Assembly: GCA_963810095.1 (NCBI GenBank)
Contig: CAWEMM010000006.1
Location: forward strand, 1,792,001 to 1,856,000
Origin: an uncultured Chloroflexia bacterium
GTDB lineage: Bacteria; Chloroflexota; Anaerolineae; CG2-30-64-16
Length of the DNA: 64,000 bases
Reading direction: 5' to 3'
Shown here: positions 1-64,000 of the stretch, one piece after another
How positions within the stretch are numbered: the stretch's first letter is position 1
Layout of the letters: every line of letters starts with the position of its first letter
Notes under the pieces: model-generated
Told to the model about the DNA's origin: nothing
What the model saw: the letters and a program-made list of their open reading frames with translations, nothing else
The model's database searches: none
Translations under genes and position numbers: made by a program

Positions 1-713
1 GTCCCCTTGTAGTCAAAGGTCGGGGTCGTCTCGTGGCCGTCACACCAGGCCTGCACGCGCTTCGCGGCCACCCGGTCCTTGGAGATATCGATCTCCTTGT
101 ACGGAATGCCGCGCTCCTTCAGCCAGACGCGCGCCTGCTTGCAGTCCTGGCACCAGGGCGTGCAGTAGATGATCAGGTCGACGTCGGGCCGGGGCTGCTC
201 CCAGGCCATCTTCTCGAGTTTCTTCTGCTCGGCGGCAACCCGTTCGGCAGCTTCCGGCTCGAGGTCGGCCAGCACCTTGAAGATCTCTTCGTTGTCCGGC
301 TGGTCGCCGATGTCGTGGACGTCCACATACCGGACGACGCCATCCTTGTCGATGATAAAGATGGAGCGTTCGGAGTAGCCTTCCCCGCGCAACACGCCGT
401 AAAGCTGCGACACCTGCCCGTGGGGGAAGAAGTCGCTCAACAGCGGGTAGGTGATCCCGCCGAGGCTTTCGGCCCACGCCTTCAGACAATCTGCACTATC
501 CACGCTTAGGCCCAAGACCTGGGCCTTCATCCCGTTGAACCGGGCCAACTCGGCCTGGTATGACGGGATCTGCGCCGTTCAGACGGGGGTCCAGGCGAGG
601 GGGAAGAACACCATCACAACATTCTGGCCGCGATAATCGCTCAGGCTGACCTCGTGACCGAGGTGGCTCTTCAGCCTGAACTCAGGCGCGACCTGTCCGA
701 CCTTAACTGTCAT
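1..713 (-). CDS. Peroxiredoxin (AhpC/TSA family) fused to a C-terminal glutaredoxin/NrdH-like domain; probable selenoprotein (in-frame TGA at 579-581); 3' end runs off the window
   Basis: Manual translation from ATG 713 (RBS AAAGGAGAGG): MTVKVGQVAPEF...FFPLAWTPV[TGA]TAQIP...LSVDS...LLSDFFPHG...SERSIFIIDKDG...YCTPWCQDCKQAR. TGA is codon 45, at the peroxidatic Cys position of the PxxxTxxC motif, and the frame stays open afterwards. Confidence 0.9.
529..569 (-). promoter_or_regulatory. Candidate bacterial SECIS hairpin
   Basis: Begins 9 nt after the UGA: AUCCCGU..ACC-A-GGCCG-AGU-UGGCC-C-GGU..ACGGGAU, a nested stem with a small G-containing apical loop. Confidence 0.7.
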
Positions 714-832
714 AGGCCTCTCCTTTGCTGCTAGAAACGCACTTACGGCGCGCCGGGGCTGTTATCGCCCGGCTCAAATACCGGGCAAAAGCCGACCATC
801 GCGCACGCGTTGTAGAAACCTGCGCCGATGTC

Positions 833-1009
833 CTATTTGTTTATGTCCGCCCGTACAAGCGCTGTTGGATGACTACCTGCAAACACCGTATGCATGAAAC
901 GTACTGTATCGCTGCGAACGATGGGCGCCAACGTGGCGGTAAGCGCAATGATACTGGCGATGGCCCAGTTGCGCAAGGCCCGCCGCGATTGGGGGTAATG
1001 TGCGATCAT
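833..1009 (-). CDS. Small hypothetical protein (58 aa) with a hydrophobic, signal-like segment
   Basis: ATG 1009 preceded by AAAGGA; sequence RRALRNWAIASIIALTATLAP; no recognised family. Confidence 0.3.
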   Translation of the reverse strand: MIAHYPQSRRALRNWAIASIIALTATLAPIVRSDTVRFMHTVFAGSHPTALVRADINK

Positions 1010-1035
1010 GGGGGTGATCCTTTGGGTATAACTGC

Positions 1036-1108
1036 TTAACACAAAGGCACGAAGACACGGGGAAAGGGAAGTCCAAAGCAGGTTGCGGCTTGGTGTCTTT
1101 GTGGTTAA
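1036..1108. repeat. 9-nt-periodic inverted-repeat element (ACACAAAG type) bounded by TTAA
   Basis: TTAACACAAAGGCACGAAGACAC...GGTGTCTTTGTGGTTAA; similar copies at 1765, 18445 and 19072. Confidence 0.8.
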
Positions 1109-1734
1109 GCGTGAACCAGTTTGTGCGCGAGCCAATCGCCCACGCCCGAAAGGTCCTCCGTCGGCAAGTAATGGCTGGCGGCGGCATCGAACAGCACCTG
1201 GACGCGACCGGGAAATTCGTCGTCGCCCTCCCAGAGCTGCACGGCAATGGCCAGGCGGGGGAACGCCTGGAAGCGGTAGGCCCCGTCGGGTGGGGCAAGC
1301 CCCGCGCCGGGAGCTGAAGTCAGCGCCTGCCCGCCGAGCGCGACGGCCGAGTTTTGGAAGCCCGCGACATCGGCGCCGAACTTGGCCGCGAGCAGGTTTT
1401 CTGCATGCTGCGCAAACGCCTGGGCATAAAACAGCCCGTTCGGCAGCTCGCGGAAGGTCAACCAGCGGTCCGCCGGGGGCATTCCGTCGGCGGTCAGCAG
1501 GTAGTGCCAGAGCACGATCGCGATGGAGGCGTGGGCGGTTTTGCCCGTCGCCTGGTTGACGACCTCGCCCTCGGGGTGTGGGACGAGGTGCGACCGGCCG
1601 AAATAGGATATCCGCACGGCGTCGCCCTGCAGGTCGCTGCCTGAGAGGGCGGCAGCACGGCGGTGATCGGCCGCGGCCCAGTCGGCACGGGCCTTATCAA
1701 AAGCGATCTGAAAACGACGATCTAACTGCGACAA
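1105..1734 (-). CDS. DUF3786-family protein
   Basis: Motifs WLTFRELPNGLFYAQAF, FPRLAIAVQLWEGDDEFP and LFDAAASHYLPTEDL; start codon uncertain (TTG). Confidence 0.8.
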   Translation of the reverse strand: MSQLDRRFQIAFDKARADWAAADHRRAAALSGSDLQGDAVRISYFGRSHLVPHPEGEVVNQATGKTAHASIAIVLWHYLLTADGMPPADRWLTFRELPNGLFYAQAFAQHAENLLAAKFGADVAGFQNSAVALGGQALTSAPGAGLAPPDGAYRFQAFPRLAIAVQLWEGDDEFPGRVQVLFDAAASHYLPTEDLSGVGDWLAHKLVHA

Positions 1735-1764
1735 GAATGATGCTCCGGGTCGAAGCGGGTGCTT

Positions 1765-1922
1765 TCACCACAAAGATACAAAAGGCCCATCCGAGAATGG
1801 TCGGACAGCTTCCATAACCGAACCAGCTGGGGCACGGTCAGAGACCGGCCCCAGCAAGGTTTCGGATGGACACAAGGCACTCAGCACTTCGTTGACCTCG
1901 TGTCTTTGTGTCTTTCTGGTGA
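1765..1922. repeat. Nested multi-stem element with ACACAAAG-type terminal inverted repeats (MITE/REP-like)
   Basis: TCACCACAAAGATACAAA...TTTGTGTCTTTCTGGTGA enclosing CCATCCGA/TCGGATGG and GCTGGGGC/GCCCCAGC stems. Confidence 0.7.
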
Positions 1923-1932
1923 GCCAGGTGGC

Positions 1933-3141
1933 TCAGTTGCGCGGGTTCGTGTAATCGTTGCCGATGAGCTCGCGGGCGATGATCATGCGCATGATGTTCA
2001 TGCCGCCTTCCGCGCCAATGGAATAGGAGCGGACGCCGCGGATGCCCATTTCGATCGGATATTCCTTCGAGTAGCCCATGGCGCCCAACCAGTTGGCGAC
2101 TTCGTTGAACGTCTCGAAGGCCATGATCGGCGCGCGCAGCTTGGCCATCGCGCCCCACAGCGCCAGGTCCTTATGCTTGCCCTTGCCCTTCTCGTACATC
2201 TGGTCGGCCATCCAGGCGGCCTTATAGGTGAGCAGGCGGGCCGACTCGATGTCGACGAAGCGCTCGGCGGCCGGGAAGCTGATGCCCTGGTACGCGGCGA
2301 GCGGTTTGCCGAACGACTTGCGCTGCCGGATGTAGTCGACTCCCATGTGCAGTGCGGTTTCGGCCGCGCCACAGCAGGTGGCTCCGATGAGGGCCCGCGC
2401 GAAGGTGTAACCTTCCATCGCGTAGTAAAAGCCCTTGCCCTCCTCACCGATCCGGTAGTGGTCGGCCAGGGGCATGTTGTCCATGGTGAAGCCGCCTGTC
2501 GAAACGCCGGTGCGGCCCCAGTTGTGGATGAGGGTCGTGGAAACGCAGGGATTGTCCTTGATATCGACGGCGAAGAAGGTGAAACCCCGGTGGCCCGACT
2601 GCGGATCGCTGCGGACGAGCGTCATGTACGCGCTGCCCATCTTCAGCGATTCCTTGATGCCGCTGATGTAGAGCTTCTCGCCGTTGAGCAGCCAATCGCC
2701 GCCGGGCTGCTTCGTGCCCGTGCAGCGGGTGACGCCTTCGATATCAGAGCCGCCGCCGGGTTCCGTGGAGGCAATGCCCAAGAACAACTGGCCGGAGGTC
2801 ACCTTGGGGAGGATCTCGGCCTTGAGTTCCTCGCTGGCGTAACGTTCGAAGATGTAGCCCCAGCTGGCCTGCACCAGGTACATGACCGGCAGCGCGAGGC
2901 TGATGTCCGCACGGCCCAGCTCTTCGGCGGCAATCGTCGACATGGTGACGTTCATGCCGCCGCCACCGTACTTCTCTGAGACGGTGGGGGCCCACAGCCC
3001 CATGGCGGTCATTTCGTCCAGAACGTCCTGGGGGATGCCGTTCTCGTCGATCTCGCGGCAGCGGGGCGCGATTTTCTTTTGGGCGAAGTCGTGCACCGCC
3101 TTGCGCCACATTGCCTGTTCTTCGGTCCAACCGAAATCCAT
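1933..3141 (-). CDS. Acyl-CoA dehydrogenase
   Basis: MDFGWTEEQ start, STEPGGGSD, LNGEKLYIS, RKSFGKPL, GAMGYSKEYPIE; RBS AGGAGG. Confidence 0.95.
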   Translation of the reverse strand: MDFGWTEEQAMWRKAVHDFAQKKIAPRCREIDENGIPQDVLDEMTAMGLWAPTVSEKYGGGGMNVTMSTIAAEELGRADISLALPVMYLVQASWGYIFERYASEELKAEILPKVTSGQLFLGIASTEPGGGSDIEGVTRCTGTKQPGGDWLLNGEKLYISGIKESLKMGSAYMTLVRSDPQSGHRGFTFFAVDIKDNPCVSTTLIHNWGRTGVSTGGFTMDNMPLADHYRIGEEGKGFYYAMEGYTFARALIGATCCGAAETALHMGVDYIRQRKSFGKPLAAYQGISFPAAERFVDIESARLLTYKAAWMADQMYEKGKGKHKDLALWGAMAKLRAPIMAFETFNEVANWLGAMGYSKEYPIEMGIRGVRSYSIGAEGGMNIMRMIIARELIGNDYTNPRN

Positions 3142-3206
3142 GCCTTCCTCCTTGAAGTGCTACTGTCAAAAGGCTGTGCGCAACGATATGTTGTGGAGCA
3201 GCCTTC

Positions 3207-3626
3207 CTACTCTGTCTTACCGTTCACCAGCGCCATGACCATGTCGGCGCTGGAAATCACGCCGACGAGTTGGTGCTCTTCGATGACGATCGCATTCTGG
3301 ATGCCAATACGCGAGAATAGCTGGGCCACGAACGGCAGCCGGAGCGTCGGGTTCACGACGATCAGCGGCTTGATCATGATCTCGCCCATGCGGGTGCGGG
3401 TGGGGGACAGCGACTTGGAGATGACCCGGTAGACAATCTCTTGAAAGGTCACGATCCCGTAGGCGTCGTCCTCGTCCGCCCGATCGACGATCGCCACCTG
3501 GCAACCGCCGCACGCTTTCATCTTCTGGATGGCATCGTGGACCGTGTCCAGAGGAGACACCAGCGCGAACTGCCGGTTCATCACGTCCCGCGCGCGTAAC
3601 GAGTAGATCTCGTGGGGCTGCATCAT
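3207..3626 (-). CDS. CBS-domain (Bateman) protein
   Basis: Two CBS repeats (ARDVM...GIVTFQEI; GEIM...GVISSADM); RBS AAAGGAG. Confidence 0.85.
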   Translation of the reverse strand: MMQPHEIYSLRARDVMNRQFALVSPLDTVHDAIQKMKACGGCQVAIVDRADEDDAYGIVTFQEIVYRVISKSLSPTRTRMGEIMIKPLIVVNPTLRLPFVAQLFSRIGIQNAIVIEEHQLVGVISSADMVMALVNGKTE

Positions 3627-3744
3627 CAGGCTCCTTTACCCGAGAAGCGACAGGGGAAGAAACACTGCCTCGACGCATTGTAGCAGATGTGGACCACCCA
3701 GGTAAATGACGAACGTCACCCTGTGATCTTCCTCACAGGCTGCG

Positions 3745-4907
3745 TCAGCGCGCCACGAAGCCGACGACGAGCCCGAGCAGCGCCGCACCGCCGACAAGCC
3801 ACATGGAGTTGACCTTGAAGCGGAAGAGCAGCAGCGCGGCTGCGGCGGCGATGGCGACCGCCAGGGGCGACCGGAAGCTGCCGTAGGCCAGCTGCAGGGT
3901 GACGGCCGCCATGAGGCCGAGCGCGGCCGCATTGATGCTGTCCAGGAAGCCCGCGGTCCAGGGCGACGCGCGCAGCCTCGGGATCAGCGGGTTGGTGAGC
4001 GCGACGAATATGAAGGCGGGCAAGAAGATGCCGACGGTGGCAAGCACGCCGCCCGGCACGCCGCCCAAGATGTAGCCGATGAAGGTGGCGGTGGTGAACA
4101 GCGGGCCCGGGGTGACTTGCCCGATCGCCACGGCGTCGAGCAGCTGCGTCTCGGTCAGCCACCCCAAGCGCTCGACGAAGTCTGCCCGGAGAAAGGCGAT
4201 GAGGACATAACCGGACCCGTACAGCACGGCGCCGATTTTGAGGAATGTCCAGAAGAGCAGCCCCAGCGAAAACGGGACCGCGGCCGCCGCGCCGGCCGCC
4301 AACGCAGGCAGGCTGAGGCGGAGCAGCGCAGCGGCGGGCAGGCCGGTCTTGCGGCGCCAGTTGTAGAACAGCATGCCCAGGACCCCGCCGGCCGCGAGCA
4401 GGAGCAGCTCGTTGACGCCGAGCAGCGCCAGCACGAGCACCGCGGCCGCGATGAGGCCGGTCGGCGCGTCCTTCAGCGCCTTCCGGCCGAGCAGCCAGAG
4501 CGCCTGCGCAATGATCACGATGACGACGGGCTGCACCGCGGCCAGCAGCGCGGTCACTTCGGGCGTCGTGCCGAAGCGGACGTAGGCCCAGGCGAGCCCC
4601 ATGACGATGGTCATGGCCGGCACGATGAAGCATGCACCCGCCATGATCAGGCCGGGCCAGCCTGCACGGACAAAGCCGATGTGAATCGCCATTTCCGTGG
4701 AGTTCGGACCGGGGATGAGGTTGGTCGCGCCGAGGAGGTCGAGGAATTCCTGCTCCGTCAGCCACTTCCGCCGCACGACGATCTCGTTATGCATGATCCC
4801 GATGTGCGCGGCCGGGCCCCCAAACGCGGTGAAACCGAGCTTGAGGAAGAGGAAGATGACCTCCGACAGCCTCGTGCGAATGGAATCGCTCCCTTTTTAC
4901 TTGCCAC
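3745..4907 (-). CDS. chrA: Chromate efflux transporter (long-chain CHR family); 5' start obscured by a probable indel
   Basis: In-frame FLKLGFTAFGGPAAHI upstream of the listed ORF, plus LIPGPNSTE, GAVLYGSGY and GQVTPGPLF. An in-frame TAA at 4897-4899 precedes the conserved N-terminus. Confidence 0.9.
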
Positions 4908-5797
4908 CGGCGGCCCGTAGCGCGCACGTTAGGCATAGGGGTGCTTCCCTTGCCGCTGAACCCGCCGCGCCCTTGCGGGTTATTCCGCCGTACCCGGCAG
5001 GCGGATACTTGTAGGCCGTCGCCGTCGTGATCTTGCACGAAGCCGTGCTTTTCCAGGATCGGCCGGCTCATCTCGCTCGCGTCGACGCTGAGGAAGCGAT
5101 AGCCGCGCGCCCGCGCCTCCTGCGCCCGAACGTCGAGCAGCGCGGTGTAGAGGCCGCGCCCGCGAAATTCAGGCAGCGTCGAACCGCCAAAAAGCGACGC
5201 AAAGTCGGTTTGTTCGTGGAACCGGATCCACGCAGCGGAAGCGGGCACCCCGTCGACGTAGGCCAGGTACATGGACAGGGGCTGCCCGGGCAGCAGGAAC
5301 TCCTGGCGCAGTTCGTCCATGATCCAGGCGTGCGATTCGTTCCATACCGCGTCTTCGATCGCCACAACTTTGTCGAGGTCGGCGGGGTCCGTAATCTTGT
5401 GGACTTCGACTCCACCCCCGTGCAATCGGGTCTCTGCCGGAAACCCGGCCTCGGAGTCCAGGTCGCGCACCATCACCGACTCGTGTTCTTCGGCGCTGAA
5501 GCCGTGTCGCAGCAACCGCTCGTCGAGGTCTGCCGGCGTGTCGTGCCCGAAGCGTTTCCACTCGAAATTCTGCCCCCGCGCCGTGAAGTAGGCGACCTGC
5601 TCGGCGATGACCCGATCGGCGTCGTCTGCGCCGAGCCGCGACCAGATGACCCAGCCCCAGCGCGCGTGCCGGTCGAGCGGCACGCAGCGCACGACGAGCG
5701 GATCGTCGGGCGGGATCGCCTGCCGTTCGGTAATCGGGTCGATGCTGGCAAAACGTAGTTGCCGGTCGTGCAGTGCCAATAGCTCTTCAGAGTTCAA
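4897..5797 (-). CDS. GNAT-family N-acetyltransferase; probable frameshift near 5035, 3' end uncertain
   Basis: Acetyl-CoA motif [18 protein letters not shown] and [10 protein letters not shown]; the alternative frame continues [10 protein letters not shown]. Confidence 0.85.
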
Positions 5798-7502
5798 TCT
5801 TCGTCCTTCTCGATCTCAGGTGTTTCGCCGGCGCCGGCAACTCCGGCGGCCTCGAACGCCGCGCTCACCATGGCTTGCGCTTCCGCCTGCAGTTGGTGCA
5901 AGTGGCTTTCGCCCAGGAAGCTCTCGGCGTAGATCTTGTAAACGTCTTCCGTGCCCGAGGGACGGGCCGCAAACCAGCCGTTTTTGGTCGCTACCTTCAA
6001 CCCACCGATGGGAGCATTATTGCCGGGGCGCGTGTCAGCTTGGCCAGGATCGGCTCGCCGGCCAGCTCCGTTGCCGTCACCAACTCGGGCGACAGGTTCG
6101 CCAGCACTTTTTTCTGTGCTCCGTTGGCCGGCGCATCGACGCGGGCGTAGACAGGGCTGCCGAACTCGGCTTCGATGGCCTTGTAATGCTCGCCGGGGTC
6201 CTTCCCTGTGGCCGCAGTGATCTCCGCAGCCAGCAGGTCCATGATCAAGCCGTCCTTGTCCGTGGTCCACGCGGTTCCATCGGCGCGCAGGAAGGACGCG
6301 CCCGCACTCTCCTCGCCCCCGAACCCGTACGAACCGTCAAGCAGCCCGTCGACGAACCACTTGAACCCGACGGGCACCTCGGCCAGCCGCCGGCCCAGCT
6401 TCTCGGCCACCCGGTCGATGATGGAACTGGAGACCAGGGTTTTGCCCACTGCGGCATCCTTGCGCCACACGGCCCGGTGGCGGAAGAGGTACAGGATCGC
6501 GACGGCCAGGTAGTGGTTGGGATTGAGCAGCCCGGCCGAGCGGGTAACAATGCCGTGCCGGTCCGCATCTGGATCGTTGGCCCACGCGACGTCAAAGCGG
6601 TCACGCAGCCCGATCAGCCTGGCCATGGCATAAGGGGAGGAGCAGTCCATGCGGATTTTGCCGTCGTGGTCGAGGGGCATGAACCCGAAGGTGGGATCGA
6701 CCTCCCCGTTCACGACCTCGATGTCCAGGTTATAGAGCTCGGCGACGGGCGCCCAGAACGGCAGACTGCTGCCCCCCATCGGGTCGCAGCCCATCCGCAG
6801 GCTGCCGCCCTGGATGGCCTCCATATCCAGCACGTTGCGCAGGTCGTCGACGTAGGGGCGGACGTAATCGTGGGCGCGGAGGAAGCCCGATTCCCTGGCC
6901 CGGTCAAACTGGAAACGCTTGACCGCCCGCGGCCCGGTTGCGATGATCTCGTTGGCCCGCTCCTGGATCTGCTTCGTAACGCTCGTGTCGGCGGGCCCGC
7001 CGGAGGGTGGATTGTATTTGTATCCGCCGTCGGCCGGGGGATTGTGAGACGGCGTGATAACGACGCCGTCCGCGACGCCCTGACCCGAGCTGCCGCCCGT
7101 TTTGGCCCGGTTGTGAGTCAGGATGGCGTGCGAAATGACGGGGGTTGGAGTGTAGCCGCCGCCCGTCTGCACCATGACGTGGACTTCGTTGGCGGCGAAG
7201 ACTTCGAGCGCGGTTTGCAGGGCCTGCTCGGATAGGGCGTGGGTGTCCATGCCGATAAACAGCGGCCCGTCGATGTTCTGCCCTTTGCGATACTCGGCGA
7301 TGGCCTGGCTGATGGCGGCGATATGGTCGTCGTTAAAGGTCTGGTTGAGCGAGGTGCCGCGGTGGCCCGACGTGCCGAATGAGACGGCCTGGGCGGGATT
7401 GTCGGGCTCGGGGTGCAGGTCGTAGTAGGCCGCTCGCAGGCGGTCGACGTCGATCAGCAAATCAGCGGGGGCCGGCTGGCCGGCCAGTGGATGCAACGCC
7501 AT
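5794..7502 (-). CDS. pgm: Phosphoglucomutase (alpha-D-glucose-1,6-bisphosphate dependent); frameshift near 6025
   Basis: [29 protein letters not shown]; the C-terminal [16 protein letters not shown] lies in the second frame (ORF 5794..6270). Confidence 0.95.
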
Positions 7503-7677
7503 TCGATCCCTCCTCGGTATCACTCCAACCAACAACTGCGTCGGGTGGATTGTACACCAACAGGGCGGGTTACGCGAGGGGTCGATGCCCGAGGATTCGT
7601 GATCCGAACGAGTCGCAGCCCGGACCGGAGGCTTCTGGCCGACCGTGTGTCAGCCGAGCCTCCGGCCAGGAGTCGCT

Positions 7678-8808
7678 CTACTTTGCCCAGCTTGCTACCC
7701 GCTCGGCCGCAAAGTCATACCGGAATGTCACGTCCTTGAGCGCCTTCGGCAGGAACGGGGCCTGCCCGCTGCCGTCCGCATTCATCCGGTAGAGCTTCCA
7801 CGCCCCCGGCGCCTCCCGGTCGGTCAGAAACAGGATCGTCTTGCCGTCGGGCGACCAGGCCGGCGCGACGTTGTGCGGGCTGCGGCCGAAGGCCGAGGGC
7901 GGCTTGGTCAGGTACTTGATCAGCGCACCGGACGCGTCGAAGAGCGCGAGGTCAGTGTGGTCGTGGATGCGCTTCTGGGCCACAAACTTCGTCCCGTCCG
8001 GCGACCAGGCGGGGCTGCCCGTCCACTGCTCCTGTGTAACGTCGTAGGGCGCACGACCGGGCCCGGTGATCTGCAGGCGATTGTTGCCGCGGTACAACAA
8101 GTCCTCGCTCTGCGGCCGCCAGGACACGCTCTGCGCGTCGTTCGCTGCGGGAATGTCCTGCCAGCCACTGCCGTCCAGCCCGATCTCGGCAAGCGCGGTT
8201 TGTTCGACGGTGCGGACGGGCATCTGCGAGATGCAGAACCGGCCGACGGGGGTCTGCATGCAATCTTGCCCGCGGAACAAGCCGCCCAGCTGCGCCTCGG
8301 ACAGACAGCCGAAGGGGCTCTCACGGCAAGTTACCGTATTGAGCAGGTGGACAAAGGCCAGCTTCTGGCCGTCGGAACTCCAGGTGGGGTGCCGGGGTTT
8401 CGAGGCGCCCACCACCTTCCGTTCCTCCCCGGTTTTCAGGTTGCGCACGAAGACGGCGGGCTCCGGCTCCCAACGGGTGAAGGCAAGCTGCGTGCCGTCG
8501 GGCGAGAGGGCGGGGTCCATGCCGGTCGTCACCTGCTGCAGCTTCCCGGTTGCCGGGTCGAGCAGGAGGATGGCGCCGCCGGCCGAGGTCATCAGCGCGA
8601 TCTTGCCCTGTTTAGCGGCCGCGGGCGTAATCTTGACTGTAGTCACTTTTGTGGCTACCGGTTTCGGCGCCGGAGTGCTTCCTGCCGCAGGCCCATTGGT
8701 TGCGGCGCCGGCAGTGGCGAGGCTCGCGGCGCAAATGGCGGCCACGGTGAGCAAGACAAGCACCAGCCGCAGGCCGAGATAGCGACATTGAACGAGCGAG
8801 TTTTTCAT
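7678..8808 (-). CDS. Secreted TolB-like (PD40 repeat) beta-propeller protein
   Basis: Signal-like N-terminus; repeated PALSPDG / PTWSSDG / PAWSPDG motifs. Confidence 0.85.
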   Translation of the reverse strand: MKNSLVQCRYLGLRLVLVLLTVAAICAASLATAGAATNGPAAGSTPAPKPVATKVTTVKITPAAAKQGKIALMTSAGGAILLLDPATGKLQQVTTGMDPALSPDGTQLAFTRWEPEPAVFVRNLKTGEERKVVGASKPRHPTWSSDGQKLAFVHLLNTVTCRESPFGCLSEAQLGGLFRGQDCMQTPVGRFCISQMPVRTVEQTALAEIGLDGSGWQDIPAANDAQSVSWRPQSEDLLYRGNNRLQITGPGRAPYDVTQEQWTGSPAWSPDGTKFVAQKRIHDHTDLALFDASGALIKYLTKPPSAFGRSPHNVAPAWSPDGKTILFLTDREAPGAWKLYRMNADGSGQAPFLPKALKDVTFRYDFAAERVASWAK

Positions 8809-8825
8809 GTCAGTACCGTCTCCCC

Positions 8826-8858
8826 AAACCTGCGAGGTCTCTGAAACCCCGCCGGTTT
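8826..8858. repeat. REP-like palindrome (ACCTxCGAGGT family)
   Basis: AAACCTGCGAGGTCTCTGAAACCCCGCCGGTTT; resembles the copies at 32707 and 33366. Confidence 0.5.
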
Positions 8859-8865
8859 GCATGGT

Positions 8866-10110
8866 CTATTCGTAGCGCAACGCTTCGATCGGATTCAAGC
8901 GGGACGCCCGGGTCGCGGGATAGATGCCGAAAAAGAGCCCCACTGCGGCCGAGAACCCGGTGGCGAGCAGCACGGACTGGACCGTGACGACCGCGACCAG
9001 GTCGGTCTGCAGCTTGGAGATGGCGACCGCGCCGCTGGCGCCCAGCGCAATCCCCAGCAGGCCGCCGATGAGGGCCAGGACGACGGACTCAATCAGGAAC
9101 TGGAGCAGGATGTCGCGACGCTTGGCCCCGACGGCCTTGCGCAGCCCAATCTCACGGGTGCGCTCGGTCACCGATACAAGCATGATGTTCATAATGCCGA
9201 TGCCGCCGACCAGCAGGCTGATCCCGGCGATCGCGCCCAGGAAGACCGTCAGGACGTTCGTGATTTGGCCGAAGATCGACAGCAGGTCCTGCTGGTTGAT
9301 GACGGTGAAGTCGTCCTCGTCCTGGTAACGGATGTCGTGGCGTTGGCGCAGCAGGTCGGAAATTTCCTTCGAGGCCTGGGCCATGCGGTCCTCGCTCACC
9401 ACTTGCGCGTAGACCACGGAGAGCGTCTGTTCGCCTTTGCGATTGTGGAACCGCGGGAACAGGCGCTCGTGCGCAGTCGACAGCGGCACCATCACCACCT
9501 CATCCTGATTGCCGCCCGGTCCACCCGTGCCGCCCTTTTCCTCGAGCACGCCAATCACCTTGAAAGGGATGTTGTTGATTTTGATACTTGCCCCGACCGG
9601 GTACGCGCCGGCCTCGTCGAAGAGGCGTTCCGCGACCCGACTGCCAATCACGGCGACCCGGCTGCGCGCGTTGATGTCGCCGTCGTCGATAAAGCTACCG
9701 AATTGGACGGTCCGGTTGCGCACTTTCGCATAGTCGGGTGTCACACCGGACACGGATATGCGCAGTGAAGTTTTGCCGCGGCTGACGTCCGCGTTCGACA
9801 GGATCTCGGGTGCGACGGCCACCACGTCGGGCACGTTGAACGGATCCGCGATGGCCTGGGCATCTTCCAGCGTCATGCCCGTGCCCGAGCGGAGCGCGTT
9901 GGCGCCCAAGTTGCCGGGCACCACAAAGAGGAGGTTTGTACCGATGCTCTGCAATTGGGAGCGCACCAGGTTCTGCACGCCTTCGCCCACAGATAAGAGC
10001 GTGATCACGGCCCCGACGCCGATGATGATGCCCAGCATGGTCAGGGCGGAGCGCAGCTTGTTCACGGAGAGTGCGCGCAGCGCGAGGCGGATTTGTTCGA
10101 CGACGTTCAT
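8866..10110 (-). CDS. ABC transporter permease, MacB/FtsX family
   Basis: NKLRSALTMLGIIIGV, ISLLVGGIGIMNIMLVSVTERTREIG, C-terminal PIEALRYE. Confidence 0.95.
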   Translation of the reverse strand: MNVVEQIRLALRALSVNKLRSALTMLGIIIGVGAVITLLSVGEGVQNLVRSQLQSIGTNLLFVVPGNLGANALRSGTGMTLEDAQAIADPFNVPDVVAVAPEILSNADVSRGKTSLRISVSGVTPDYAKVRNRTVQFGSFIDDGDINARSRVAVIGSRVAERLFDEAGAYPVGASIKINNIPFKVIGVLEEKGGTGGPGGNQDEVVMVPLSTAHERLFPRFHNRKGEQTLSVVYAQVVSEDRMAQASKEISDLLRQRHDIRYQDEDDFTVINQQDLLSIFGQITNVLTVFLGAIAGISLLVGGIGIMNIMLVSVTERTREIGLRKAVGAKRRDILLQFLIESVVLALIGGLLGIALGASGAVAISKLQTDLVAVVTVQSVLLATGFSAAVGLFFGIYPATRASRLNPIEALRYE

Positions 10111-10133
10111 GTGCTATTGCTCATTACAGTCCA

Positions 10134-10964
10134 TCAGCAGCCGTCCGGCCGTCCGAGACGACTTTGATACGCAGAATCGCCGGCCATCCGCGGCGAATCG
10201 TTGACCTCGTCCGACCGGATCACACCGTCATAAATGTGGACGGCCCGCCGGCAGTGCTCAGCGATGTCGGGTTCGTGGGTAACCAGGATCACCGTGATGC
10301 CCTGCTCCACGTTCAGGCGCTGGAAAATGCCCATGACCTCGGCGCCTGCCTTCGAGTCCAGGTTGCCCGTCGGCTCGTCCGCAAGGATGATGCGCGGATC
10401 GTTGACCAGTGCCCGCGCGATGGCGACCCGCTGCTGCTGGCCGCCCGACAGCTCGTTGGGCCGGTGGTGCACCCGGTCCTGCAGGCCCACCAACTCCAGG
10501 GCAGACATGGCGCGCTCGCGGCGGTCGCGGGGCCGCGTGCCCGAGTAGACCAGGGGCAGCTCGACATTCGCGAGCGCGTCGGTGCGCGCCAGCAGATTGA
10601 AGCTCTGGAACACGAAGCCGATGCGCTTGCTGCGGACCTCGGCCAGCCGGTCGTCGTTGAAGCGGCTCACATCCGCTCCGGCAAGCCGGTAAACGCCCGA
10701 AGTGGGCTGGTCGAGGCAGCCGATCACGTTCATCAGCGTTGACTTGCCCGAGCCAGACGGCCCCATAATCGCGATCATCTCGCCCTGGCAGAAGGAAACC
10801 GTGACCCCCCGCAGGGCACGTACCTCGATGGCCGCCGCGCCGGGCGGGCCCATCCGGTAGACCTTAGTAATGTCCTGCAGCTCGATCACCGGGCCCCCGG
10901 CAGGGGTCGCTGCGTTGACGACTGCCGGCTCAGTGTGCGCAATTTGGGTCATCTGCGGATTCAT
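10134..10964 (-). CDS. ABC transporter ATP-binding protein, MacB/LolD family
   Basis: [39 protein letters not shown]. Confidence 0.95.
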
Positions 10965-12432
10965 CAGCCACCACCGAACAAGCTGCGCAGCTGTTGTTGC
11001 CCCGAGCGGTTTTGGATGGCGAGCGTATCTCCTTCGGCGACGCCGCTGCGCACCTCGCTGAACTGCTCGTCACGCAGCCCAATCTGCACCTCGGTCTTGA
11101 CCAGCTCTGAGCCGGCCACTCGCTCCACGAATGTCTTACCGGTCTCGCGTTCCAGCTGCACCGCTCGGTTCGGGACCAACAGAACGTTGGGCCGTGTGTC
11201 GGCGATGATGGTCGCGGTCGCGCTCATGCCGCCCAACAGCGGCGCATTCGTTGGATCGAGGTCGAGGCGGACGGCATAGGAGACCCCCCCGGTGGCGCTC
11301 GTGGTGGCCGCAGGGGAGATTCGGCTCAGCTTTCCCGTGAGCTTAGTATCGGGCAGCGCGTCGATCTCCACCTGGACGGGTTGGCCTGACCGGATGGCCG
11401 CGACGTCGACTTCGTCGACCTGGACGTCGAGGTGAAACTGGCTTGTGTCAGAGAGCCTGACGGCGGGTTGGGCGGGCGCGGCCTGGGCGCCCTGGACGAT
11501 GCTCACTTGGGTGACGACACCGTCCCACGGGGCGACGAGACGCGCGTTTTCGAGGCGCCGCTGAGCCACCTGCAGGCTGAGCATGGCCTGGTCCACCCCG
11601 GCCCGAGCGGCGGCGAGTTGGCCTTGGGAGCTGCCCCGCTTGAGCCGGTCGAGGTTGGCCTGCGCCTGCGCGACCTGCGCCTCAGCGGCCGTGACCTGCG
11701 ACTCGGCGCTCGTGACCTGTGACCGCGCGGCCTCGACCTGGGCGCCGGTCACCGATTTCTCTGCCGCCCGGTACTGCGCCTCGGCGGTTTGCAGCGCGAT
11801 CGTGGCGTTTTGAAGTTGGACGCTTTGGGGCAGCAGGCCGACGTCGGGCCGGTCCTTCACCTTGTCGTACGCCTGCTGAGCCTGCTGAAGCTGGACGCGC
11901 GCCTGGTCCACCTGGGCCTGGACCGATGCAAGCGTGTCCTTGTCCGGACCCTTCAGCGTCTGCTGGTAATTCGCCTGCGCGCTCTTCAGGGTCTGCTGCG
12001 CGCCTTAACCGCCTGCTGCCCACTGGCGAGCGCGGCCTGCGCGGCGGCGAGGTCGACCGTGTTAGCGGCTTCCTGCAGCTGCTGGAGCTGGGCTTCAGCC
12101 TGTTTGATGCTGACCTGTGCCTGTTTTTCCGCCAGTTCGAGATCGGTCGTATCCAGAGCTGCCAGCACATCGCCCGCCTTCACAGCCTGGCCGACGTCCA
12201 CTTTTACTGTGTCGATGGTGCCGGACGCGGCGAATGCGAGGTTGACCTCGCGCTCGGGCAGCACCAGCCCGGTCGCGCTGACCGTCGCGGAGATATCTCC
12301 CCGGGTCACCTTCACCGGTTCGTAAGCGGGGGCTGCCGCGGCCGCCTGGCGTTTCTGATATTCCTGGTATCCAAAATAGCCCGCAGCGCCCAGCACCGCG
12401 AGGACGAGGACAACTATGAACAGTTTGCGCAT
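10964..12432 (-). CDS. Efflux periplasmic adaptor (MacA/HlyD family); frameshift near 12000
   Basis: N-terminal TM, lipoyl half-motifs [12 protein letters not shown] and LVAPWDGVV, long coiled coil; split across ORFs 11986..12471 and 10964..11911. Confidence 0.9.
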
Positions 12433-12637
12433 GAAACCGCCTGTTTGGAAGCAAAAGAACCTGGAGTGCATACACTTTGCACAACCCTAATGATATTACC
12501 CCAGGCTCGCTTGCTCCGCAACGTACATTACCGGACCGCGATTTGGTTTTCGGAACTAGCCAAGCGGACGCTCAATCTGCCTCTGCAGCGAAGGAAGTAC
12601 GAGGCTCGTGAAATCCGTGGCGGCCTGGTCTTTGCTC

Positions 12638-12655
12638 TTGTCAAGAGTTGCACAA
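12638..12655. promoter_or_regulatory. Rex operator candidate
   Basis: TTGTCAAGAGTTGCACAA, two mismatches from the TTGTGAA-n4-TTCACAA consensus, upstream of rex. Confidence 0.7.
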
Positions 12656-12676
12656 AAACTGCACGTGTGCTAGAAT
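12648..12676 (+). promoter_or_regulatory. Sigma70-type promoter of rex
   Basis: TTGCAC-17 nt-TAGAAT with a TG extension. Confidence 0.65.
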
Positions 12677-12786
12677 AAAGTTCCGGAAGCACAAGCACTA
12701 CGCGAGCGTATCACACGTGGTGTTACAGACAGGGTGCGACCCGGTGGTAACCGGCAGGCGGTTTGCCTGCACCTGGAGGGAGAGCA

Positions 12787-13419
12787 ATGGCAAAGAGGAT
12801 GATCCCGGACATCGTGATCGGCCGGCTGCCTGTTTACTTGCGCGCGTTAGGATTTCTGATTGCCGAAGGGCGGCAAATCACCTCGTCGCAGGAGTTGGGC
12901 GACCGCCTCGGCATCTCGTCGGCGCAGATCCGCAAGGACCTGTCCCACTTTGGCGAGTTTGGCAAGCAGGGCACGGGCTACGACATCAATTTCCTGTACG
13001 AGCAGTTGCGGACCATTCTCAAGGTCAACCGGATGTGGGACGTGGCGCTGGTGGGCGCCGGCAACCTCGGCAAAGCCATCGCCGACTACGGCGGCTTCAA
13101 GGGCAAGGGCTTCCACATCCAGGCGATCTTCGACATCAAGGATGAGAAGGTCGGGACGCCGATGGGGATCGACAACATCGTCGTGCAGCCGGTCAGCGAG
13201 CTTGCCGAGACGATTAAGTCGAAGGGCGTCACGGTTGGCATTATCGCCGTGCCCGCAGAAGAGGCCCAGGCGGTTGCGCGGACGATGGTCGAGGCGGGCG
13301 TGAAGGCGATCCTTAACTACGTGCCCATCACACTGACCGTCCCCAGCAACGTGCGCGTCCAGTACATCGACCCCGTTGTCGGCCTGCAGCGCATGACGTA
13401 TTACCTGCCCGAGAAGTAA
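12787..13419 (+). CDS. rex: Redox-sensing transcriptional repressor Rex
   Basis: RLPVYLRAL, SSQELG, QIRKDLSHFGEFGKQGTGY, VGAGNLG, AILNYVP. Confidence 0.97.
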   Translation: MAKRMIPDIVIGRLPVYLRALGFLIAEGRQITSSQELGDRLGISSAQIRKDLSHFGEFGKQGTGYDINFLYEQLRTILKVNRMWDVALVGAGNLGKAIADYGGFKGKGFHIQAIFDIKDEKVGTPMGIDNIVVQPVSELAETIKSKGVTVGIIAVPAEEAQAVARTMVEAGVKAILNYVPITLTVPSNVRVQYIDPVVGLQRMTYYLPEK

Positions 13420-13426
13420 GAATAGT

Positions 13427-13510
13427 CCGCTGATCGAACGGATCGAACTGATTGACCTGATCTTCAACTTTGGAAGATCACGAAGATCAGTTCGATCCGC
13501 TTAATCACGG
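13427..13510. repeat. 9-nt-periodic long inverted repeat (TGATCGAAC type)
   Basis: TGATCGAAC GGATCGAAC TGATTGACC TGATCTTC ... GAAGATCA...GATCAGTTCGATCCG. Confidence 0.75.
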
Positions 13511-13658
13511 GGCGATTCGAGATTCCGCCCGCGTTCCTCTCCTCAGGACACATGACCCGCATCATAGCGTGACGCGGCCTCAGATGCTATAGTACTCCTA
13601 TTGCCAGAACTCATTTTCCAGGCCGGCCGGGTGGCCAGCCCGTCACGGAGATTTCGCT

Positions 13659-14096
13659 ATGTCCGCCAAGCATCTGGTGGTTGATATCATGACCCGCAAC
13701 CCGGTGACGGTCACGCCACGGAATGCGATCCGCACAGCGATCAACCTGATGCGCGAAGGCGGATATCGCCGGCTTCCGGTGGTCGATCGCGGGCGCCTGG
13801 TTGGCATCATTACGGATCGGGATCTGCGCCGTGCGGCGAATTCCCCCTTCGTCGTTCGCGAGCAGTGGTACGACAACTTCATTCTGGACCACATCGAGGT
13901 CGGTTCGTGCATGACGCCGAACCCGATGACGATCGAGCCCGGTGCGTCGATCGCCGAGGCCGCGCGCCTGATGCGCAACCACAAGATCGGCGGCTTGCCG
14001 GTGGTCGCCGAGAGCCAGCTTGTGGGCATCGTCACCGAGACCGATCTGCTTGATTTCTTGATTGAGACGCTTGCCGCCGAAGTGGCCCCCGTCTGA
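13659..14096 (+). CDS. CBS-domain protein (AcuB-like N-terminal module)
   Basis: IMTRNPVTV, RRLPVV, GIITDRDL, KIGGLPVV, GIVTETD. Confidence 0.9.
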   Translation: MSAKHLVVDIMTRNPVTVTPRNAIRTAINLMREGGYRRLPVVDRGRLVGIITDRDLRRAANSPFVVREQWYDNFILDHIEVGSCMTPNPMTIEPGASIAEAARLMRNHKIGGLPVVAESQLVGIVTETDLLDFLIETLAAEVAPV

Positions 14097-14135
14097 AAAA
14101 CCCGCAACGGGCACGGCCAGCTAACCCTACACCCA

Positions 14136-14168
14136 GCGCCTGCGCCCTTGACGCAGGCGCCTGTTTCT
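14136..14168 (+). terminator. Putative intrinsic terminator
   Basis: GCGCCTGCG-7 nt-CGCAGGCGC followed by CTGTTTCT. Confidence 0.5.
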
Positions 14169-14254
14169 TATCCGGGTCACACCTGTCGCGGCGAGACCGT
14201 CCGGAGACAGGTGCGCAGGGACGAGAAACTTGTCCGACCTAGGAATACACCCAA

Positions 14255-16066
14255 ATGTTTAGTCGCGCGGATTTAATCTTTCTACATGCCCCCAGCGTGT
14301 ATGATTTTCGAAAGCACTCCATTCTGTATGGCCCGGTGAGCGACCTGGTTCCCTCGACCCCCGTGTTCGAGATGTACCCAATCGGCTTTACCACCATGGC
14401 AGAGTATCTCGAGCGGCACGGACACCGCGTCCGCATCGTCAATCTCGCCGTCCGCATGCTTAAGGACGAGCGCTTCGACCCCGAGGCGTTGGTCAAGAGT
14501 CTCAACCCGGTAGCGTTCGGCATCGATCTGCACTGGCTGCCCCACGCGCACGGTGCGCTCGCCGTCGCGGAGATGGTGAAGAAACACCACCCCGACACGC
14601 CGATCATCTTCGGCGGTTTCTCGTCGACTTACTTCCACGAGGAACTGATCCGCTACCCGTTCGTCGATTTCGTAATCCGGGGCGACTCGACCGAAGAGCC
14701 GCTGCGCCAGTTGATGGACATTCTGACGGGACGCGGCCAACGGGGCGAGGCAAAGCTCCGCACGCTGGCCCAGATCCCAAACCTGACGTGGAAGGATAAA
14801 TCGGGTGAGGTCCAGGTCAACCCGCACACCTACCGGCCGGATAACCTCGATAACGTGATGCTCGACTACCGGTACGTCGTCCGCGCCGCAGTGCGTGACC
14901 TCGACATGAGCAATTACGTGCCATTCAAGGACTGGACCGACTACCCGATCATGGCGGCATTGTCGTGCCGCGGCTGCACCCAGTCGTGCGTAATCTGCGG
15001 GGGCTCGGGCGCGGCATTCAAGAAGATGCACGGCCGCGACAAGCCGGCCTTCCGCGATCCGGACCTGCTGGCCGCGGACGTCCGGCGCATCAGTCGCATG
15101 AGCGCAGGCCCCGTGTTCATCCTGGGCGACCTGCGGCAGCCCGGCCGCGACTATGCCCGCCGCTTCTTCGATGCGATGAAGGGCTTCGACGGCCCCATCA
15201 TCACCGAGTTGTTTTCGCCTGCGTCGCGCGAGTTCCTGGCCGACATGGCGAAAGCGATGCCTAATTTCACCCTGGAAGTTTCGCTCGAAAGCCATGATCC
15301 GGTCGTCCGCAATGCGTTTGGGAAACATTACGGGAACGAGCCGATGGAGCGGACGCTGCAGGACGCGCTCGATGTCGGGGCGCAGCGCCTGGACGTGTTC
15401 TTTATGTCGGGTTTGCCCCAGCAAACGGCCGCTTCGGTTTTGAAGACCGTGGACTATTGCGAGGACCTGATCAAGCGCTTCGGGAAAGACGGCCGGCTCG
15501 CGCCGTTTATTTCACCCCTGGCGCCATTCCTCGACCCCGGCAGCCGAGGGTACGAGGAGCCGGCAGTGCATGGGTACAAGCTGTTCGCACACACACTGGA
15601 AGAGCACCGTCATCTGCTTGTTGCGCCCAGCTGGAAATATGTGCTCAATTATGAAACGGAATGGATGGACCGCCACCAGCTCGTGGACGCGACGTACGCA
15701 GCGGGCAGGCGCTTGAACCAGATCAAGGCCGAGTACGGCCTGGTGCCCCGGGCGCAGGCCGCCGCTACTGAGCAGCGCATTGACTGGGCGGTGCGACTTA
15801 TCACCGAGATCGACCGCCTGATGGTCACGACGACGAAGGATGAATTCCAGCGCGAAATGGCGCGCTTGCGGCCCGAGATCGAGCGGGCAAATATGAGCAC
15901 CGTGTGTGACAAGCGCGAACTGAACATAGATGTGAAGGGCCCAAAGTTGAACTATGGGCAAGTCGCGGATATGATAGTGAGCGACGCGGCGCAAGTGGTC
16001 AGCCGCGCTCTTACCGCGCCTTTCCGGCGTCCGGCTCCAGCCCCGGCGTCAATCGAAAACGAATAA
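14255..16066 (+). CDS. B12-binding domain / radical SAM protein (resembles the TIGR04190 family)
   Basis: N-terminal cobalamin-binding-like domain (GIDLHWLPHAHG, IIFGGFSST, DFVIRGD) and CxxxCxxC motif CTQSCVIC; the family name is recalled, not searched. Confidence 0.85.
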   Translation: MFSRADLIFLHAPSVYDFRKHSILYGPVSDLVPSTPVFEMYPIGFTTMAEYLERHGHRVRIVNLAVRMLKDERFDPEALVKSLNPVAFGIDLHWLPHAHGALAVAEMVKKHHPDTPIIFGGFSSTYFHEELIRYPFVDFVIRGDSTEEPLRQLMDILTGRGQRGEAKLRTLAQIPNLTWKDKSGEVQVNPHTYRPDNLDNVMLDYRYVVRAAVRDLDMSNYVPFKDWTDYPIMAALSCRGCTQSCVICGGSGAAFKKMHGRDKPAFRDPDLLAADVRRISRMSAGPVFILGDLRQPGRDYARRFFDAMKGFDGPIITELFSPASREFLADMAKAMPNFTLEVSLESHDPVVRNAFGKHYGNEPMERTLQDALDVGAQRLDVFFMSGLPQQTAASVLKTVDYCEDLIKRFGKDGRLAPFISPLAPFLDPGSRGYEEPAVHGYKLFAHTLEEHRHLLVAPSWKYVLNYETEWMDRHQLVDATYAAGRRLNQIKAEYGLVPRAQAAATEQRIDWAVRLITEIDRLMVTTTKDEFQREMARLRPEIERANMSTVCDKRELNIDVKGPKLNYGQVADMIVSDAAQVVSRALTAPFRRPAPAPASIENE

Positions 16067-16113
16067 CGTGGGGCAGTGGCAACGATAGAGCTTGTCCCAA
16101 GGAGGTGACAGGT

Positions 16114-16386
16114 ATGGTCAAAGGAACGGTCGCGATTGAGACCGATCGCTGCAAAGGATGCGAGCTGTGCACCCGGGCGTGCCCACAAGACATCCTGTCC
16201 ATGAGCCGCTCGAGTTTCAACGCCCGCGGTTACCGGCCCGTCGTGCTGGTCGATCCGGACGGCAAGTGCACCGGCTGCGCGCTGTGTGCCTTGATGTGCC
16301 CGGACGTCGTGCTGACGGTTTACCGGTATGATTCCCGGACGGCCGAGCGTGAGCGCGTAACACCCTCACAACAAGTACTAGCGTAA
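16114..16386 (+). CDS. 2[4Fe-4S] ferredoxin, delta subunit of a 2-oxoacid:ferredoxin oxidoreductase
   Basis: CKGCELCTRACP and CTGCALCALMCPD; RBS AAGGAGG. Confidence 0.92.
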   Translation: MVKGTVAIETDRCKGCELCTRACPQDILSMSRSSFNARGYRPVVLVDPDGKCTGCALCALMCPDVVLTVYRYDSRTAERERVTPSQQVLA

Positions 16387-16401
16387 ACGGAGGCTTTTTC
16401 C

Positions 16402-17499
16402 ATGGCAAAGGAGCTTTGGGAAGGCAACCAGGCGATTGCCGAGGCCGCCATCCGCGGCGGAGTCGAAGCCTTCTTCGGCTACCCTATTACCCCACAGACC
16501 GAGCTACTCGAATACATGTCGGCGCGGATGCCGGAGCTTGGTCGCGCCTTTTTGCAGGCCGAGAGTGAGGTTGCGTCAATCAACATGGTGTATGGCGCAG
16601 CCTGTGGCGGCGTGCGCGCGATGAGCTCATCGTCCAGCCCGGGCATTAGCTTGATGCAGGAAGGGCTCTCCTACATTGCCGCATCCGAGGTGCCGGCGGT
16701 TCTCGTCGACATCATGCGCGGCGGCCCGGGCCTGGGCAACATCCAACCCAGCCAGTCAGATTACTTCCAGATGACCCGTTCGGCGGGCCACGGCGACTTC
16801 CATCCTATCGTGCTTGCGCCGGCGACCATCCAGGAAGCCGTCGACATCATGTACGACGCTTTTCCGCTGGCCGAGAAGTACCGCACCATTGTGATCCTGG
16901 CGGCGGACGGCTCGCTGGGGCAGATGATGGAGCCTGCGGAGATGCCGCCCATGCGCCAGCCCCTGACCGAAGCGGAGCGCGGCGACTTTGCGGTGCGCGG
17001 CAACAAGGGCCGCGAGCGCCGTATCATCACGTCGCTGTTCCTGCAGGAGCCGCTGCTGGAGGCGCTCAACCGGCGGCTGCAGGCCAAGCTGGAGACGATC
17101 CGCGAGAACGAACAGCGCTGGGAGGAATACCAGGTCGAGGATGCAGAGTATCTGCTGGTCGCGTACGGCACCGTTGCCCGCACCTGCAAGACTGTGATCA
17201 AGGAAGCGCGCAAGGAAGGGCTGCGGGTGGGACTGTTCCGGCCGATCTCGCTCTGGCCGTACCCATACGAACACCTGGCGCGGGTGGCCGAGGGAAAGCG
17301 CGCGCTGCTGACCGTCGAGATGAGCGCGGGCCAGATGCTCGAGGATGTGCGACTGGCCGTGAAGGATCGCGTCCCGGTGGAGTTTTACGGCCGCATGGGC
17401 GGGGTCATGCCGCTGCCAGACGAGGTTCTGGAAGCCCTGCGCGGCGTCGCGTTCACCCACCGGCCCGTCGAGTTGGGCGTGGAGTCGCGCTATTGGTAG
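16402..17499 (+). CDS. vorB: 2-oxoacid:ferredoxin oxidoreductase alpha subunit (3-methyl-2-oxobutanoate dehydrogenase VorB-like)
   Basis: [51 protein letters not shown]. Confidence 0.88.
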
Positions 17500-17509
17500 C
17501 GGGAGACGA

Positions 17510-17604
17510 AATGGGACGCAGATTGAACTGATCGGAGTGATCTACCGGATCTCTTTCAAGCGGATCGGGCGGCGCAGTCTGGTCGGGCAGATCACCGTTC
17601 TATT
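17510..17604. repeat. Degenerate 9-nt-periodic inverted repeat (GCAGAT/TGATC type)
   Basis: GGGACGCAGATTGAACTGATCGGAGTGATC...GGCAGATCACCGTTC lying between operon genes. Confidence 0.5.
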
Positions 17605-17618
17605 AGGAGGTGTCAAAG

Positions 17619-18440
17619 ATGACCATATCACAGGAAGGTAACGGCACCGGGCGGGTCATGACGCCCGCCGAGATCATGGAGCAGGGCCAGGTTGTGTATA
17701 AGCGGCCCGATGCCATGACGGAGAACATCACCAATTACTGTCCCGGCTGCACGCACGGCATTATTCACCGCCTCATTGCCGAGGCGATTGATGAGCTGGG
17801 CATTAGCGAGCGGACCATTATGGTGGCCCCGGTCGGCTGTTCGGTGCTGTTGTACAACTACTTCCAGACCGATTCGGTCGAAGCCGCGCACGGCCGCGCG
17901 CCGGCCATGGCGACCGGCCTCAAGCGGACGCAGCCCGACAAGATCGTGATTACCTACCAGGGCGACGGCGACCTGGCCTCCATCGGCGCGGCCGAAATCC
18001 TGCACGCAGCGAACCGCGGCGAGAACATCTCGGTCTTCTTCGTCAATAACGCGGTCTACGGCATGACGAGCGGCCAGATGGCGCCGACCACGCTGGTCGG
18101 CCAAGTCACGACCTCCTCTCCGCTGGGCCGCGACGAGAAGCTGCACGGGTATCCCATGCGCATGGCGGAGATCATCGCAGGTTTGGCGGGCACATCCTAC
18201 GCTGTGCGGCGGACGGTGTACGACACGAAGACAATCCGCCAGGCCAAGAAGGCAGTAGTGACCGCGCTTAAGGCGCAGGTGGCCGGCCTCGGGCTGACCC
18301 TCGTCGAATTCCTGAGCAGCTGCCCCACCAACTGGCACATGTCGGCCCCCGATTCGCTGACCTGGATTCGCGACGCGATGGTGCCTTACTTCCCGCTCGG
18401 CGATTTCAAAGTGACCGACGAAGTGAAGGCGCTCGGATGA
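17619..18440 (+). CDS. 2-oxoacid:ferredoxin oxidoreductase beta (TPP-binding) subunit
   Basis: YCPGCTHG, PVGC, HGRAPA, YQGDGDLASIG, NNAVYGMTSGQMAPTT, SSCPTNW. Confidence 0.92.
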   Translation: MTISQEGNGTGRVMTPAEIMEQGQVVYKRPDAMTENITNYCPGCTHGIIHRLIAEAIDELGISERTIMVAPVGCSVLLYNYFQTDSVEAAHGRAPAMATGLKRTQPDKIVITYQGDGDLASIGAAEILHAANRGENISVFFVNNAVYGMTSGQMAPTTLVGQVTTSSPLGRDEKLHGYPMRMAEIIAGLAGTSYAVRRTVYDTKTIRQAKKAVVTALKAQVAGLGLTLVEFLSSCPTNWHMSAPDSLTWIRDAMVPYFPLGDFKVTDEVKALG

Positions 18441-18444
18441 ACGG

Positions 18445-18503
18445 CAACACAAAGGCACACAGAGACAAGGAAGACGTTGTGTCGCGGTGTCTTTGTGTTA
18501 AGC
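18445..18503. repeat. ACACAAAG-type inverted-repeat element
   Basis: CAACACAAAGGCACAC...GTGTCTTTGTGTTAAGC. Confidence 0.8.
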
Positions 18504-18525
18504 GTCCCCTGGCAAAGGAGCCACG

Positions 18526-19077
18526 ATGAACGAGGAGATCATCTTCTCCGGTTTTGGCGGGCAGGGCGCCCTCTTCGCCGGCCAACTGCTGGCGTATTCT
18601 GCGCTCGACAGCGGCCTGCACGTGACCTGGATCCCTTCCTACGGGCCGGAGATGCGCGGCGGCACCGCGCACTGCACCGTGGTTATTTCCGACGAACCCA
18701 TCGGTTCGCCTTCGGTGCGCCACCCGCGCTCGGTGGTGGCCCTTAACCTGCCTTCGTTTGAAAAATACGAGCCGTTGATCAAGCCCGGCGGGTTGATGGT
18801 GTACAACGAGTCGCTGATCCCGGCGAAACCAAGCCGTACGGATCTTCGTTACATTGCAGTACCCGCCAACGACATTGCCGACGAACTGGGGAATGTGCGT
18901 ATGGCGAACGTGGTGTTGCTCGGCGCATATTTCGCGACGACAGGAACGATGGCGCTCGAGACGGTAGAGAGCGCGCTCGATTTGCACCTGGGCGAGCGCC
19001 AGCGCAAATACCTGGGCGCGAACAAGCAGGCCCTCCGCCGCGGCGCAGAAGTCGTCTCCGCGGGAGAACCCGCTTAA
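18526..19077 (+). CDS. 2-oxoacid:ferredoxin oxidoreductase gamma subunit
   Basis: SGFGGQG, PSYGPEMRGGTA, NVVLLGA. Confidence 0.93.
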   Translation: MNEEIIFSGFGGQGALFAGQLLAYSALDSGLHVTWIPSYGPEMRGGTAHCTVVISDEPIGSPSVRHPRSVVALNLPSFEKYEPLIKPGGLMVYNESLIPAKPSRTDLRYIAVPANDIADELGNVRMANVVLLGAYFATTGTMALETVESALDLHLGERQRKYLGANKQALRRGAEVVSAGEPA

Positions 19078-19135
19078 CACAAAGACACAAGGACACAACG
19101 GCGCAGAGACTTCGTGTCTTTGTGCCTTTGTGTTG
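19072..19135. repeat. ACACAAAG-type inverted-repeat element; inverted near-copy of 18445-18503
   Basis: GCTTAACACAAAGACACAAGGACACAAC...GTGTCTTTGTGCCTTTGTGTTG. Confidence 0.8.
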
Positions 19136-19172
19136 TTAGTTTGTACACCGTCCTCAACAAGGAGGTTGAGTC

Positions 19173-20450
19173 ATGGCGACACCCTGGAAGAGTCGTTACG
19201 CTCAGCGCAACCAGCGCATGAGCCGCTCGATTATTCGCGAGCTGCTTAAGTTCACACAGCAGCCGGACGTCATTTCGTTTGCCGGTGGCCTGCCCGCCCC
19301 TGAGTTGTTCCCGAAGGAAGAAGCGCAGGAAGCCGCCTGCCGGATGATCAGCGAGTACGGCGAGAAAGCGCTGCAATACGGCCCCACCGAGGGCCACATG
19401 CCGCTCCGGCGGTGGATCAGCGAACGGATGGTCCGTTACGGCATCCAGGCCGAGGCGGACAACGTCTTTATCACGACGGGCTCACAGCAGGCGCTGGACC
19501 TGATCGGCAAGTTACTCGTTAACCCGGGCGACCAGGTGCTGGTGGAGGAGCCCACGTACATGGGTGCGCTCCAGGCGTGGAATGCGTACCAGGCGGAATA
19601 CGCGGCCGTGCCCATCGACGATCACGGGCTGCGGACGGAGCTGCTGGAGGGCGCGCTTCGGGTTGGGCCGAAGTTCATGTACGTTTTGCCGAACTTTCAG
19701 AACCCAGGTGGCACGACTCTCTCCCTCGACAGGCGTCTCGAACTGGTCCGGTTGGCGAACAAGTACGGCATTCCGATCGTGGAAGATGATCCATACGGCG
19801 CATTGCGCTTTGAGGGCGAGCACCTGCCGCCCCTCGTGGCGCTGGATGCCGACTTCCAGGCGGGCGTGGGGCTGAATGGCCACGGCTTCATGGAAGGGAA
19901 CGTCATCTATCTGGGTACGTTCTCAAAGACGCTGGCACCCGGGCTGCGCCTCGGCTGGGTGGTTGCGCCAGTGGAGGTCATCGACCGTCTCGTCATGGCC
20001 AAACAGGGCACCGACCTGCAAACGTCGACGTTCGATCAGATGCTGGCCTGGGAAATGCTGAAAACAGGGTTCCTAGACGATCACATCAAGTTGATCCGCA
20101 AGGTCTACGGCGAGCGGCGGAACGTGATGATTGCGGCGATGGAGAAGTATTTCCCCGAGGGCTGTTCGTGGACGCTCCCTCAGGGCGGGCTGTTTCTGTG
20201 GGCACGCGTCCCCGAATGGATGGACACGGAGCCGCTGCTGCAGGAAGCCGTCCAGGCAAAGGTGGCTTTCGTGCCGGGATTTGCCTTTTACACCACCGCC
20301 GAGCGCGGACGGAACACGATGCGTCTCAATTTCTCGAACGCGCAGCCCGAGCAGATCGAAGAAGGCATTCGGCGGCTGGGCTTGCTGTTGCAGGCCAAGG
20401 TCACAGAACATAACCGGATGATGCAGAGGCCGGAGTTGACCCCGGCCTAA
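19173..20450 (+). CDS. PLP-dependent aminotransferase, class I/II (LysN/ARO8-like)
   Basis: SFAGGLP, LQYG, PNFQNPGG, EDDPYG, GTFSKTLAPGLRLGW, MRLNFS. Confidence 0.92.
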   Translation: MATPWKSRYAQRNQRMSRSIIRELLKFTQQPDVISFAGGLPAPELFPKEEAQEAACRMISEYGEKALQYGPTEGHMPLRRWISERMVRYGIQAEADNVFITTGSQQALDLIGKLLVNPGDQVLVEEPTYMGALQAWNAYQAEYAAVPIDDHGLRTELLEGALRVGPKFMYVLPNFQNPGGTTLSLDRRLELVRLANKYGIPIVEDDPYGALRFEGEHLPPLVALDADFQAGVGLNGHGFMEGNVIYLGTFSKTLAPGLRLGWVVAPVEVIDRLVMAKQGTDLQTSTFDQMLAWEMLKTGFLDDHIKLIRKVYGERRNVMIAAMEKYFPEGCSWTLPQGGLFLWARVPEWMDTEPLLQEAVQAKVAFVPGFAFYTTAERGRNTMRLNFSNAQPEQIEEGIRRLGLLLQAKVTEHNRMMQRPELTPA

Positions 20451-20481
20451 GTGGACAGCCCTTTCATAGGAGCATTTTTGT

Positions 20482-20928
20482 ATGGAACGAACGCGCGTGC
20501 GTGACATCATGACCAGCCCGGCCCTGACAATCGGACCGGATACTGCCGTCCCCGCGGCCATCGCGCTGATGCGGCAGCATAACATCCGTCACCTGCCGGT
20601 GGTGGAGAGCGGGCGCCTGGTCGGCATGATCAGCCGGGGCGACCTGCGCGAAGCGTCCATCACCGCCAGCATCAACGCCGACCAGTACGAGCTGCACTTC
20701 CTGCTCAACAAGCTGACGGTGGCCAATCTGATGTCGCGCAAGGTCCATACCGTGACGGCCGATGCGTTCGTGGTTCACGCTGCCGAGGTGATGACCGACA
20801 ACAAGATCGCCGGCCTGCCCGTGGTGGACGAGAAGGGCGCGGTGATCGGCATTGTCACCGAGTCGGATTTGCTGCGAATGCTGGTGGCGAAGCTGGGTGA
20901 AACTGAAGATGAGAGCGTAGTAGGATAG
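20482..20928 (+). CDS. CBS-domain protein (AcuB-like)
   Basis: VRDIMT, IRHLPVV, KIAGLPVV, GIVTESD. Confidence 0.9.
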   Translation: MERTRVRDIMTSPALTIGPDTAVPAAIALMRQHNIRHLPVVESGRLVGMISRGDLREASITASINADQYELHFLLNKLTVANLMSRKVHTVTADAFVVHAAEVMTDNKIAGLPVVDEKGAVIGIVTESDLLRMLVAKLGETEDESVVG

Positions 20929-20946
20929 GACAGGCTCTCGGAGATC

Positions 20947-20975
20947 AAAGGGGCGGCCGCGCGGCCGCCCCTTTT
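20947..20975. terminator. Bidirectional intrinsic terminator
   Basis: AAAGGGGCGGCCGC/GCGGCCGCCCCTTTT between convergent genes. Confidence 0.75.
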
Positions 20976-20979
20976 GCGT

Positions 20980-21984
20980 CTACTGGAACCGCCGCCAGTC
21001 TGCGAGCATCTCGGCCTCGCGTTCGGGAGTCAGGCCCGACTCGATGCCCATGCGGCTCTGCGGGCGTGCGCCGGGCGGCAGTGTGTGCATCCAGGCCAGC
21101 GTGTCGCGGGCAGTGTCTGCGAGCGGCCGGTAGGTGAGTCCTGCGCCAAGCGCCCTTTGCACGTCCACCCGGAAGAAGTAGCGGTACTCGGGCGGCACCC
21201 ACAAGGGTACGCCGTCGAGCGGCTGCACACCCTGACCCACCAGGAACTCGTCCGAAGCCCATACAAGGTTGGGTCGGGCTTCCGCCACCGTTGCGACTGT
21301 GGCCAACACATCGCCGAGCGAAAGCGGCACGAGCGGGCCGGTAGTGTTGAAAACACCCGAGACCTTCGTCTCGGCACAATGCAGCGCCCACGCTGCAATA
21401 TCGCGGCCGTCGATCAACTGCACCGGACTGGCGGGGCTGCCGGGCGCAAGGACGTCGCCGCCTTGCGGGATGCGGCGGAGCCAGTAGGGGAAGCGGTTGA
21501 GCGGATCGTAGGGGCCAACGATCAGCCCCGCTCGAATAATGTGCGAACGGCCCGGCAGCGCGCCGAGCACGCCGTCTTCGCAGAGTGCCTTGAGCGCGCC
21601 GTAGGTCCCCCCCGTTACTTCCTCCACGTTGGGATCGTCCAAGCTCTCTAACGGCGAGTTTTCGTCTACGGGCACGGAGAAGTCGTGATACACCGACAGG
21701 CTGGAGATGAAGACATAGTGGCCCACTGAGCCGGACAGCATTTCGGCGGAGGCCTTGACGACCCGCGGTACGTACCCGCTTGTGTCGACGGCCACGTCCC
21801 ACGAACGCCCCCGCAATGCGCTCAAGTCGCTCGCCCGGTCGCCCAGGAGTTTTTCGACTTCGGGGTACAGGTCCGGGTTCGTCTTTCCGCGATTAAAGAG
21901 CGTGACCCTGTGGCCCTGGCCGAGCGCCGTCTCGACAAAATGGCGTCCCAGGAATTGCGTTCCGCCGATGATCAGGACCTTCAT
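20980..21984 (-). CDS. NAD-dependent epimerase/dehydratase (atypical SDR, isoflavone-reductase-like)
   Basis: GGTQFLG, FNRG, YVFISSLSVY, YGALK, GPYDP. Confidence 0.9.
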   Translation of the reverse strand: MKVLIIGGTQFLGRHFVETALGQGHRVTLFNRGKTNPDLYPEVEKLLGDRASDLSALRGRSWDVAVDTSGYVPRVVKASAEMLSGSVGHYVFISSLSVYHDFSVPVDENSPLESLDDPNVEEVTGGTYGALKALCEDGVLGALPGRSHIIRAGLIVGPYDPLNRFPYWLRRIPQGGDVLAPGSPASPVQLIDGRDIAAWALHCAETKVSGVFNTTGPLVPLSLGDVLATVATVAEARPNLVWASDEFLVGQGVQPLDGVPLWVPPEYRYFFRVDVQRALGAGLTYRPLADTARDTLAWMHTLPPGARPQSRMGIESGLTPEREAEMLADWRRFQ

Positions 21985-22164
21985 CCCCACCTCCCACCGT
22001 CTCACAACTCGCCCAATCGTATCCGCACGCAGCGCCAGCAGAGGTAAGGCAGGCTCCAGTCGCCCTGCGCGTCACGCCTCGGGGCGGTAGAGCACTGCGC
22101 CATCGATATCTCCTCACGGAACTTTTCCAATCGCCCCTCGTCTCAAACGGTAGGAGGTTGCCCA

Positions 22165-23010
22165 ATGAATACCCATTTGCATCGCTCGTTGATCATCGTG
22201 TTGGTTCTCGCACTGTTCACTGTGATTCTGGCCGCTTGTTTTCCCCCCACCGGCCTGCCCACGGGCAGCACATCCGGCGGTCCGACCGCCTCTGCCACCG
22301 GGACGGGCTCTTCGTCGATGAACACCATCGAGGGAGATTGGCAGCTGGTGACCGTTGGCGGAGTGCCGGCGGTGCCGGGCTCGGAAGCGACCATGCTGCT
22401 TGGCGGAGGCCGCGTGACCGGCAGCACCGGCTGTAACCGCTACACCGGGTCCTACACGTTGAGCGGCACGGACGGCATCAAGTTCGGCCAGCTTGCATCG
22501 ACCATGATCGCATGCGCCGGCGCGGTGATGGTGCAGGAGCAGGCATTCAACGCGGCGTTGGCCGCGACTACTACCTACTCGCTCTCTGGCACTGCCTTGA
22601 CCTTCAGGGACACGGCGGGCAAGGAGTTGGCGACGTTTCAACCGCGCGCCTCTGCCGCGCTGACCGGCACGACGTGGGTCGCGCTCGGCATCAACAACGG
22701 CAAGCAGGCCGTGCAGTCGGCGATTTCGGGGACGGAAGTGACGGCCGTGTTCGGCACCGACGGCACGCTCAGCGGCAAGGCGGGCTGCAACACGTACACT
22801 GCCGCGTACACTGTCGACGGCGGCAAGATGACGATCAAGGCGCCGGCGAGCACGCGGATGTTCTGCGCCGAGCCCGCAGGCGTCATGGAGCAGGAGGCGG
22901 CTTATCTCGCCGCGTTGGAGAAGGTCGCCACGTACAGCATCGACGGCAACCGCCTCGAGCTGCGGGCGGCAGATGGCGCGCTGCAGGCGGACTACACCGC
23001 GCAGCAGTAA
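22165..23010 (+). CDS. Lipoprotein with two META (HslJ-like) domains
   Basis: Lipobox LAAC; two repeats of GxxGCNxY...ASTxxxC...MxQE. Confidence 0.9.
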   Translation: MNTHLHRSLIIVLVLALFTVILAACFPPTGLPTGSTSGGPTASATGTGSSSMNTIEGDWQLVTVGGVPAVPGSEATMLLGGGRVTGSTGCNRYTGSYTLSGTDGIKFGQLASTMIACAGAVMVQEQAFNAALAATTTYSLSGTALTFRDTAGKELATFQPRASAALTGTTWVALGINNGKQAVQSAISGTEVTAVFGTDGTLSGKAGCNTYTAAYTVDGGKMTIKAPASTRMFCAEPAGVMEQEAAYLAALEKVATYSIDGNRLELRAADGALQADYTAQQ

Positions 23011-23052
23011 CGCGGGCGCATAACCCTCGCTCGGCCTTGGCCGAGCCGCACG

Positions 23053-23088
23053 GGCCTTCGGGTTTCAGCTGAGACCCGAAGGCCTTTT
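23053..23088 (+). terminator. Stem-loop terminator / REP-like palindrome
   Basis: GGCCTTCGGGTTTCAGCTGAGACCCGAAGGCC followed by TTTT. Confidence 0.65.
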
Positions 23089-23106
23089 GTAAAGCGAGGC
23101 GGGCAG

Positions 23107-23736
23107 ATGAAGTCGTATGATTACTCGACGCGGCAGGGGATTCTCCCGGTTTCGTGGGAAGACTTCCACGGCTTGTGTATCGCGTTGGCGCTTTCAGTCG
23201 AGCCCTTTCGGCCCGAGCTGATCTTGCCCGTGGGACGGGGAGGCTACTACCCGGGCGCGCTGCTCTCGCACCTGCTGCAGGCTGAGGTGTATCCCGTACG
23301 GCTGTCTCGCCGCATGAACGACGTGGTCCAGCACGACACCCCGCGGTGGCTGCAGGAGCCGCCGACCCTGGTCGCGGGGCGCCGCGTGCTGGTGGTCGAC
23401 GAGATCAGCAGCAGCGGCGAGACCCTCCGCATGGTGCGCAGGCAGGTGCTGGAGCTGGGCGCGGCCGAGGTCCGCAGCGCGGTGTTGTATGCACATACGT
23501 GGGGCGTAGCCGAGCCCGACTACATCGGGCTGATCAGCGACGCACTTCTGATCAACCCTTGGGACAGGGAAATTGTGCGCAATGGCGTGCTCCAGGCGCA
23601 TCCGGAATACGTGGCCGCGCTTGCGCAGCAGGGGCTTGCGCAGCAAGGGCTGGCACCAGACCGGTTCCTCTTGATTCCGGCCACGCCGTTCGAGGTGGCC
23701 AAGCGCCCCGAGCCAGGGGTAGGCGCCGCCGCCTAG
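23107..23736 (+). CDS. Type I phosphoribosyltransferase family protein
   Basis: PRPP-binding loop VLVVDEISSSGETL; GRGG; C-terminal NPWD. Confidence 0.88.
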   Translation: MKSYDYSTRQGILPVSWEDFHGLCIALALSVEPFRPELILPVGRGGYYPGALLSHLLQAEVYPVRLSRRMNDVVQHDTPRWLQEPPTLVAGRRVLVVDEISSSGETLRMVRRQVLELGAAEVRSAVLYAHTWGVAEPDYIGLISDALLINPWDREIVRNGVLQAHPEYVAALAQQGLAQQGLAPDRFLLIPATPFEVAKRPEPGVGAAA

Positions 23737-23738
23737 GG

Positions 23739-24305
23739 CTAAGCGAGCAGTTCCGCCGCCATGCGCCGGGCTAACGCCTCGGCACGCGGCGCGTCCTGCA
23801 AGGGCGAGGAGCAGTCGTCCAGCACGTACATCCCCGCAACCACGCCACCCGTGTAGTCCATCTGCCGTTGGAACATGGGCAGCGTGAGGTCGGCATTGTC
23901 GGCCGCGCCCCCGCCGCACGTCAGCAGCAGCGCGCTGCGCACGCCCGCCAGCAAGCGTGCGGCCACTTCTCCGGACTCCCACTTTACCGTGCAATAGTGG
24001 CGGTCGATGAGCGCCTTCATCTGGGCAGGGACGTTCCAGCAGTAAACGCCGGCCGCGTAAACCGCCAGGTCCGCCTGCCGCACCTGTCGCAAGATGTCTT
24101 CGCACTCGTCCGCCTGCGCGCAGCTGAAATCAGCCAGGTCGCCCTGGCACGCGTCACAGCCCAGGCATCCCCCAACCTCGTAATCCACGAGGTTCACCCG
24201 GGTCACCGTATGCGCCGCGCCGGTGACGAGCTTCTCGAACCTGCTCAGCACGGCATCGGTATTGCCGTGCTTTCTCGGGCTGCCCAGAATGGTAAGTACG
24301 TGCAT
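23739..24305 (-). CDS. Flavodoxin-family iron-sulfur flavoprotein
   Basis: GSPRKHGNT, CLGCDACQ..C, MKALIDR. Confidence 0.9.
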   Translation of the reverse strand: MHVLTILGSPRKHGNTDAVLSRFEKLVTGAAHTVTRVNLVDYEVGGCLGCDACQGDLADFSCAQADECEDILRQVRQADLAVYAAGVYCWNVPAQMKALIDRHYCTVKWESGEVAARLLAGVRSALLLTCGGGAADNADLTLPMFQRQMDYTGGVVAGMYVLDDCSSPLQDAPRAEALARRMAAELLA

Positions 24306-24367
24306 GGTATACTTCCTCGGATTGATTCTGTCGTCAATCGGGCGGATAGCCGTTTGGGAGTTGCGTT

Positions 24368-24904
24368 ATGTTGATAGCTACGATTGAGGGCGGCGTTGAG
24401 TTGCGCTTGTTGGAGCTGCGTCACGCGGCCGAATACTACCGGCTGGTGGCCGACAATTACGACCGGCTCTACTGGCTGCCGAGCGAGCCTACCCCCGAAA
24501 GCACGGAGCGCCGGTTGCGCGCCGGCCTGGTCCGGTTTGCCGAGGGGACGGGCATCGACGCGGGGATCTGGGATCACGGTGCGCTGGTGGGCTTCATCGG
24601 CCTGTTCGACATCGATCCTTCGTTCCTCAGCGCGGAAATGGGCTACTGGGTTGACAAGAGCGTCCAGGGACGCGGATTCGTCACCCGGGCCGCGCAAGTC
24701 ATGCTCAAGTACGCCTTCGAAGAGTTGAAACTGCACCGGGTTGAGCTGCGCTGCGCCGCCACGAATGAGCGCAGCATGTCGGTGGCACAGCGGCTGGGTT
24801 TTCGGCTGGAGGGCCGGCTGGTCAAGGCCGATCGCATCGGGAGCGAATGGGTTGATTTTCTGATTTACGGCCTGCTCGAAGAGGAGTGGGCGTCTCACGC
24901 TTAG
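24368..24904 (+). CDS. RimJ/RimL-type GNAT acetyltransferase
   Basis: AEMGYWV, QGRGFVT, NERSMSVAQRLGFRLEG. Confidence 0.9.
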   Translation: MLIATIEGGVELRLLELRHAAEYYRLVADNYDRLYWLPSEPTPESTERRLRAGLVRFAEGTGIDAGIWDHGALVGFIGLFDIDPSFLSAEMGYWVDKSVQGRGFVTRAAQVMLKYAFEELKLHRVELRCAATNERSMSVAQRLGFRLEGRLVKADRIGSEWVDFLIYGLLEEEWASHA

Positions 24905-25989
24905 GAGAGGGTTTCTTCCGGCCCTTTCCGGTGCCCATTGACGTACTTGCCGGCAGGCTGGCGGGCGGCCCACACCAGGACGGCGAAGGCAGCCGCGCCC
25001 AACACTGCGAGTGCGATCACCTTATAGACCCGATTTTCGAGCAGCAGTGCGAGTGCACCGAAGATCGCGCAGAATGCGTAGTAGGCCAGGACAATCTGGC
25101 GCTGCGTGAAGCCGATGTCGAGCAGCCGGTGGTGCAGGTGGTCCCGGCCGTTGTGGCCCGGATGGCCGTGGTTGCGCGTCCGGTTGTAGATGAGCCACGC
25201 CACGTCGAGGATGGGAAGGCCCATGGCCAACAGGACCGTGGCCACCTTCGCGCCGCCGATAATCCCCAGCGCAGCCACTGCCCACCCCAGGAAGTACGAT
25301 CCGCCGCTCCCCATGAAGATCTTGGCCGGGTTGAAGTTGTACGGCAGGAAGCCGAGCGCGGCGCCCACCAGCGCCAGCGGCAGCAGCGCGACGCTGAACT
25401 GGCCCTCGCGCAGCATGTGGATGCAGATGAAGGCGGCGACGATGGCCGAGACGCCCGCGGCCAGCCCATCGAGCCCGTCGAGCCAGTTCACCGTGTTCAT
25501 CATGCCGGTGAACCAGAAGACGGTCAGCAGGCCCACGATGTACCAGGGGAAAACGATCTGTTCGTTCGTGAATGGGTTATTGACCTTCTGAATCCAGATC
25601 GTAAAGGCCAGGCCGAGCAGCGCCGCGAAAAACTGGCCGACGTACTGCTGGCGGCTGGTTAGCTCCAGCCGGTCGTCCACGAGGCCAAAGATGAAGATGG
25701 CGGTGACGCCGATGAGCAGCCCGGTCAGCCGGGTTAGTTCGCCGGGGTCGAGCCGCGGGGGGAACATGCGGGTGGGCAGAAAGAGGGTGAGCAGCACGGC
25801 TGCGACGAAGCCGGCATACATGGCCACGCCCCCGGTGCGCGGGATCGCGCCGCGGTGTTTCCGCCGCCCGCCCGGCCGGTCCTGCACGTCGAGCCTGCGC
25901 CCGACGCGCCGCGCGATGGGCGTAACGCCCAGCGCGATCAGGAACGCGACGGCGAAGACGAGCAGGAATCCGGGCAGGTAGGATGGCAT
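24901..25989 (-). CDS. Polyprenyl-phosphate GlcNAc-1-phosphate transferase (WecA/TagO, MraY superfamily)
   Basis: GLVDD, NTVNWLDGLDGL, NFNPAKIFMG, HLHHRL. Confidence 0.9.
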   Translation of the reverse strand: MPSYLPGFLLVFAVAFLIALGVTPIARRVGRRLDVQDRPGGRRKHRGAIPRTGGVAMYAGFVAAVLLTLFLPTRMFPPRLDPGELTRLTGLLIGVTAIFIFGLVDDRLELTSRQQYVGQFFAALLGLAFTIWIQKVNNPFTNEQIVFPWYIVGLLTVFWFTGMMNTVNWLDGLDGLAAGVSAIVAAFICIHMLREGQFSVALLPLALVGAALGFLPYNFNPAKIFMGSGGSYFLGWAVAALGIIGGAKVATVLLAMGLPILDVAWLIYNRTRNHGHPGHNGRDHLHHRLLDIGFTQRQIVLAYYAFCAIFGALALLLENRVYKVIALAVLGAAAFAVLVWAARQPAGKYVNGHRKGPEETLS

Positions 25990-26003
25990 GGTGGGATGTG
26001 GTC

Positions 26004-26063
26004 GTCGGGGCGAGGCATTCGGCAGCGGCAATCGGTCGCCGGTGCCAGATGCCTCGCCCCTAC
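26004..26063. repeat. GTAG-type REP palindrome
   Basis: GTCGGGGCGAGGCAT...ATGCCTCGCCCCTAC (reads GTAGGGGCGAGGCAT on the minus strand). Confidence 0.7.
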
Positions 26064-26070
26064 ACGTGCG

Positions 26071-27414
26071 TTACGGCCGCAGGCGGCCGAGCATTCTCGG
26101 GAAGGCGATGGTTTCGCGGATGTGGTCGAGCCCGCAGATCCACGACACCGTGCGCTCGACGCCGAGGCCGAAACCACTATGCGGGACCGAGCCATATCTG
26201 CGCAGGTCGATGTACCACTGGTACGCCTCCCGCGGCAGCTCGTGCCGGTCGATCGCGGCGAGCAGCACTTCCGGGTCGCTCATGCGCTCGGAGCCGCCGA
26301 TGATTTCGCCGTAGCCCTCTGGCGCGAGAAGGTCGGACGAGCGGCACACCTCGGGGCGCCCCGGCTCCGGCTCCATGTAGAATGCCTTCACCGCAGTAGG
26401 GTAGTGATGGACGAAGACAGGCTTGTCGAACTGGCCGGCGATGTAGGTCTCGTGCGGCGAACCGAAGTCGCCGCCCCACTCGATGGGCGGCAGCGGGTCG
26501 TCGTTCGGAGGCACGGTCACGCCCTGGGCCGACGCCGCGTTGATCATCTCCACGGCCTTGTCGTAGCTGATACGGTGGAACGGAGCGACGACCCGCTCCA
26601 GGTGCGATGTGTCACGTTCCAGCAGCTTGAGTTCGGCCGCCCGCTCGCGCAGCGTGGTCTGGACGATGTAGCTGACGTACTGCTCTTCGATCTCCAGCAG
26701 TTGTTCGAGCTTGCAGAAGGCGATCTCGGGCTCGACCATCCAGAATTCCTGCAGATGGCGGCGCGTCTTCGACTTCTCGGCGCGGAAGGTCGGCCCGAAG
26801 CAGTAGACCTTACCGAAAGCGAAGATGTTCGCCTCGTTGTAGAGCTGGCCGGTCTGCGCGAGAAACGCGTCTTCGCCGTGAAAGTCGGTTTTGAAGAGAG
26901 TCGTCGTGCCTTCGGCCGCCGACGGGGTGAGGATGGGTGTGTCGACGAGGATGAAGCCGTTATCGTCCAGCCAATCGCGCATGGCCTTGATGATGGTCGC
27001 GCGGATGCGGAGGATGGCCCACTGGCGAGAGGAGCGCAGCCACAAGTGCCGGTTGTCCATCAGGAACTCGACGCCGTGCTCCTTGGGAGCGATGGGGAAT
27101 TCCTCGGACTCCTGGACGGCCTGGAGGTCGGTGACGTCCAACTCGAAGCCGCCCGGCACGCCCGGCGCACGTTCGTCGGCCCGCACGTTGCCGGTGACGA
27201 CCAGCGAGGATTCGAGCGGCAGCCGCTTGGCCGCCTCAAAGACCTCTTCCGAGACGTTGCCCTTGAAGATGACGGCCTGGATGAAGCCGGTGCCGTCGCG
27301 TAAGCGCAGGAACTGCAGCTTGCCTTTGCCGGTCTTGAGTTGCAGCCAGCCCTGGAGGGTGACCTGTTCGCCGGCGTGCCCGGCGACGTCCTCGATACGG
27401 ATGATCTCAGCCAT
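26071..27414 (-). CDS. asnS: Asparagine--tRNA ligase
   Basis: [56 protein letters not shown]. Confidence 0.96.
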
Positions 27415-27513
27415 GAGTGCTCCGCGAATGAAGGGTGTTGCGTCGCACGACGCGTGTGAGACGGAACGTGCGAGATTTAACAGACGGGATTATATCACGG
27501 GCTGCGGATGCTG

Positions 27514-28864
27514 TCACACCCGTTCCACCCGGACGCGCTCGATCTTGGGTCCCTCCATCTTTATGACGGTCAAGCGGATGTTGCGGTCGGGTCCGGGGTG
27601 CTCGTACAGCAGGTAGTCGCCCACTTTGGGGATGCGCCGCCATTGAAATAGGAGGAAGCCCGCCACGGTCTCGTAGTCGGGCGCGGTGGGAAGATCTGTG
27701 CCGAGAAGCTCGTTGACCTCGTCGACGCGCGTCTGCGCGTCGATGTCGTAGACATCCTCCCGCTCGGTGCGCACGAGCGGCGCCTCGTTCACCCATTCGT
27801 CGGTCAGCCGGCCCACCACCTCTTCGGCCAGCTCCTCCGTCGTGACGAGCCCGGCCGTCCCGCCGTACTCGTCGATTACGATCGCCATGTGCTGCCGGTC
27901 GCGGCGCATCTGGTTGAAGAGGCTGCCGATCTTGCCGCGTCTCGGGCGTCACGAGCGCGGGCTGGATCACGTCCAGCTCGGCCAGCGTGCGACTGACCGC
28001 CGACGGGTCTTCGATGACGACCGGCAGCACTTCCTTCATCGTCAGGACCCCGACGATGTGATCCAGGTCGTCATCATAAACCGGGAAGCGCGAGTGGCGT
28101 TCCTGGGTGAAGATCAGCAAGAGCTCGCCCAGCGTGCTGTCTTTCTCCACCGCGACGATGTCGGTCCGCGGGATCATCGCCTCACGCACGTACCGCTCGC
28201 TGAACTCGAGCGCGCGGACGAGCATTTGCTGCTCGCCTGCGTTGATCACGCCGCCTTGGCCGCTCTCGACCACCACGTCCTTGAGTTCCTGAACGTTGTG
28301 AATGCCATGCCCACCCGTCTCGCCCCGGATGCCAAGGAGGCGCAGCACGCCCGAGGTCGAGCGGTCGACCAGCCAGACCAACGGGGTGGCGAGTCGGGCA
28401 AACAACGTCATGGGGCGGGCGATGAACAACGCGGCCTGCGTCGGGTAACGCAGCGCGATGGTTTTCGGCGTCTGTTCGCCGATGACCATGTGGAGGAACG
28501 AAAGCAGAAGCAGCACGAGGATGGTTGCCAGGGCCGTCGCGATAGCCGGCGGGATCGAGGCTGCACCGAACACGCGCGTCAGCACCGGCGACAGCAGCGC
28601 GTTGAGCGGCTCTTCAGCCACCACGCCCAGCAGGATCGACGCAACCGTGATACCGAGCTGCGAGCCCGCGATCGCCCAATCGGTATCGGCCAGCAGATGG
28701 GTCACCTGCCGGGCAGCATGGTTGCCCTCTTCTGCCAGGCGCTCCATCTGCCCGCGGCGCACGGTGACGATGGCGAACTCGACCGTCACAAAGAACGCGT
28801 TCGCCAGGATGATCAGCACCCCGGCCAGGATGGGCCAGAGCAGACTCGCTTGCTCGTGTGGCAT
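27514..28864 (-). CDS. Hemolysin-family / CNNM transporter (DUF21 + CBS pair + CorC_HlyC); frameshift near 27935
   Basis: NAFFVTVEFA, QLGIT, GEQTPK, MIPRTD, HSRFPVY; second frame carries IVIDEYGGTAGLVT. Confidence 0.92.
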
Positions 28865-29022
28865 TTCCGGTCACTCCTCAGCGGCAGTTAACCACAGAGT
28901 GACTGTAGCGCGCAAGCGTCGCACCCCTGCGCACCCACGCGCCACTTCCCCTGCCTGCGGCCTGTCAAAGCGCGGGTCGACGGGCAACGCGGCGGGTTTC
29001 GCACTTGTGCTATACTCTCCCT

Positions 29023-29949
29023 ATGCAGCTTGGCGTTGGCACGGCCCCGGGGAAAGTAATCCTGTTCGGCGAACATGCCGTCGTCTATGGCCGGCCGGCA
29101 CTGGCCGCGCCCGTGACGCAGGTGTGCGCGACCGTGGTCGTGCAGGAAGGTGAGCCGGGACAGGGGCTCGTCATCCATGCGCTGGACCTGGCGCAGCAGG
29201 TGCGCCCGGACGAGGACGGGCATCCGCTGGCAGAGGCGGTGCGTCTGGGCCTGAAATGGCTGGGGCTGGCCGAACCAGACTGGGACGCGGATGTTTCGTC
29301 GACCATTCCCATTGCCAGCGGGCTGGGCAGCGGGGCTGCGGTCTCGGTTGCGCTGCTGCGGGGCCTCGCAGCGGCGGCCGGACGGGAGTTCTCTGCAGCG
29401 GAGGTGTCGGCCTTGGCGTACGAGGTCGAGCGTCTGCACCATGGGACGCCCAGCGGCGTCGATAACACGGTCGTCGCGTACGGCCAGCCGGTGTATTTCG
29501 TGCGTGGGCGTGCGCCGCAACCTTTCACGATCGGGCGACCGTTCCTCCTGGCGATTGGGGACACGGGCATTGCGAGCCCCACAAAGGTCGCGGTTGGCGA
29601 CGTGCGGGCGGCGTGGCAGCGTGAGCCGGAACGCTACGAAGCGCTCTTCGACCGGGTCGGGGCTATTGTGGAAGCGGCCAGAGACGCGATCTCGGAAGGC
29701 CGGCCCGAAGTGCTCGGCCCGCTGATGGACGCGAACCACGCGCTGCTCCAGCAGATCGGCGTTTCGAGCCCCGAACTGGACGCCCTGGTTTGCGCGGCGA
29801 ACGCTGCAGGCGCGGGCGGCGCGAAACTGTGCGGCGGCGGTCGCGGGGGCAACATGATCGCCCTTGTGACGCCGGACACGGCAGAGCGGGTCGCCGGGGC
29901 ACTACGGGCTGCCGGCGCAGTGCGCGTCATCGTGACGGAGATTGCATAG
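29023..29949 (+). CDS. mvk: Mevalonate kinase
   Basis: APGKVILFGEHAVVYG, IPIASGLGSGAA, HGTPSGVDN, GAKLCGGGRGG. Confidence 0.95.
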   Translation: MQLGVGTAPGKVILFGEHAVVYGRPALAAPVTQVCATVVVQEGEPGQGLVIHALDLAQQVRPDEDGHPLAEAVRLGLKWLGLAEPDWDADVSSTIPIASGLGSGAAVSVALLRGLAAAAGREFSAAEVSALAYEVERLHHGTPSGVDNTVVAYGQPVYFVRGRAPQPFTIGRPFLLAIGDTGIASPTKVAVGDVRAAWQREPERYEALFDRVGAIVEAARDAISEGRPEVLGPLMDANHALLQQIGVSSPELDALVCAANAAGAGGAKLCGGGRGGNMIALVTPDTAERVAGALRAAGAVRVIVTEIA

Positions 29950-29986
29950 CGACCGCGCGAAGTAGCCACAGCGCGAAGAAGGAAGC

Positions 29987-31276
29987 ATGGACTTACGCGA
30001 ATTCCTGATGTTGGCAGATCAGGCGGGCTATCTCCTGCGCCATGAGGCGGAGGCGGACCCGTATCTCGAGATCGCGCGCCTCGCACTGGCGAACGACGGC
30101 CGGCCGATGTTGTTCGAGCATGTCAAGGGCAGTCCGTTTCGCGTCGTCGCAGGCGTCTGCTCCGATCGCCGCTATTTCGGGCTGGCGCTCGGCGTCGAAC
30201 CGGACCAGGTCATTTTCCGGCTGGCCGAGGCCCTGGCGCGGCCGCAGGAGCCCCCGCTTGAGTCGTCGGGTCCCTGCCAGGAAGTCGTCATGACCGGGGT
30301 CGACCTGGAGCAAATCCCGTTCCTGACGCACTACGCGGAGGATGGGGGGCCGTATGCCTCGTCGGCGGTCGTCTTCATCAACGACCCGCAGACCGGACGC
30401 AACGCCTCCTATCACCGGCTGCTGCGGCTGGGCAAGGACCGGGTGGCTGCGCGGCTGGTAGAACGCCGGGGAACGGAGACGGCGTGGCGCAACTCGGGGG
30501 AAGGCATTCCCGTAGGGATCTGCATCGGCCTGCCGCTGCACGTGCTGTTGGCTGCGTCGATGGCGCCCGCGCCCGGTACGGACGAGATGACGGTGGCCGA
30601 GGCCTTGGCGCCGACGCCGATGGTGGAGCTTTCGAATGGCGTGCGCGTGCCGGCCGAAGCCGAGTTCGTGCTGGAAGGCTGGATCACGAAGCGGCTGACC
30701 GACGAAGGGCCTTTTGTCGACCTGACGGGCACGTACGACTTTATTCGCCAGCAGCCGGTCATCGAGATCCGGCGGGTGACACACCGTCGCGATGCCATCT
30801 ATCACGCACTGCTGCCCGGCCGTCTCGAACACAAGCTGCTCATGGGCATGCCCAAGGAACCGACGATCTTTGCGGAGGTGAGCAAGGTTGCCCGGTGCCT
30901 CAACGTGAACATCACGCCCGGGGGCGCGTCCTGGCTGCATGCGGTGGTACAGATCGCCAAGGATGCGCCGGATGCCGGCAAACAGGCAATTGCCGCGGCG
31001 TTTCGCGGGCACGGCAGCCTGAAGCACGTCTGGGTGGTGGACGAGGACATCGACCCGTTCGCTCCAAACGACGTCGAGTGGGCGGTGGCGACGCGTTTTC
31101 AGGCCGACCGCGGGCTCGTGGTGCTGACCGACCAGCCGTCGAGTTCGCTCGACCCGTCGGCGCACCATGCGCCCGGGCAGAAGAGCCGCACGGCGAAGAT
31201 GGGCATCGATGCGACGGTGCACTGGGATACTCCGGCCGGCCCGTCGGACCCGCAAGCCTACCGCCGCATCGGCTAG
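29987..31276 (+). CDS. UbiD-family prFMN-dependent decarboxylase; probable trans-anhydromevalonate 5-phosphate decarboxylase
   Basis: NASYHR, EGPFVDLTGTYD, VVDEDID, VEWAVATRFQ, SSLDP, KMGIDAT; directly downstream of mvk. The family call is firm, the substrate is inferred. Confidence 0.85.
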   Translation: MDLREFLMLADQAGYLLRHEAEADPYLEIARLALANDGRPMLFEHVKGSPFRVVAGVCSDRRYFGLALGVEPDQVIFRLAEALARPQEPPLESSGPCQEVVMTGVDLEQIPFLTHYAEDGGPYASSAVVFINDPQTGRNASYHRLLRLGKDRVAARLVERRGTETAWRNSGEGIPVGICIGLPLHVLLAASMAPAPGTDEMTVAEALAPTPMVELSNGVRVPAEAEFVLEGWITKRLTDEGPFVDLTGTYDFIRQQPVIEIRRVTHRRDAIYHALLPGRLEHKLLMGMPKEPTIFAEVSKVARCLNVNITPGGASWLHAVVQIAKDAPDAGKQAIAAAFRGHGSLKHVWVVDEDIDPFAPNDVEWAVATRFQADRGLVVLTDQPSSSLDPSAHHAPGQKSRTAKMGIDATVHWDTPAGPSDPQAYRRIG

Positions 31277-31381
31277 AGACGAAGCGGTAACGTGGACGGC
31301 TTTCTTCCCAGTGAATCCTTTTTGGGCACTATTGCGTAATAGAGAGTATTGGGTAAAGAAGCGAGGATCAAAGGACTTAGC

Positions 31382-32695
31382 ATGGGTGGTCGTAGAAGGC
31401 GGCATGATACGGACTGGGCGCCGCTCGTTTTCATGGGTCTGACGGCTTTGCTGACGATGCTTCGCGAGCGCGAGTCGGCCTTCAACGGGACGGCCGACAC
31501 CGGGCGGGCGTCGCATTTCGACGCGCGCGACGTGTGCCGGGCAGCCCGCGAAGCGCGGCACGAAGCGCGGCGTGAGGCCCATCGGGAGGCACACGAAGCC
31601 CGGCGGGCCGCGGGGCAGCGAGAAGACCCCGGCTCGCTTAAGCCGGTGTTCACGCTCGTCGGGCTCGTCGGCGCTTTTGTCGCGCTTGGCGTCCTGCTGA
31701 CAGTGCTCTCGGCCATCGCCTCCTTCGGCGGCGGCGGTGCGTTTCTGGTGGCGTGCGGTTTCCCGGTCCTCCTGGTCGCGTTCGTCATCTGGATGATCTC
31801 GAAGTCGAAGCAGCCAAAGGCGGCGACGGAGTCAGACCCCTGGACGATGGAGGGGACGTTCCGCGAGGTGGGCGACGCAACACAGGCTGCCGGGGCCGGG
31901 ACAGCGGGCGCGCCCGTCGTTGCCGCTCCGCAGCGCCAGGTGGCGGCGCCGGCCGCGCCCCCGCACCAAGCGCCCGCTCATCACGATGCGCCTTCGCGCC
32001 AGGCCGGCAAGGCGGCCGCCAAGCCCCAGCCCATCCCCGAGCGCCCGGTGCGCTCGCCGGCCGAGTACCGCCAGCGGGCCGTTTCGTACCGGCGTAAGAT
32101 TCAGAGCCTGATCAAGATGCGGCGGCCGGGCCCCATCGCGGACCGCATGACCGACGTGTTGCAGAAGCTCAAGAGCTGGGAAGAGCGGGTGGGCCAGCTG
32201 GCCGACCGCCTGACGCTTTACGAGAAGGACGACCTGATCCAGCGCGACGTGCGTGAGGCGCCGATACACATCGAGCGGCTCCGCCGGCAGCTGGCCCTCG
32301 AAGCCGAGCCCGAGATGCAGCGGCAGATCCAGCGGACGCTGGGGGCCTACGAGGAACAGCAGCGCCAGCTCGAGCTCCTGGCGAAGGTGATGAAGCGTAC
32401 GCGGCTCAACCTCGACGACACGCTTGCGGCGATGGGGACTGTTTACTCACAGCTCCAGGTGCTGAATGCGATGGACATCGACGGCCCGACCGCAGCGCGC
32501 ATCGAGGGCAGCGTCGATCGTGAAGTCGAACGGCTCAACGACCTGGCGACCGCGCTGTCCGAGGTCTACCAGTCGAGCACCGAGGCGCCCCGGCAGACTG
32601 CGGCGGGAACTGGCGCGAGCACAAGCGCGGCCGGCGATGCGGATGGCACTCTGCCCGATCGCAAAACCCGGTTGAGCGACAGCGCGGCGGGTTAG
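31382..32695 (+). CDS. Hypothetical membrane protein (TM hairpin, Pro/Ala linker, long coiled-coil domain)
   Basis: Long ORF with GC-rich third positions; hydrophobic segments and a heptad-rich C-terminus. Confidence 0.75.
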   Translation: MGGRRRRHDTDWAPLVFMGLTALLTMLRERESAFNGTADTGRASHFDARDVCRAAREARHEARREAHREAHEARRAAGQREDPGSLKPVFTLVGLVGAFVALGVLLTVLSAIASFGGGGAFLVACGFPVLLVAFVIWMISKSKQPKAATESDPWTMEGTFREVGDATQAAGAGTAGAPVVAAPQRQVAAPAAPPHQAPAHHDAPSRQAGKAAAKPQPIPERPVRSPAEYRQRAVSYRRKIQSLIKMRRPGPIADRMTDVLQKLKSWEERVGQLADRLTLYEKDDLIQRDVREAPIHIERLRRQLALEAEPEMQRQIQRTLGAYEEQQRQLELLAKVMKRTRLNLDDTLAAMGTVYSQLQVLNAMDIDGPTAARIEGSVDREVERLNDLATALSEVYQSSTEAPRQTAAGTGASTSAAGDADGTLPDRKTRLSDSAAG

Positions 32696-32706
32696 CTTCA
32701 AAGTCG

Positions 32707-32737
32707 GACCTTCGAGGTTTGGGGAACCTCGAAGGTC
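32707..32737. repeat. REP-like palindrome
   Basis: GACCTTCGAGGTT-TGGGG-AACCTCGAAGGTC, perfect 13-bp arms. Confidence 0.75.
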
Positions 32738-32759
32738 TTCTCGTTGGGGAGAGCATACG

Positions 32760-33360
32760 ATGCCCGCAGAACTGACCCTGCGCACGTTCATTGCCATCGA
32801 GCTGGACGAGCTGGCGCGCGACGGGCTGGCGCGTGTCCAATCCAAGTTCAAGAAGCAGGCGCCGGATGGCAGCATCAGATGGGTAAACCCTGAATCGATC
32901 CACCTCACGCTCAAATTCCTGGGCGACACCCCGGTCACGAAGATCAGCAAAGTGGCGGACGCGCTCGGCCGCGGCTTGCCAGGGCATCCCGGAGTTCGAC
33001 ATTTCTTTCGAGGGCCGCGGGTGCTTCCCGAACACCCGGCGGCCGCGCGTGATCTGGGTTGCGGTGCGCGACCTGAGCGGCTCGAGCCTCACGCGCCTGC
33101 AAGCAGCCGTCGAAGAGAGGGTGTCGCCGCTGGGATTCCCGACCGAAGAGCGGGGTTTTTCGCCGCACCTGACGCTCGGCCGCGTCGGGCGTTCTGCCAG
33201 TCCTCAGGCCGAGGCTGCGATCGGGCAGATGGTCGAGAAGTCGGTGGTGGAGCAAATCGCCGTGCTGCATGTGGGGGCCGTGCATCTCATCAAGAGCGAT
33301 CTGCGACCCACAGGACCGGTATACACCCAGTTGGCGACCGTGGCGTTAAGGAGTACGTAA
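32760..33360 (+). CDS. thpR: RNA 2',3'-cyclic phosphodiesterase (2H family); frameshift near 32968
   Basis: RTFIAI, HLTLKFLG in the first frame; PHLTLGR, SDLRPTGPVY in the second frame. Confidence 0.92.
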
Positions 33361-33365
33361 GCAAA

Positions 33366-33400
33366 AGCCCTCCGAGGTCTTCCGCAGACCGGAGAGGGCT
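33366..33400. repeat. REP-like palindrome / terminator between convergent genes
   Basis: AGCCCTCCGAGGTCT-TCCGC-AGACCGGAGAGGGCT. Confidence 0.6.
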
Positions 33401-33421
33401 CGGTGCGGGGCGCAGCCCGTG

Positions 33422-34849
33422 CTACGATTGTCCCGGCAGCTCCAGGACGCGTTCGCTGCCTTCGATCTGCGCGCTCGGTGGCGCCTCAACAGCGTTTGCG
33501 TCTCTAAGCTCAGAACCGGCGCCGGCCGGCGGAAACTGCCCCGCGCGCCGGGGCTTGAGCAGCAGCACTGCGACCGCCAGCGGAGCGAGGACCAGCCAGG
33601 CCGCGAAAAACCCGAACAGCACCAGGCTTGCCCCCCCCACCAACTGCGCCTGCAGCTGGAGCGGGAAATCGGGGCGATACCCCGACGCGGGCAGCAGCCC
33701 TGTGACGCCCTGGCCGGCCACCCGCAAGTACTCGCCCACGCCGATGCCGTTCCAACCCGCGCCAGCACTCCCATCCGCCAGCAAGCCGACCGCGGCCAGC
33801 CCCATGAGGCCCCCGACTCCGTGAACCATGAGCGCGGCCGTTGGGTCGTCCCAGCGGAGCACCCGGTCGAAGATGAAGACGATGATGGGGGTCAGCAGCC
33901 CAAGCAGCGCGCCCAACGCGAATGCGGCCCAGGTGGCGACAAAGGGAGCCGCTGCCAGGCTCGCTACGACGGCCGCGCCCACGGCTCGCGCCCCCATGAG
34001 CGGGTCGGGCCGGCCCGCGACGAGCCAGGTATAGCCGACGGACAGCAGCGCGGCGCCGGCGGCGGCCACGAGGGTGTTCAGGAGCGCCCGCTGTAACTCG
34101 AACTGGCCCACGACGAGCGGGTTGGCATTCAGCCAGGGTGCCAGCGCCACGAAGAGCACGCCGACGCCGAGGAGGCTTAGTACGGGGAACGTTGCTTTGG
34201 GAAGGGGAGTGACCTCACCGGCCGTGTGGCGCGGCCGGCGGGGCAGGAAGACAAGCACGCCAGCCAGCGCGACGGCCGCGCCCAGCAGGTTGACCAGGCC
34301 CGCGCCGCCTACGTCGACCACGCCATGCGCCAGCCCGAGGTTGGCACCGAGGTTGGCCAGCCAGCCCCCGCCCCAGATCCAGTTGCCCGCGACGGGATAG
34401 ATCACCGCGCCGACGAGGAAGCCGAGCAAGACGGTGGCCCAGCCGGGAATGCGGCCGCGCAGGGCCATCACCGGGATCAGCGCGGCCATGACGACCATGG
34501 GCAGGTTTGCGAGCGCAAGCGTGCGGGCGGCAGGTGTCGCTGCGGCCCCAGCCAGCAGCCAGCCGGCGAGCCCCGCCATGCCCCAGCCCGATCCCCACGT
34601 TACGCCCAGGGCCGACCATTCCCAGATCAGGCCGTCGTAGCCGGGGAGTTCGTGCGCGAGCCCGACGCCGCCATACTGAAGCGCGAAGCCTGTGATAACA
34701 TAGCCTGCGACGGCCAATCCAAGCGCCGCCAGGAAGGCAACCGCTCCGGCTCGCGCCTGGTCGCGCGAGAGGCCGCTTGCGCCGATCAGCGCGTATCCAA
34801 TGGGCAACAAGAACGCGAGGCCGAGCGTCAAGAGGGGTGGTTCGGACAT
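33422..34849 (-). CDS. Divergent ammonium transporter (Amt/Mep/Rh) family protein
   Basis: About 11 hydrophobic segments; YPVAGNWIWGGGWL, VDVGGAGLVN, NTLVAAAG, WDDPTAALMVHGVGG, QLQAQLVG. Confidence 0.85.
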   Translation of the reverse strand: MSEPPLLTLGLAFLLPIGYALIGASGLSRDQARAGAVAFLAALGLAVAGYVITGFALQYGGVGLAHELPGYDGLIWEWSALGVTWGSGWGMAGLAGWLLAGAAATPAARTLALANLPMVVMAALIPVMALRGRIPGWATVLLGFLVGAVIYPVAGNWIWGGGWLANLGANLGLAHGVVDVGGAGLVNLLGAAVALAGVLVFLPRRPRHTAGEVTPLPKATFPVLSLLGVGVLFVALAPWLNANPLVVGQFELQRALLNTLVAAAGAALLSVGYTWLVAGRPDPLMGARAVGAAVVASLAAAPFVATWAAFALGALLGLLTPIIVFIFDRVLRWDDPTAALMVHGVGGLMGLAAVGLLADGSAGAGWNGIGVGEYLRVAGQGVTGLLPASGYRPDFPLQLQAQLVGGASLVLFGFFAAWLVLAPLAVAVLLLKPRRAGQFPPAGAGSELRDANAVEAPPSAQIEGSERVLELPGQS

Positions 34850-34871
34850 ACTGCCTATGGTATCACAGGAA

Positions 34872-35426
34872 ATGGCCGGCTCGCAATTTGCGCCGCACGG
34901 CGAGTCGCCGCCGCGCCTGATCGTCGACGCCATGCTGGGCAAGCTCGTCCGGTGGCTGCGCCTCGCCGGCTATGACGCGACGTTCTGGCGCGAAGGGACC
35001 GACGAGGCCCTCATGGTCAGCGCGCGTGAACAGGACCGTCTGATCCTGACGAAAGACCACGCCCTGGCGGGCCGGCGCGGGGTACAAGCCGTGCTGATTA
35101 ACGCCGACGACGTTGACGCGCAGCTCTACGAGGCGCGCTTGGAACTTCAGCAGCGCGGCCGCGTGCCCGAGCCCTTTACCCGGTGCGTGGAGTGCAACGG
35201 CCTCGTCGCCGATTTGCCACATGCCGGTGCCGAAGGGCTGGTGCCGCCCTACGTCTGGCACACCCAGTCCGAATTCCGCCGTTGCTCCGACTGCGGCCGC
35301 GTTTACTGGAAGGGGACGCACTGGCCCAGCATCCGGAGGCGGCTCGCCGGCCCGGGCGCTGCCGAGCCGGGGCACGCGGATCGCCGCGAGAAGCGGTCTT
35401 ATCACGACGAAGGCGAGGGACCTTGA
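34872..35426 (+). CDS. Mut7-C RNase domain protein (PIN fold + zinc ribbon)
   Basis: VDAMLGKLVRWLRLAGYDA, LILTKD, RCVECN, CSDCGRVYWKGTHW. Confidence 0.92.
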   Translation: MAGSQFAPHGESPPRLIVDAMLGKLVRWLRLAGYDATFWREGTDEALMVSAREQDRLILTKDHALAGRRGVQAVLINADDVDAQLYEARLELQQRGRVPEPFTRCVECNGLVADLPHAGAEGLVPPYVWHTQSEFRRCSDCGRVYWKGTHWPSIRRRLAGPGAAEPGHADRREKRSYHDEGEGP

Positions 35427-37313
35427 AACGCTTCAGAGGGGACGGGCCCTGGGCGCTGGCGCTGGGGGCGGCAGCTTTCGTCCTGTATGCCATCACGGCG
35501 CCGCCGTCGGTCGCCACGGTCTTTGACGACAGCCTCGAGTTTCACGTCGTGCTGCCCACGCTCGGCATCGCACACCCCAGCGGCTACCCGCTGTATACCT
35601 TGCTCGGCAAGGGTGCGACGCTGCTCATCCCCTTCCGAGACGCAGCCGGCCGTGCGAACCTGTTGTCGGCGCTGTTTGCGGGCGCCGCAGTGGCGATGCT
35701 GTTTCTGGTGGCACGCAGATTCGCCGGAAGCCGCCCCGCCGCAGCTAGCGCGGCGGGCGTGTTCGCGCTCTCGGCCACGTGGTGGTCGCAGGCCACCCTG
35801 GCCGAAGTTTACGCGCTGCACGCGCTGCTGGTGGGCGTCTTCCTGTACTGCTTGCTGCGTTGGGAGGAGGCTCGGTTGGCGGCGGGCCGGTCAGGTCCTG
35901 GCCGGGCCGACCGCTGGCTGTGGGTTGCGGCCTTCACTTGCGGCCTGGGGCTGGCGCACCATCGCATGATTGCCCTGCTGCTGCCCGCGGCCCTGGTCTT
36001 CATCTTCTGGACCGATCCCGGCCTGCTGCGGCAGCCGCGGCGTTGGTTCGCACCGATCGTGCTCGGGTTGGCGCCGCTGTTGTTCTATCTCTATTTGCCG
36101 CTGCGCGGCCGGTCGGTGTCGTCCCTCGACGGGACATATCAAGCGACGCTGCAGGGGACCATCGACTGGATCACCGCCCGCGGCTATAGCATCTTCCTGA
36201 CCGGCAACCCCTTCAATATTGAACGCCGGTGGAACGATTATCTGGCAATCTTCCTTAACGAACTCGGCGGCATTGCCCTGGTCATCGCGGTGCTGGGCCT
36301 CAGCACGGCGTTTCAGTTCCGTGGCCGGCGGGCAGTCTTCTTGCTCATCGCCACGCTGACGCAGATTGCGTTTGGGGCCGCGTACAAGGTCCAGGACGTC
36401 AACGTCTTCTTTATCCCCGCGTTCATGCTCGTCTGTATCTGGGTGGCGATCGGCTTGGCGCCCATGTTCGACCGCATGACCCAGGGCGCGGCGCACGCGA
36501 CCTGGGCGCTGCATGTGCCGCACCAGTTCCGGCAAGTGGTGCTCCTGGCCTGGCTGGTGCCGGTGGCGGCGGTCGTACTATTCGAGCCGGTGCGTCTCAG
36601 CATCAAGGAGTGGCCCCAGCGGAACCGCAGCAGCGATTGGGAGGTTTACGACGCCGGACGGTCGACGATCGAAGCCCCTGCGGCGGGCGGGCGAATCGTG
36701 GGCCTGGGCGGCGAGGTGACCTTGGCGCAGTACTTTCGCGACGTTCTGGGCCAACGTCCCGACCTGGAACTGACGCGCGCCGACGGAGAGTCCGAGCGGT
36801 ACGCGGCCATCGAAACCGCGCTCGCTGCTGGCCAGCCCGTTTACCTGACGCGCGACCTGCCGGGTGCGGCGCAGCGCTACAGCCTGGATGCGGCCGGGCC
36901 GCTGATCCGGGTCAGCGCGAAGGAGCAGGTCGAGGCGGCGCCGGCGGGTGGGGAGGCGCTGGGCCCGTTGCGCTTGCTCGACGCAGTCGCTGCAGCCGCT
37001 GCCGGCCCACGGACTGGCGGCCCGGGTGAGCCTGGGCTGGACTGCACCGCAACCCGTGGGCGAGGAACTAAAAGTGTCTGCTCGCCTGCTCAACGCGGCC
37101 GGGGAGGTCGTGGCCGCGCAGGACGCTGCCCCGGTCCATTTTGCCTACCCCACCACCGCGTGGGTTGCAGGGGAAGAAGTGGACGACGCGTACGACCTGC
37201 GGCTGCCGGGTGATGCGGTGCCCGGCGACTACACAGCCCTCGTGATCCTCTACCGGGCGGCGGACGGCAGCGAGGTTGGGCGCACGACGCTCGGGCCGGT
37301 CAGGCTGCAATAG
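35423..37313 (+). CDS. DUF2723 / TMEM260-like GT-C membrane glycosyltransferase; frameshift near 36987
   Basis: DSLEF, LGIAHPSGYPLY, WSQATLAEVYAL, GLAHH, YLYLPLR; C-terminal soluble domain in the second frame. Confidence 0.85.
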
Positions 37314-37339
37314 GCACGAGCGGTCCTTTTCAAGTCAGT

Positions 37340-38163
37340 CTACAGCCAGCGCTCGAACCATTCCACGGCATCGTCGAGCATCAGGTCGGTCAGCACGTGG
37401 CCGAGCGGGTAGACGTTCCACTTGAGCAGATCGGGCTGCGAGGCGTATGCGGGGCGCAGGCTCCGCAGCCAGTGCAGCACGTAGTATTTCGGCTGGTCCG
37501 TGTCGAAGTCACCGTTCATGATCAACAAGGGCCTGGGTGGGAGCGCCGGCAGCCGTCCGGCCGGATCTGCCGCTGGAATCCACGCGGTGCGCCGGGCCGT
37601 CTCGTTCCGCACCCCGTCGATCGCCGCGCCCCAGTCCGGGTTGCTCCACGCCGACTCGTCCAGCACATCCTGCCAGCGCTGTTGGAACGTGGGGAGGCCC
37701 ATCATGGGGACCGCGGCCTTCAGCGCCGGAATGTCGGCCAGCGCGAGAAAGCTGGTGTAGCCCCCTTGCGAATGGCCGGTGACGCCCGCTCGGCCGGTGT
37801 CCAAGCGCGAGTCGTGTGCGAAGTGGGCGAGCAGCGCGCCGATGTCGGCCGACGACTGGCGGATGCAGCTCAGGAAGTTGAGATAGATGTCGAGCCCCGC
37901 CTCGCGGGGAAAGATGCCTCCGAGTTCGAGCTCGTAGGCCCGGTCGAGGTGCGGATCGTAGCGTTCGCCGTGGTGCAGCGGGTCGAAGCTGATGCACGCC
38001 ATGCCGCGCCGTCCCAGGCGATAGGCGAGGCTTAGGCAGGCTTCTTCGTCCCCCCGTAGCCGGGCACGCAGAACACGACGGGGCAACCCTTTGCTCCGAA
38101 GGGCAATGCCAGCAGCGTGGGCACTTCCCCAACGTGCAGCGTTTCAATCGTCAGGCCGTTCAT
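37340..38163 (-). CDS. Alpha/beta-hydrolase (esterase, YjfP-like); frameshift near 38045
   Basis: HGER, nucleophile motif GHSQGG, NGDFD, terminal GH; the N-terminus MNGLTIET is in another frame. Confidence 0.85.
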
Positions 38164-38948
38164 GCTGCAGGAGCTCCGAGCAGCGCGATGATCTCGTCTT
38201 TGAGCGCCGCGTTGGTCGCAAGGCCCTCGCCCGAGTGGTTCGTCGGGTTCCCGCGCCAATCTCCGAAATAGCCGCCCGCTTCCTGCAGGATGGGCACAAA
38301 CGGGCCGCAATCCCAGGAGTTCATGATCGGGTCGAGCATGGCCTCCAGGCGGCCGGTGGCGACGAGGAGATAGCCGTAGGCATCGGTCCAGCCCACCCGG
38401 GCATAGCTGCGGCGCATCAAGCGGTCCCACGATGCGGCCCTTCCGTACGTTTCGAAGTTGCCGAAGTCGGAGCACGATACGTAAGCCCGGCCCAACTCAG
38501 ACACGGTCGACACGCGGCACGGCCGGCCGTTCCAGTAACACCCGGCACCTGATGCGGCTGCGAGCATCTCGTCGGTCCCCGGATAGTACGCTGCGCCTAC
38601 CACGGGCATTCCTTCAAGTTCGAGCCCGATCAGGACGCCGTAGAGCGGTACGCCCCGGATGAAGGAGCGTGTGCCGTCGATGGGGTCCACGAACCAGCGG
38701 TAGGTTGCGCCCTCGGTTTCTTTCACGCCATACTCTTCGCCGACGATCGCGTGGGCGGGGAATTGCTTTTCGATACGCCCCCGGATGAACTCCTCTGACA
38801 GCTTATCGGCAACCGTGACGGGAGATTCGTCCGCTTTGAACTCGGGGCGGACGCCCGTGCCGAAATAACCGAGCGTGATGCGGCCGGCCAGGTACGCGGT
38901 CTCTGCCGCAAAGTCCATCAGGTGCCGGAACTCCGTAGGTCGCGTCAT
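38160..38948 (-). CDS. Inositol monophosphatase family protein, likely histidinol-phosphate phosphatase (HisN-type)
   Basis: KADESPVTVAD, GEE, WFVDPIDGT, NSWD. Confidence 0.85.
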   Translation of the reverse strand: MTRPTEFRHLMDFAAETAYLAGRITLGYFGTGVRPEFKADESPVTVADKLSEEFIRGRIEKQFPAHAIVGEEYGVKETEGATYRWFVDPIDGTRSFIRGVPLYGVLIGLELEGMPVVGAAYYPGTDEMLAAASGAGCYWNGRPCRVSTVSELGRAYVSCSDFGNFETYGRAASWDRLMRRSYARVGWTDAYGYLLVATGRLEAMLDPIMNSWDCGPFVPILQEAGGYFGDWRGNPTNHSGEGLATNAALKDEIIALLGAPAA

Positions 38949-38987
38949 CTTGTCCTCTCTTTTTCACTGCGCAGCAGCCAGCCCTGG

Positions 38988-40295
38988 CTAGCCGCCTGCG
39001 TCGAAGAAGGGTAGTTGCAGCACGACGAGTACGATCAGCGCAAGCACCGCGGGCACGGCGTACCAGTAGCGCCGGTTCCGGGCGTCGACGGCCAGGAACT
39101 GGCTGCGGGTGGCCCACCAGACGACCGTGACCGCGACGACCTGGAGCGCCGCGTTGCTCCACGGGTTCTCCTCGCCAAGACCGATCGCCCGGACGGCCAG
39201 GGCAATCGCGACCAGGGTCAGGAGGTGGGCCGTCCAGGCATAGAGCGCATGTTGCCCGAACGGCAGCAGGAAGCCCTGGAACGCCCGCGACAGCGGCGCC
39301 CACCAGCGCGTCAGGCAGAGCAAGAGCCAGCCGAACACCACGGCCGAAGCAAAAGCGCGTCCCGGGCCCAGGTTGGGCCGGCCGAACAGGGTGTCGAGCG
39401 CCAAGCGCTGCAGCGGCACGATGGCCGCGGGCAGGTTGTCCGGCGGGATGCGGAGGAGGAAGAACAGGCCGACCAGGGCCGCGAATGCCAATCCGGTGAG
39501 CAGGTGCAGCCGGTTGCGCGCGCTCCCCTCAAGGCGGGGCAGGCGGTCGCGGCGGTAGCTGAGGACAAAGGTCGTGAAGAACAGCAACTGCCACGTCGAA
39601 AACGGAAAGGCCAGGCCATGCGCAACCGGCCAAGGGAAGGTCGCCGGCTCCGGATAAACCTGATAGACAAGCCACACGAGCCATGATGCGAGCAGCACGA
39701 CCCAGACGCCTTTCTGTTCGATGATCAGAAGGACGAGCGGGAGGGCGAGGAACAGCAGGGTATAGAGCAGCAGGATGTCGACGTACGGATAGCTCATGTG
39801 CAGGCCGAGCACGCTGGCGAGGAACTTGAGCGAACGTGACATGTCGATGCCAATAGCCCACGGCAGTTGGAGCGCCTCGGATAGCGGCGCGAGGAACAAG
39901 GTCAACCCAACTGTGAGCAGATACAGAGTGAACGCGCGGCTAAGGGCCTTCGTCATCGCCGCGACGAGACCATCGCGCACGACCAGCCGGCGATAGACGA
40001 GCCCTGCGGTCAGGCCAGAAACCAGGATGAAGCCCTCGGCGGCCGAGGTGAGGAACAAGCTCCCGCCTGTGAGGAAGTACAGGGGTGAGGCGCCGGCCAC
40101 GTGGTCGACAATGATCACCAGCACGCAGAGCCCGCGCAGGAAATCGAGCCGCAAATCGCGGCCGGAGGGCGTGACGTAGGCGGGCCGGCCAGGCGAGGCT
40201 GACAGGCGGGCGACATCTGCGGGGGTTGAGATTGCTGACACGGGTGAAGTCCTGAATCGCGCCCGGGCTGGAAGAGCGGGCGTTTCGAGCGACAA
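38988..40295 (-). CDS. OpgC-domain membrane protein (acyltransferase-3-like); start uncertain
   Basis: RDLRLDFLRG, AAEGFILVSG, DILLLY, WQLLF, GQHALY. Confidence 0.85.
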   Translation of the reverse strand: MSLETPALPARARFRTSPVSAISTPADVARLSASPGRPAYVTPSGRDLRLDFLRGLCVLVIIVDHVAGASPLYFLTGGSLFLTSAAEGFILVSGLTAGLVYRRLVVRDGLVAAMTKALSRAFTLYLLTVGLTLFLAPLSEALQLPWAIGIDMSRSLKFLASVLGLHMSYPYVDILLLYTLLFLALPLVLLIIEQKGVWVVLLASWLVWLVYQVYPEPATFPWPVAHGLAFPFSTWQLLFFTTFVLSYRRDRLPRLEGSARNRLHLLTGLAFAALVGLFFLLRIPPDNLPAAIVPLQRLALDTLFGRPNLGPGRAFASAVVFGWLLLCLTRWWAPLSRAFQGFLLPFGQHALYAWTAHLLTLVAIALAVRAIGLGEENPWSNAALQVVAVTVVWWATRSQFLAVDARNRRYWYAVPAVLALIVLVVLQLPFFDAGG

Positions 40296-40377
40296 TTATG
40301 GGCCTCGCTCGGCCGGTCACGGCAAACGGAGGCCATCATATCAGGTGCGCCCGTTCGGCGCAAAAGAGGCGCGGCAA

Positions 40378-43106
40378 CTATTCCTGCGGTGCCCCGTTCC
40401 CCGGTTCGCCGGCTTCGTCGAGGACGACCACGGCCCCTTTCGATCCGTCGACCCGCACCCGCTGCCCAGTGCGCAGCCGGGTCGTGGCGCGGTCCACGCC
40501 CACTACGGCGGGGATGCCGTACTCGCGCGCCACGACCGAGCCGTGCGTCATCAGCCCGCCCACCTCCATGACCAGCGCACACGCGGGGAGGAACAGCGGC
40601 GTCCAGGATGGGTCGGTGCCCCGGCAGACGAGCACGTCGCCGGGCTCCATCTTTGCGCTACCCGGATCGAGCACGACGTTCACCCGGCCTTCGGCCAACC
40701 CCGGCGAAACCGGGCTGCCTGCCAGCCCGCCCACCGGCAGACCGTCCGACGCCTTTCCGCCGCCGATCCCTTCATAGAAGGCCGTCCCGTCGCTGAGCAT
40801 CAGCCTGGGCGCCTGTCTCCGGCGCTGCTCATGGAGGTGGCGCTGGCGCTGCGCGTCCACGCTCTCACGCAGCCGCCCGCGCCAGCCGGCCAGGTCTTCG
40901 CCCCGCGCCTGTGCGCCGGCCAGTGCCTGCAGCTCGGCCCGTGGGAGCCAGACGACATCTTCCTTTGTCTCCAGGACGCCGGCCCGAGCCAGTTCCGCGC
41001 CCGAGTCGAGCAGGGCCTCACGGGCGATGCCGAGCAGGTTGACGATCGTAAACTTCGGGCTCTCGCGCAGCCCCGCCAGCGCACGCACCCGACGCACGTA
41101 CCATCGTGCCAGTGCGGCCTTACGCCGCCCGCCCGGCCGCTTCCGCAGCTCTGCCACCAAGCGCTCCGCCGCCTGCTCGGCCGCGGCCGCGCCCCGCGCA
41201 AACACGGCGTCCGGCGCCAATGCCGGGTCCGTGATGCGCACGTAGCTCTGCACGGCCTCCATGACCGGCGCCGGGTCGTCACGCCATCTCGGCCGGCCCA
41301 TGTCGATCTCGCCGAGCCCGCGCATCCCGTAACGTGACAGGAATTCGGCGAGCGCCTGCTGCCCGACGGGCGGCAGGTCCTTTGCCAGGTATGCTTGCGC
41401 CAGGCTGCGGCTGTGCTCGGGTCAGGAAGGCCTCGTTCGCAGCCGCATCGCGCTGGATGCGCCGGGCTGCCTCCCACAGGGCCAGGTCCATCTCGGTGGT
41501 GACGTTATTAGGCAGCCCGCGCAGCAGCTCGAGCGCCACCTGGCGGCCGGCGGGCAGCTCGTCGCACACCCGGTAGAGCCGGTACAGGGAGGCCATGCCG
41601 GGCACGAAGCGCGGGAACAGCCCCGGCAGGAGGAACTTGCGGATCGAAACGGCAATCTCGTCCAGCAGGGCCAGCCGCTGCTCGAGGCTATGCGCCTCGG
41701 CAGAGAGCGTTTCGTACCACCTGATGGCCCGGCCGACGCTCTTGGCTGCCTCGCGCTGCGCTGCCTCGGGCCGGGCCAGTGCCAGGGCCAGCCGCCCGGC
41801 GAGGGGCAGCAGCAGGCGCGCGGCGGTCCGGATAGTGCGCACGCTCGGCCGCTCCGACGTCACGCCAAGCCGCGGGTCGTCCCACACCTGGAGCAAGGCC
41901 TCGCGCACCGACGGCTCGACCTGCCCAAGCGCGGCGTGGAGCAGCCGGCGCCCGAACCCGTTGCGGAGCAGCGCAGTGAGGTCGATCCAGAGCCGTTCTC
42001 CCGCCTGCCTGAACACGCCCTGGGTTTCCCACGTCACGTCGTAGTCCAGCAGGCAGGCCGTGGAGGCGGCGAGCGAACGCAGCGCGTCGCTGCCGAGCGG
42101 CGTCAGCGGGTCGAGCATCCCCTGGAAGGCGCCAAATGAGCCTAAGACCCGCAGCGGCCCGGCCGGCTCCATACCGGCTGGCAGCGGGTATAGAGATGTG
42201 ATTGGGCGCGACTGGACCAGCGCCAGCTCTCCTGCGGCCCACGTCCATTCAATGTCCTGGGGTATGCCGAAATAGGCTTCGACGCGCTCGCCCAGCCCGG
42301 CCAGCGCCGCGATGGCGCCGTCGGGCAGCGCCTGCAGCGAGCGCCGGTCTCCGCCGGCGCCGGGCCCGACCTTCGCGCCCAGTTGTTTGGCAACAATACG
42401 CCCGCTTGCGCTCTCGACCAGGTAGTGGTCCGGCTCGACCTGCCCGCTGACCAGCGCTTCCCCCAGGCCAAGGGTTGCGTCGATCGCGCTTTCCGTGCGC
42501 CGCCCGGTGAGCGGGTTTGCGGTAAAGAGCACCCCGGCGGCTTCGGCCTGCACCATCGCCTGGACGACCACGGCGAGGGACACGCCATCCTGCGGGAGGC
42601 CGTTGTGTGCCCGGTACCCGATGGCGCGGGCGGTCCACAGGCTGCCCCAGCATGAGCGGACGGCCTCCAGCAGCGCCGCCTGCCCCGACACGTTGAGATA
42701 GGTGTCCTGCTGGCCGGCAAAGGAAAGATCGGGTAGGTCTTCGGCGGTGGCCGACGAGCGCACCGCGACGGGGCCTGCATCCCCGAACAGCCCGACATAG
42801 GCGGCGCAGATTGCAGAAGCAAGGTCGGGGGGCAGCGAGCCGGCATGGAAGTGGGCTCGAATGGCGCCAGACGCGGCTTCGAGGGAGGCCGGATCGTCGG
42901 GCGTGAGGCCGGCCAGGATGGCGCGCGATGAGCGGGCCCAGCCCGTTTGCGTGCACGAAGGCGTCGTAGGCGCCGGTCGTGATGACGAAACCGGGGGGGA
43001 CGGGGAATCCGCCGCGGATCAGCCGGGAAAGGTTCGCCGCCTTCCCGCCAGACACATTCAATGTAGCGAGGGGTGAATCGAGCGCGAGAATAAAGGGTGC
43101 AGGCAT
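40378..43106 (-). CDS. PEP-synthase-like / rifamycin-phosphotransferase-like enzyme (ATP-grasp, central domain, C-terminal His swivel domain); frameshifts near 42925 and 41420
   Basis: GGKAANL, VRSSATAEDLPDLSFAGQQDT, QDIEW, QSRPIT; TDPSWTPLF, GGLMTHGSVVAREYGIPAV. Confidence 0.88.
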
Positions 43107-43177
43107 GTGGGCTCCGATCTGGTGTGAGAATTCTAGCGTCTCGCGTTCCCTGCGTCAACGTTGCGAGATATCGAGAT

Positions 43178-43206
43178 TTGCATTTGCGCTGAACATGTGA
43201 TATACA
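43178..43206 (+). promoter_or_regulatory. Sigma70-type promoter of the zinc-ribbon gene
   Basis: TTGCAT-17 nt-TATACA with a TG extension. Confidence 0.55.
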
Positions 43207-43336
43207 TAGGGTAATTGATATGCATCCGTCGACGGACACGAACCAGGAAATAGCTCCCACAAGCAAACGCCCTGTTAGTTCTCGCAGCGCCGGATAAGTC
43301 AAGAGAAAAACATTCACAGGAGTTAGTGAGACTAAC

Positions 43337-43798
43337 ATGGCAGATCAAACCCTTACTTGCACGGATTGCGGCACGCAGTTCACCTTCACCGAAAGCGAAC
43401 AAGAATTCTACCGGTCCAAGGGCTTCAGCACCCCGGGCCGCTGTCCGTCGTGCCGCGCCGCTCGCAAGGCCGCGCGCAATGCGGGTGGTGGTGGTTACAG
43501 CAGTGGGAGCAGCTACGGTGGCGGTTCAAGCTACGGCGGCGAACGGCAGATGTATCCGGCCGTTTGCGCGAGCTGTGGTAAGCAGACAGAAGTTCCGTTC
43601 CAACCTCGCGGCGATCGCCCGGTCTATTGCTCTGACTGCTTCCGCAGCCAGGGTGGTGGCAGCGGCCGCTCGAGCGGCGGTGGCTACGGTGGCGGCGGCC
43701 GCTCCAGCGGAGGCGGCGGCTACGGTGGTGGCGGCGGCTACGGTGGTGGCGGCAGCCGCTCCAGCGGCGGGCGCTCCGATCGCGGCGGGCGCTACTAA
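43337..43798 (+). CDS. Zinc-ribbon + CxxC-x17-CxxC protein with a Gly/Ser/Tyr-rich tail
   Basis: CTDC..F.F...EQEFY...CPSCR; CASCG...VPFQPRGDRPVYCSDCF; GGYGGG repeats. Confidence 0.9.
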   Translation: MADQTLTCTDCGTQFTFTESEQEFYRSKGFSTPGRCPSCRAARKAARNAGGGGYSSGSSYGGGSSYGGERQMYPAVCASCGKQTEVPFQPRGDRPVYCSDCFRSQGGGSGRSSGGGYGGGGRSSGGGGYGGGGGYGGGGSRSSGGRSDRGGRY

Positions 43799-43818
43799 AT
43801 CATAGGCTAGCCGAACTG

Positions 43819-43850
43819 GCCTCTCAGGGTTTTGGCCCTGAGAGGCTTTT
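43819..43850 (+). terminator. Intrinsic terminator
   Basis: GCCTCTCAGGG-TTTTGG-CCCTGAGAGGC-TTTT. Confidence 0.8.
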
Positions 43851-44036
43851 CATTATCCCCCTTGTGCCTTATCCTCATATTTCTTGCTTTTGCCCTCTCC
43901 TTCACAAGCCGCAAGAGAAATGAGAGGCGAATCCGTGATGCAGACACCAGACAGGGCCGCCTGGCCCAGCTAGACTGGGGATGCAACCCGCGCACAGCTT
44001 CTGCGCGGCGAAATCACCCCAGCAAGGAGTCGATCT

Positions 44037-44465
44037 ATGCCTGCACGCACAGCCAATGCCGTTTGGGAAGGTGACTTGCGCGGTGGCCGCGGCCGGATGA
44101 AGTTCGGGGGCGGAGCCTGGGAAGGCCAGTACTCGTTTTCCTCCCGCTTCGAGGAAGGCCCCGGCACCAATCCCGAGGAATTGATCGCGGCCGCACACGC
44201 CGGCTGTTTTTCAATGGCTTTCTCGAGCAACCTGGCGAAAGCCGGCTTCCCGCCCACCAAGGTTGAGACGACGGCGAAGGTCTACCTGGAGAAAGTTGGC
44301 GACGGGTTCTCGATCACCCGCATTAACCTGGACACGGTCGGCCAGGTGCCGGGTATCTCGGAGCCCCAGTTCTTGGAGATCGCCGAGGCCGCAAAGAAGG
44401 GCTGCCCGGTGTCGCGCCTGCTCACGGGCGCCGAAATCACCTTGAACGCACGGCTCGAGAAGTGA
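44037..44465 (+). CDS. osmC: OsmC-family peroxiredoxin
   Basis: ANAVWEG, YSFSSRFE, GTNPEELIAAAHAGCFSMA, AKKGCPVS. Confidence 0.95.
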   Translation: MPARTANAVWEGDLRGGRGRMKFGGGAWEGQYSFSSRFEEGPGTNPEELIAAAHAGCFSMAFSSNLAKAGFPPTKVETTAKVYLEKVGDGFSITRINLDTVGQVPGISEPQFLEIAEAAKKGCPVSRLLTGAEITLNARLEK

Positions 44466-44477
44466 GCTAGAACCTAC

Positions 44478-44563
44478 ATTGAGCTGATCTGCCCAGCCGT
44501 GGCATAGGCGGTCGCCGGGCCGGCCCGATTTCTGAGCGGGGCCGTCGGGCGGATCAGCTCAAT
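44478..44563. repeat. Long stem-loop downstream of osmC
   Basis: ATTGAGCTGATCTGCCC...GGGCGGATCAGCTCAAT. Confidence 0.6.
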
Positions 44564-44693
44564 CCTGCCGCTTGGTCATCACCCCCACTCGTAAACCCTC
44601 GCGGTATGGCGTATCTTTTTTCTCCCTGACGCATCAAAGCGGATTGCGCTGGTGGATGCTGGTCGTATCTGTGCGTTGGAGTTTGGAAGAGCG

Positions 44694-45830
44694 ATGCTGT
44701 TACGCGTTTTATCATTCAATACCTGGGGTGTTCCCGTTTTTTCCCGCGACAGGGCCGCAAGGATGCGGGCTATTGGCCGCGCCATAGGCGAAATGGACGT
44801 CGACATCGTGGGGCTGCAGGAGGTCTTTTACGGCAAGGACCGCCGTTTGCTCGTCGAGGCGGCGGCGCGCGCCGGTCTGACCTACAGCCACTACTTCGCG
44901 TCGGGCGTTATGGGCAGCGGGCTGCTGACCCTCTCGCGCTATCCCATCGTGGACGAGACGTTTCTGCGATTTCGTCTGAACGGCCGGCCCCAAGATCTCG
45001 TACGGGTGGACTACTACGCCGGGAAGGGTGTGGGCCGAGTGCGCGTGATGTCGCCCGCAGGTCCGGTCGACATCTACAATGCCCATCTCATTGCACCCTA
45101 CCTGGAGTTTGGCCCGGATCGCTTCACTGCCCACCGGGTGGCCCAGGCAGTGGAGATCGGCCGGTACATGGGCGAGCAGTCGCAGGATGTGCCCTCGGTG
45201 TTGGTGGGCGACCTGAACTGCTCGCCGGAAGACACCACTTATCGTGCGGTAATATCGGCCGGCGGGCTAGTCGAAGCATGCGGCCCGTTAAGCCCGGGCT
45301 CGCCCGAAGCGGTGGCCGCGGAGCGCAACGGCTACGCCTCGATCCATCCCCCGGATCATTTTGACTACGTGTTCGGCCGGTCGGCCGGCCGCTCGCACCT
45401 CACTGCCTGCAGCTCACGTTTCGTGCTGGGAGGTGCGCCGGACCCCAATCCGGACCGCTTGCTCGGTTACTCGGACCACTACGGCGTGCTGGCCGAGTTC
45501 GACCTCGTCCTGTCAGCCCAGCCACTCGGGACCGGCCAGGTTCCCGCGACGCCGTTAAGGTCGGTTGTTGAAGCGCCGTTTCACCATGGCATCAGCGGCA
45601 ACCGGCGGCACCGGCGCAAGGCCGGGCTGATGGCCGCCGCGGCCAGCTTGAGTTCCGCCGCGCTGGTGAGTGGGAGTCGGGGGAGAAACCTGGGTCCTGC
45701 CGGCCGGCTGATCACGGCTGCGTTGGTGGCGGGCTTGCTCGTCACCGGCGGCGTCAATCTGTCGACCGCAGCCCGGCTCGACACGGAGACGCGCACGCTT
45801 GCGGCCATGCTCGAGGAAGAACGATCGTAA
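44694..45830 (+). CDS. EEP-superfamily phosphodiesterase, neutral sphingomyelinase 1 / Isc1-like
   Basis: FNTWG, LQEV, GSGL...SRYPI, DYYAGKGV, HRVAQA, GDLN, DYVF, SDHYGV; two hydrophobic C-terminal segments. Confidence 0.85.
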   Translation: MLLRVLSFNTWGVPVFSRDRAARMRAIGRAIGEMDVDIVGLQEVFYGKDRRLLVEAAARAGLTYSHYFASGVMGSGLLTLSRYPIVDETFLRFRLNGRPQDLVRVDYYAGKGVGRVRVMSPAGPVDIYNAHLIAPYLEFGPDRFTAHRVAQAVEIGRYMGEQSQDVPSVLVGDLNCSPEDTTYRAVISAGGLVEACGPLSPGSPEAVAAERNGYASIHPPDHFDYVFGRSAGRSHLTACSSRFVLGGAPDPNPDRLLGYSDHYGVLAEFDLVLSAQPLGTGQVPATPLRSVVEAPFHHGISGNRRHRRKAGLMAAAASLSSAALVSGSRGRNLGPAGRLITAALVAGLLVTGGVNLSTAARLDTETRTLAAMLEEERS

Positions 45831-46133
45831 CGGCGCCGCCCGAAGAAGCCGTGAAGCAATGTGTGCTTGAAGGGCTTCTACGGTTTGGAATCGATCCGAA
45901 AATGCTCTGGCCGAGACCTGCCCCAGCTAATTCTCGGATAGAACCTAGGGTCACGCGCCCATCCAGAGGTCGCACTGCGCCGGCCGGGATAGGGCGAAGA
46001 AGGGTCCGGGGCGAATAACCTCGGGCCCTTCGCATTGGTGGCATAGAAGTCGACTTCTGAACGATTTCTGAACGTTCCTTGTGATACGTTGTCGTCCGAC
46101 GAGCCACAGGTTAGCCGGACAAGGAGGGTTAAG

Positions 46134-46508
46134 ATGTCGATCGGAGATGCTAAGGCGTTGGTGATGGAATACCTGGACGAGCTTAGCGGGACGACCAAGC
46201 CCGCCGAAATTGTGGACAGGTATGTAGCCGACACGGACGCGGAGCTGAAGCAGCACATTCGCGACGCGGAGTCAGCTTTTCCTTGTTATGAGATGCTGCG
46301 CGAGGCGGTTATTGCCGACGGGGATATCGTGGCCATACGCTTCAGGATGCAAGCAAAGCACGCCGCGACGGGCACGTCAGTCGACGTACCAGGCCAGATT
46401 TGGTATCGGGTGCAAGACGGCAAGATTGCTCAGCACTGGATCGTCATGGACAATGCGATACTGATGCAACAGCTTGGCGCCGTACAGCCGGCAGCAGCCC
46501 AGGCGTGA
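46134..46508 (+). CDS. SnoaL/NTF2-like (ester cyclase family) small protein
   Basis: AFP, VIADGDIVAIRF, YRVQDGKIAQHW..D...LMQQLG; RBS AAGGAGG. Confidence 0.85.
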   Translation: MSIGDAKALVMEYLDELSGTTKPAEIVDRYVADTDAELKQHIRDAESAFPCYEMLREAVIADGDIVAIRFRMQAKHAATGTSVDVPGQIWYRVQDGKIAQHWIVMDNAILMQQLGAVQPAAAQA

Positions 46509-46515
46509 GACTAAA

Positions 46516-46560
46516 GGAGGCAGGAACGGTCGTGACCATTCCTGCCTCCTCCCTGTTTTT
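46516..46560. terminator. Bidirectional terminator
   Basis: GGAGGCAGGAACGGTC/GACCATTCCTGCCTCC between convergent genes. Confidence 0.7.
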
Positions 46561-46562
46561 CC

Positions 46563-47900
46563 CTATAGCAGCAGCCGCATCGGCTCTTCAAGCGCCTTCT
46601 TGACTGCCTGCATGAAGCGGGCCGCTTCGGCCCCGTCGGTCACGCGGTGGTCGGCCGAGAGGGTCGCCTTCATGCGCTGCCCCACGACGATCTGGCCCTC
46701 TGCGTTCACCACGGGCGTCTTCTGCACCGCACCCACCGCAAGGATGGCCGCCTGGGGCGGATTGATAATTGCGATGAAGTCGTCGACTTCGAACATGCCC
46801 AGGTTGCTGATGGTGAACGTGCCGCCCACCATTTCGTCAGGCTTCATCCGGCCTTCCCGCGCCCGGCTCACGAGGTCGCGCGTTTCGCGCGCGATCTGCG
46901 CCAGCGACTTCTTGTCCACGTCACGCACGACGGCGGTGACCAGGCCGTTCTCCCGCGCCACTGCATGCCCGACGTTGACCTGGTTCTGCACGCGAGTCCC
47001 TTCGGGCGACCAGGCGGCGTTGATCCTGGGGAACTGGCGCAGCGCCACCGCACAGGCCTTCTGGACAAGATCGTTGACCGAAATCTTGTCCGTCTCGGGC
47101 ACCAGAGCGTTGAGCTGGGTCCGCAGGGCCATGGCTGCGCCCATGTCGATATCCATCGTGACATAGAAATGCGGAACCGTCTGCTTGCTCTCCGTCATCC
47201 GCTTGCCGATGGTCTGGCGGATGCCGCTGAAGGGCTCGACCGTATACTCGGCCCCGGTCGGCTCATAGGACGGCGTGGGCATGGGTGGGGGCGCAGCGGC
47301 AGCCTTGGGCGCCCGGTCGCGCTCCTGGATGTGGGTCTCGATGTCGCGCTTGATGATGCGCCCCATCGGACCGCTGCCCTTGACCTGGCGCAGGTCGATG
47401 CCCAGCTCGCCCGCCATGCGCATCGCCACGGGCGACGCCAGCAGGCGGCCGTCTTCCGGCGCAGCGGGCTCGGAGGGTGCGGGCGCTGCCGCAGGCGGGG
47501 CCGTGGGTGCGGTGGCAGCCGCACCGGTTGCCGGCGAGGATTTCTCCTGTTGAGCGGGCACGGGCTCTGCGGCCGGAGCCGTGGGTGCCGGGGCAGGCGC
47601 TTGTCCGCCGGCCGCCCCGCCCTGGCCCTCGACGCCGAGCGCCTTCGGATCGTACTTCTCGCCGGCCTCGCCAACGACGGCGACCGGGGTGCCAATGGGC
47701 ACAGACTCGCCGGCCTGCACCAGGATGTCGAGGAGCACGCCGCCGCGGAAAGCCGGCACTTCGACCGTCGCCTTGTCGGTTTCAACCAGCAGGATGGTCT
47801 CGCCCTGGGTCATCGGCTCGCCGGGCTTTTTCAGCCACTCGCTCAGCTTACCTTCGGCCATATCGAAGCCGAGCTTGGGCATGGTAATCAATTCAGCCAT
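46563..47900 (-). CDS. pdhC: Dihydrolipoamide acyltransferase (E2) of pyruvate dehydrogenase
   Basis: Lipoyl motif ETDKA, E3-binding ASPVA...GSGPMGRI, FTISNLG, DHRVTDG. Confidence 0.93.
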   Translation of the reverse strand: MAELITMPKLGFDMAEGKLSEWLKKPGEPMTQGETILLVETDKATVEVPAFRGGVLLDILVQAGESVPIGTPVAVVGEAGEKYDPKALGVEGQGGAAGGQAPAPAPTAPAAEPVPAQQEKSSPATGAAATAPTAPPAAAPAPSEPAAPEDGRLLASPVAMRMAGELGIDLRQVKGSGPMGRIIKRDIETHIQERDRAPKAAAAPPPMPTPSYEPTGAEYTVEPFSGIRQTIGKRMTESKQTVPHFYVTMDIDMGAAMALRTQLNALVPETDKISVNDLVQKACAVALRQFPRINAAWSPEGTRVQNQVNVGHAVARENGLVTAVVRDVDKKSLAQIARETRDLVSRAREGRMKPDEMVGGTFTISNLGMFEVDDFIAIINPPQAAILAVGAVQKTPVVNAEGQIVVGQRMKATLSADHRVTDGAEAARFMQAVKKALEEPMRLLL

Positions 47901-47920
47901 AACTTCCCCCTCTGACGAGG

Positions 47921-47966
47921 TCTTTGTGTGGTGCGAGGCGCGTCAGCGCCTCGCACCACACAAAGA
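47921..47966. repeat. Perfect 21-bp inverted repeat between pdhB and pdhC
   Basis: TCTTTGTGTGGTGCGAGGCGC-GTCA-GCGCCTCGCACCACACAAAGA. Confidence 0.9.
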
Positions 47967-48950
47967 TTACTTCAGATACATCACGTCCTTCACGGCGTTG
48001 ATAATGTCTTCGGTTTGCGGCAGGGCCGATTGTTCGAGGCGCCGGTTGTAGGGCAGCGGTACCTCGGCCTGGGCCACCCGGCGGATCGGCGCATCCAGGT
48101 AGTCGAATGCCAGCTCGGTCACCCGGGTCGAGATCTCCGAGCCGATGCCGTAGGAGCGCCACCCCTCTTCGACCATAACCATCCGGTTGGTCTTCTTGAC
48201 CGATTCGACGACGGGCCGGGTGTCGAGCGGGCGCAGCGTGCGCAGGTCGATCACCTCCGCGCTGATGCCCTCCTTGGCAAGCCTGTCGGCCGCCTCCAGC
48301 GACAACTGCAGGCCCTTGGAGTAGGACACGATGGTCACGTCCTTGCCCTCGCGCTTGACGTCCGACTCGCCAATGGGGATGATGAAGTCCTCGTCGTCGG
48401 GCACCTCGCCCTTAGCCTGGTAGAGGGTCGCATGTTCGATGAAGAGCACGGGGTCGTCTTCCCGGATGGCGGCCTTGAGCAGCCCCTTGGCGTCTGCCGC
48501 CGTACCCGGCGAAACCACCTTCAGGCCGGGAAAGTGTGCGAACACGGAGTCGGGGGTCTGCGAGTGCGTCGCGCCCAGCTGCCGGCCGCCGCCGCCCACC
48601 GTGCGGATCACGAGCGGTACGCGGATCTGACCGTTGAACATGTAGTGGATTTTCGCGGCGTGGTTGACGATCTGGTCCATGGCCAGGAATGCAAAGTTGA
48701 TCGTCATGATCTCGGCCACCGGGCGCAGGCCGGCCATGGCCGCGCCGACCGCCGCGCCGACAATCACGCCCTCCGCAATGGGAGTGTCACGCACGCGCTT
48801 TTCGCCGAACTCGTCCAGGAAGCCACGGGTGACTGCGTACGTGCCGCCCCACTTCCCGATTTCCTCGCCCATAAGGAACACCCGCTCGTCGCGGTACATC
48901 TCTTCGCGCAGCGCCTGGCTGATGGCCTCGCGAACTGTCATTCTAGCCAT
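47967..48950 (-). CDS. pdhB: Pyruvate dehydrogenase E1 beta subunit
   Basis: DTPIAE, AMDQIVNHAAK, ATHSQ, EVIDLRTLRPLD. Confidence 0.95.
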   Translation of the reverse strand: MARMTVREAISQALREEMYRDERVFLMGEEIGKWGGTYAVTRGFLDEFGEKRVRDTPIAEGVIVGAAVGAAMAGLRPVAEIMTINFAFLAMDQIVNHAAKIHYMFNGQIRVPLVIRTVGGGGRQLGATHSQTPDSVFAHFPGLKVVSPGTAADAKGLLKAAIREDDPVLFIEHATLYQAKGEVPDDEDFIIPIGESDVKREGKDVTIVSYSKGLQLSLEAADRLAKEGISAEVIDLRTLRPLDTRPVVESVKKTNRMVMVEEGWRSYGIGSEISTRVTELAFDYLDAPIRRVAQAEVPLPYNRRLEQSALPQTEDIINAVKDVMYLK

Positions 48951-48963
48951 GAATTACTCCCCT

Positions 48964-48996
48964 AGAAACCTGGTTTCTGCCAGAAACCAGGTTTCT
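48964..48996. repeat. Double palindrome AGAAACCwGGTTTCT x2 between pdhA and pdhB
   Basis: AGAAACCTGGTTTCT-GCC-AGAAACCAGGTTTCT. Confidence 0.85.
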
Positions 48997-49002
48997 CAAT
49001 AA

Positions 49003-49984
49003 CTAGCGGTGCGGAATCGAATTGACGTAGACGTCCTTGCAGAGGACTTCGTCGCCCGGCTCCGGGCTGTCCTCGGCGAACTGGACGATTTCCTTGAGTT
49101 CAGGCTCGACTGACTGGGCGATTTCCTGCGCGTCCTGCTCGGTCATCATGCCCTTCTCGACCAGTCTATCCTGCAGGCGCAGGATCGGATCGCGCAGCCG
49201 CCATTCCTCGATCTCGGCCTTGGTGCGGTAGCGCTCGGGGTCGCCCATCGAGTGGCCCACGTAACGGTAGGTCACTGCCTCGAGCAGCACTGGCCCGGTC
49301 TTGCGCGCATATTCCAGCGCCTCGTCTAGCGTTTCGTAGACCTCGAAAATATCCTGGCCGTTGAACTGCTTGTTCGGGATATCGTACGCGCAGCCCTTCT
49401 GGAAGATATCCGTGACGGCCGAGGCGCGCCCGACTTCGGTTCCCATACCGTACTGGTTGTTCTCGACGAGAAAAACGACGGGCAGTTTCCAGACCGCCGC
49501 GAGGTTAACCGACTCGTGGAAATAACCGATGTTCGTGGTGCCTTCGCCCAGCACACAGAGGACTGCGGCATCCTGCTCGTTGTAGCGCACTGCCAGGCCA
49601 ACGCCCGTGGCAAGTGGCAGGTGGCCGCCGACGATGGCGTGGCCGCCCCAGTAGTGCCGGTCGGCGCTGGCCAAGTGCATCGAGCCGCCCTTGCCGCCCG
49701 ACACGCCGGTCGCCTTGCCCAACAGTTCCGCCATCACGGCCTTGGGGTCGAGCCCGCGGGCGATGCCCCAGCCGTGATCGCGATAGGCGGTCAGGAGGTG
49801 ATCGCCGTCGCGCAGCGCCTGGCACGCGCCCGTTCGCGATCGCCTCTTCGCCGATATACAGGTGCAGGAACCCGCCGATCTTGCCTTCGGCATATAATTC
49901 CGCTGACTTCTCTTCGAACCGCCGGATCAGAATCATCTCCCGGTACAGTCGGAGAAGCTCCTCTTTGGATAGCTCTTTGGCCAC
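49003..49984 (-). CDS. pdhA: Pyruvate dehydrogenase E1 alpha subunit; frameshift near 49833
   Basis: [18 protein letters not shown] in the first frame; [37 protein letters not shown] in the second. Confidence 0.95.
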
Positions 49985-50295
49985 CGATGAACCTCCTTGC
50001 GCGCATGTGCCGCCCAAACGGCACGCTAATTATGCCAGAAGAAGCCGTGGTTTCTTAATCGCATCCGGCTAATGATAGTCGCGCCCGAAGTGCCGTGATG
50101 TTGTGCGGCATACGTTGCCCCAAGCTGCCCGTGGGCGCTTTCCGGGCAGGGATTCACACGAGCGCGACGGGCCGACGTCAATCGCGCCGGGGCCTTCCGC
50201 AGCGCGGTTGGGTCGATTGTGGCGATAAGGATTTGTCCGGGCCCGGCGGCTCATGCAGGGGGCGGAAGGGTCACGTCCAACCCCACCGGCCGGAT

Positions 50296-50727
50296 TCACG
50301 TGCCCCAGATAATCGCCGGATCGTCGACGGAGCGGAGCAAGAAGTACTTGAAGTTACCCGTGCTGGCTCTCACGTCGTTGAGCGGGCCCCCGCCCTCTTC
50401 GAGCTTAATCCAGGCGCTGCCGTTCCACCAGGCGAAGGCAAGATCCTTCGCGCTCTTGCCGCGACGACTGGCTCGGTCCAAGTCGGCGGCCGTATAGCGC
50501 ACCTGGACCTGGACGGCCGGATCAAAGTCGAAGTGAGTCCTGGAGGGGTCGTCGGGGTCCATGAACTTAAGATTACCGATGTACCTCAGCACCTGGATGT
50601 CGTCCTGAGTGGCCATCGCCGGCGCGAAGTTGGCCGGCGCGCCGATTTCGATGACCAGGTTTGCCGGAGCCAGGATCCACACGCCCACGGCGGGGAAGTC
50701 GTAATGCTGATACGGTTGCGGGTCCAT
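50296..50727 (-). CDS. Hypothetical protein (143 aa), predicted beta-rich, no signal peptide
   Basis: Strong RBS AAGGAGG; FDPAVQVQVRYTAADL...LAFAWWNGSAWIKL...DDPAIIWGT. Confidence 0.75.
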   Translation of the reverse strand: MDPQPYQHYDFPAVGVWILAPANLVIEIGAPANFAPAMATQDDIQVLRYIGNLKFMDPDDPSRTHFDFDPAVQVQVRYTAADLDRASRRGKSAKDLAFAWWNGSAWIKLEEGGGPLNDVRASTGNFKYFLLRSVDDPAIIWGT

Positions 50728-53700
50728 AACACGCCCTCCTTAATGTTCTGGCTGGATGTGGATGGAAGGATGCACGCGATGCCTTGCCCCTCAGGGCAGG
50801 GTCGATTTCGCGTATCCGCTCGACGAGCGCGCGATGCTCGGCGATATTCTCCATGAATGACCGGCGCCACTCGGGGTCGCCGATCTTGGCGGCCTGGTCG
50901 ACCAGCGCCAGGTAGCCTGCCCTGGCCGCCGCAGCCCCCAACTCCGTCTCCCCAAGCCTTTCGAAGGCCGCCGCGCAGGTCTCGTAGGCGAGCATGGGGA
51001 ATTCCATGCCCCCAAGCCCTTGCTGCAGGGTTGACCAGATCTCGTCCGTTCCCTCACGGACCTGATCCAGCAAGCCCTTGGCCATGCGGCATCGCACCAA
51101 CCCGGCAAGTGCATCCATGGCAGGGCCGCGTGCGCCGATTGCAGCCAGGAGATCATGCGCCTCCTGGAAGGCGGCCGCAGCTGCCGGCGCCTCGGCGCAT
51201 TGTTCGAGCACGAGGCCCAGGTAGTTCTTGCCCGAAGCGGCGGCGAAGGCGTCGCCTAGCGTAGCGAGTTCGGGCAAGATTTCCTCCAGAAGCTCGCGCG
51301 CCGTCGTCGCATCCCCCGTGCGCCCGCAGGCGAGCGCGAGGTTGAGTTGGGTGTAGAGCCGTTCGCGCCGAGCGCCGATGCGCTTGGTCAGAGCCAATGC
51401 GTCTTCAAGTGTCGCGCGTGCTTTTGCATAGTCGCCCAGCAGCAAGTAGTAATAGCCCAGGTTGCCCAGGCCCAGGCCCTCCCCAAAGAGATTGCCCATT
51501 TCGCGCATCACGCCGGCCTGGCGGGCCATCAGCTGCGCCGCCTGGACCAGGTCGCCTTCGGCCGCGTAATAGATGGAGATGTTGCTGAGGGTTCGCGCCA
51601 ACGTCATCGGCTGGCCCAGGCGGTCGGCGCACGCCAGCGCCTCGCCGACAATTGCGGCCGCCTCGGCCATGCGCCCCATGCGCGGCAGGTTAGACAGCTT
51701 CACCGAGAGTGCGTTGGCCCGCACCTTCAGGTTGCCGGCGCGCCCGGCCGCTGCGAGGGCCAGGTCCAGGGCCTCCATCGCCTCCCCGTACCGGCTAAGC
51801 ACCGCCAGGTAATGCCCGCGGCGGAACTGCGCTTCGGCCACCTTGTTGTCGTCGTCCATCTCCCAGGCCAGCGCAAGGAGCGCATCGTCGTCGACCTGCC
51901 GGGCGTCGGATTCGCCCAGCACGCCCAGCACCTCGTCGTGGCCTGCCAACGCCCGCCAGCGTTGCTCGAGATCGCCGGCCGGCAGCAGCCGGAGCCCGAT
52001 TTCGAACAACTCGCGGGCCTCGCCGTTCGCGCCCAGGTTCGCCGCGTGCTCGCCCGCCCGGATATACCAGGCTGCAGCCACCCGGTCCTGGCCGGCCTGG
52101 TGATAGTGTCCTGCGATCTGCGCCAGGTATTCGTTCAGACGCTCGCCGGCCCGGGCCTCTAGCCAGCGAGCGACCTGCGCATGGCACTCGCGGCGCACAT
52201 GCAACAGTACGCTCTCATAGGTGACTTCGCGCAGAATGGCGTGCTCGAACGTGTACTCGGTTGCACCGGCAAACGCCGAGCGCTCCCGGCGGTAGATCAG
52301 CTCACGCGACCGGAGGGCCGCGAGGGGCGGCGCCACGTCGGGCACTTCGGGCACGAGGTCGGCCACCAGCGTGTCCCAGAACTGCTTGCCGATGACCGAG
52401 GCGCGCTGCAGGACCAGCCGTTCGGCCGCCGGCAGCGCATCCAGGCGGGCCTGCAGCACCGCGGTCAGGGTGGGAGGCAGACGTGCGTCGCGCAACTTCT
52501 CGGGATTGATGCGCCACTCGTCGACGCCGGTTTCGATCGCGCCGTCTTCGATGAGCACCTTGACAAGCTCTTCGAGGAAAAATGGGTTACCGTCGGCCCC
52601 GTCCACGAGCCTTTCGACCAGATGCCTGGGGACCTGGGGCACGCGGCGGAGGATTTCGCCGGCGAGCGCCCGGCTGCTACGGCGTGAGAGCGGGCGCAAT
52701 TCGAGGCGGAGGTGGGTTTCCTGGCCTTCGCCCCAGTTGGGCCGGCGCTGGAGGAAGTCGGGGCGGGCCGCGGCAACCATCAGCAGGCGCGCTTGCCCGT
52801 CCTCGCCGGTCAGGCTCGCGATCAAGTCGAGCGAGGCGTCGTCGGCCCAGTGCAGGTCTTCCAGCAGCACGACGACCGGGCCCTCCTGGCCGGCCTGCAG
52901 CGTTTGGTCGCCCACGGGCGCGCCGTCGCGGCCCAGTCCCCACAAGGTCTGCAGGGCCTGGCGCAAGGCGCCCGCCGCGATCTGGCGGAACGCGGGACTG
53001 CCCAAGAGCCCCCGCACCGCCGGGCTTGCCGAAAAGTCGAAGCCGGCCAGGTGGCCTGCGAGATCGGCTTGCTCGGGCGCCAGAATGCCCGAGAGCGCCT
53101 GCCGGAACCGTGCAAGCGCATCGGCTGCGCTGTCGCTGTCCTGGATGCGGAACCGGCGGGCGAACAGGTCGCGCAGGAGCGCGTACGGGGTGGCTTGGGT
53201 CGAGCGCGTGGCCCGCCCGCGCCAGTAGTACTGGTATTCGGGACGCAGGTCGACCCAGGCGGTGAATTCGTCCAGCAGGCGGCTCTTGCCCAGGCCGGCC
53301 TCGCCCAGCACGGTGACGATGCGCGCCTGGCCCCCCTCGCTGGCGTCGAGATAGGCGTTCTGCAGAGTGGCCATCTCGGCATCCCGGCCGACCATGGGCG
53401 TAGTGACGCCCTCGATGCCGCGGTTGCGCACCGGGAAGGCGAGCGGCTTTGCGCGTACGACGAGGTAGGTTTGCAGGGGTTCGGAATGGCCCTTGACCCT
53501 CATCAGGGGTTGTGGCACGAAATCGAAGCGCCCCCGCACCTGGCGATACGTGTCCTGGGTGATGAGGACGCCGCCGGGGGGTGCGGCAGTCTGCATGCGC
53601 GCCGCGAGGTTCACCGCCTCGCCCATCGCCGTATACTCGGCGCGCTCGTCGCTGCCCACGGCGCCGACGACGACCAATCCCGTGTTGATACCGACCCGCA

Positions 53701-54175
53701 CCGCGAAACCCTCGATGCCGCGTTCCTGAGCCAGGTGCTCGCGGTAACGGGCCACCTGTTCGACCATCTCCAAGCCGGCGCGGACTGCGCGCTCGGGGTC
53801 ATCTTCGTGGGCCGTGGACGCGCCGAAGAAAGCTAACGCGGCGTCGCCCACCAGTCGGGCCACCATGCCCTCGTGGCGCACGATCGATGGTGTCAGCGCG
53901 TCGAAGGCGCCGTTCATAATCTCCAGGTAGTCTTCGGGGTCCAACTGCTCGGCCAACGCGGTCGAGTCGACGACGTCGCAGAAGAGGATCGTGATCATGC
54001 GCCGGTTGTGAAACGTGACTCCCTGATCTCGTGAGCCGCCCTGTTCGTGGAGCGCACGCTGCAGCAGCGCGGCGGGCGCGAGCGCGCCGGTGGAACTGGT
54101 GTCAAGGGCAGTGCCACAGTGAGGACAGAAGGCGAAGCCTGCGGGATACGGCTGCCGGCACCCGGGACAGTTCAT
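50573..54175 (-). CDS. Zinc ribbon + class III nucleotide cyclase + STAND/AAA ATPase + TPR protein; true stop may be near 50791
   Basis: CPGC..CPHC; TILFCDVVDST, GDA, VRVGINTG, YTAMGEAVNLAAR; Walker A GEAGLGKS, Walker B LLEDLHWAD; DGNPFFLEE; TPR-like repeats. The listed ORF overlaps the next gene by 155 nt. Confidence 0.92.
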   Translation of the reverse strand: MNCPGCRQPYPAGFAFCPHCGTALDTSSTGALAPAALLQRALHEQGGSRDQGVTFHNRRMITILFCDVVDSTALAEQLDPEDYLEIMNGAFDALTPSIVRHEGMVARLVGDAALAFFGASTAHEDDPERAVRAGLEMVEQVARYREHLAQERGIEGFAVRVGINTGLVVVGAVGSDERAEYTAMGEAVNLAARMQTAAPPGGVLITQDTYRQVRGRFDFVPQPLMRVKGHSEPLQTYLVVRAKPLAFPVRNRGIEGVTTPMVGRDAEMATLQNAYLDASEGGQARIVTVLGEAGLGKSRLLDEFTAWVDLRPEYQYYWRGRATRSTQATPYALLRDLFARRFRIQDSDSAADALARFRQALSGILAPEQADLAGHLAGFDFSASPAVRGLLGSPAFRQIAAGALRQALQTLWGLGRDGAPVGDQTLQAGQEGPVVVLLEDLHWADDASLDLIASLTGEDGQARLLMVAAARPDFLQRRPNWGEGQETHLRLELRPLSRRSSRALAGEILRRVPQVPRHLVERLVDGADGNPFFLEELVKVLIEDGAIETGVDEWRINPEKLRDARLPPTLTAVLQARLDALPAAERLVLQRASVIGKQFWDTLVADLVPEVPDVAPPLAALRSRELIYRRERSAFAGATEYTFEHAILREVTYESVLLHVRRECHAQVARWLEARAGERLNEYLAQIAGHYHQAGQDRVAAAWYIRAGEHAANLGANGEARELFEIGLRLLPAGDLEQRWRALAGHDEVLGVLGESDARQVDDDALLALAWEMDDDNKVAEAQFRRGHYLAVLSRYGEAMEALDLALAAAGRAGNLKVRANALSVKLSNLPRMGRMAEAAAIVGEALACADRLGQPMTLARTLSNISIYYAAEGDLVQAAQLMARQAGVMREMGNLFGEGLGLGNLGYYYLLLGDYAKARATLEDALALTKRIGARRERLYTQLNLALACGRTGDATTARELLEEILPELATLGDAFAAASGKNYLGLVLEQCAEAPAAAAAFQEAHDLLAAIGARGPAMDALAGLVRCRMAKGLLDQVREGTDEIWSTLQQGLGGMEFPMLAYETCAAAFERLGETELGAAAARAGYLALVDQAAKIGDPEWRRSFMENIAEHRALVERIREIDPALRGKASRASFHPHPARTLRRACYGPATVSALRLPRRGRVDPGSGKPGHRNRRAGQLRAGDGHSGRHPGAEVHR

Positions 54176-54250
54176 CTTCGCTCCTGATTGACGGATCAGC
54201 GCAACATGCCAATCTTACCGCGATCCGAACGCGAGGGCAAGGGCAGGTGT

Positions 54251-54460
54251 TTTGGAACACGAAGACGCGAAGGTGAAGGAAGATCACGAAGCGCGAAGTG
54301 CGCCGACGAACGCGAAGACGCGGAGTGTGCGAAGTGTGCGAAGAACGCGAAGATCACGGAGCGCGAAGAACGCGAAGTGCGCGGAGAACGCGAAGAACGC
54401 GCAGGGCGCCAGCCTTCGTGCTTCGCGTCTTCGGCGCGCTTCGCGGCTTCGCGTTCCAAA
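54251..54460. repeat. Expanded 9-nt-periodic array (ACGCGAAG type) with terminal inverted repeats
   Basis: TTTGGAACACGAAG...many (A/G)CGCGAAG units...CTTCGCG units...CTTCGCGTTCCAAA. Confidence 0.85.
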
Positions 54461-54527
54461 CCGCTTCACCCAGAAACTTGCACGCACCCCTTTGATGGGC
54501 TGCGGCAGATACCGGGGGGGTTAGTGA

Positions 54528-55391
54528 CTATATCAAATCTTGCAGCAGCCGCATGGGCGCGACGGCGGCACCCACGACGCCGGGACCGGTGTGGACGCCG
54601 AGCACCGGCGACACCCGCAGCGTTTCCAGCTTGGCCACCTGGAGCACCTTCTTGAGTTCCGCTGTCAGCGCGTCGGCCTGGTCCTCGAACCGGCCGTGCA
54701 TGACCGTGATCCACAAGGGCGTCTCGCCGTAAACCTGGTGCAGGTGGCCGGCGATCGTCGTCAGCGCCTTCGGCAGCGTGCGGGCCCGGCCCACATTGTT
54801 GTACTTGCCGTCATGGTGATCCACGCTGATGACCGGCTTGAGATGGAGCAGCGTGCCTGCCAGGGCCTGCACCCGGCCGATGCGCCCACCTTTGGCAAGG
54901 TATTCGAGCGTATCGAGCGTAAAAAGGACCTCGGTGTGAGCCCGCAGGTCGGCCAGCCGGGCCTGGATTTGCTCCAGCGTCCAGCCGGCCTTGGCGGCAA
55001 GGGCCGCAGCCAGCACCTGGTATCGTTCGCCGCCGGAGAGGGTCATCGTGTCCCACACCGTGACACGATCCTCGCAACTGCTTAGCTCGCGACCCAGGAG
55101 CGCCGCGCCCGGCGTGCCGCTCAGGCCGGATGAGATGTGCACAGACAGAATCTGTTCGTCGGATCGGGCGAGTTCCTTGTAGATCTGCGCGAACATCCCG
55201 CCTGAGGGTTGCGCGGTCGTGGGGATAGCGGGTCGCATCTGGGCCAAGCGGTCGTAGAACTGGTCCGGCGTCAGGTCGGCCGAGCTGACCTCTCCGCCTG
55301 GAAACTGGATGTACAGCGGGGCTTCGGTGATCCCGAGGGCCTGCAACTCGGCAGCCGGCATATCCGCCGCGCTATCTGTCACGATCTTCAT
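54528..55391 (-). CDS. DegV/FakB-family fatty-acid-binding protein
   Basis: IVTDSAAD, PTTAQPS, ISSGLSGT, LEYLAKGGRIG, GVHTGPG. Confidence 0.95.
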   Translation of the reverse strand: MKIVTDSAADMPAAELQALGITEAPLYIQFPGGEVSSADLTPDQFYDRLAQMRPAIPTTAQPSGGMFAQIYKELARSDEQILSVHISSGLSGTPGAALLGRELSSCEDRVTVWDTMTLSGGERYQVLAAALAAKAGWTLEQIQARLADLRAHTEVLFTLDTLEYLAKGGRIGRVQALAGTLLHLKPVISVDHHDGKYNNVGRARTLPKALTTIAGHLHQVYGETPLWITVMHGRFEDQADALTAELKKVLQVAKLETLRVSPVLGVHTGPGVVGAAVAPMRLLQDLI

Positions 55392-55619
55392 GCATGGGGG
55401 TTCCCTTCCGTGCTATGACGTCAGTCACGCGCTGTCACATTGTAACATAGAATGATTGCCATAATCGCGTTGAGGCTTACAAATGCAGATGATCGGCCGC
55501 ACGTCTGGGGGAGGCGAAGCACCGGCCCGCAATACGACCGTACGCCCAGGGGACGCAGCACGAACACCGGTCCCCGGGTGAGGGGCGGTACGGTCGTGAT
55601 AGGTGCCGGAAAAGGTCTC

Positions 55620-56210
55620 TCAGCTCCGCAGCGCCGAGTCCCAGGCCGCGCGCACGTCGTTGGGCGACGTGCCGGCAACCGGTGCATCCGGCTCGTCGGC
55701 CTGTGTGGATTGCCGGTTAATGCGCATCTGCTCGCCGGCCTTGTGGCGAGCCAACTCGCCGTTCCACTGAATCGCCTCGAACCCGGCGTGGATGATCTCG
55801 GCCGCGCCCACCGCGGACATGACGGTCATCAGCGTGCGGGTATACTTGGGCGCGATACAGAGCCCGTACACGAGCCCGGCAGAAATCCAGGTGCCGTTGC
55901 ACACGGGGCAGGAGATGAGCTCGCCAAGCGCCCGCTTGATGCCCGTAGCCTCGGGCTTTGCCTGCGTCGTGTCTCCCGCGCCGCTGTCGTGCGGCACGAC
56001 CTCCACGACCGGCGCACGGTAGGTTTGCATGACCGTGTCGTAGGCCACGAGCCGGGACATCCTGAAAGTGGCAAGCGCCAGGAGGCCCCAGTCTTTCATG
56101 TCGATCTGCTCGGGTTTCCTCTGCCAACAGAACAAGGCCAGAGCCAGGTTGAACAGCCCGGACAGAAGGGCGTAGCTGCTCTTGGTGTTTTTCCTCGGGT
56201 CGAGTCCCAT
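55620..56210 (-). CDS. DUF1360-family membrane protein
   Basis: LALATFRMSRLVAYD...RAP, GELISCPVCNGTW. Confidence 0.8.
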   Translation of the reverse strand: MGLDPRKNTKSSYALLSGLFNLALALFCWQRKPEQIDMKDWGLLALATFRMSRLVAYDTVMQTYRAPVVEVVPHDSGAGDTTQAKPEATGIKRALGELISCPVCNGTWISAGLVYGLCIAPKYTRTLMTVMSAVGAAEIIHAGFEAIQWNGELARHKAGEQMRINRQSTQADEPDAPVAGTSPNDVRAAWDSALRS

Positions 56211-56588
56211 CTCCACATCCTCACACTTCGCTAGGAGTCGGCACACCAGATCGGTCTTTTCGCGTCCATCTTCTGATACCACGTCAAGGGTTGCGCGGAC
56301 CTTACCACCAGCTTATGGCTGCCTTAAGGAGGGACCGGTGTGCGGCAGGGGGCAGAGCCGTCAACCGGCTTCGGCAGGCGCTTGTAGAATCTCAGCAGAG
56401 TGCCGAATTGGCAACCACTTTTGTCGTAAGGACGCGCACAAGTGACCACAAGGGTGTCCGCGATCCAGTCGAGCGCCACCGTAATGAGTTTCCGTCCTAC
56501 GCCAGGCCAACGGCCCTCGTGCCTGGGGCGCTGCCGCGTTCCGTCGGGCCGCCCAGGGACGCGCGCATCCAACTCGAGCCGTTCTTCT

Positions 56589-59500
56589 TCAGGGCCCGTA
56601 CCGCAGCAGCCCATCTCCCGTCGCCAGCCATAGCGAACCGTCGCCCGTCACGAACATATCCAGCACGTCGGCTGTGAGCCCCTTCGGGCGAATGCGCCGC
56701 CAGCCGTTCTTGGCATCCCAGCGATCGATGCGACGGCTGTGCCCCGCGATCCACACCGCGCCGTCGTGAGACAGGATCGCGTAGAGGTCGCCGCTGGGAG
56801 GAGCTCCCTGGCCGTCTGCCCAACCAAGCCATTTCTGCCGGTCCCAGCGATACAGGCCGCCGTCGGAACCGACCCAGGCCGTGCCATCCTCGGCGACGGC
56901 GAGAGACTCTACCCAGTGCGGCCCGTTCAAGGGCAATTGGTCGTTCGGCCAACTCTGGGGATTGGCCCCCGCGATGCGGTAGATGGCGGAATGCTCTCCG
57001 TCGACGCCCCAGTGCGTGCCGGCCCAGACAGTCCCATCCGGGGCGACGGCGAGGCGATCGACCGCCTGCCCGGCGAGGGCCTCCACCGTCCCGGTGACCT
57101 GTCCCGTCGCCAGGTCGAGCGTCGCCAGGCCTTGCGACGTCCCGATCCACAGCGTCCTCGTCGTGGCGACCAGCGCGCCCACCTTATTGTCGGGCAGGCC
57201 GTCCGCTTGCCCCAGGCTGCGTAACGAGCCATCCTGCACACGCAGCAGCCCGTTGGAGGTCCCAGCCCACGTCGCGCCGTCCCCAAACGCCATCGAGATG
57301 ATGTCGGGCAAGTTGGGCGGCCATTGGGACGGTGCCGTCGCTTCGCCCGTTGCAGGGTCGATCACGGAAGGGACGCCGCCGTACTCTGGCAGCACCCATA
57401 GCTTACCGTCCGGGTCTGGCACGATCTGGCCCATTCTATGGGTGGACGGCTCGCCCGGACGGCGGAGAGTGCGCCACTGGCTGCCGTCGTACGCGGCAAG
57501 GCCGTTTCCGGTTGCAGCCCAAATCACGCCCGCGCCGTCCTGTACGACCACCGTTGGGAAGTAGAGGTCGTCCCCCGGCGTCGCGGCCGGCGTCCAGTTC
57601 TGGCCGCCGTCTGTGCTCTTCGCGATGAAATCGTCCCCCGACGCCCACAGGCTCTTATCGGGCAGTTCGCTGATCCAGTAGATGGGCGCGTCCGCCCGTT
57701 GGAACTCGGTTCGCTTCCACTTGCCGCTGTCGGGCTCGAAGCGCAGCAGGCCTCCGTCGCCCGTGGTCGCCCAGAGCGTACCACGCTCGTCCTCGAGCAG
57801 GTGTCGAACTCCCTGCTTCTCCGCCAGTCCTTGTTCAGGCCCGAAGACGCTCCATTTCGCACCGTCGAACCGCAGGATGACCGCGGCGTCCAAGCCCACC
57901 CAGAAGCTCCCGTCCCTAGCTCGTACCATGCTCGTGATCAGGGGCCGCGCATCTTTCAGGGCCGGGTCGTCCTCAGGCACGGAAGGCAGGTCAGGGGCGC
58001 GCCACAGCTTGCCGTCAAAGCGCTGGACCGGGGGCCCTTGCCCGTATTGCGTGGCGAGCCATATCGAGCCATCGGTGTCGAGCAAAAAGCGCGGCTGTTC
58101 CCCCATCAAAACGCCCTCCGCCTCGGAGTATCGTTTGATCTCACCGAGCGTCTCGCCCACGGGTTGGGCGTGCAGCACGGCGGAGTTGCCGCCCACCCAC
58201 AGGCTGCCGTCGGGCATGCCCAAGAGTGACTGCGCGTGGCTGAAGGGCAGGCCGTCGCCCGAGGTGAACACCTTGCTCGTCCCGTCCGCCTTCCAGCGCA
58301 CCAGGCCGCCGCTCGTCGCGGCCCAAACGCCATCGCTTGCCGGGACCAGGTCGTGCACCCAGGCCGTCGAGCTCGAGACTCGGGGGTTGGCTGCTACAAG
58401 TTGTTCGATGGTCTTGGACGTCGCGTTCGCGCCCTGCCCGGGTGCACCCGGCGTGCTCTTCTCGGGGGAGGCTTGGCCGGCCGGGCTCGCTTCCGCGCCC
58501 CGCGTTGCACCTGCAGGTTGAGTCGCCTCGGGCGGTCGTTCGCCGGCGATCGCCGTGCCTGCGGTTGTCCCGGCTCCCGGCGCCCGGACTTGGCCCGCCA
58601 GCGTGGCCCCCCTGAGCCCCGGCAGCACTCTCGACAGCGCAAAGGCGAGCACCAGCACGACAACAACGCCAGCGAGCGCCCATTGGAGTTTTCGGGCCGG
58701 CACGCGCCGGGGAGCCGGCTCGGGCGCAGCGGGGGGCGGCTTTGGAGGTGGGGCCGGCGTGCTCATACCGAACAGGCGGCCGTCAGGCGCACGGAGATAG
58801 AGCACGGGCGTGCCCCACTCGGCGCCGGTGCCGCTGGTGAAGATGGCCTTACGTGCCTCAGCCAGGGCGGCGTCGGCCGGGTAGCCGGCCGCGAGCGCGC
58901 TGTAGAATTCGTGACCGGTCAGAATGGCCGCGTCGTCGCTGATTTCGAACTGCATCGCCAGCACGGCGGGCATACCCTGCTGGACGAGGCTTTGGGCTGT
59001 GCCGGCAAAGGGGTCGGTGCGCGACGTGCGAGCGCCTTCGCAGGAATTGAGGACGACGAGCCGCATCGGGGGATGGTCATGCAGCAGGACGCCCAAGTCC
59101 TGGGCACTGATCACATGCCCGCGCCCGTCCTTGTCTTCCAGCAGCAGCTGGCCATCCTGCGTGGCCTCGTCAAACGTGCCATGGCCGATGAAGTGGAGGA
59201 TGTGACACGGGCCCGCCCGTAGCCGCCGCTGGAGTGCGGCGAGCGTGGGCGGCTCGAGCCGCTCCAGGCTGATGCGGCCGCTGTCCTCCAGCTCCTTCAG
59301 CGCGTCCCGCAGCTTGGCCCACTCCTGCGCCACGTCCAAGGCCGGGAAGTCGCGCGGGCTTGCGATGACGGTCAGCAGGCGCAGCGGCGGCTGAACGGCG
59401 AGCGGCGCGACCGGCTCCGGGAGGTCAAGGTAGCGCACGATGGGTGTCGTGTTGCTGAGCGCGAAGAAGCGGTTGAGGGCTGGGCTGTAGAGAAATTCCC

Positions 59501-59861
59501 ACGGGAGGTCGACGAGTTCGGGCGCTTCGCCGAGGCGCAGGCGCAAGCGCAGACCGCGACCTTGCCGGGCCGCCTCGTCCATGCTGCTGCGGAGGCAGCC
59601 GCGCACCTCGCCGCTGAAGACCGCTTCGTACAAGCGCCCGCCAAATGTGCGGGCCGCCTCGAGCTCGGGGGTGCCCACGCGCCGTGTGGTCCGCCGGGTG
59701 CGGCTCATCCGCAGGACGAAGTTCTCGAGCTCGAGGTCGGAAAAGGGCAGCACGAAGTCGCCAGAGGCCCGGCCCGCAGGCGAGGCCAGCACGTTGACCC
59801 GGTAGCCCTGCCCGGCGCGCTCAACCTGGAGATCGAAGTCCAGGTAGGCAATGTCCTCCAT
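56589..59861 (-). CDS. CHAT (caspase/HetF-like) protease + single TM + external beta-propeller (two-component-regulator propeller type)
   Basis: LPWE, HFIGHG, LVVLNSCEG, VLAMQ, EWGTPVLY; TM WALAGVVVVLVLAFAL; many DG.lW.g(T) and GLP repeats. Confidence 0.9.
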   Translation of the reverse strand: MEDIAYLDFDLQVERAGQGYRVNVLASPAGRASGDFVLPFSDLELENFVLRMSRTRRTTRRVGTPELEAARTFGGRLYEAVFSGEVRGCLRSSMDEAARQGRGLRLRLRLGEAPELVDLPWEFLYSPALNRFFALSNTTPIVRYLDLPEPVAPLAVQPPLRLLTVIASPRDFPALDVAQEWAKLRDALKELEDSGRISLERLEPPTLAALQRRLRAGPCHILHFIGHGTFDEATQDGQLLLEDKDGRGHVISAQDLGVLLHDHPPMRLVVLNSCEGARTSRTDPFAGTAQSLVQQGMPAVLAMQFEISDDAAILTGHEFYSALAAGYPADAALAEARKAIFTSGTGAEWGTPVLYLRAPDGRLFGMSTPAPPPKPPPAAPEPAPRRVPARKLQWALAGVVVVLVLAFALSRVLPGLRGATLAGQVRAPGAGTTAGTAIAGERPPEATQPAGATRGAEASPAGQASPEKSTPGAPGQGANATSKTIEQLVAANPRVSSSTAWVHDLVPASDGVWAATSGGLVRWKADGTSKVFTSGDGLPFSHAQSLLGMPDGSLWVGGNSAVLHAQPVGETLGEIKRYSEAEGVLMGEQPRFLLDTDGSIWLATQYGQGPPVQRFDGKLWRAPDLPSVPEDDPALKDARPLITSMVRARDGSFWVGLDAAVILRFDGAKWSVFGPEQGLAEKQGVRHLLEDERGTLWATTGDGGLLRFEPDSGKWKRTEFQRADAPIYWISELPDKSLWASGDDFIAKSTDGGQNWTPAATPGDDLYFPTVVVQDGAGVIWAATGNGLAAYDGSQWRTLRRPGEPSTHRMGQIVPDPDGKLWVLPEYGGVPSVIDPATGEATAPSQWPPNLPDIISMAFGDGATWAGTSNGLLRVQDGSLRSLGQADGLPDNKVGALVATTRTLWIGTSQGLATLDLATGQVTGTVEALAGQAVDRLAVAPDGTVWAGTHWGVDGEHSAIYRIAGANPQSWPNDQLPLNGPHWVESLAVAEDGTAWVGSDGGLYRWDRQKWLGWADGQGAPPSGDLYAILSHDGAVWIAGHSRRIDRWDAKNGWRRIRPKGLTADVLDMFVTGDGSLWLATGDGLLRYGP

Positions 59862-60070
59862 GTGGACCGTCCGTGCGGCCCGCCCCGGCGCGTCGTATGA
59901 GCGTTGTCGTGCCTACGGGGCGAGCACTTGACTTGTATCACACTCGTCCCGTTCTTGTCAATGGCCGACCCGAAGAAGTCGAGCCCCAGCTCGGCCGTCA
60001 TTTCGGTGCTGGCGTTATGTTATACTCGGAGTCACAACTCGATCAGAAGTACGAACATGGGGAGATCCGC

Positions 60071-60500
60071 ATGGACAGGCATTTCGTAGAACTTAATCGT
60101 GCGTCGACCGAGCGTATGCGTGACCTGGCCCAACGGTTGACCGACGAGCAGCTCCTGACGCCGGTCGGCCAGCACTGGACCGTGGCCATCGTGATGGCCC
60201 ATCTCGCATTCTGGGACCGCCGGGTGCTCTACGTGCTCGATATGACCGAGCGCGACGGAAAGCTCCTGGTCCCCACGATCGACATCCTGGTCAATGATCT
60301 GTCGCTGCCCTTGTGGGCGGCCATCCCGCCCCGCATCGCCTGCACGATCGCGATCGAGGCGGCAGAGGCGCTCGACGCGCTGGCTGGCAGGTTACCCCGA
60401 GCCCCTGCTCGACGAGGTCTACCGGTTTAACCCGCGCTGGGTCGTGCGCGCGCTGCATCGGGGAGAGCACCTCTCCGAGGCCGAGGCCGCGTTGGCTTAG
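60071..60500 (+). CDS. DinB/MDMPI-like four-helix protein; frameshift near 60380
   Basis: WTVAIVMAHLAFWD; C-terminal HRGEHL in the second frame. Confidence 0.8.
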
Positions 60501-60512
60501 GGGAGGGTTCGC

Positions 60513-60713
60513 CTAAGTCCCCAGGACGGCTGCCTTCACGCGCCCTACCCGGCCGTCTTCCAGCATCACCTTGATGCCGTGGGGGTGGGTCGGGCTCTTG
60601 GTCAGTATCCGGGCGACAATCCCCTCGGTCGTCACCCCGCTCCGTTGGTTTTGCTTTTCGACGATCAGCACGCGCATGCCGGGCGCGATTTCGCTGCGTG
60701 ATGGTACGGCCAC
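60513..60713 (-). CDS. YwbE (DUF2196) family protein
   Basis: KQNQRSG..TEG.V..ILTKSPTHPHGIKVMLEDGRVGRV; GTG start with GGAGG. Confidence 0.9.
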   Translation of the reverse strand: MAVPSRSEIAPGMRVLIVEKQNQRSGVTTEGIVARILTKSPTHPHGIKVMLEDGRVGRVKAAVLGT

Positions 60714-60846
60714 TTGCAGGACCTCCACGATACTTCTGCGGATGGTGCATGATATCATGAGATAGCAACCGGCGCGCGGCGTTCTGAACAGGTGTATACT
60801 GTGGTCGTCCGGCCTGGTCTTCCCTGATCCAACAGGAGGCTTTCCA

Positions 60847-63800
60847 ATGACGCGCAGCCTTCGTTCCTGGATTCGGCCCGCGGCGCTCGCCCCGGCCGCG
60901 CTCATCGTGTTCCTCGTTCTCGCCTTCGCCGCCGCTTCCGCACCGGAGTCCGCCGTATGGGCGCAAGATGCGAAGCAGGCCGCAACGCATTTCCCCAACT
61001 CCCCCGCGCCCGCAGCGTCGCTGCCCTTCGTTCAAGTAACGAACAGTCCTGCCTACGATGGCCCGATGTCGCTGGTCCAAACGGCGAGCGGAACGCTGCT
61101 CGTGGTGTTCGAGCGATACAGCGAGCTGTGGTCGCGGAGGAGCACGGATGGCGGCGCGACGTGGGGCGACGAGGCGCGGCATCGATTGGTGCTGCCGCTC
61201 GAACCCCTCGCTGGCGCTTGCGGCCGACGGGAGGCTGTTGCTGGCGTATGAGTCGGCCGGGCACCTCTGGCTGCGCAGCAGCACGGACAACGGCGTCTCA
61301 TGGGGGTCCGAGCGCAAACTGCCGACCGACACGTTTGGCGAAGCCAGCCCGGCCGTGTGGACGTCGCCGGACGGCGGGGTGTGGCTGGCGTGGCACGGCC
61401 TGCGCGAGCGACAGATGGGCGATGTCGTGGTGGTGGAGACCGGCCTCTTTTTTCAGTCAAGCTCGGATGGCGGCCAGACGTGGACGGCGAGCGCGGTGCT
61501 GGCGCCGGGTGGGGCCACGCCGGCCGGCATGGCCGCGGGTGAGGGCGACCAACTCGTCGTCTACACGAACGACAGCGGCGGCCTCTATCAGCGCAGCATG
61601 CGGGGTGCCGCCGGCTGGTCTGACGAGAAGGCAATCGCTCCTTGCTGCCACGGCGATCCCGCGGTTGCTGTCCAGGGCGGTGCAGCCTGGCTGGCCTACG
61701 AGAAGAGCGACGGCGATATCTGGTATCGCACCAGCGCGGACGGCGGCGCCACGTGGTCGAGTGAGAGCCGCTACACACGTTTTGCCGGCATGGATCGCGC
61801 GGTGGCTGTGGCGGCCCTGTCCGGCGGTCGGGCAGGCTTCGCCTGGCAGTCAGACCGCAGCGGCAACTCGGATGCCTGGTTCGGCGTCCCCGGCGAGCGG
61901 GAAGACGTGCGGCCCCCACCTTATGTCGTGTGGGACAACCGCTTGCCGGCCTGCAACCTGACGAGCGACACGCCGATCACGGTGCAGGCCTATGTCCTTG
62001 ACGAGACAGGGCTGGCAAAAGTGGAGTTAGTGTGGACGCTCGACGACAAGGGGCAGCCTGCCGCGCCCATGTTCGACGACGGCGGGCATGACGATGGTGG
62101 GCCGGGTGACAATGCTTGGGGCGTCCGGTTCGGGCCATTGCCGGCTGGCAGCCGCATTAACTACAGCGTGCGCGCAACCGACGTGGACGGCAATGCTTAT
62201 CTGTCTCCCCCAGCTTCGGCCACCGTGCTCATGCCCTTCGCCAAGACGTCTGACCTACTGCTCGTGCCTGATGCTCCGGGGGCGCCACCCGGGGCATTCA
62301 CATCGTACTACACCGCGGCGCTCGATGCATTCGGGTTTACCTATGACGTGTGGGATCCCGCAGCGCGCTGCCTGCCTGATGGCGCGATTCTGGCCCAATA
62401 CGCCAGCGGCGCTGTGATCTGGGCCCAGGCCGACTATATCGATGCGGGCGCGGTGCCGGCGCTGCTATCGGCTTATCTCGACGCGGGCGGGCGGCTGTTC
62501 CTGACGGGGCAGAACGTCGGCGAGGTCCTGGCGTGGAATGGTCAAGACCAGTTTTTGCGCGATTACCTGCATGCCCGTTTTCTTGGCAGCGACAGCGGCC
62601 TCTTCGCGCTGTCAGGGGTGGACGGCAGCCCTGTGGGCAGCGGGCTCCGGTTGAGCATCGCCGGCGGCGACGGGGCGAACAATCAGAATTCGAAGGACGA
62701 GATCGAACCGATCGCGCCCGCCCGCGCGGCCTTCCTCTATCGCACGACCGGGAGTGCCTCGCTGGCGGGCGCGGCTGCACCGGTCGCACCGGGCCCAAGC
62801 CTGGCGGCGACCCCGGCATCACCGGAGCCTGCACCAACCTTGGCCCCTGCGCCGACGATGGCGCCAGAGCCGACGCCCATTGCGACCGTCGTGCCGCCGA
62901 CACCGCCAGCGTGCGCGGGCGCGTGCGGCGCGGGGCTCACAGTCGACACGGGCCGGTACAAGCTCGTCTACTTTGCCTTTGGCTTCGAGGCGATCGACCA
63001 GGCCGCGCACCGGGCCGAGGTCATGGGGCGCGTGATGGGGTGGCTGGGCGGGCAGCTTCTGCTCCTCGCGCCGGCCCAAGACGAGGTGCTGCCGGTGGGA
63101 AGCGTCGTATTCAGTTGGAGCAGTGTGGACGCCCCCAGTTATGAGATCCAGATTGACAGGGTTCCGACGTTCGACTCGCCAGAGCTAACGGCCGCGACCG
63201 TACCGAGCATCCAGTATCGCGGCACGGTCGGCGAACCAGGCAAGCACTTCTGGCGCGTCCGGGCTACGGGCGGCGAGTGGGCGGCCCCCCGCAGCTTCTT
63301 CGTCCAGCTGCCGGTCGTCCCGGTGACGGCTAACCCGGCAGACGACACGGCGCCGGCCCTGGTGCAGGCCGGCGACAAGCTGCTGGCCGTATTTGGTCGC
63401 GACGGTGCGCTCTTCTCGCGCGTCAGCAGCGAGGCGGAGCGCGTCTGGAGCGACGAGCAGGAAATCGCCCCCTGCTGCCGCTACAATCCCAGCCTCACGC
63501 GCGCCTCGGATGGGAAGTTGTGGCTGGCGTACGAACGCGAGCGGGAAATCTGGCTCCGTGCCAGCCGGGACGGCGGCGGGAGCTGGGACGCGGAGCAGCG
63601 GATTGATACGGGCGGGGCCGAGGCCTACAGCCCGGCCCTCGTGCCCGCCGCCGACGGCAGGCTCGGGGTGTTCTGGCGCGGCTCGTCCGCCGACTCGCCC
63701 CGTGCGATCCGCTACAGCTCTTCTGCCGACGGGGTCGGCTGGACGCCCCCAGCTGCACTGCCTGACCCGGTCTGGGAGGACGATGCGCCGTCGGCCGCCG

Positions 63801-64000
63801 CAACGGAAGGCGGGCGGCTGATCGTGGTCTGGCAGCGTTACGACGGGCTGTGGCAGCGCAGCACGACTGATGGCGGCGCGACCTGGTCGGAGGCGCGGCA
63901 GATCACGTCTCGCTGGGGAGATCGCGATCCCGCCCTGGCCGCTCGAGGTAACGCCTTATGGCTGGTCTATGAGCGGGAAGCCGAGATCTACTTCCGGACG
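60847..64000 (+). CDS. Large secreted multidomain protein with BNR/Asp-box (sialidase-like) propellers; frameshift near 61178, runs off the window
   Basis: Signal peptide; repeated S.D.G.(T/S)W; MFDDGGHDDG..GD motif; YLDAGGRLFLTGQ...YFAFGFEAI domain; FN3-like HFWRVRA; the second frame appears open from 61181 to the window end. Confidence 0.85.

Follow-up and report, generated by a model that had tools for sequence, protein, structure and literature searches.

The minus strand of the first 713 nucleotides of the window (the whole stretch of 64,000 nucleotides analysed here, from an uncultured member of the Anaerolineae) very probably carries a selenoprotein gene, a reading to which we assign a probability of about 0.93 and in which the insertion of selenocysteine (Sec, U) itself is deduced from sequence. 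Its predicted product is an AhpE-like peroxiredoxin (Prx) fused to a glutaredoxin (Grx)-like CxxC domain, of the known TxxU kind of Sec-peroxiredoxin. The gene is real but mis-annotated, and is otherwise an ordinary kind of bacterial selenoprotein. The recoding signal is unusual, comprising two conserved RNA hairpins, as judged from the alignments, and not one; what is new is the presence of both among 109 distinct TGA forms of the gene, without counterpart in eight fusions which carry cysteine instead.

The features of the gene are collected in Table 1. Beginning with an ATG at 713-711, the frame runs through 44 sense codons, ending FFPLAWTPV, to the TGA at 581-579 and is then open to the first base of the window; the final 18 codons and a TGA stop occupy positions 1-57 nt before window base 1, this second TGA lying 55-57 nt before it in the genome sequence. 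The ORF listing cuts the gene in two, into a 44-amino acid piece (579..713) and an open-ended piece of 182 amino acids (3..548). The initial annotation of this DNA had held that the ORF track misses the gene owing to a TGA at codon 45, and that this codon, directly after FPLAWTPV, takes the peroxidatic position; our reading of the minus strand agrees on both points.

Table 1. Features of the predicted Prx-Grx selenoprotein gene and its surroundings (window coordinates)
Feature	Position	Strand	Basis or remarks
Predicted selenoprotein gene, AhpE-like peroxiredoxin + Grx-like domain	1..713	(-)	255 codons; TGA-as-U translation, Pfam
Shine-Dalgarno-like AAGGAG	720..725	(-)	6 nt before ATG 713-711; direct reading
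Peroxiredoxin (AhpC/TSA) domain, residues 5-130	324..701	(-)	Pfam AhpC-TSA (PF00578), 131.5 bits vs cut-off 26
In-frame TGA, codon 45, predicted Sec codon at peroxidatic position (P38-x3-T42-x2-U45)	579..581	(-)	
Hairpin 1, three-part stem, apical loop GAGUU	529..569	(-)	Fold + compensatory changes; loop starts 27 nt past UGA
Hairpin 2, 7-8 bp stem, loop GGUCU (519-515)	508..526	(-)	Loop starts 59 nt past UGA
Glutaredoxin-like domain, residues 181-232, C184 + C188-x-x-C191	18..173	(-)	Pfam Glutaredoxin, 41.8 vs 22.9

The Prx active-site motif P-x3-T/S-x2-C/U and the conserved arginine are both present, with U45 aligned to cysteine. In an alignment of 64 homologous sequences P38, T42 and R116 are invariant (64/64) and C76 is kept in 54; among the cysteines of the Grx-like domain C188 is found in all 64, and C184 and C191 in 62 each. 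The structure predicted for the 255-amino acid protein has a pLDDT of 93.5, and its top fold matches in the PDB are all peroxiredoxins; the title of one entry among the fold matches mentions mycothiol. Mycobacterium tuberculosis AhpE is the best match both by sequence (E 1e-27), U45 aligning with the Cys of FPLAFTGIC, and by fold (target-normalised TM 0.93, rmsd 1.3 Å, 37-38% identity). The protein does not reach NF040737, the PrxU model for Sec-peroxiredoxins of the Eubacterium acidaminophilum type (72 bits against an NCBIfam equivalog cut-off of 270). Its Grx-like domain passes the general Pfam Glutaredoxin cut-off only, falling below those of the NCBIfam models for mycoredoxin (TIGR02200, 53.3 vs 89.5 bits) and for the YruB-family Grx-like proteins (TIGR02196, 50.7 vs 88.55 bits).

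The genome, at a completeness of 88.5%, possesses the genes expected for Sec insertion. A tRNA-Sec was found (72.6 bits; SeC with anticodon tca according to ARAGORN), and profile searches revealed selA, selB and selD, all over curated cut-offs, which completes the set selA, selB, selC and selD that the initial annotation had proposed to look for. Frame changes break selA (once) and one fdhA in assembly GCA_963810095.1, both outside the window. Since fdhA is likewise fragmented here yet intact in relatives, the break in selA is probably an assembly error. Five further TGA-containing selenoprotein genes were recognized, namely selD itself (CAG-U-ASK), two fdhA genes (ARL-U-HS and ARV-U-HS) and two Prx-like UxxC genes; the selenoproteome of this lineage comprises at least six genes.

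Orthologs are present in 22 of 24 genomes of the same family; every one has one TGA, at a shared column, so that with the gene of the window itself the column is shared in 23/23. In a 151-genome sample of the class the TGA is found in each of the 11 matches that are full-length and fused, and in a 401-genome sample of the phylum in each of the five matches. Overall, 109 distinct TGA forms were assembled from among the matches listed; these are kin, and thus not independent. Of 63 full-length homologs from the databases, 45 have Cys at column 45, 15 have W and two have G; the W and G residues probably stem from gene callers using codes in which TGA is a sense codon. The homologs carry either Cys or TGA at this column, and this alternation, together with the machinery and the conservation of the TGA, supports the earlier proposal that UGA is recoded as Sec in this organism.

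Hairpin 1 is 41 nt long, begins 9 nt after the TGA and has a minimum free energy (MFE) of -22.2 kcal/mol; its stems are AUCCCGU/ACGGGAU (basal), ACC/GGU and GGCC/GGCC (upper). The initial annotation had described its stems and position correctly. In a 76-nt context the fold has a z-score of -2.21, and 3/200 shuffled sequences fold as well; by itself, the hairpin stands out only moderately in DNA this rich in GC. We regard it as real because of the comparison with relatives and not because of its own folding energy: the basal stem displays compensatory changes among them, and the mean MFE is -17.8 in 102 TGA fusions vs -5.7 in eight Cys fusions. Its loop is variable, with more than 25 different loops, and in 6/23 family orthologs there is no G at the first two loop positions. 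The criteria of the bSECISearch model, as they stand in a figure legend of the review PMC13188914, were applied by script; they specify a loop of 3-9 nt with a G in its first two positions, an upper stem of at least 4 bp, a spacing of 16-37 nt from the UGA and an MFE of -7.5 or lower. Hairpin 1 of the genome under study passes (GAGUU as a 5-nt loop, an upper stem of 4 bp, a spacing of 27 nt and the energy given above), but the relatives fit all criteria in 37/109 MFE folds only. The earlier identification of this hairpin with the SECIS element holds insofar as the structure exists and is confined to the Sec forms; its loop is unconserved, and the conserved loop, of apparent SelB type, is that of hairpin 2.

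This second hairpin stands just 3' of the first and lies partly beyond the span covered by the initial annotation. Over the 109 distinct TGA forms its pairing is kept in 98.3% of cells, pair 63/79 occurring as UA (58), GC (30), CG (4) and UG (7), and pair 64/78 as GC (73) and AU (32). Covariation is seen in both hairpins in the alignments of TGA forms. The loop of hairpin 2 reads GGU-YY in 102/102 TGA fusions and overlaps Gln(CAG)-Val codons which the Cys forms do not keep; the hairpin was not found in the eight Cys fusions. Of the MFE folds of the 109 TGA forms, 102 have both hairpins, six hairpin 2 alone, and none hairpin 1 alone. Within these sequences both hairpins are specific to TGA forms, as measured against a small set of Cys controls consisting of eight distinct fusions, from a metagenome scan, and five stand-alone proteins (GC 0.47 vs 0.58 in the TGA forms). 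A Cys-form query against the 401 genomes of the phylum sample, aimed at the DNA of Cys fusions, returned only TGA forms.

Other selenoprotein genes offer a comparison. The SECIS loop of fdhA is GGUCU, identical to that of hairpin 2, in 19/19 same-family TGA orthologs and starts 18 nt after the UGA; that of selD in the genome under study is GGUCC, closed by an A-U pair; and the two Prx-like UxxC genes have AGUU loops after their TGA. A covariance model built on 12 fdhA hairpins, which is short and has a near-fixed stem sequence, recovered hairpin 2 in 2/23 loci (9.9 bits, E ~5) and hairpin 1 in 0/23; its power is low, and we draw nothing from it. An Rfam scan of window positions 400-800, with E values up to 10, gave no SECIS family. 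A DUF3268 RNA match on the opposite strand in the same scan was dismissed (16 bits vs a cut-off of 65).

Within the selenoprotein explanation we incline, by a little, towards hairpin 2 as the SelB-binding loop, with hairpin 1 as a stable structured spacer. The ribosome would initiate at ATG 713 and, at UGA-45, a SECIS element within the ORF would recruit SelB with Sec-tRNA(Sec), Sec being inserted in place of termination. Folding of hairpin 1 would leave a path of approximately 18-19 nt (9 + 2-3 + 7) between the UGA and the loop of hairpin 2, as against 18 nt in the fdhA of the same family. The loop of the intervening hairpin 1 would be free to vary, and the strict linear spacing between UGA and SECIS would be satisfied by RNA folding. 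Whether this amounts to a bipartite SECIS in the Sec-Prx family, with hairpin 2 displaced 41 nt by hairpin 1 and the spacing rule obeyed via folding, seems to us an even question. Several observations count against the choice of hairpin 2: it agrees with the bSECIS model in loop, stem and energy and fails in spacing only, being 59 nt from the UGA and outside the published 16-37 nt; hairpin 1 of the same genome satisfies that model; the GGU shares bases with the Gln-Val codons; and the fdhA covariance model, itself of low power, recovered hairpin 2 only weakly.

It is conceivable, and we would give it about a third of our confidence, that hairpin 1 alone binds SelB, with hairpin 2 as a conserved mRNA structure of accessory function or none in recoding, concerned for example with stability or pausing. 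Hairpin 1 of this genome meets the published constraints with a G first in its loop, that loop, which contains AGUU, is similar to the AGUU loops following the TGA of the two Prx-like genes, and the hairpin is Sec-form-specific with compensatory changes. Its apical loop, however, is unconserved (more than 25 loops, the loop, stem and spacing rules being observed in 37/109), unlike that of the family's fdhA genes, which is invariant (19/19). A single-hairpin signal also leaves unexplained the GGU-YY of hairpin 2 (102/102 fusions) and the forced Gln(CAG)-Val codons. We retain hairpin 2 as the slightly favoured candidate for the SelB site.

The remaining alternatives deny Sec altogether, and are rejected. 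A substitution error of sequencing or assembly, the true codon being TGC or TGT, might be suspected in an assembly with frame breaks elsewhere, but the TGA recurs at the same column in the genomes of 22 independent relatives and in 109 distinct sequences; since every one of the 22 orthologs in the family has it, such an error, which the initial annotation already considered unlikely, is excluded. In addition, codon 45 is spanned by a DNA contig of a relative of ~93% identity (34-977, 64 differences) and by a metatranscriptome (RNA-library) contig (550-680). These are independent assembled contigs, with shares of at most 0.42 and neither shown to be from the source sample, and in both there is no change at 579-581 among the differences listed.

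Nothing more than the stop codon itself speaks for a pseudogene, that is, a Cys-peroxiredoxin with a nonsense mutation, and this has a negligible probability in view of purifying selection on both sides of the TGA across genera, the invariance of the catalytic Pro, Thr and Arg, and the conserved RNA hairpins which accompany TGA forms only. Upstream of the TGA (residues 32-44) pairs of sequences differ, per site, by 0.064 at the first, 0.047 at the second and 0.319 at the third codon position, a pattern indicating that this region is under purifying selection. That TGA should mean Trp or Gly throughout the genome (codes 4 or 25), to which the database gene calls with W (15) or G (2) at column 45 could be ascribed, is just as improbable, for the same gene terminates at TGA, where its homologs also end, 11/35 window ORFs of at least 300 amino acids end in TGA, the homologs carry Cys at the catalytic column and never a functional W or G, and tRNA-Sec with selA, selB and selD is present.

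In the protein, a helical linker is predicted to join the AhpE-like Prx domain to the Grx-like CxxC domain. The selenolate of U45 would reduce a hydroperoxide and become selenenic acid, for which the resolving thiol may be C76 or else C188 of the fused domain, and the CxxC domain would transfer the oxidation to a reductant of the cell. Selenium would in this way be used in a self-contained protein that unites peroxidase and reductase. The gene call in the window and 60/120 of the homologs listed reach no more than 77% coverage of the query; all but one of these calls are 179-206 amino acids long and start past the TGA, and several bear the name "glutaredoxin" or "arsenate reductase-like glutaredoxin". 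Among close homologs the calls, which lack the N-terminus, are of about 193-200 amino acids. As a consequence of this systematic miscalling, the catalytic half of a widespread Anaerolineae-type peroxidase is absent from protein databases. If hairpin 2 is the SelB site, predictors scanning 16-37 nt describe the wrong element for the Sec-Prx family, and the bacterial rule for Sec-insertion spacing is looser than assumed; looser spacing would be useful in selenoprotein engineering, because the SECIS would constrain fewer codons near the active site.

Sec-containing bacterial peroxiredoxins (PF00578, TxxU) are an established prokaryotic selenoprotein family in the article texts of PMC13188914, PMC1794560, PMC1088965 and PMC2398784. 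Like the proteins treated there, the present one has an AhpC/TSA domain with Sec in T-x-x-U (T42-P-V-U45 in this case) and a stem-loop inside the ORF past the UGA, and its Cys homologs are widespread; it differs in having an AhpE-like Prx with a C-terminal Grx-like CxxC domain, and a recoding region in which a pair of hairpins is conserved. In those texts we found a single fusion of a Sec-Prx, which joins Prx to a PP2C-like phosphatase (PMC2398784). No Sec-containing AhpE-type Prx-Grx fusion, no selenoproteins in Anaerolineae and no two-hairpin bacterial SECIS are described in the literature covered, which comprised few subscription journals and articles without their supplements; individual Sec-Prx sequences and SECIS alignments which may bear on novelty are contained in supplementary tables to PMC1794560 and PMC2398784. 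Like the bSECIS consensus, in the form which that figure legend gives it, the signal has an in-ORF stem-loop and a small loop in which a G precedes G or U, and hairpin 1 of this genome fits it in all respects; unlike the consensus, it has its conserved G-G-U loop at a distance of 59 nt from the UGA, with a conserved 41-nt hairpin of variable loop between.

The hybrid Prx5-glutaredoxin of Haemophilus influenzae (PDB 1nm3; fold match rank 32) has the same order of Prx followed by Grx and aligns over both domains, but with 22% identity, a Prx5-type rather than an AhpE-type domain, and Cys rather than Sec. The arrangement of the domains differs as well, since the rmsd is 11.7 Å over 262 columns; with its AhpE-like Prx domain our protein falls outside the hybrid Prx5-Grx type. 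M. tuberculosis AhpE (Rv2238c; PDB 1xxu, 4x0x, 5id2), a 1-Cys enzyme, shares the FPLA-x-T-x-x-C context. It is unlike the Prx-Grx family in having Cys and not Sec, in standing alone at 153 amino acids, and in possessing Thr where the family has C76. AhpE is reduced by mycoredoxin-1 with mycothiol, a partnership which the redoxin domain fused to the peroxiredoxin here may parallel.

The initial annotation reported a peroxiredoxin (Prx) gene missed by the ORF track. The minus-strand frame is indeed interrupted by TGA at codon 45 and remains open beyond it up to the window edge; a mechanical ORF listing breaks it into a 44-aa piece and an open-ended piece of 182 aa. With the flanking genome sequence the full gene has 255 codons and stops at a second TGA, 55–57 nt before window base 1. 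Its downstream neighbours, convergent with it, are an ORF that we take to be queA-like and the end of another ORF, presumably ruvB-like. A contig of sequencing run X1, from a relative of ~93% identity, has one extra nucleotide after 229 and lacks one at 249, so that ~7 linker codons between the two protein domains are frame-shifted; this reflects either strain variation or an error in the contig.

Coordinates of the features discussed (window positions, protein residues, or contigs of the source genome, G000)
Feature	Position	Strand	Remarks
AAGGAG ahead of ATG	725-720	-	sequence
Start codon ATG	713-711	-	sequence
In-frame TGA	581-579	-	after 44 codons ending FFPLAWTPV
Hairpin 1	569-529	-	41 nt, starts 9 nt after the internal TGA
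Hairpin 2	526-508	-	directly 3' of hairpin 1
AhpC/TSA domain	residues 5-130	-	Pfam, 131.5 bits
Glutaredoxin domain	residues 181-232	-	Pfam, 41.8 bits
selA	G000:C2:182884-184214		outside window; single indel near 183,690 gives two frames
fdhA, Sec-type, ARL-U-HS	G000:C10:75611-77796 (loci L179, L184)		three frames in this assembly
Further selenoprotein gene	G000:C2:299465-299839	-	
Further selenoprotein gene	G000:C8:61578-61958	+	
Further selenoprotein gene	G000:C9:671923-672657	+	
Further selenoprotein gene	G000:C6:1337268-1338194	+	

In the genome, which spans 6.13 Mb in 16 contigs and is 88.5% complete, a search for selA, selB, selC and selD found all four. The tRNA-Sec scores 72.6 bits and is called SeC, anticodon tca, by ARAGORN; selB lies ~47 kb from the window; and selA scores above its cut-off, its match spanning model positions 2–453 of 455 apart from one frame change. 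This break is probably an assembly error, since one fdhA copy is broken as well (three pieces, open frame 443 aa, against 949–1023 aa in relatives), which suggests that indel errors are common in this assembly. Five further genes carry TGA at classical Sec sites: two fdhA, two Prx-like genes of UxxC type (U-P-H-C) and selD itself (CAG-U-ASK). The Prx-like pair, selD and the second fdhA (ARV-U-HS) are the further selenoprotein genes of the table; in each, a hairpin whose loop contains G-U lies 19–33 nt after the TGA.

The hairpin noticed earlier beside the Prx TGA (hairpin 1) was confirmed, with an MFE of -22.2 kcal/mol, and alone is only moderately unusual for such GC-rich sequence (z = -2.2; 3/200 shuffles fold equally well). 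The same three-part fold occurs in all 23 family orthologs, its loop beginning 26–30 nt after UGA and pair 24/54 of its basal stem being GC, AU, UA, GU, UG or CG. Across the wider set of TGA forms described below, the basal stem co-varies (e.g. AUCCCG/CGGGAU, AUUCCG/CGGAAU, AUGCCC/GGGCAU) and the 3' arm moves by 1 nt from group to group. RNAalifold revealed hairpin 2. It also gave a 3-bp mini-helix, CUG/CAG, pairing columns 6–8 with 16–18 of the ortholog RNA alignment A1 (window 582–580 with 572–570), which takes in the U and G of UGA itself and is too short to judge.

The set was widened from genome and metagenome loci to 109 distinct TGA forms (homologs with TGA at the column of codon 45), 8 distinct Cys-form fusions and 5 stand-alone Cys forms. 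The MFE fold contains both hairpins in 102/109 TGA forms and hairpin 2 without hairpin 1 in 6; no form has hairpin 1 only. Mean MFE in 102 TGA fusions was -17.8 kcal/mol for hairpin 1 (41 nt) and -11.2 for hairpin 2 (22 nt), versus -5.7 and -2.7 in the 8 Cys fusions, a comparison made on a small Cys set and confounded by GC content, which is lower in the Cys forms (0.47 versus 0.58 in this region). All eight pairs of hairpin 2 form in 89 TGA fusions and seven in 12, versus 4–7 in the Cys fusions; overall 98.3% of its cells are paired. Pair 63/79 (UA 58, GC 30, UG 7, CG 4) couples the third base of one codon with the first base of a codon for Leu, Ile or Val, and pair 64/78 is GC in 73 and AU in 32. 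The loop is GGU-YY in 102/102 TGA fusions; neither CAG-GUN nor the Val at this site is kept in the Cys forms examined. Three loci with the TGA, L058, L059 and L064, encode a stand-alone Prx lacking the glutaredoxin (Grx) domain, under record titles of Clostridia, Chloroflexota and Deltaproteobacteria. All three keep hairpin 2, most strongly L064 (8/8 pairs, including a compensatory change from C-G to U-A); the two-hairpin layout therefore extends beyond the fusion and beyond Anaerolineae.

SelB of E. coli depends on G-U in the loop and on a spacing fixed at 11 nt, and in Moorella the SECIS loop belongs to the GGUC type. In the fdhA of this family, 19/19 distinct TGA orthologs have a 12-nt spacer and a 6-bp stem, with compensatory changes, below a loop GGUCU that starts 18 nt after UGA; the selD hairpin, by eye, is GCGCA-GGUCC-UGCGC. 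Hairpin 2 (CCCA-GGUCU-UGGG) has a loop identical to that of fdhA, starting 59 nt after UGA. Omitting the 41 nt of hairpin 1, this distance becomes 9 + 2 + 7 = 18 nt, or 19 in the other register. Because of the shared loop and this path we prefer, at a probability of roughly 55%, a bipartite recoding element in which hairpin 2 would bind SelB and folded hairpin 1 would bring it to the usual distance from UGA. That hairpin 1 is itself the SECIS, as first proposed, is a possibility we hold more tentatively: in this genome it fits the bSECIS model, and some bSECIS elements fall outside that model (both from PMC13188914), but across the TGA forms its loop is free to vary, with >25 different loops, and all bSECIS criteria are found in 37/109 MFE folds. 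One fdhA ortholog, L189 of the relative G013, has TGC (Cys) at the Sec column with the GGUCU-loop hairpin still there, as if Sec had recently been converted to Cys and the SECIS left as a relic.

Orthologs of the Prx gene occur in 22/24 other genomes of the family (62–89% identity), each with exactly one TGA, in the same column. One TGA was likewise found in 11/11 full-length fused matches in a class sample (151 genomes), and TGA in 5/5 matches to a Cys-form query in a phylum sample (401 genomes); public records matching the gene have titles naming Anaerolineae or Anaerolineales MAGs. In codons 32–44, which precede the TGA, most variation falls on third positions: pairwise differences per site are 0.064 at position 1, 0.047 at position 2 and 0.319 at position 3. 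At column 45, C is present in 45 of 63 full-length database homologs, while 15 have W, 2 have G and one has R, so that Cys alternates with TGA as anticipated. The W and G are most simply explained by gene calling under TGA-sense codes, and the W/G/R homologs (e.g. proteins P0021 and P0023) are most likely metagenome calls of this kind. Close homologs, the window's own call among them, are annotated as ~190–200 aa pieces beginning after the TGA; such shortened homologs bear names like 'glutaredoxin' and 'arsenate reductase-like glutaredoxin'.

We consider the finding real, and the proposal that UGA is recoded as Sec is supported, at the level of sequence, by the machinery, the TGA conservation and the Cys homologs. 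Together with the selection on the gene, these make three other explanations each extremely improbable: a substitution error, given that an independent DNA-run contig and an RNA-library contig span codon 45 with no change among the table rows listed (assembled contigs, 48 further rows lying outside the listing); a pseudogene; and reassignment of TGA, which is not a general sense codon here, the gene itself stopping at TGA where its homologs end.

Among solved proteins the closest is M. tuberculosis AhpE, a 1-Cys peroxiredoxin (E 1e-27), with whose active-site Cys codon 45 aligns; that enzyme is reduced by mycoredoxin-1 with mycothiol. In the alignment of 64 sequences used for the AlphaFold model (pLDDT 93.5), P38, T42, R116 and C188 are invariant, C184 and C191 occur in 62/64 and C76 in 54/64. 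C76 sits in helix 74–83 of the model, on helix alpha-3, which in some BCP-type Prx carries the resolving Cys. The protein reached none of the NCBIfam equivalogs, scoring 72 for PrxU (cut-off 270), 53.3 for mycoredoxin (89.5) and 50.7 for the YruB family (88.55).

AhpE superposes on the Prx domain of the model with a target-normalised TM of 0.93 and an rmsd of 1.3 Å (37–38% identity). The alignment with the H. influenzae Prx5-Grx hybrid spans both domains, yet at 22% identity and an rmsd of 11.7 Å. T-x-x-U Sec peroxiredoxins form an abundant, established family of bacterial selenoproteins (PMC13188914, PMC1794560, PMC1088965, PMC2398784), three selenoproteins were credited to Chloroflexi in 2006 (PMC1794560), and a Prx fused to a PP2C-like domain is known (PMC2398784). 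In the article texts searched, neither an AhpE-type Prx-Grx selenoprotein nor any selenoprotein of Anaerolineae turned up, and no bacterial SECIS with two hairpins was described. The gene is a new member of a selenoprotein kind already known, though its domain fusion is uncommon, and its putative two-hairpin recoding element would be an apparently unreported variant of the bacterial SECIS, with a proposed mechanism.
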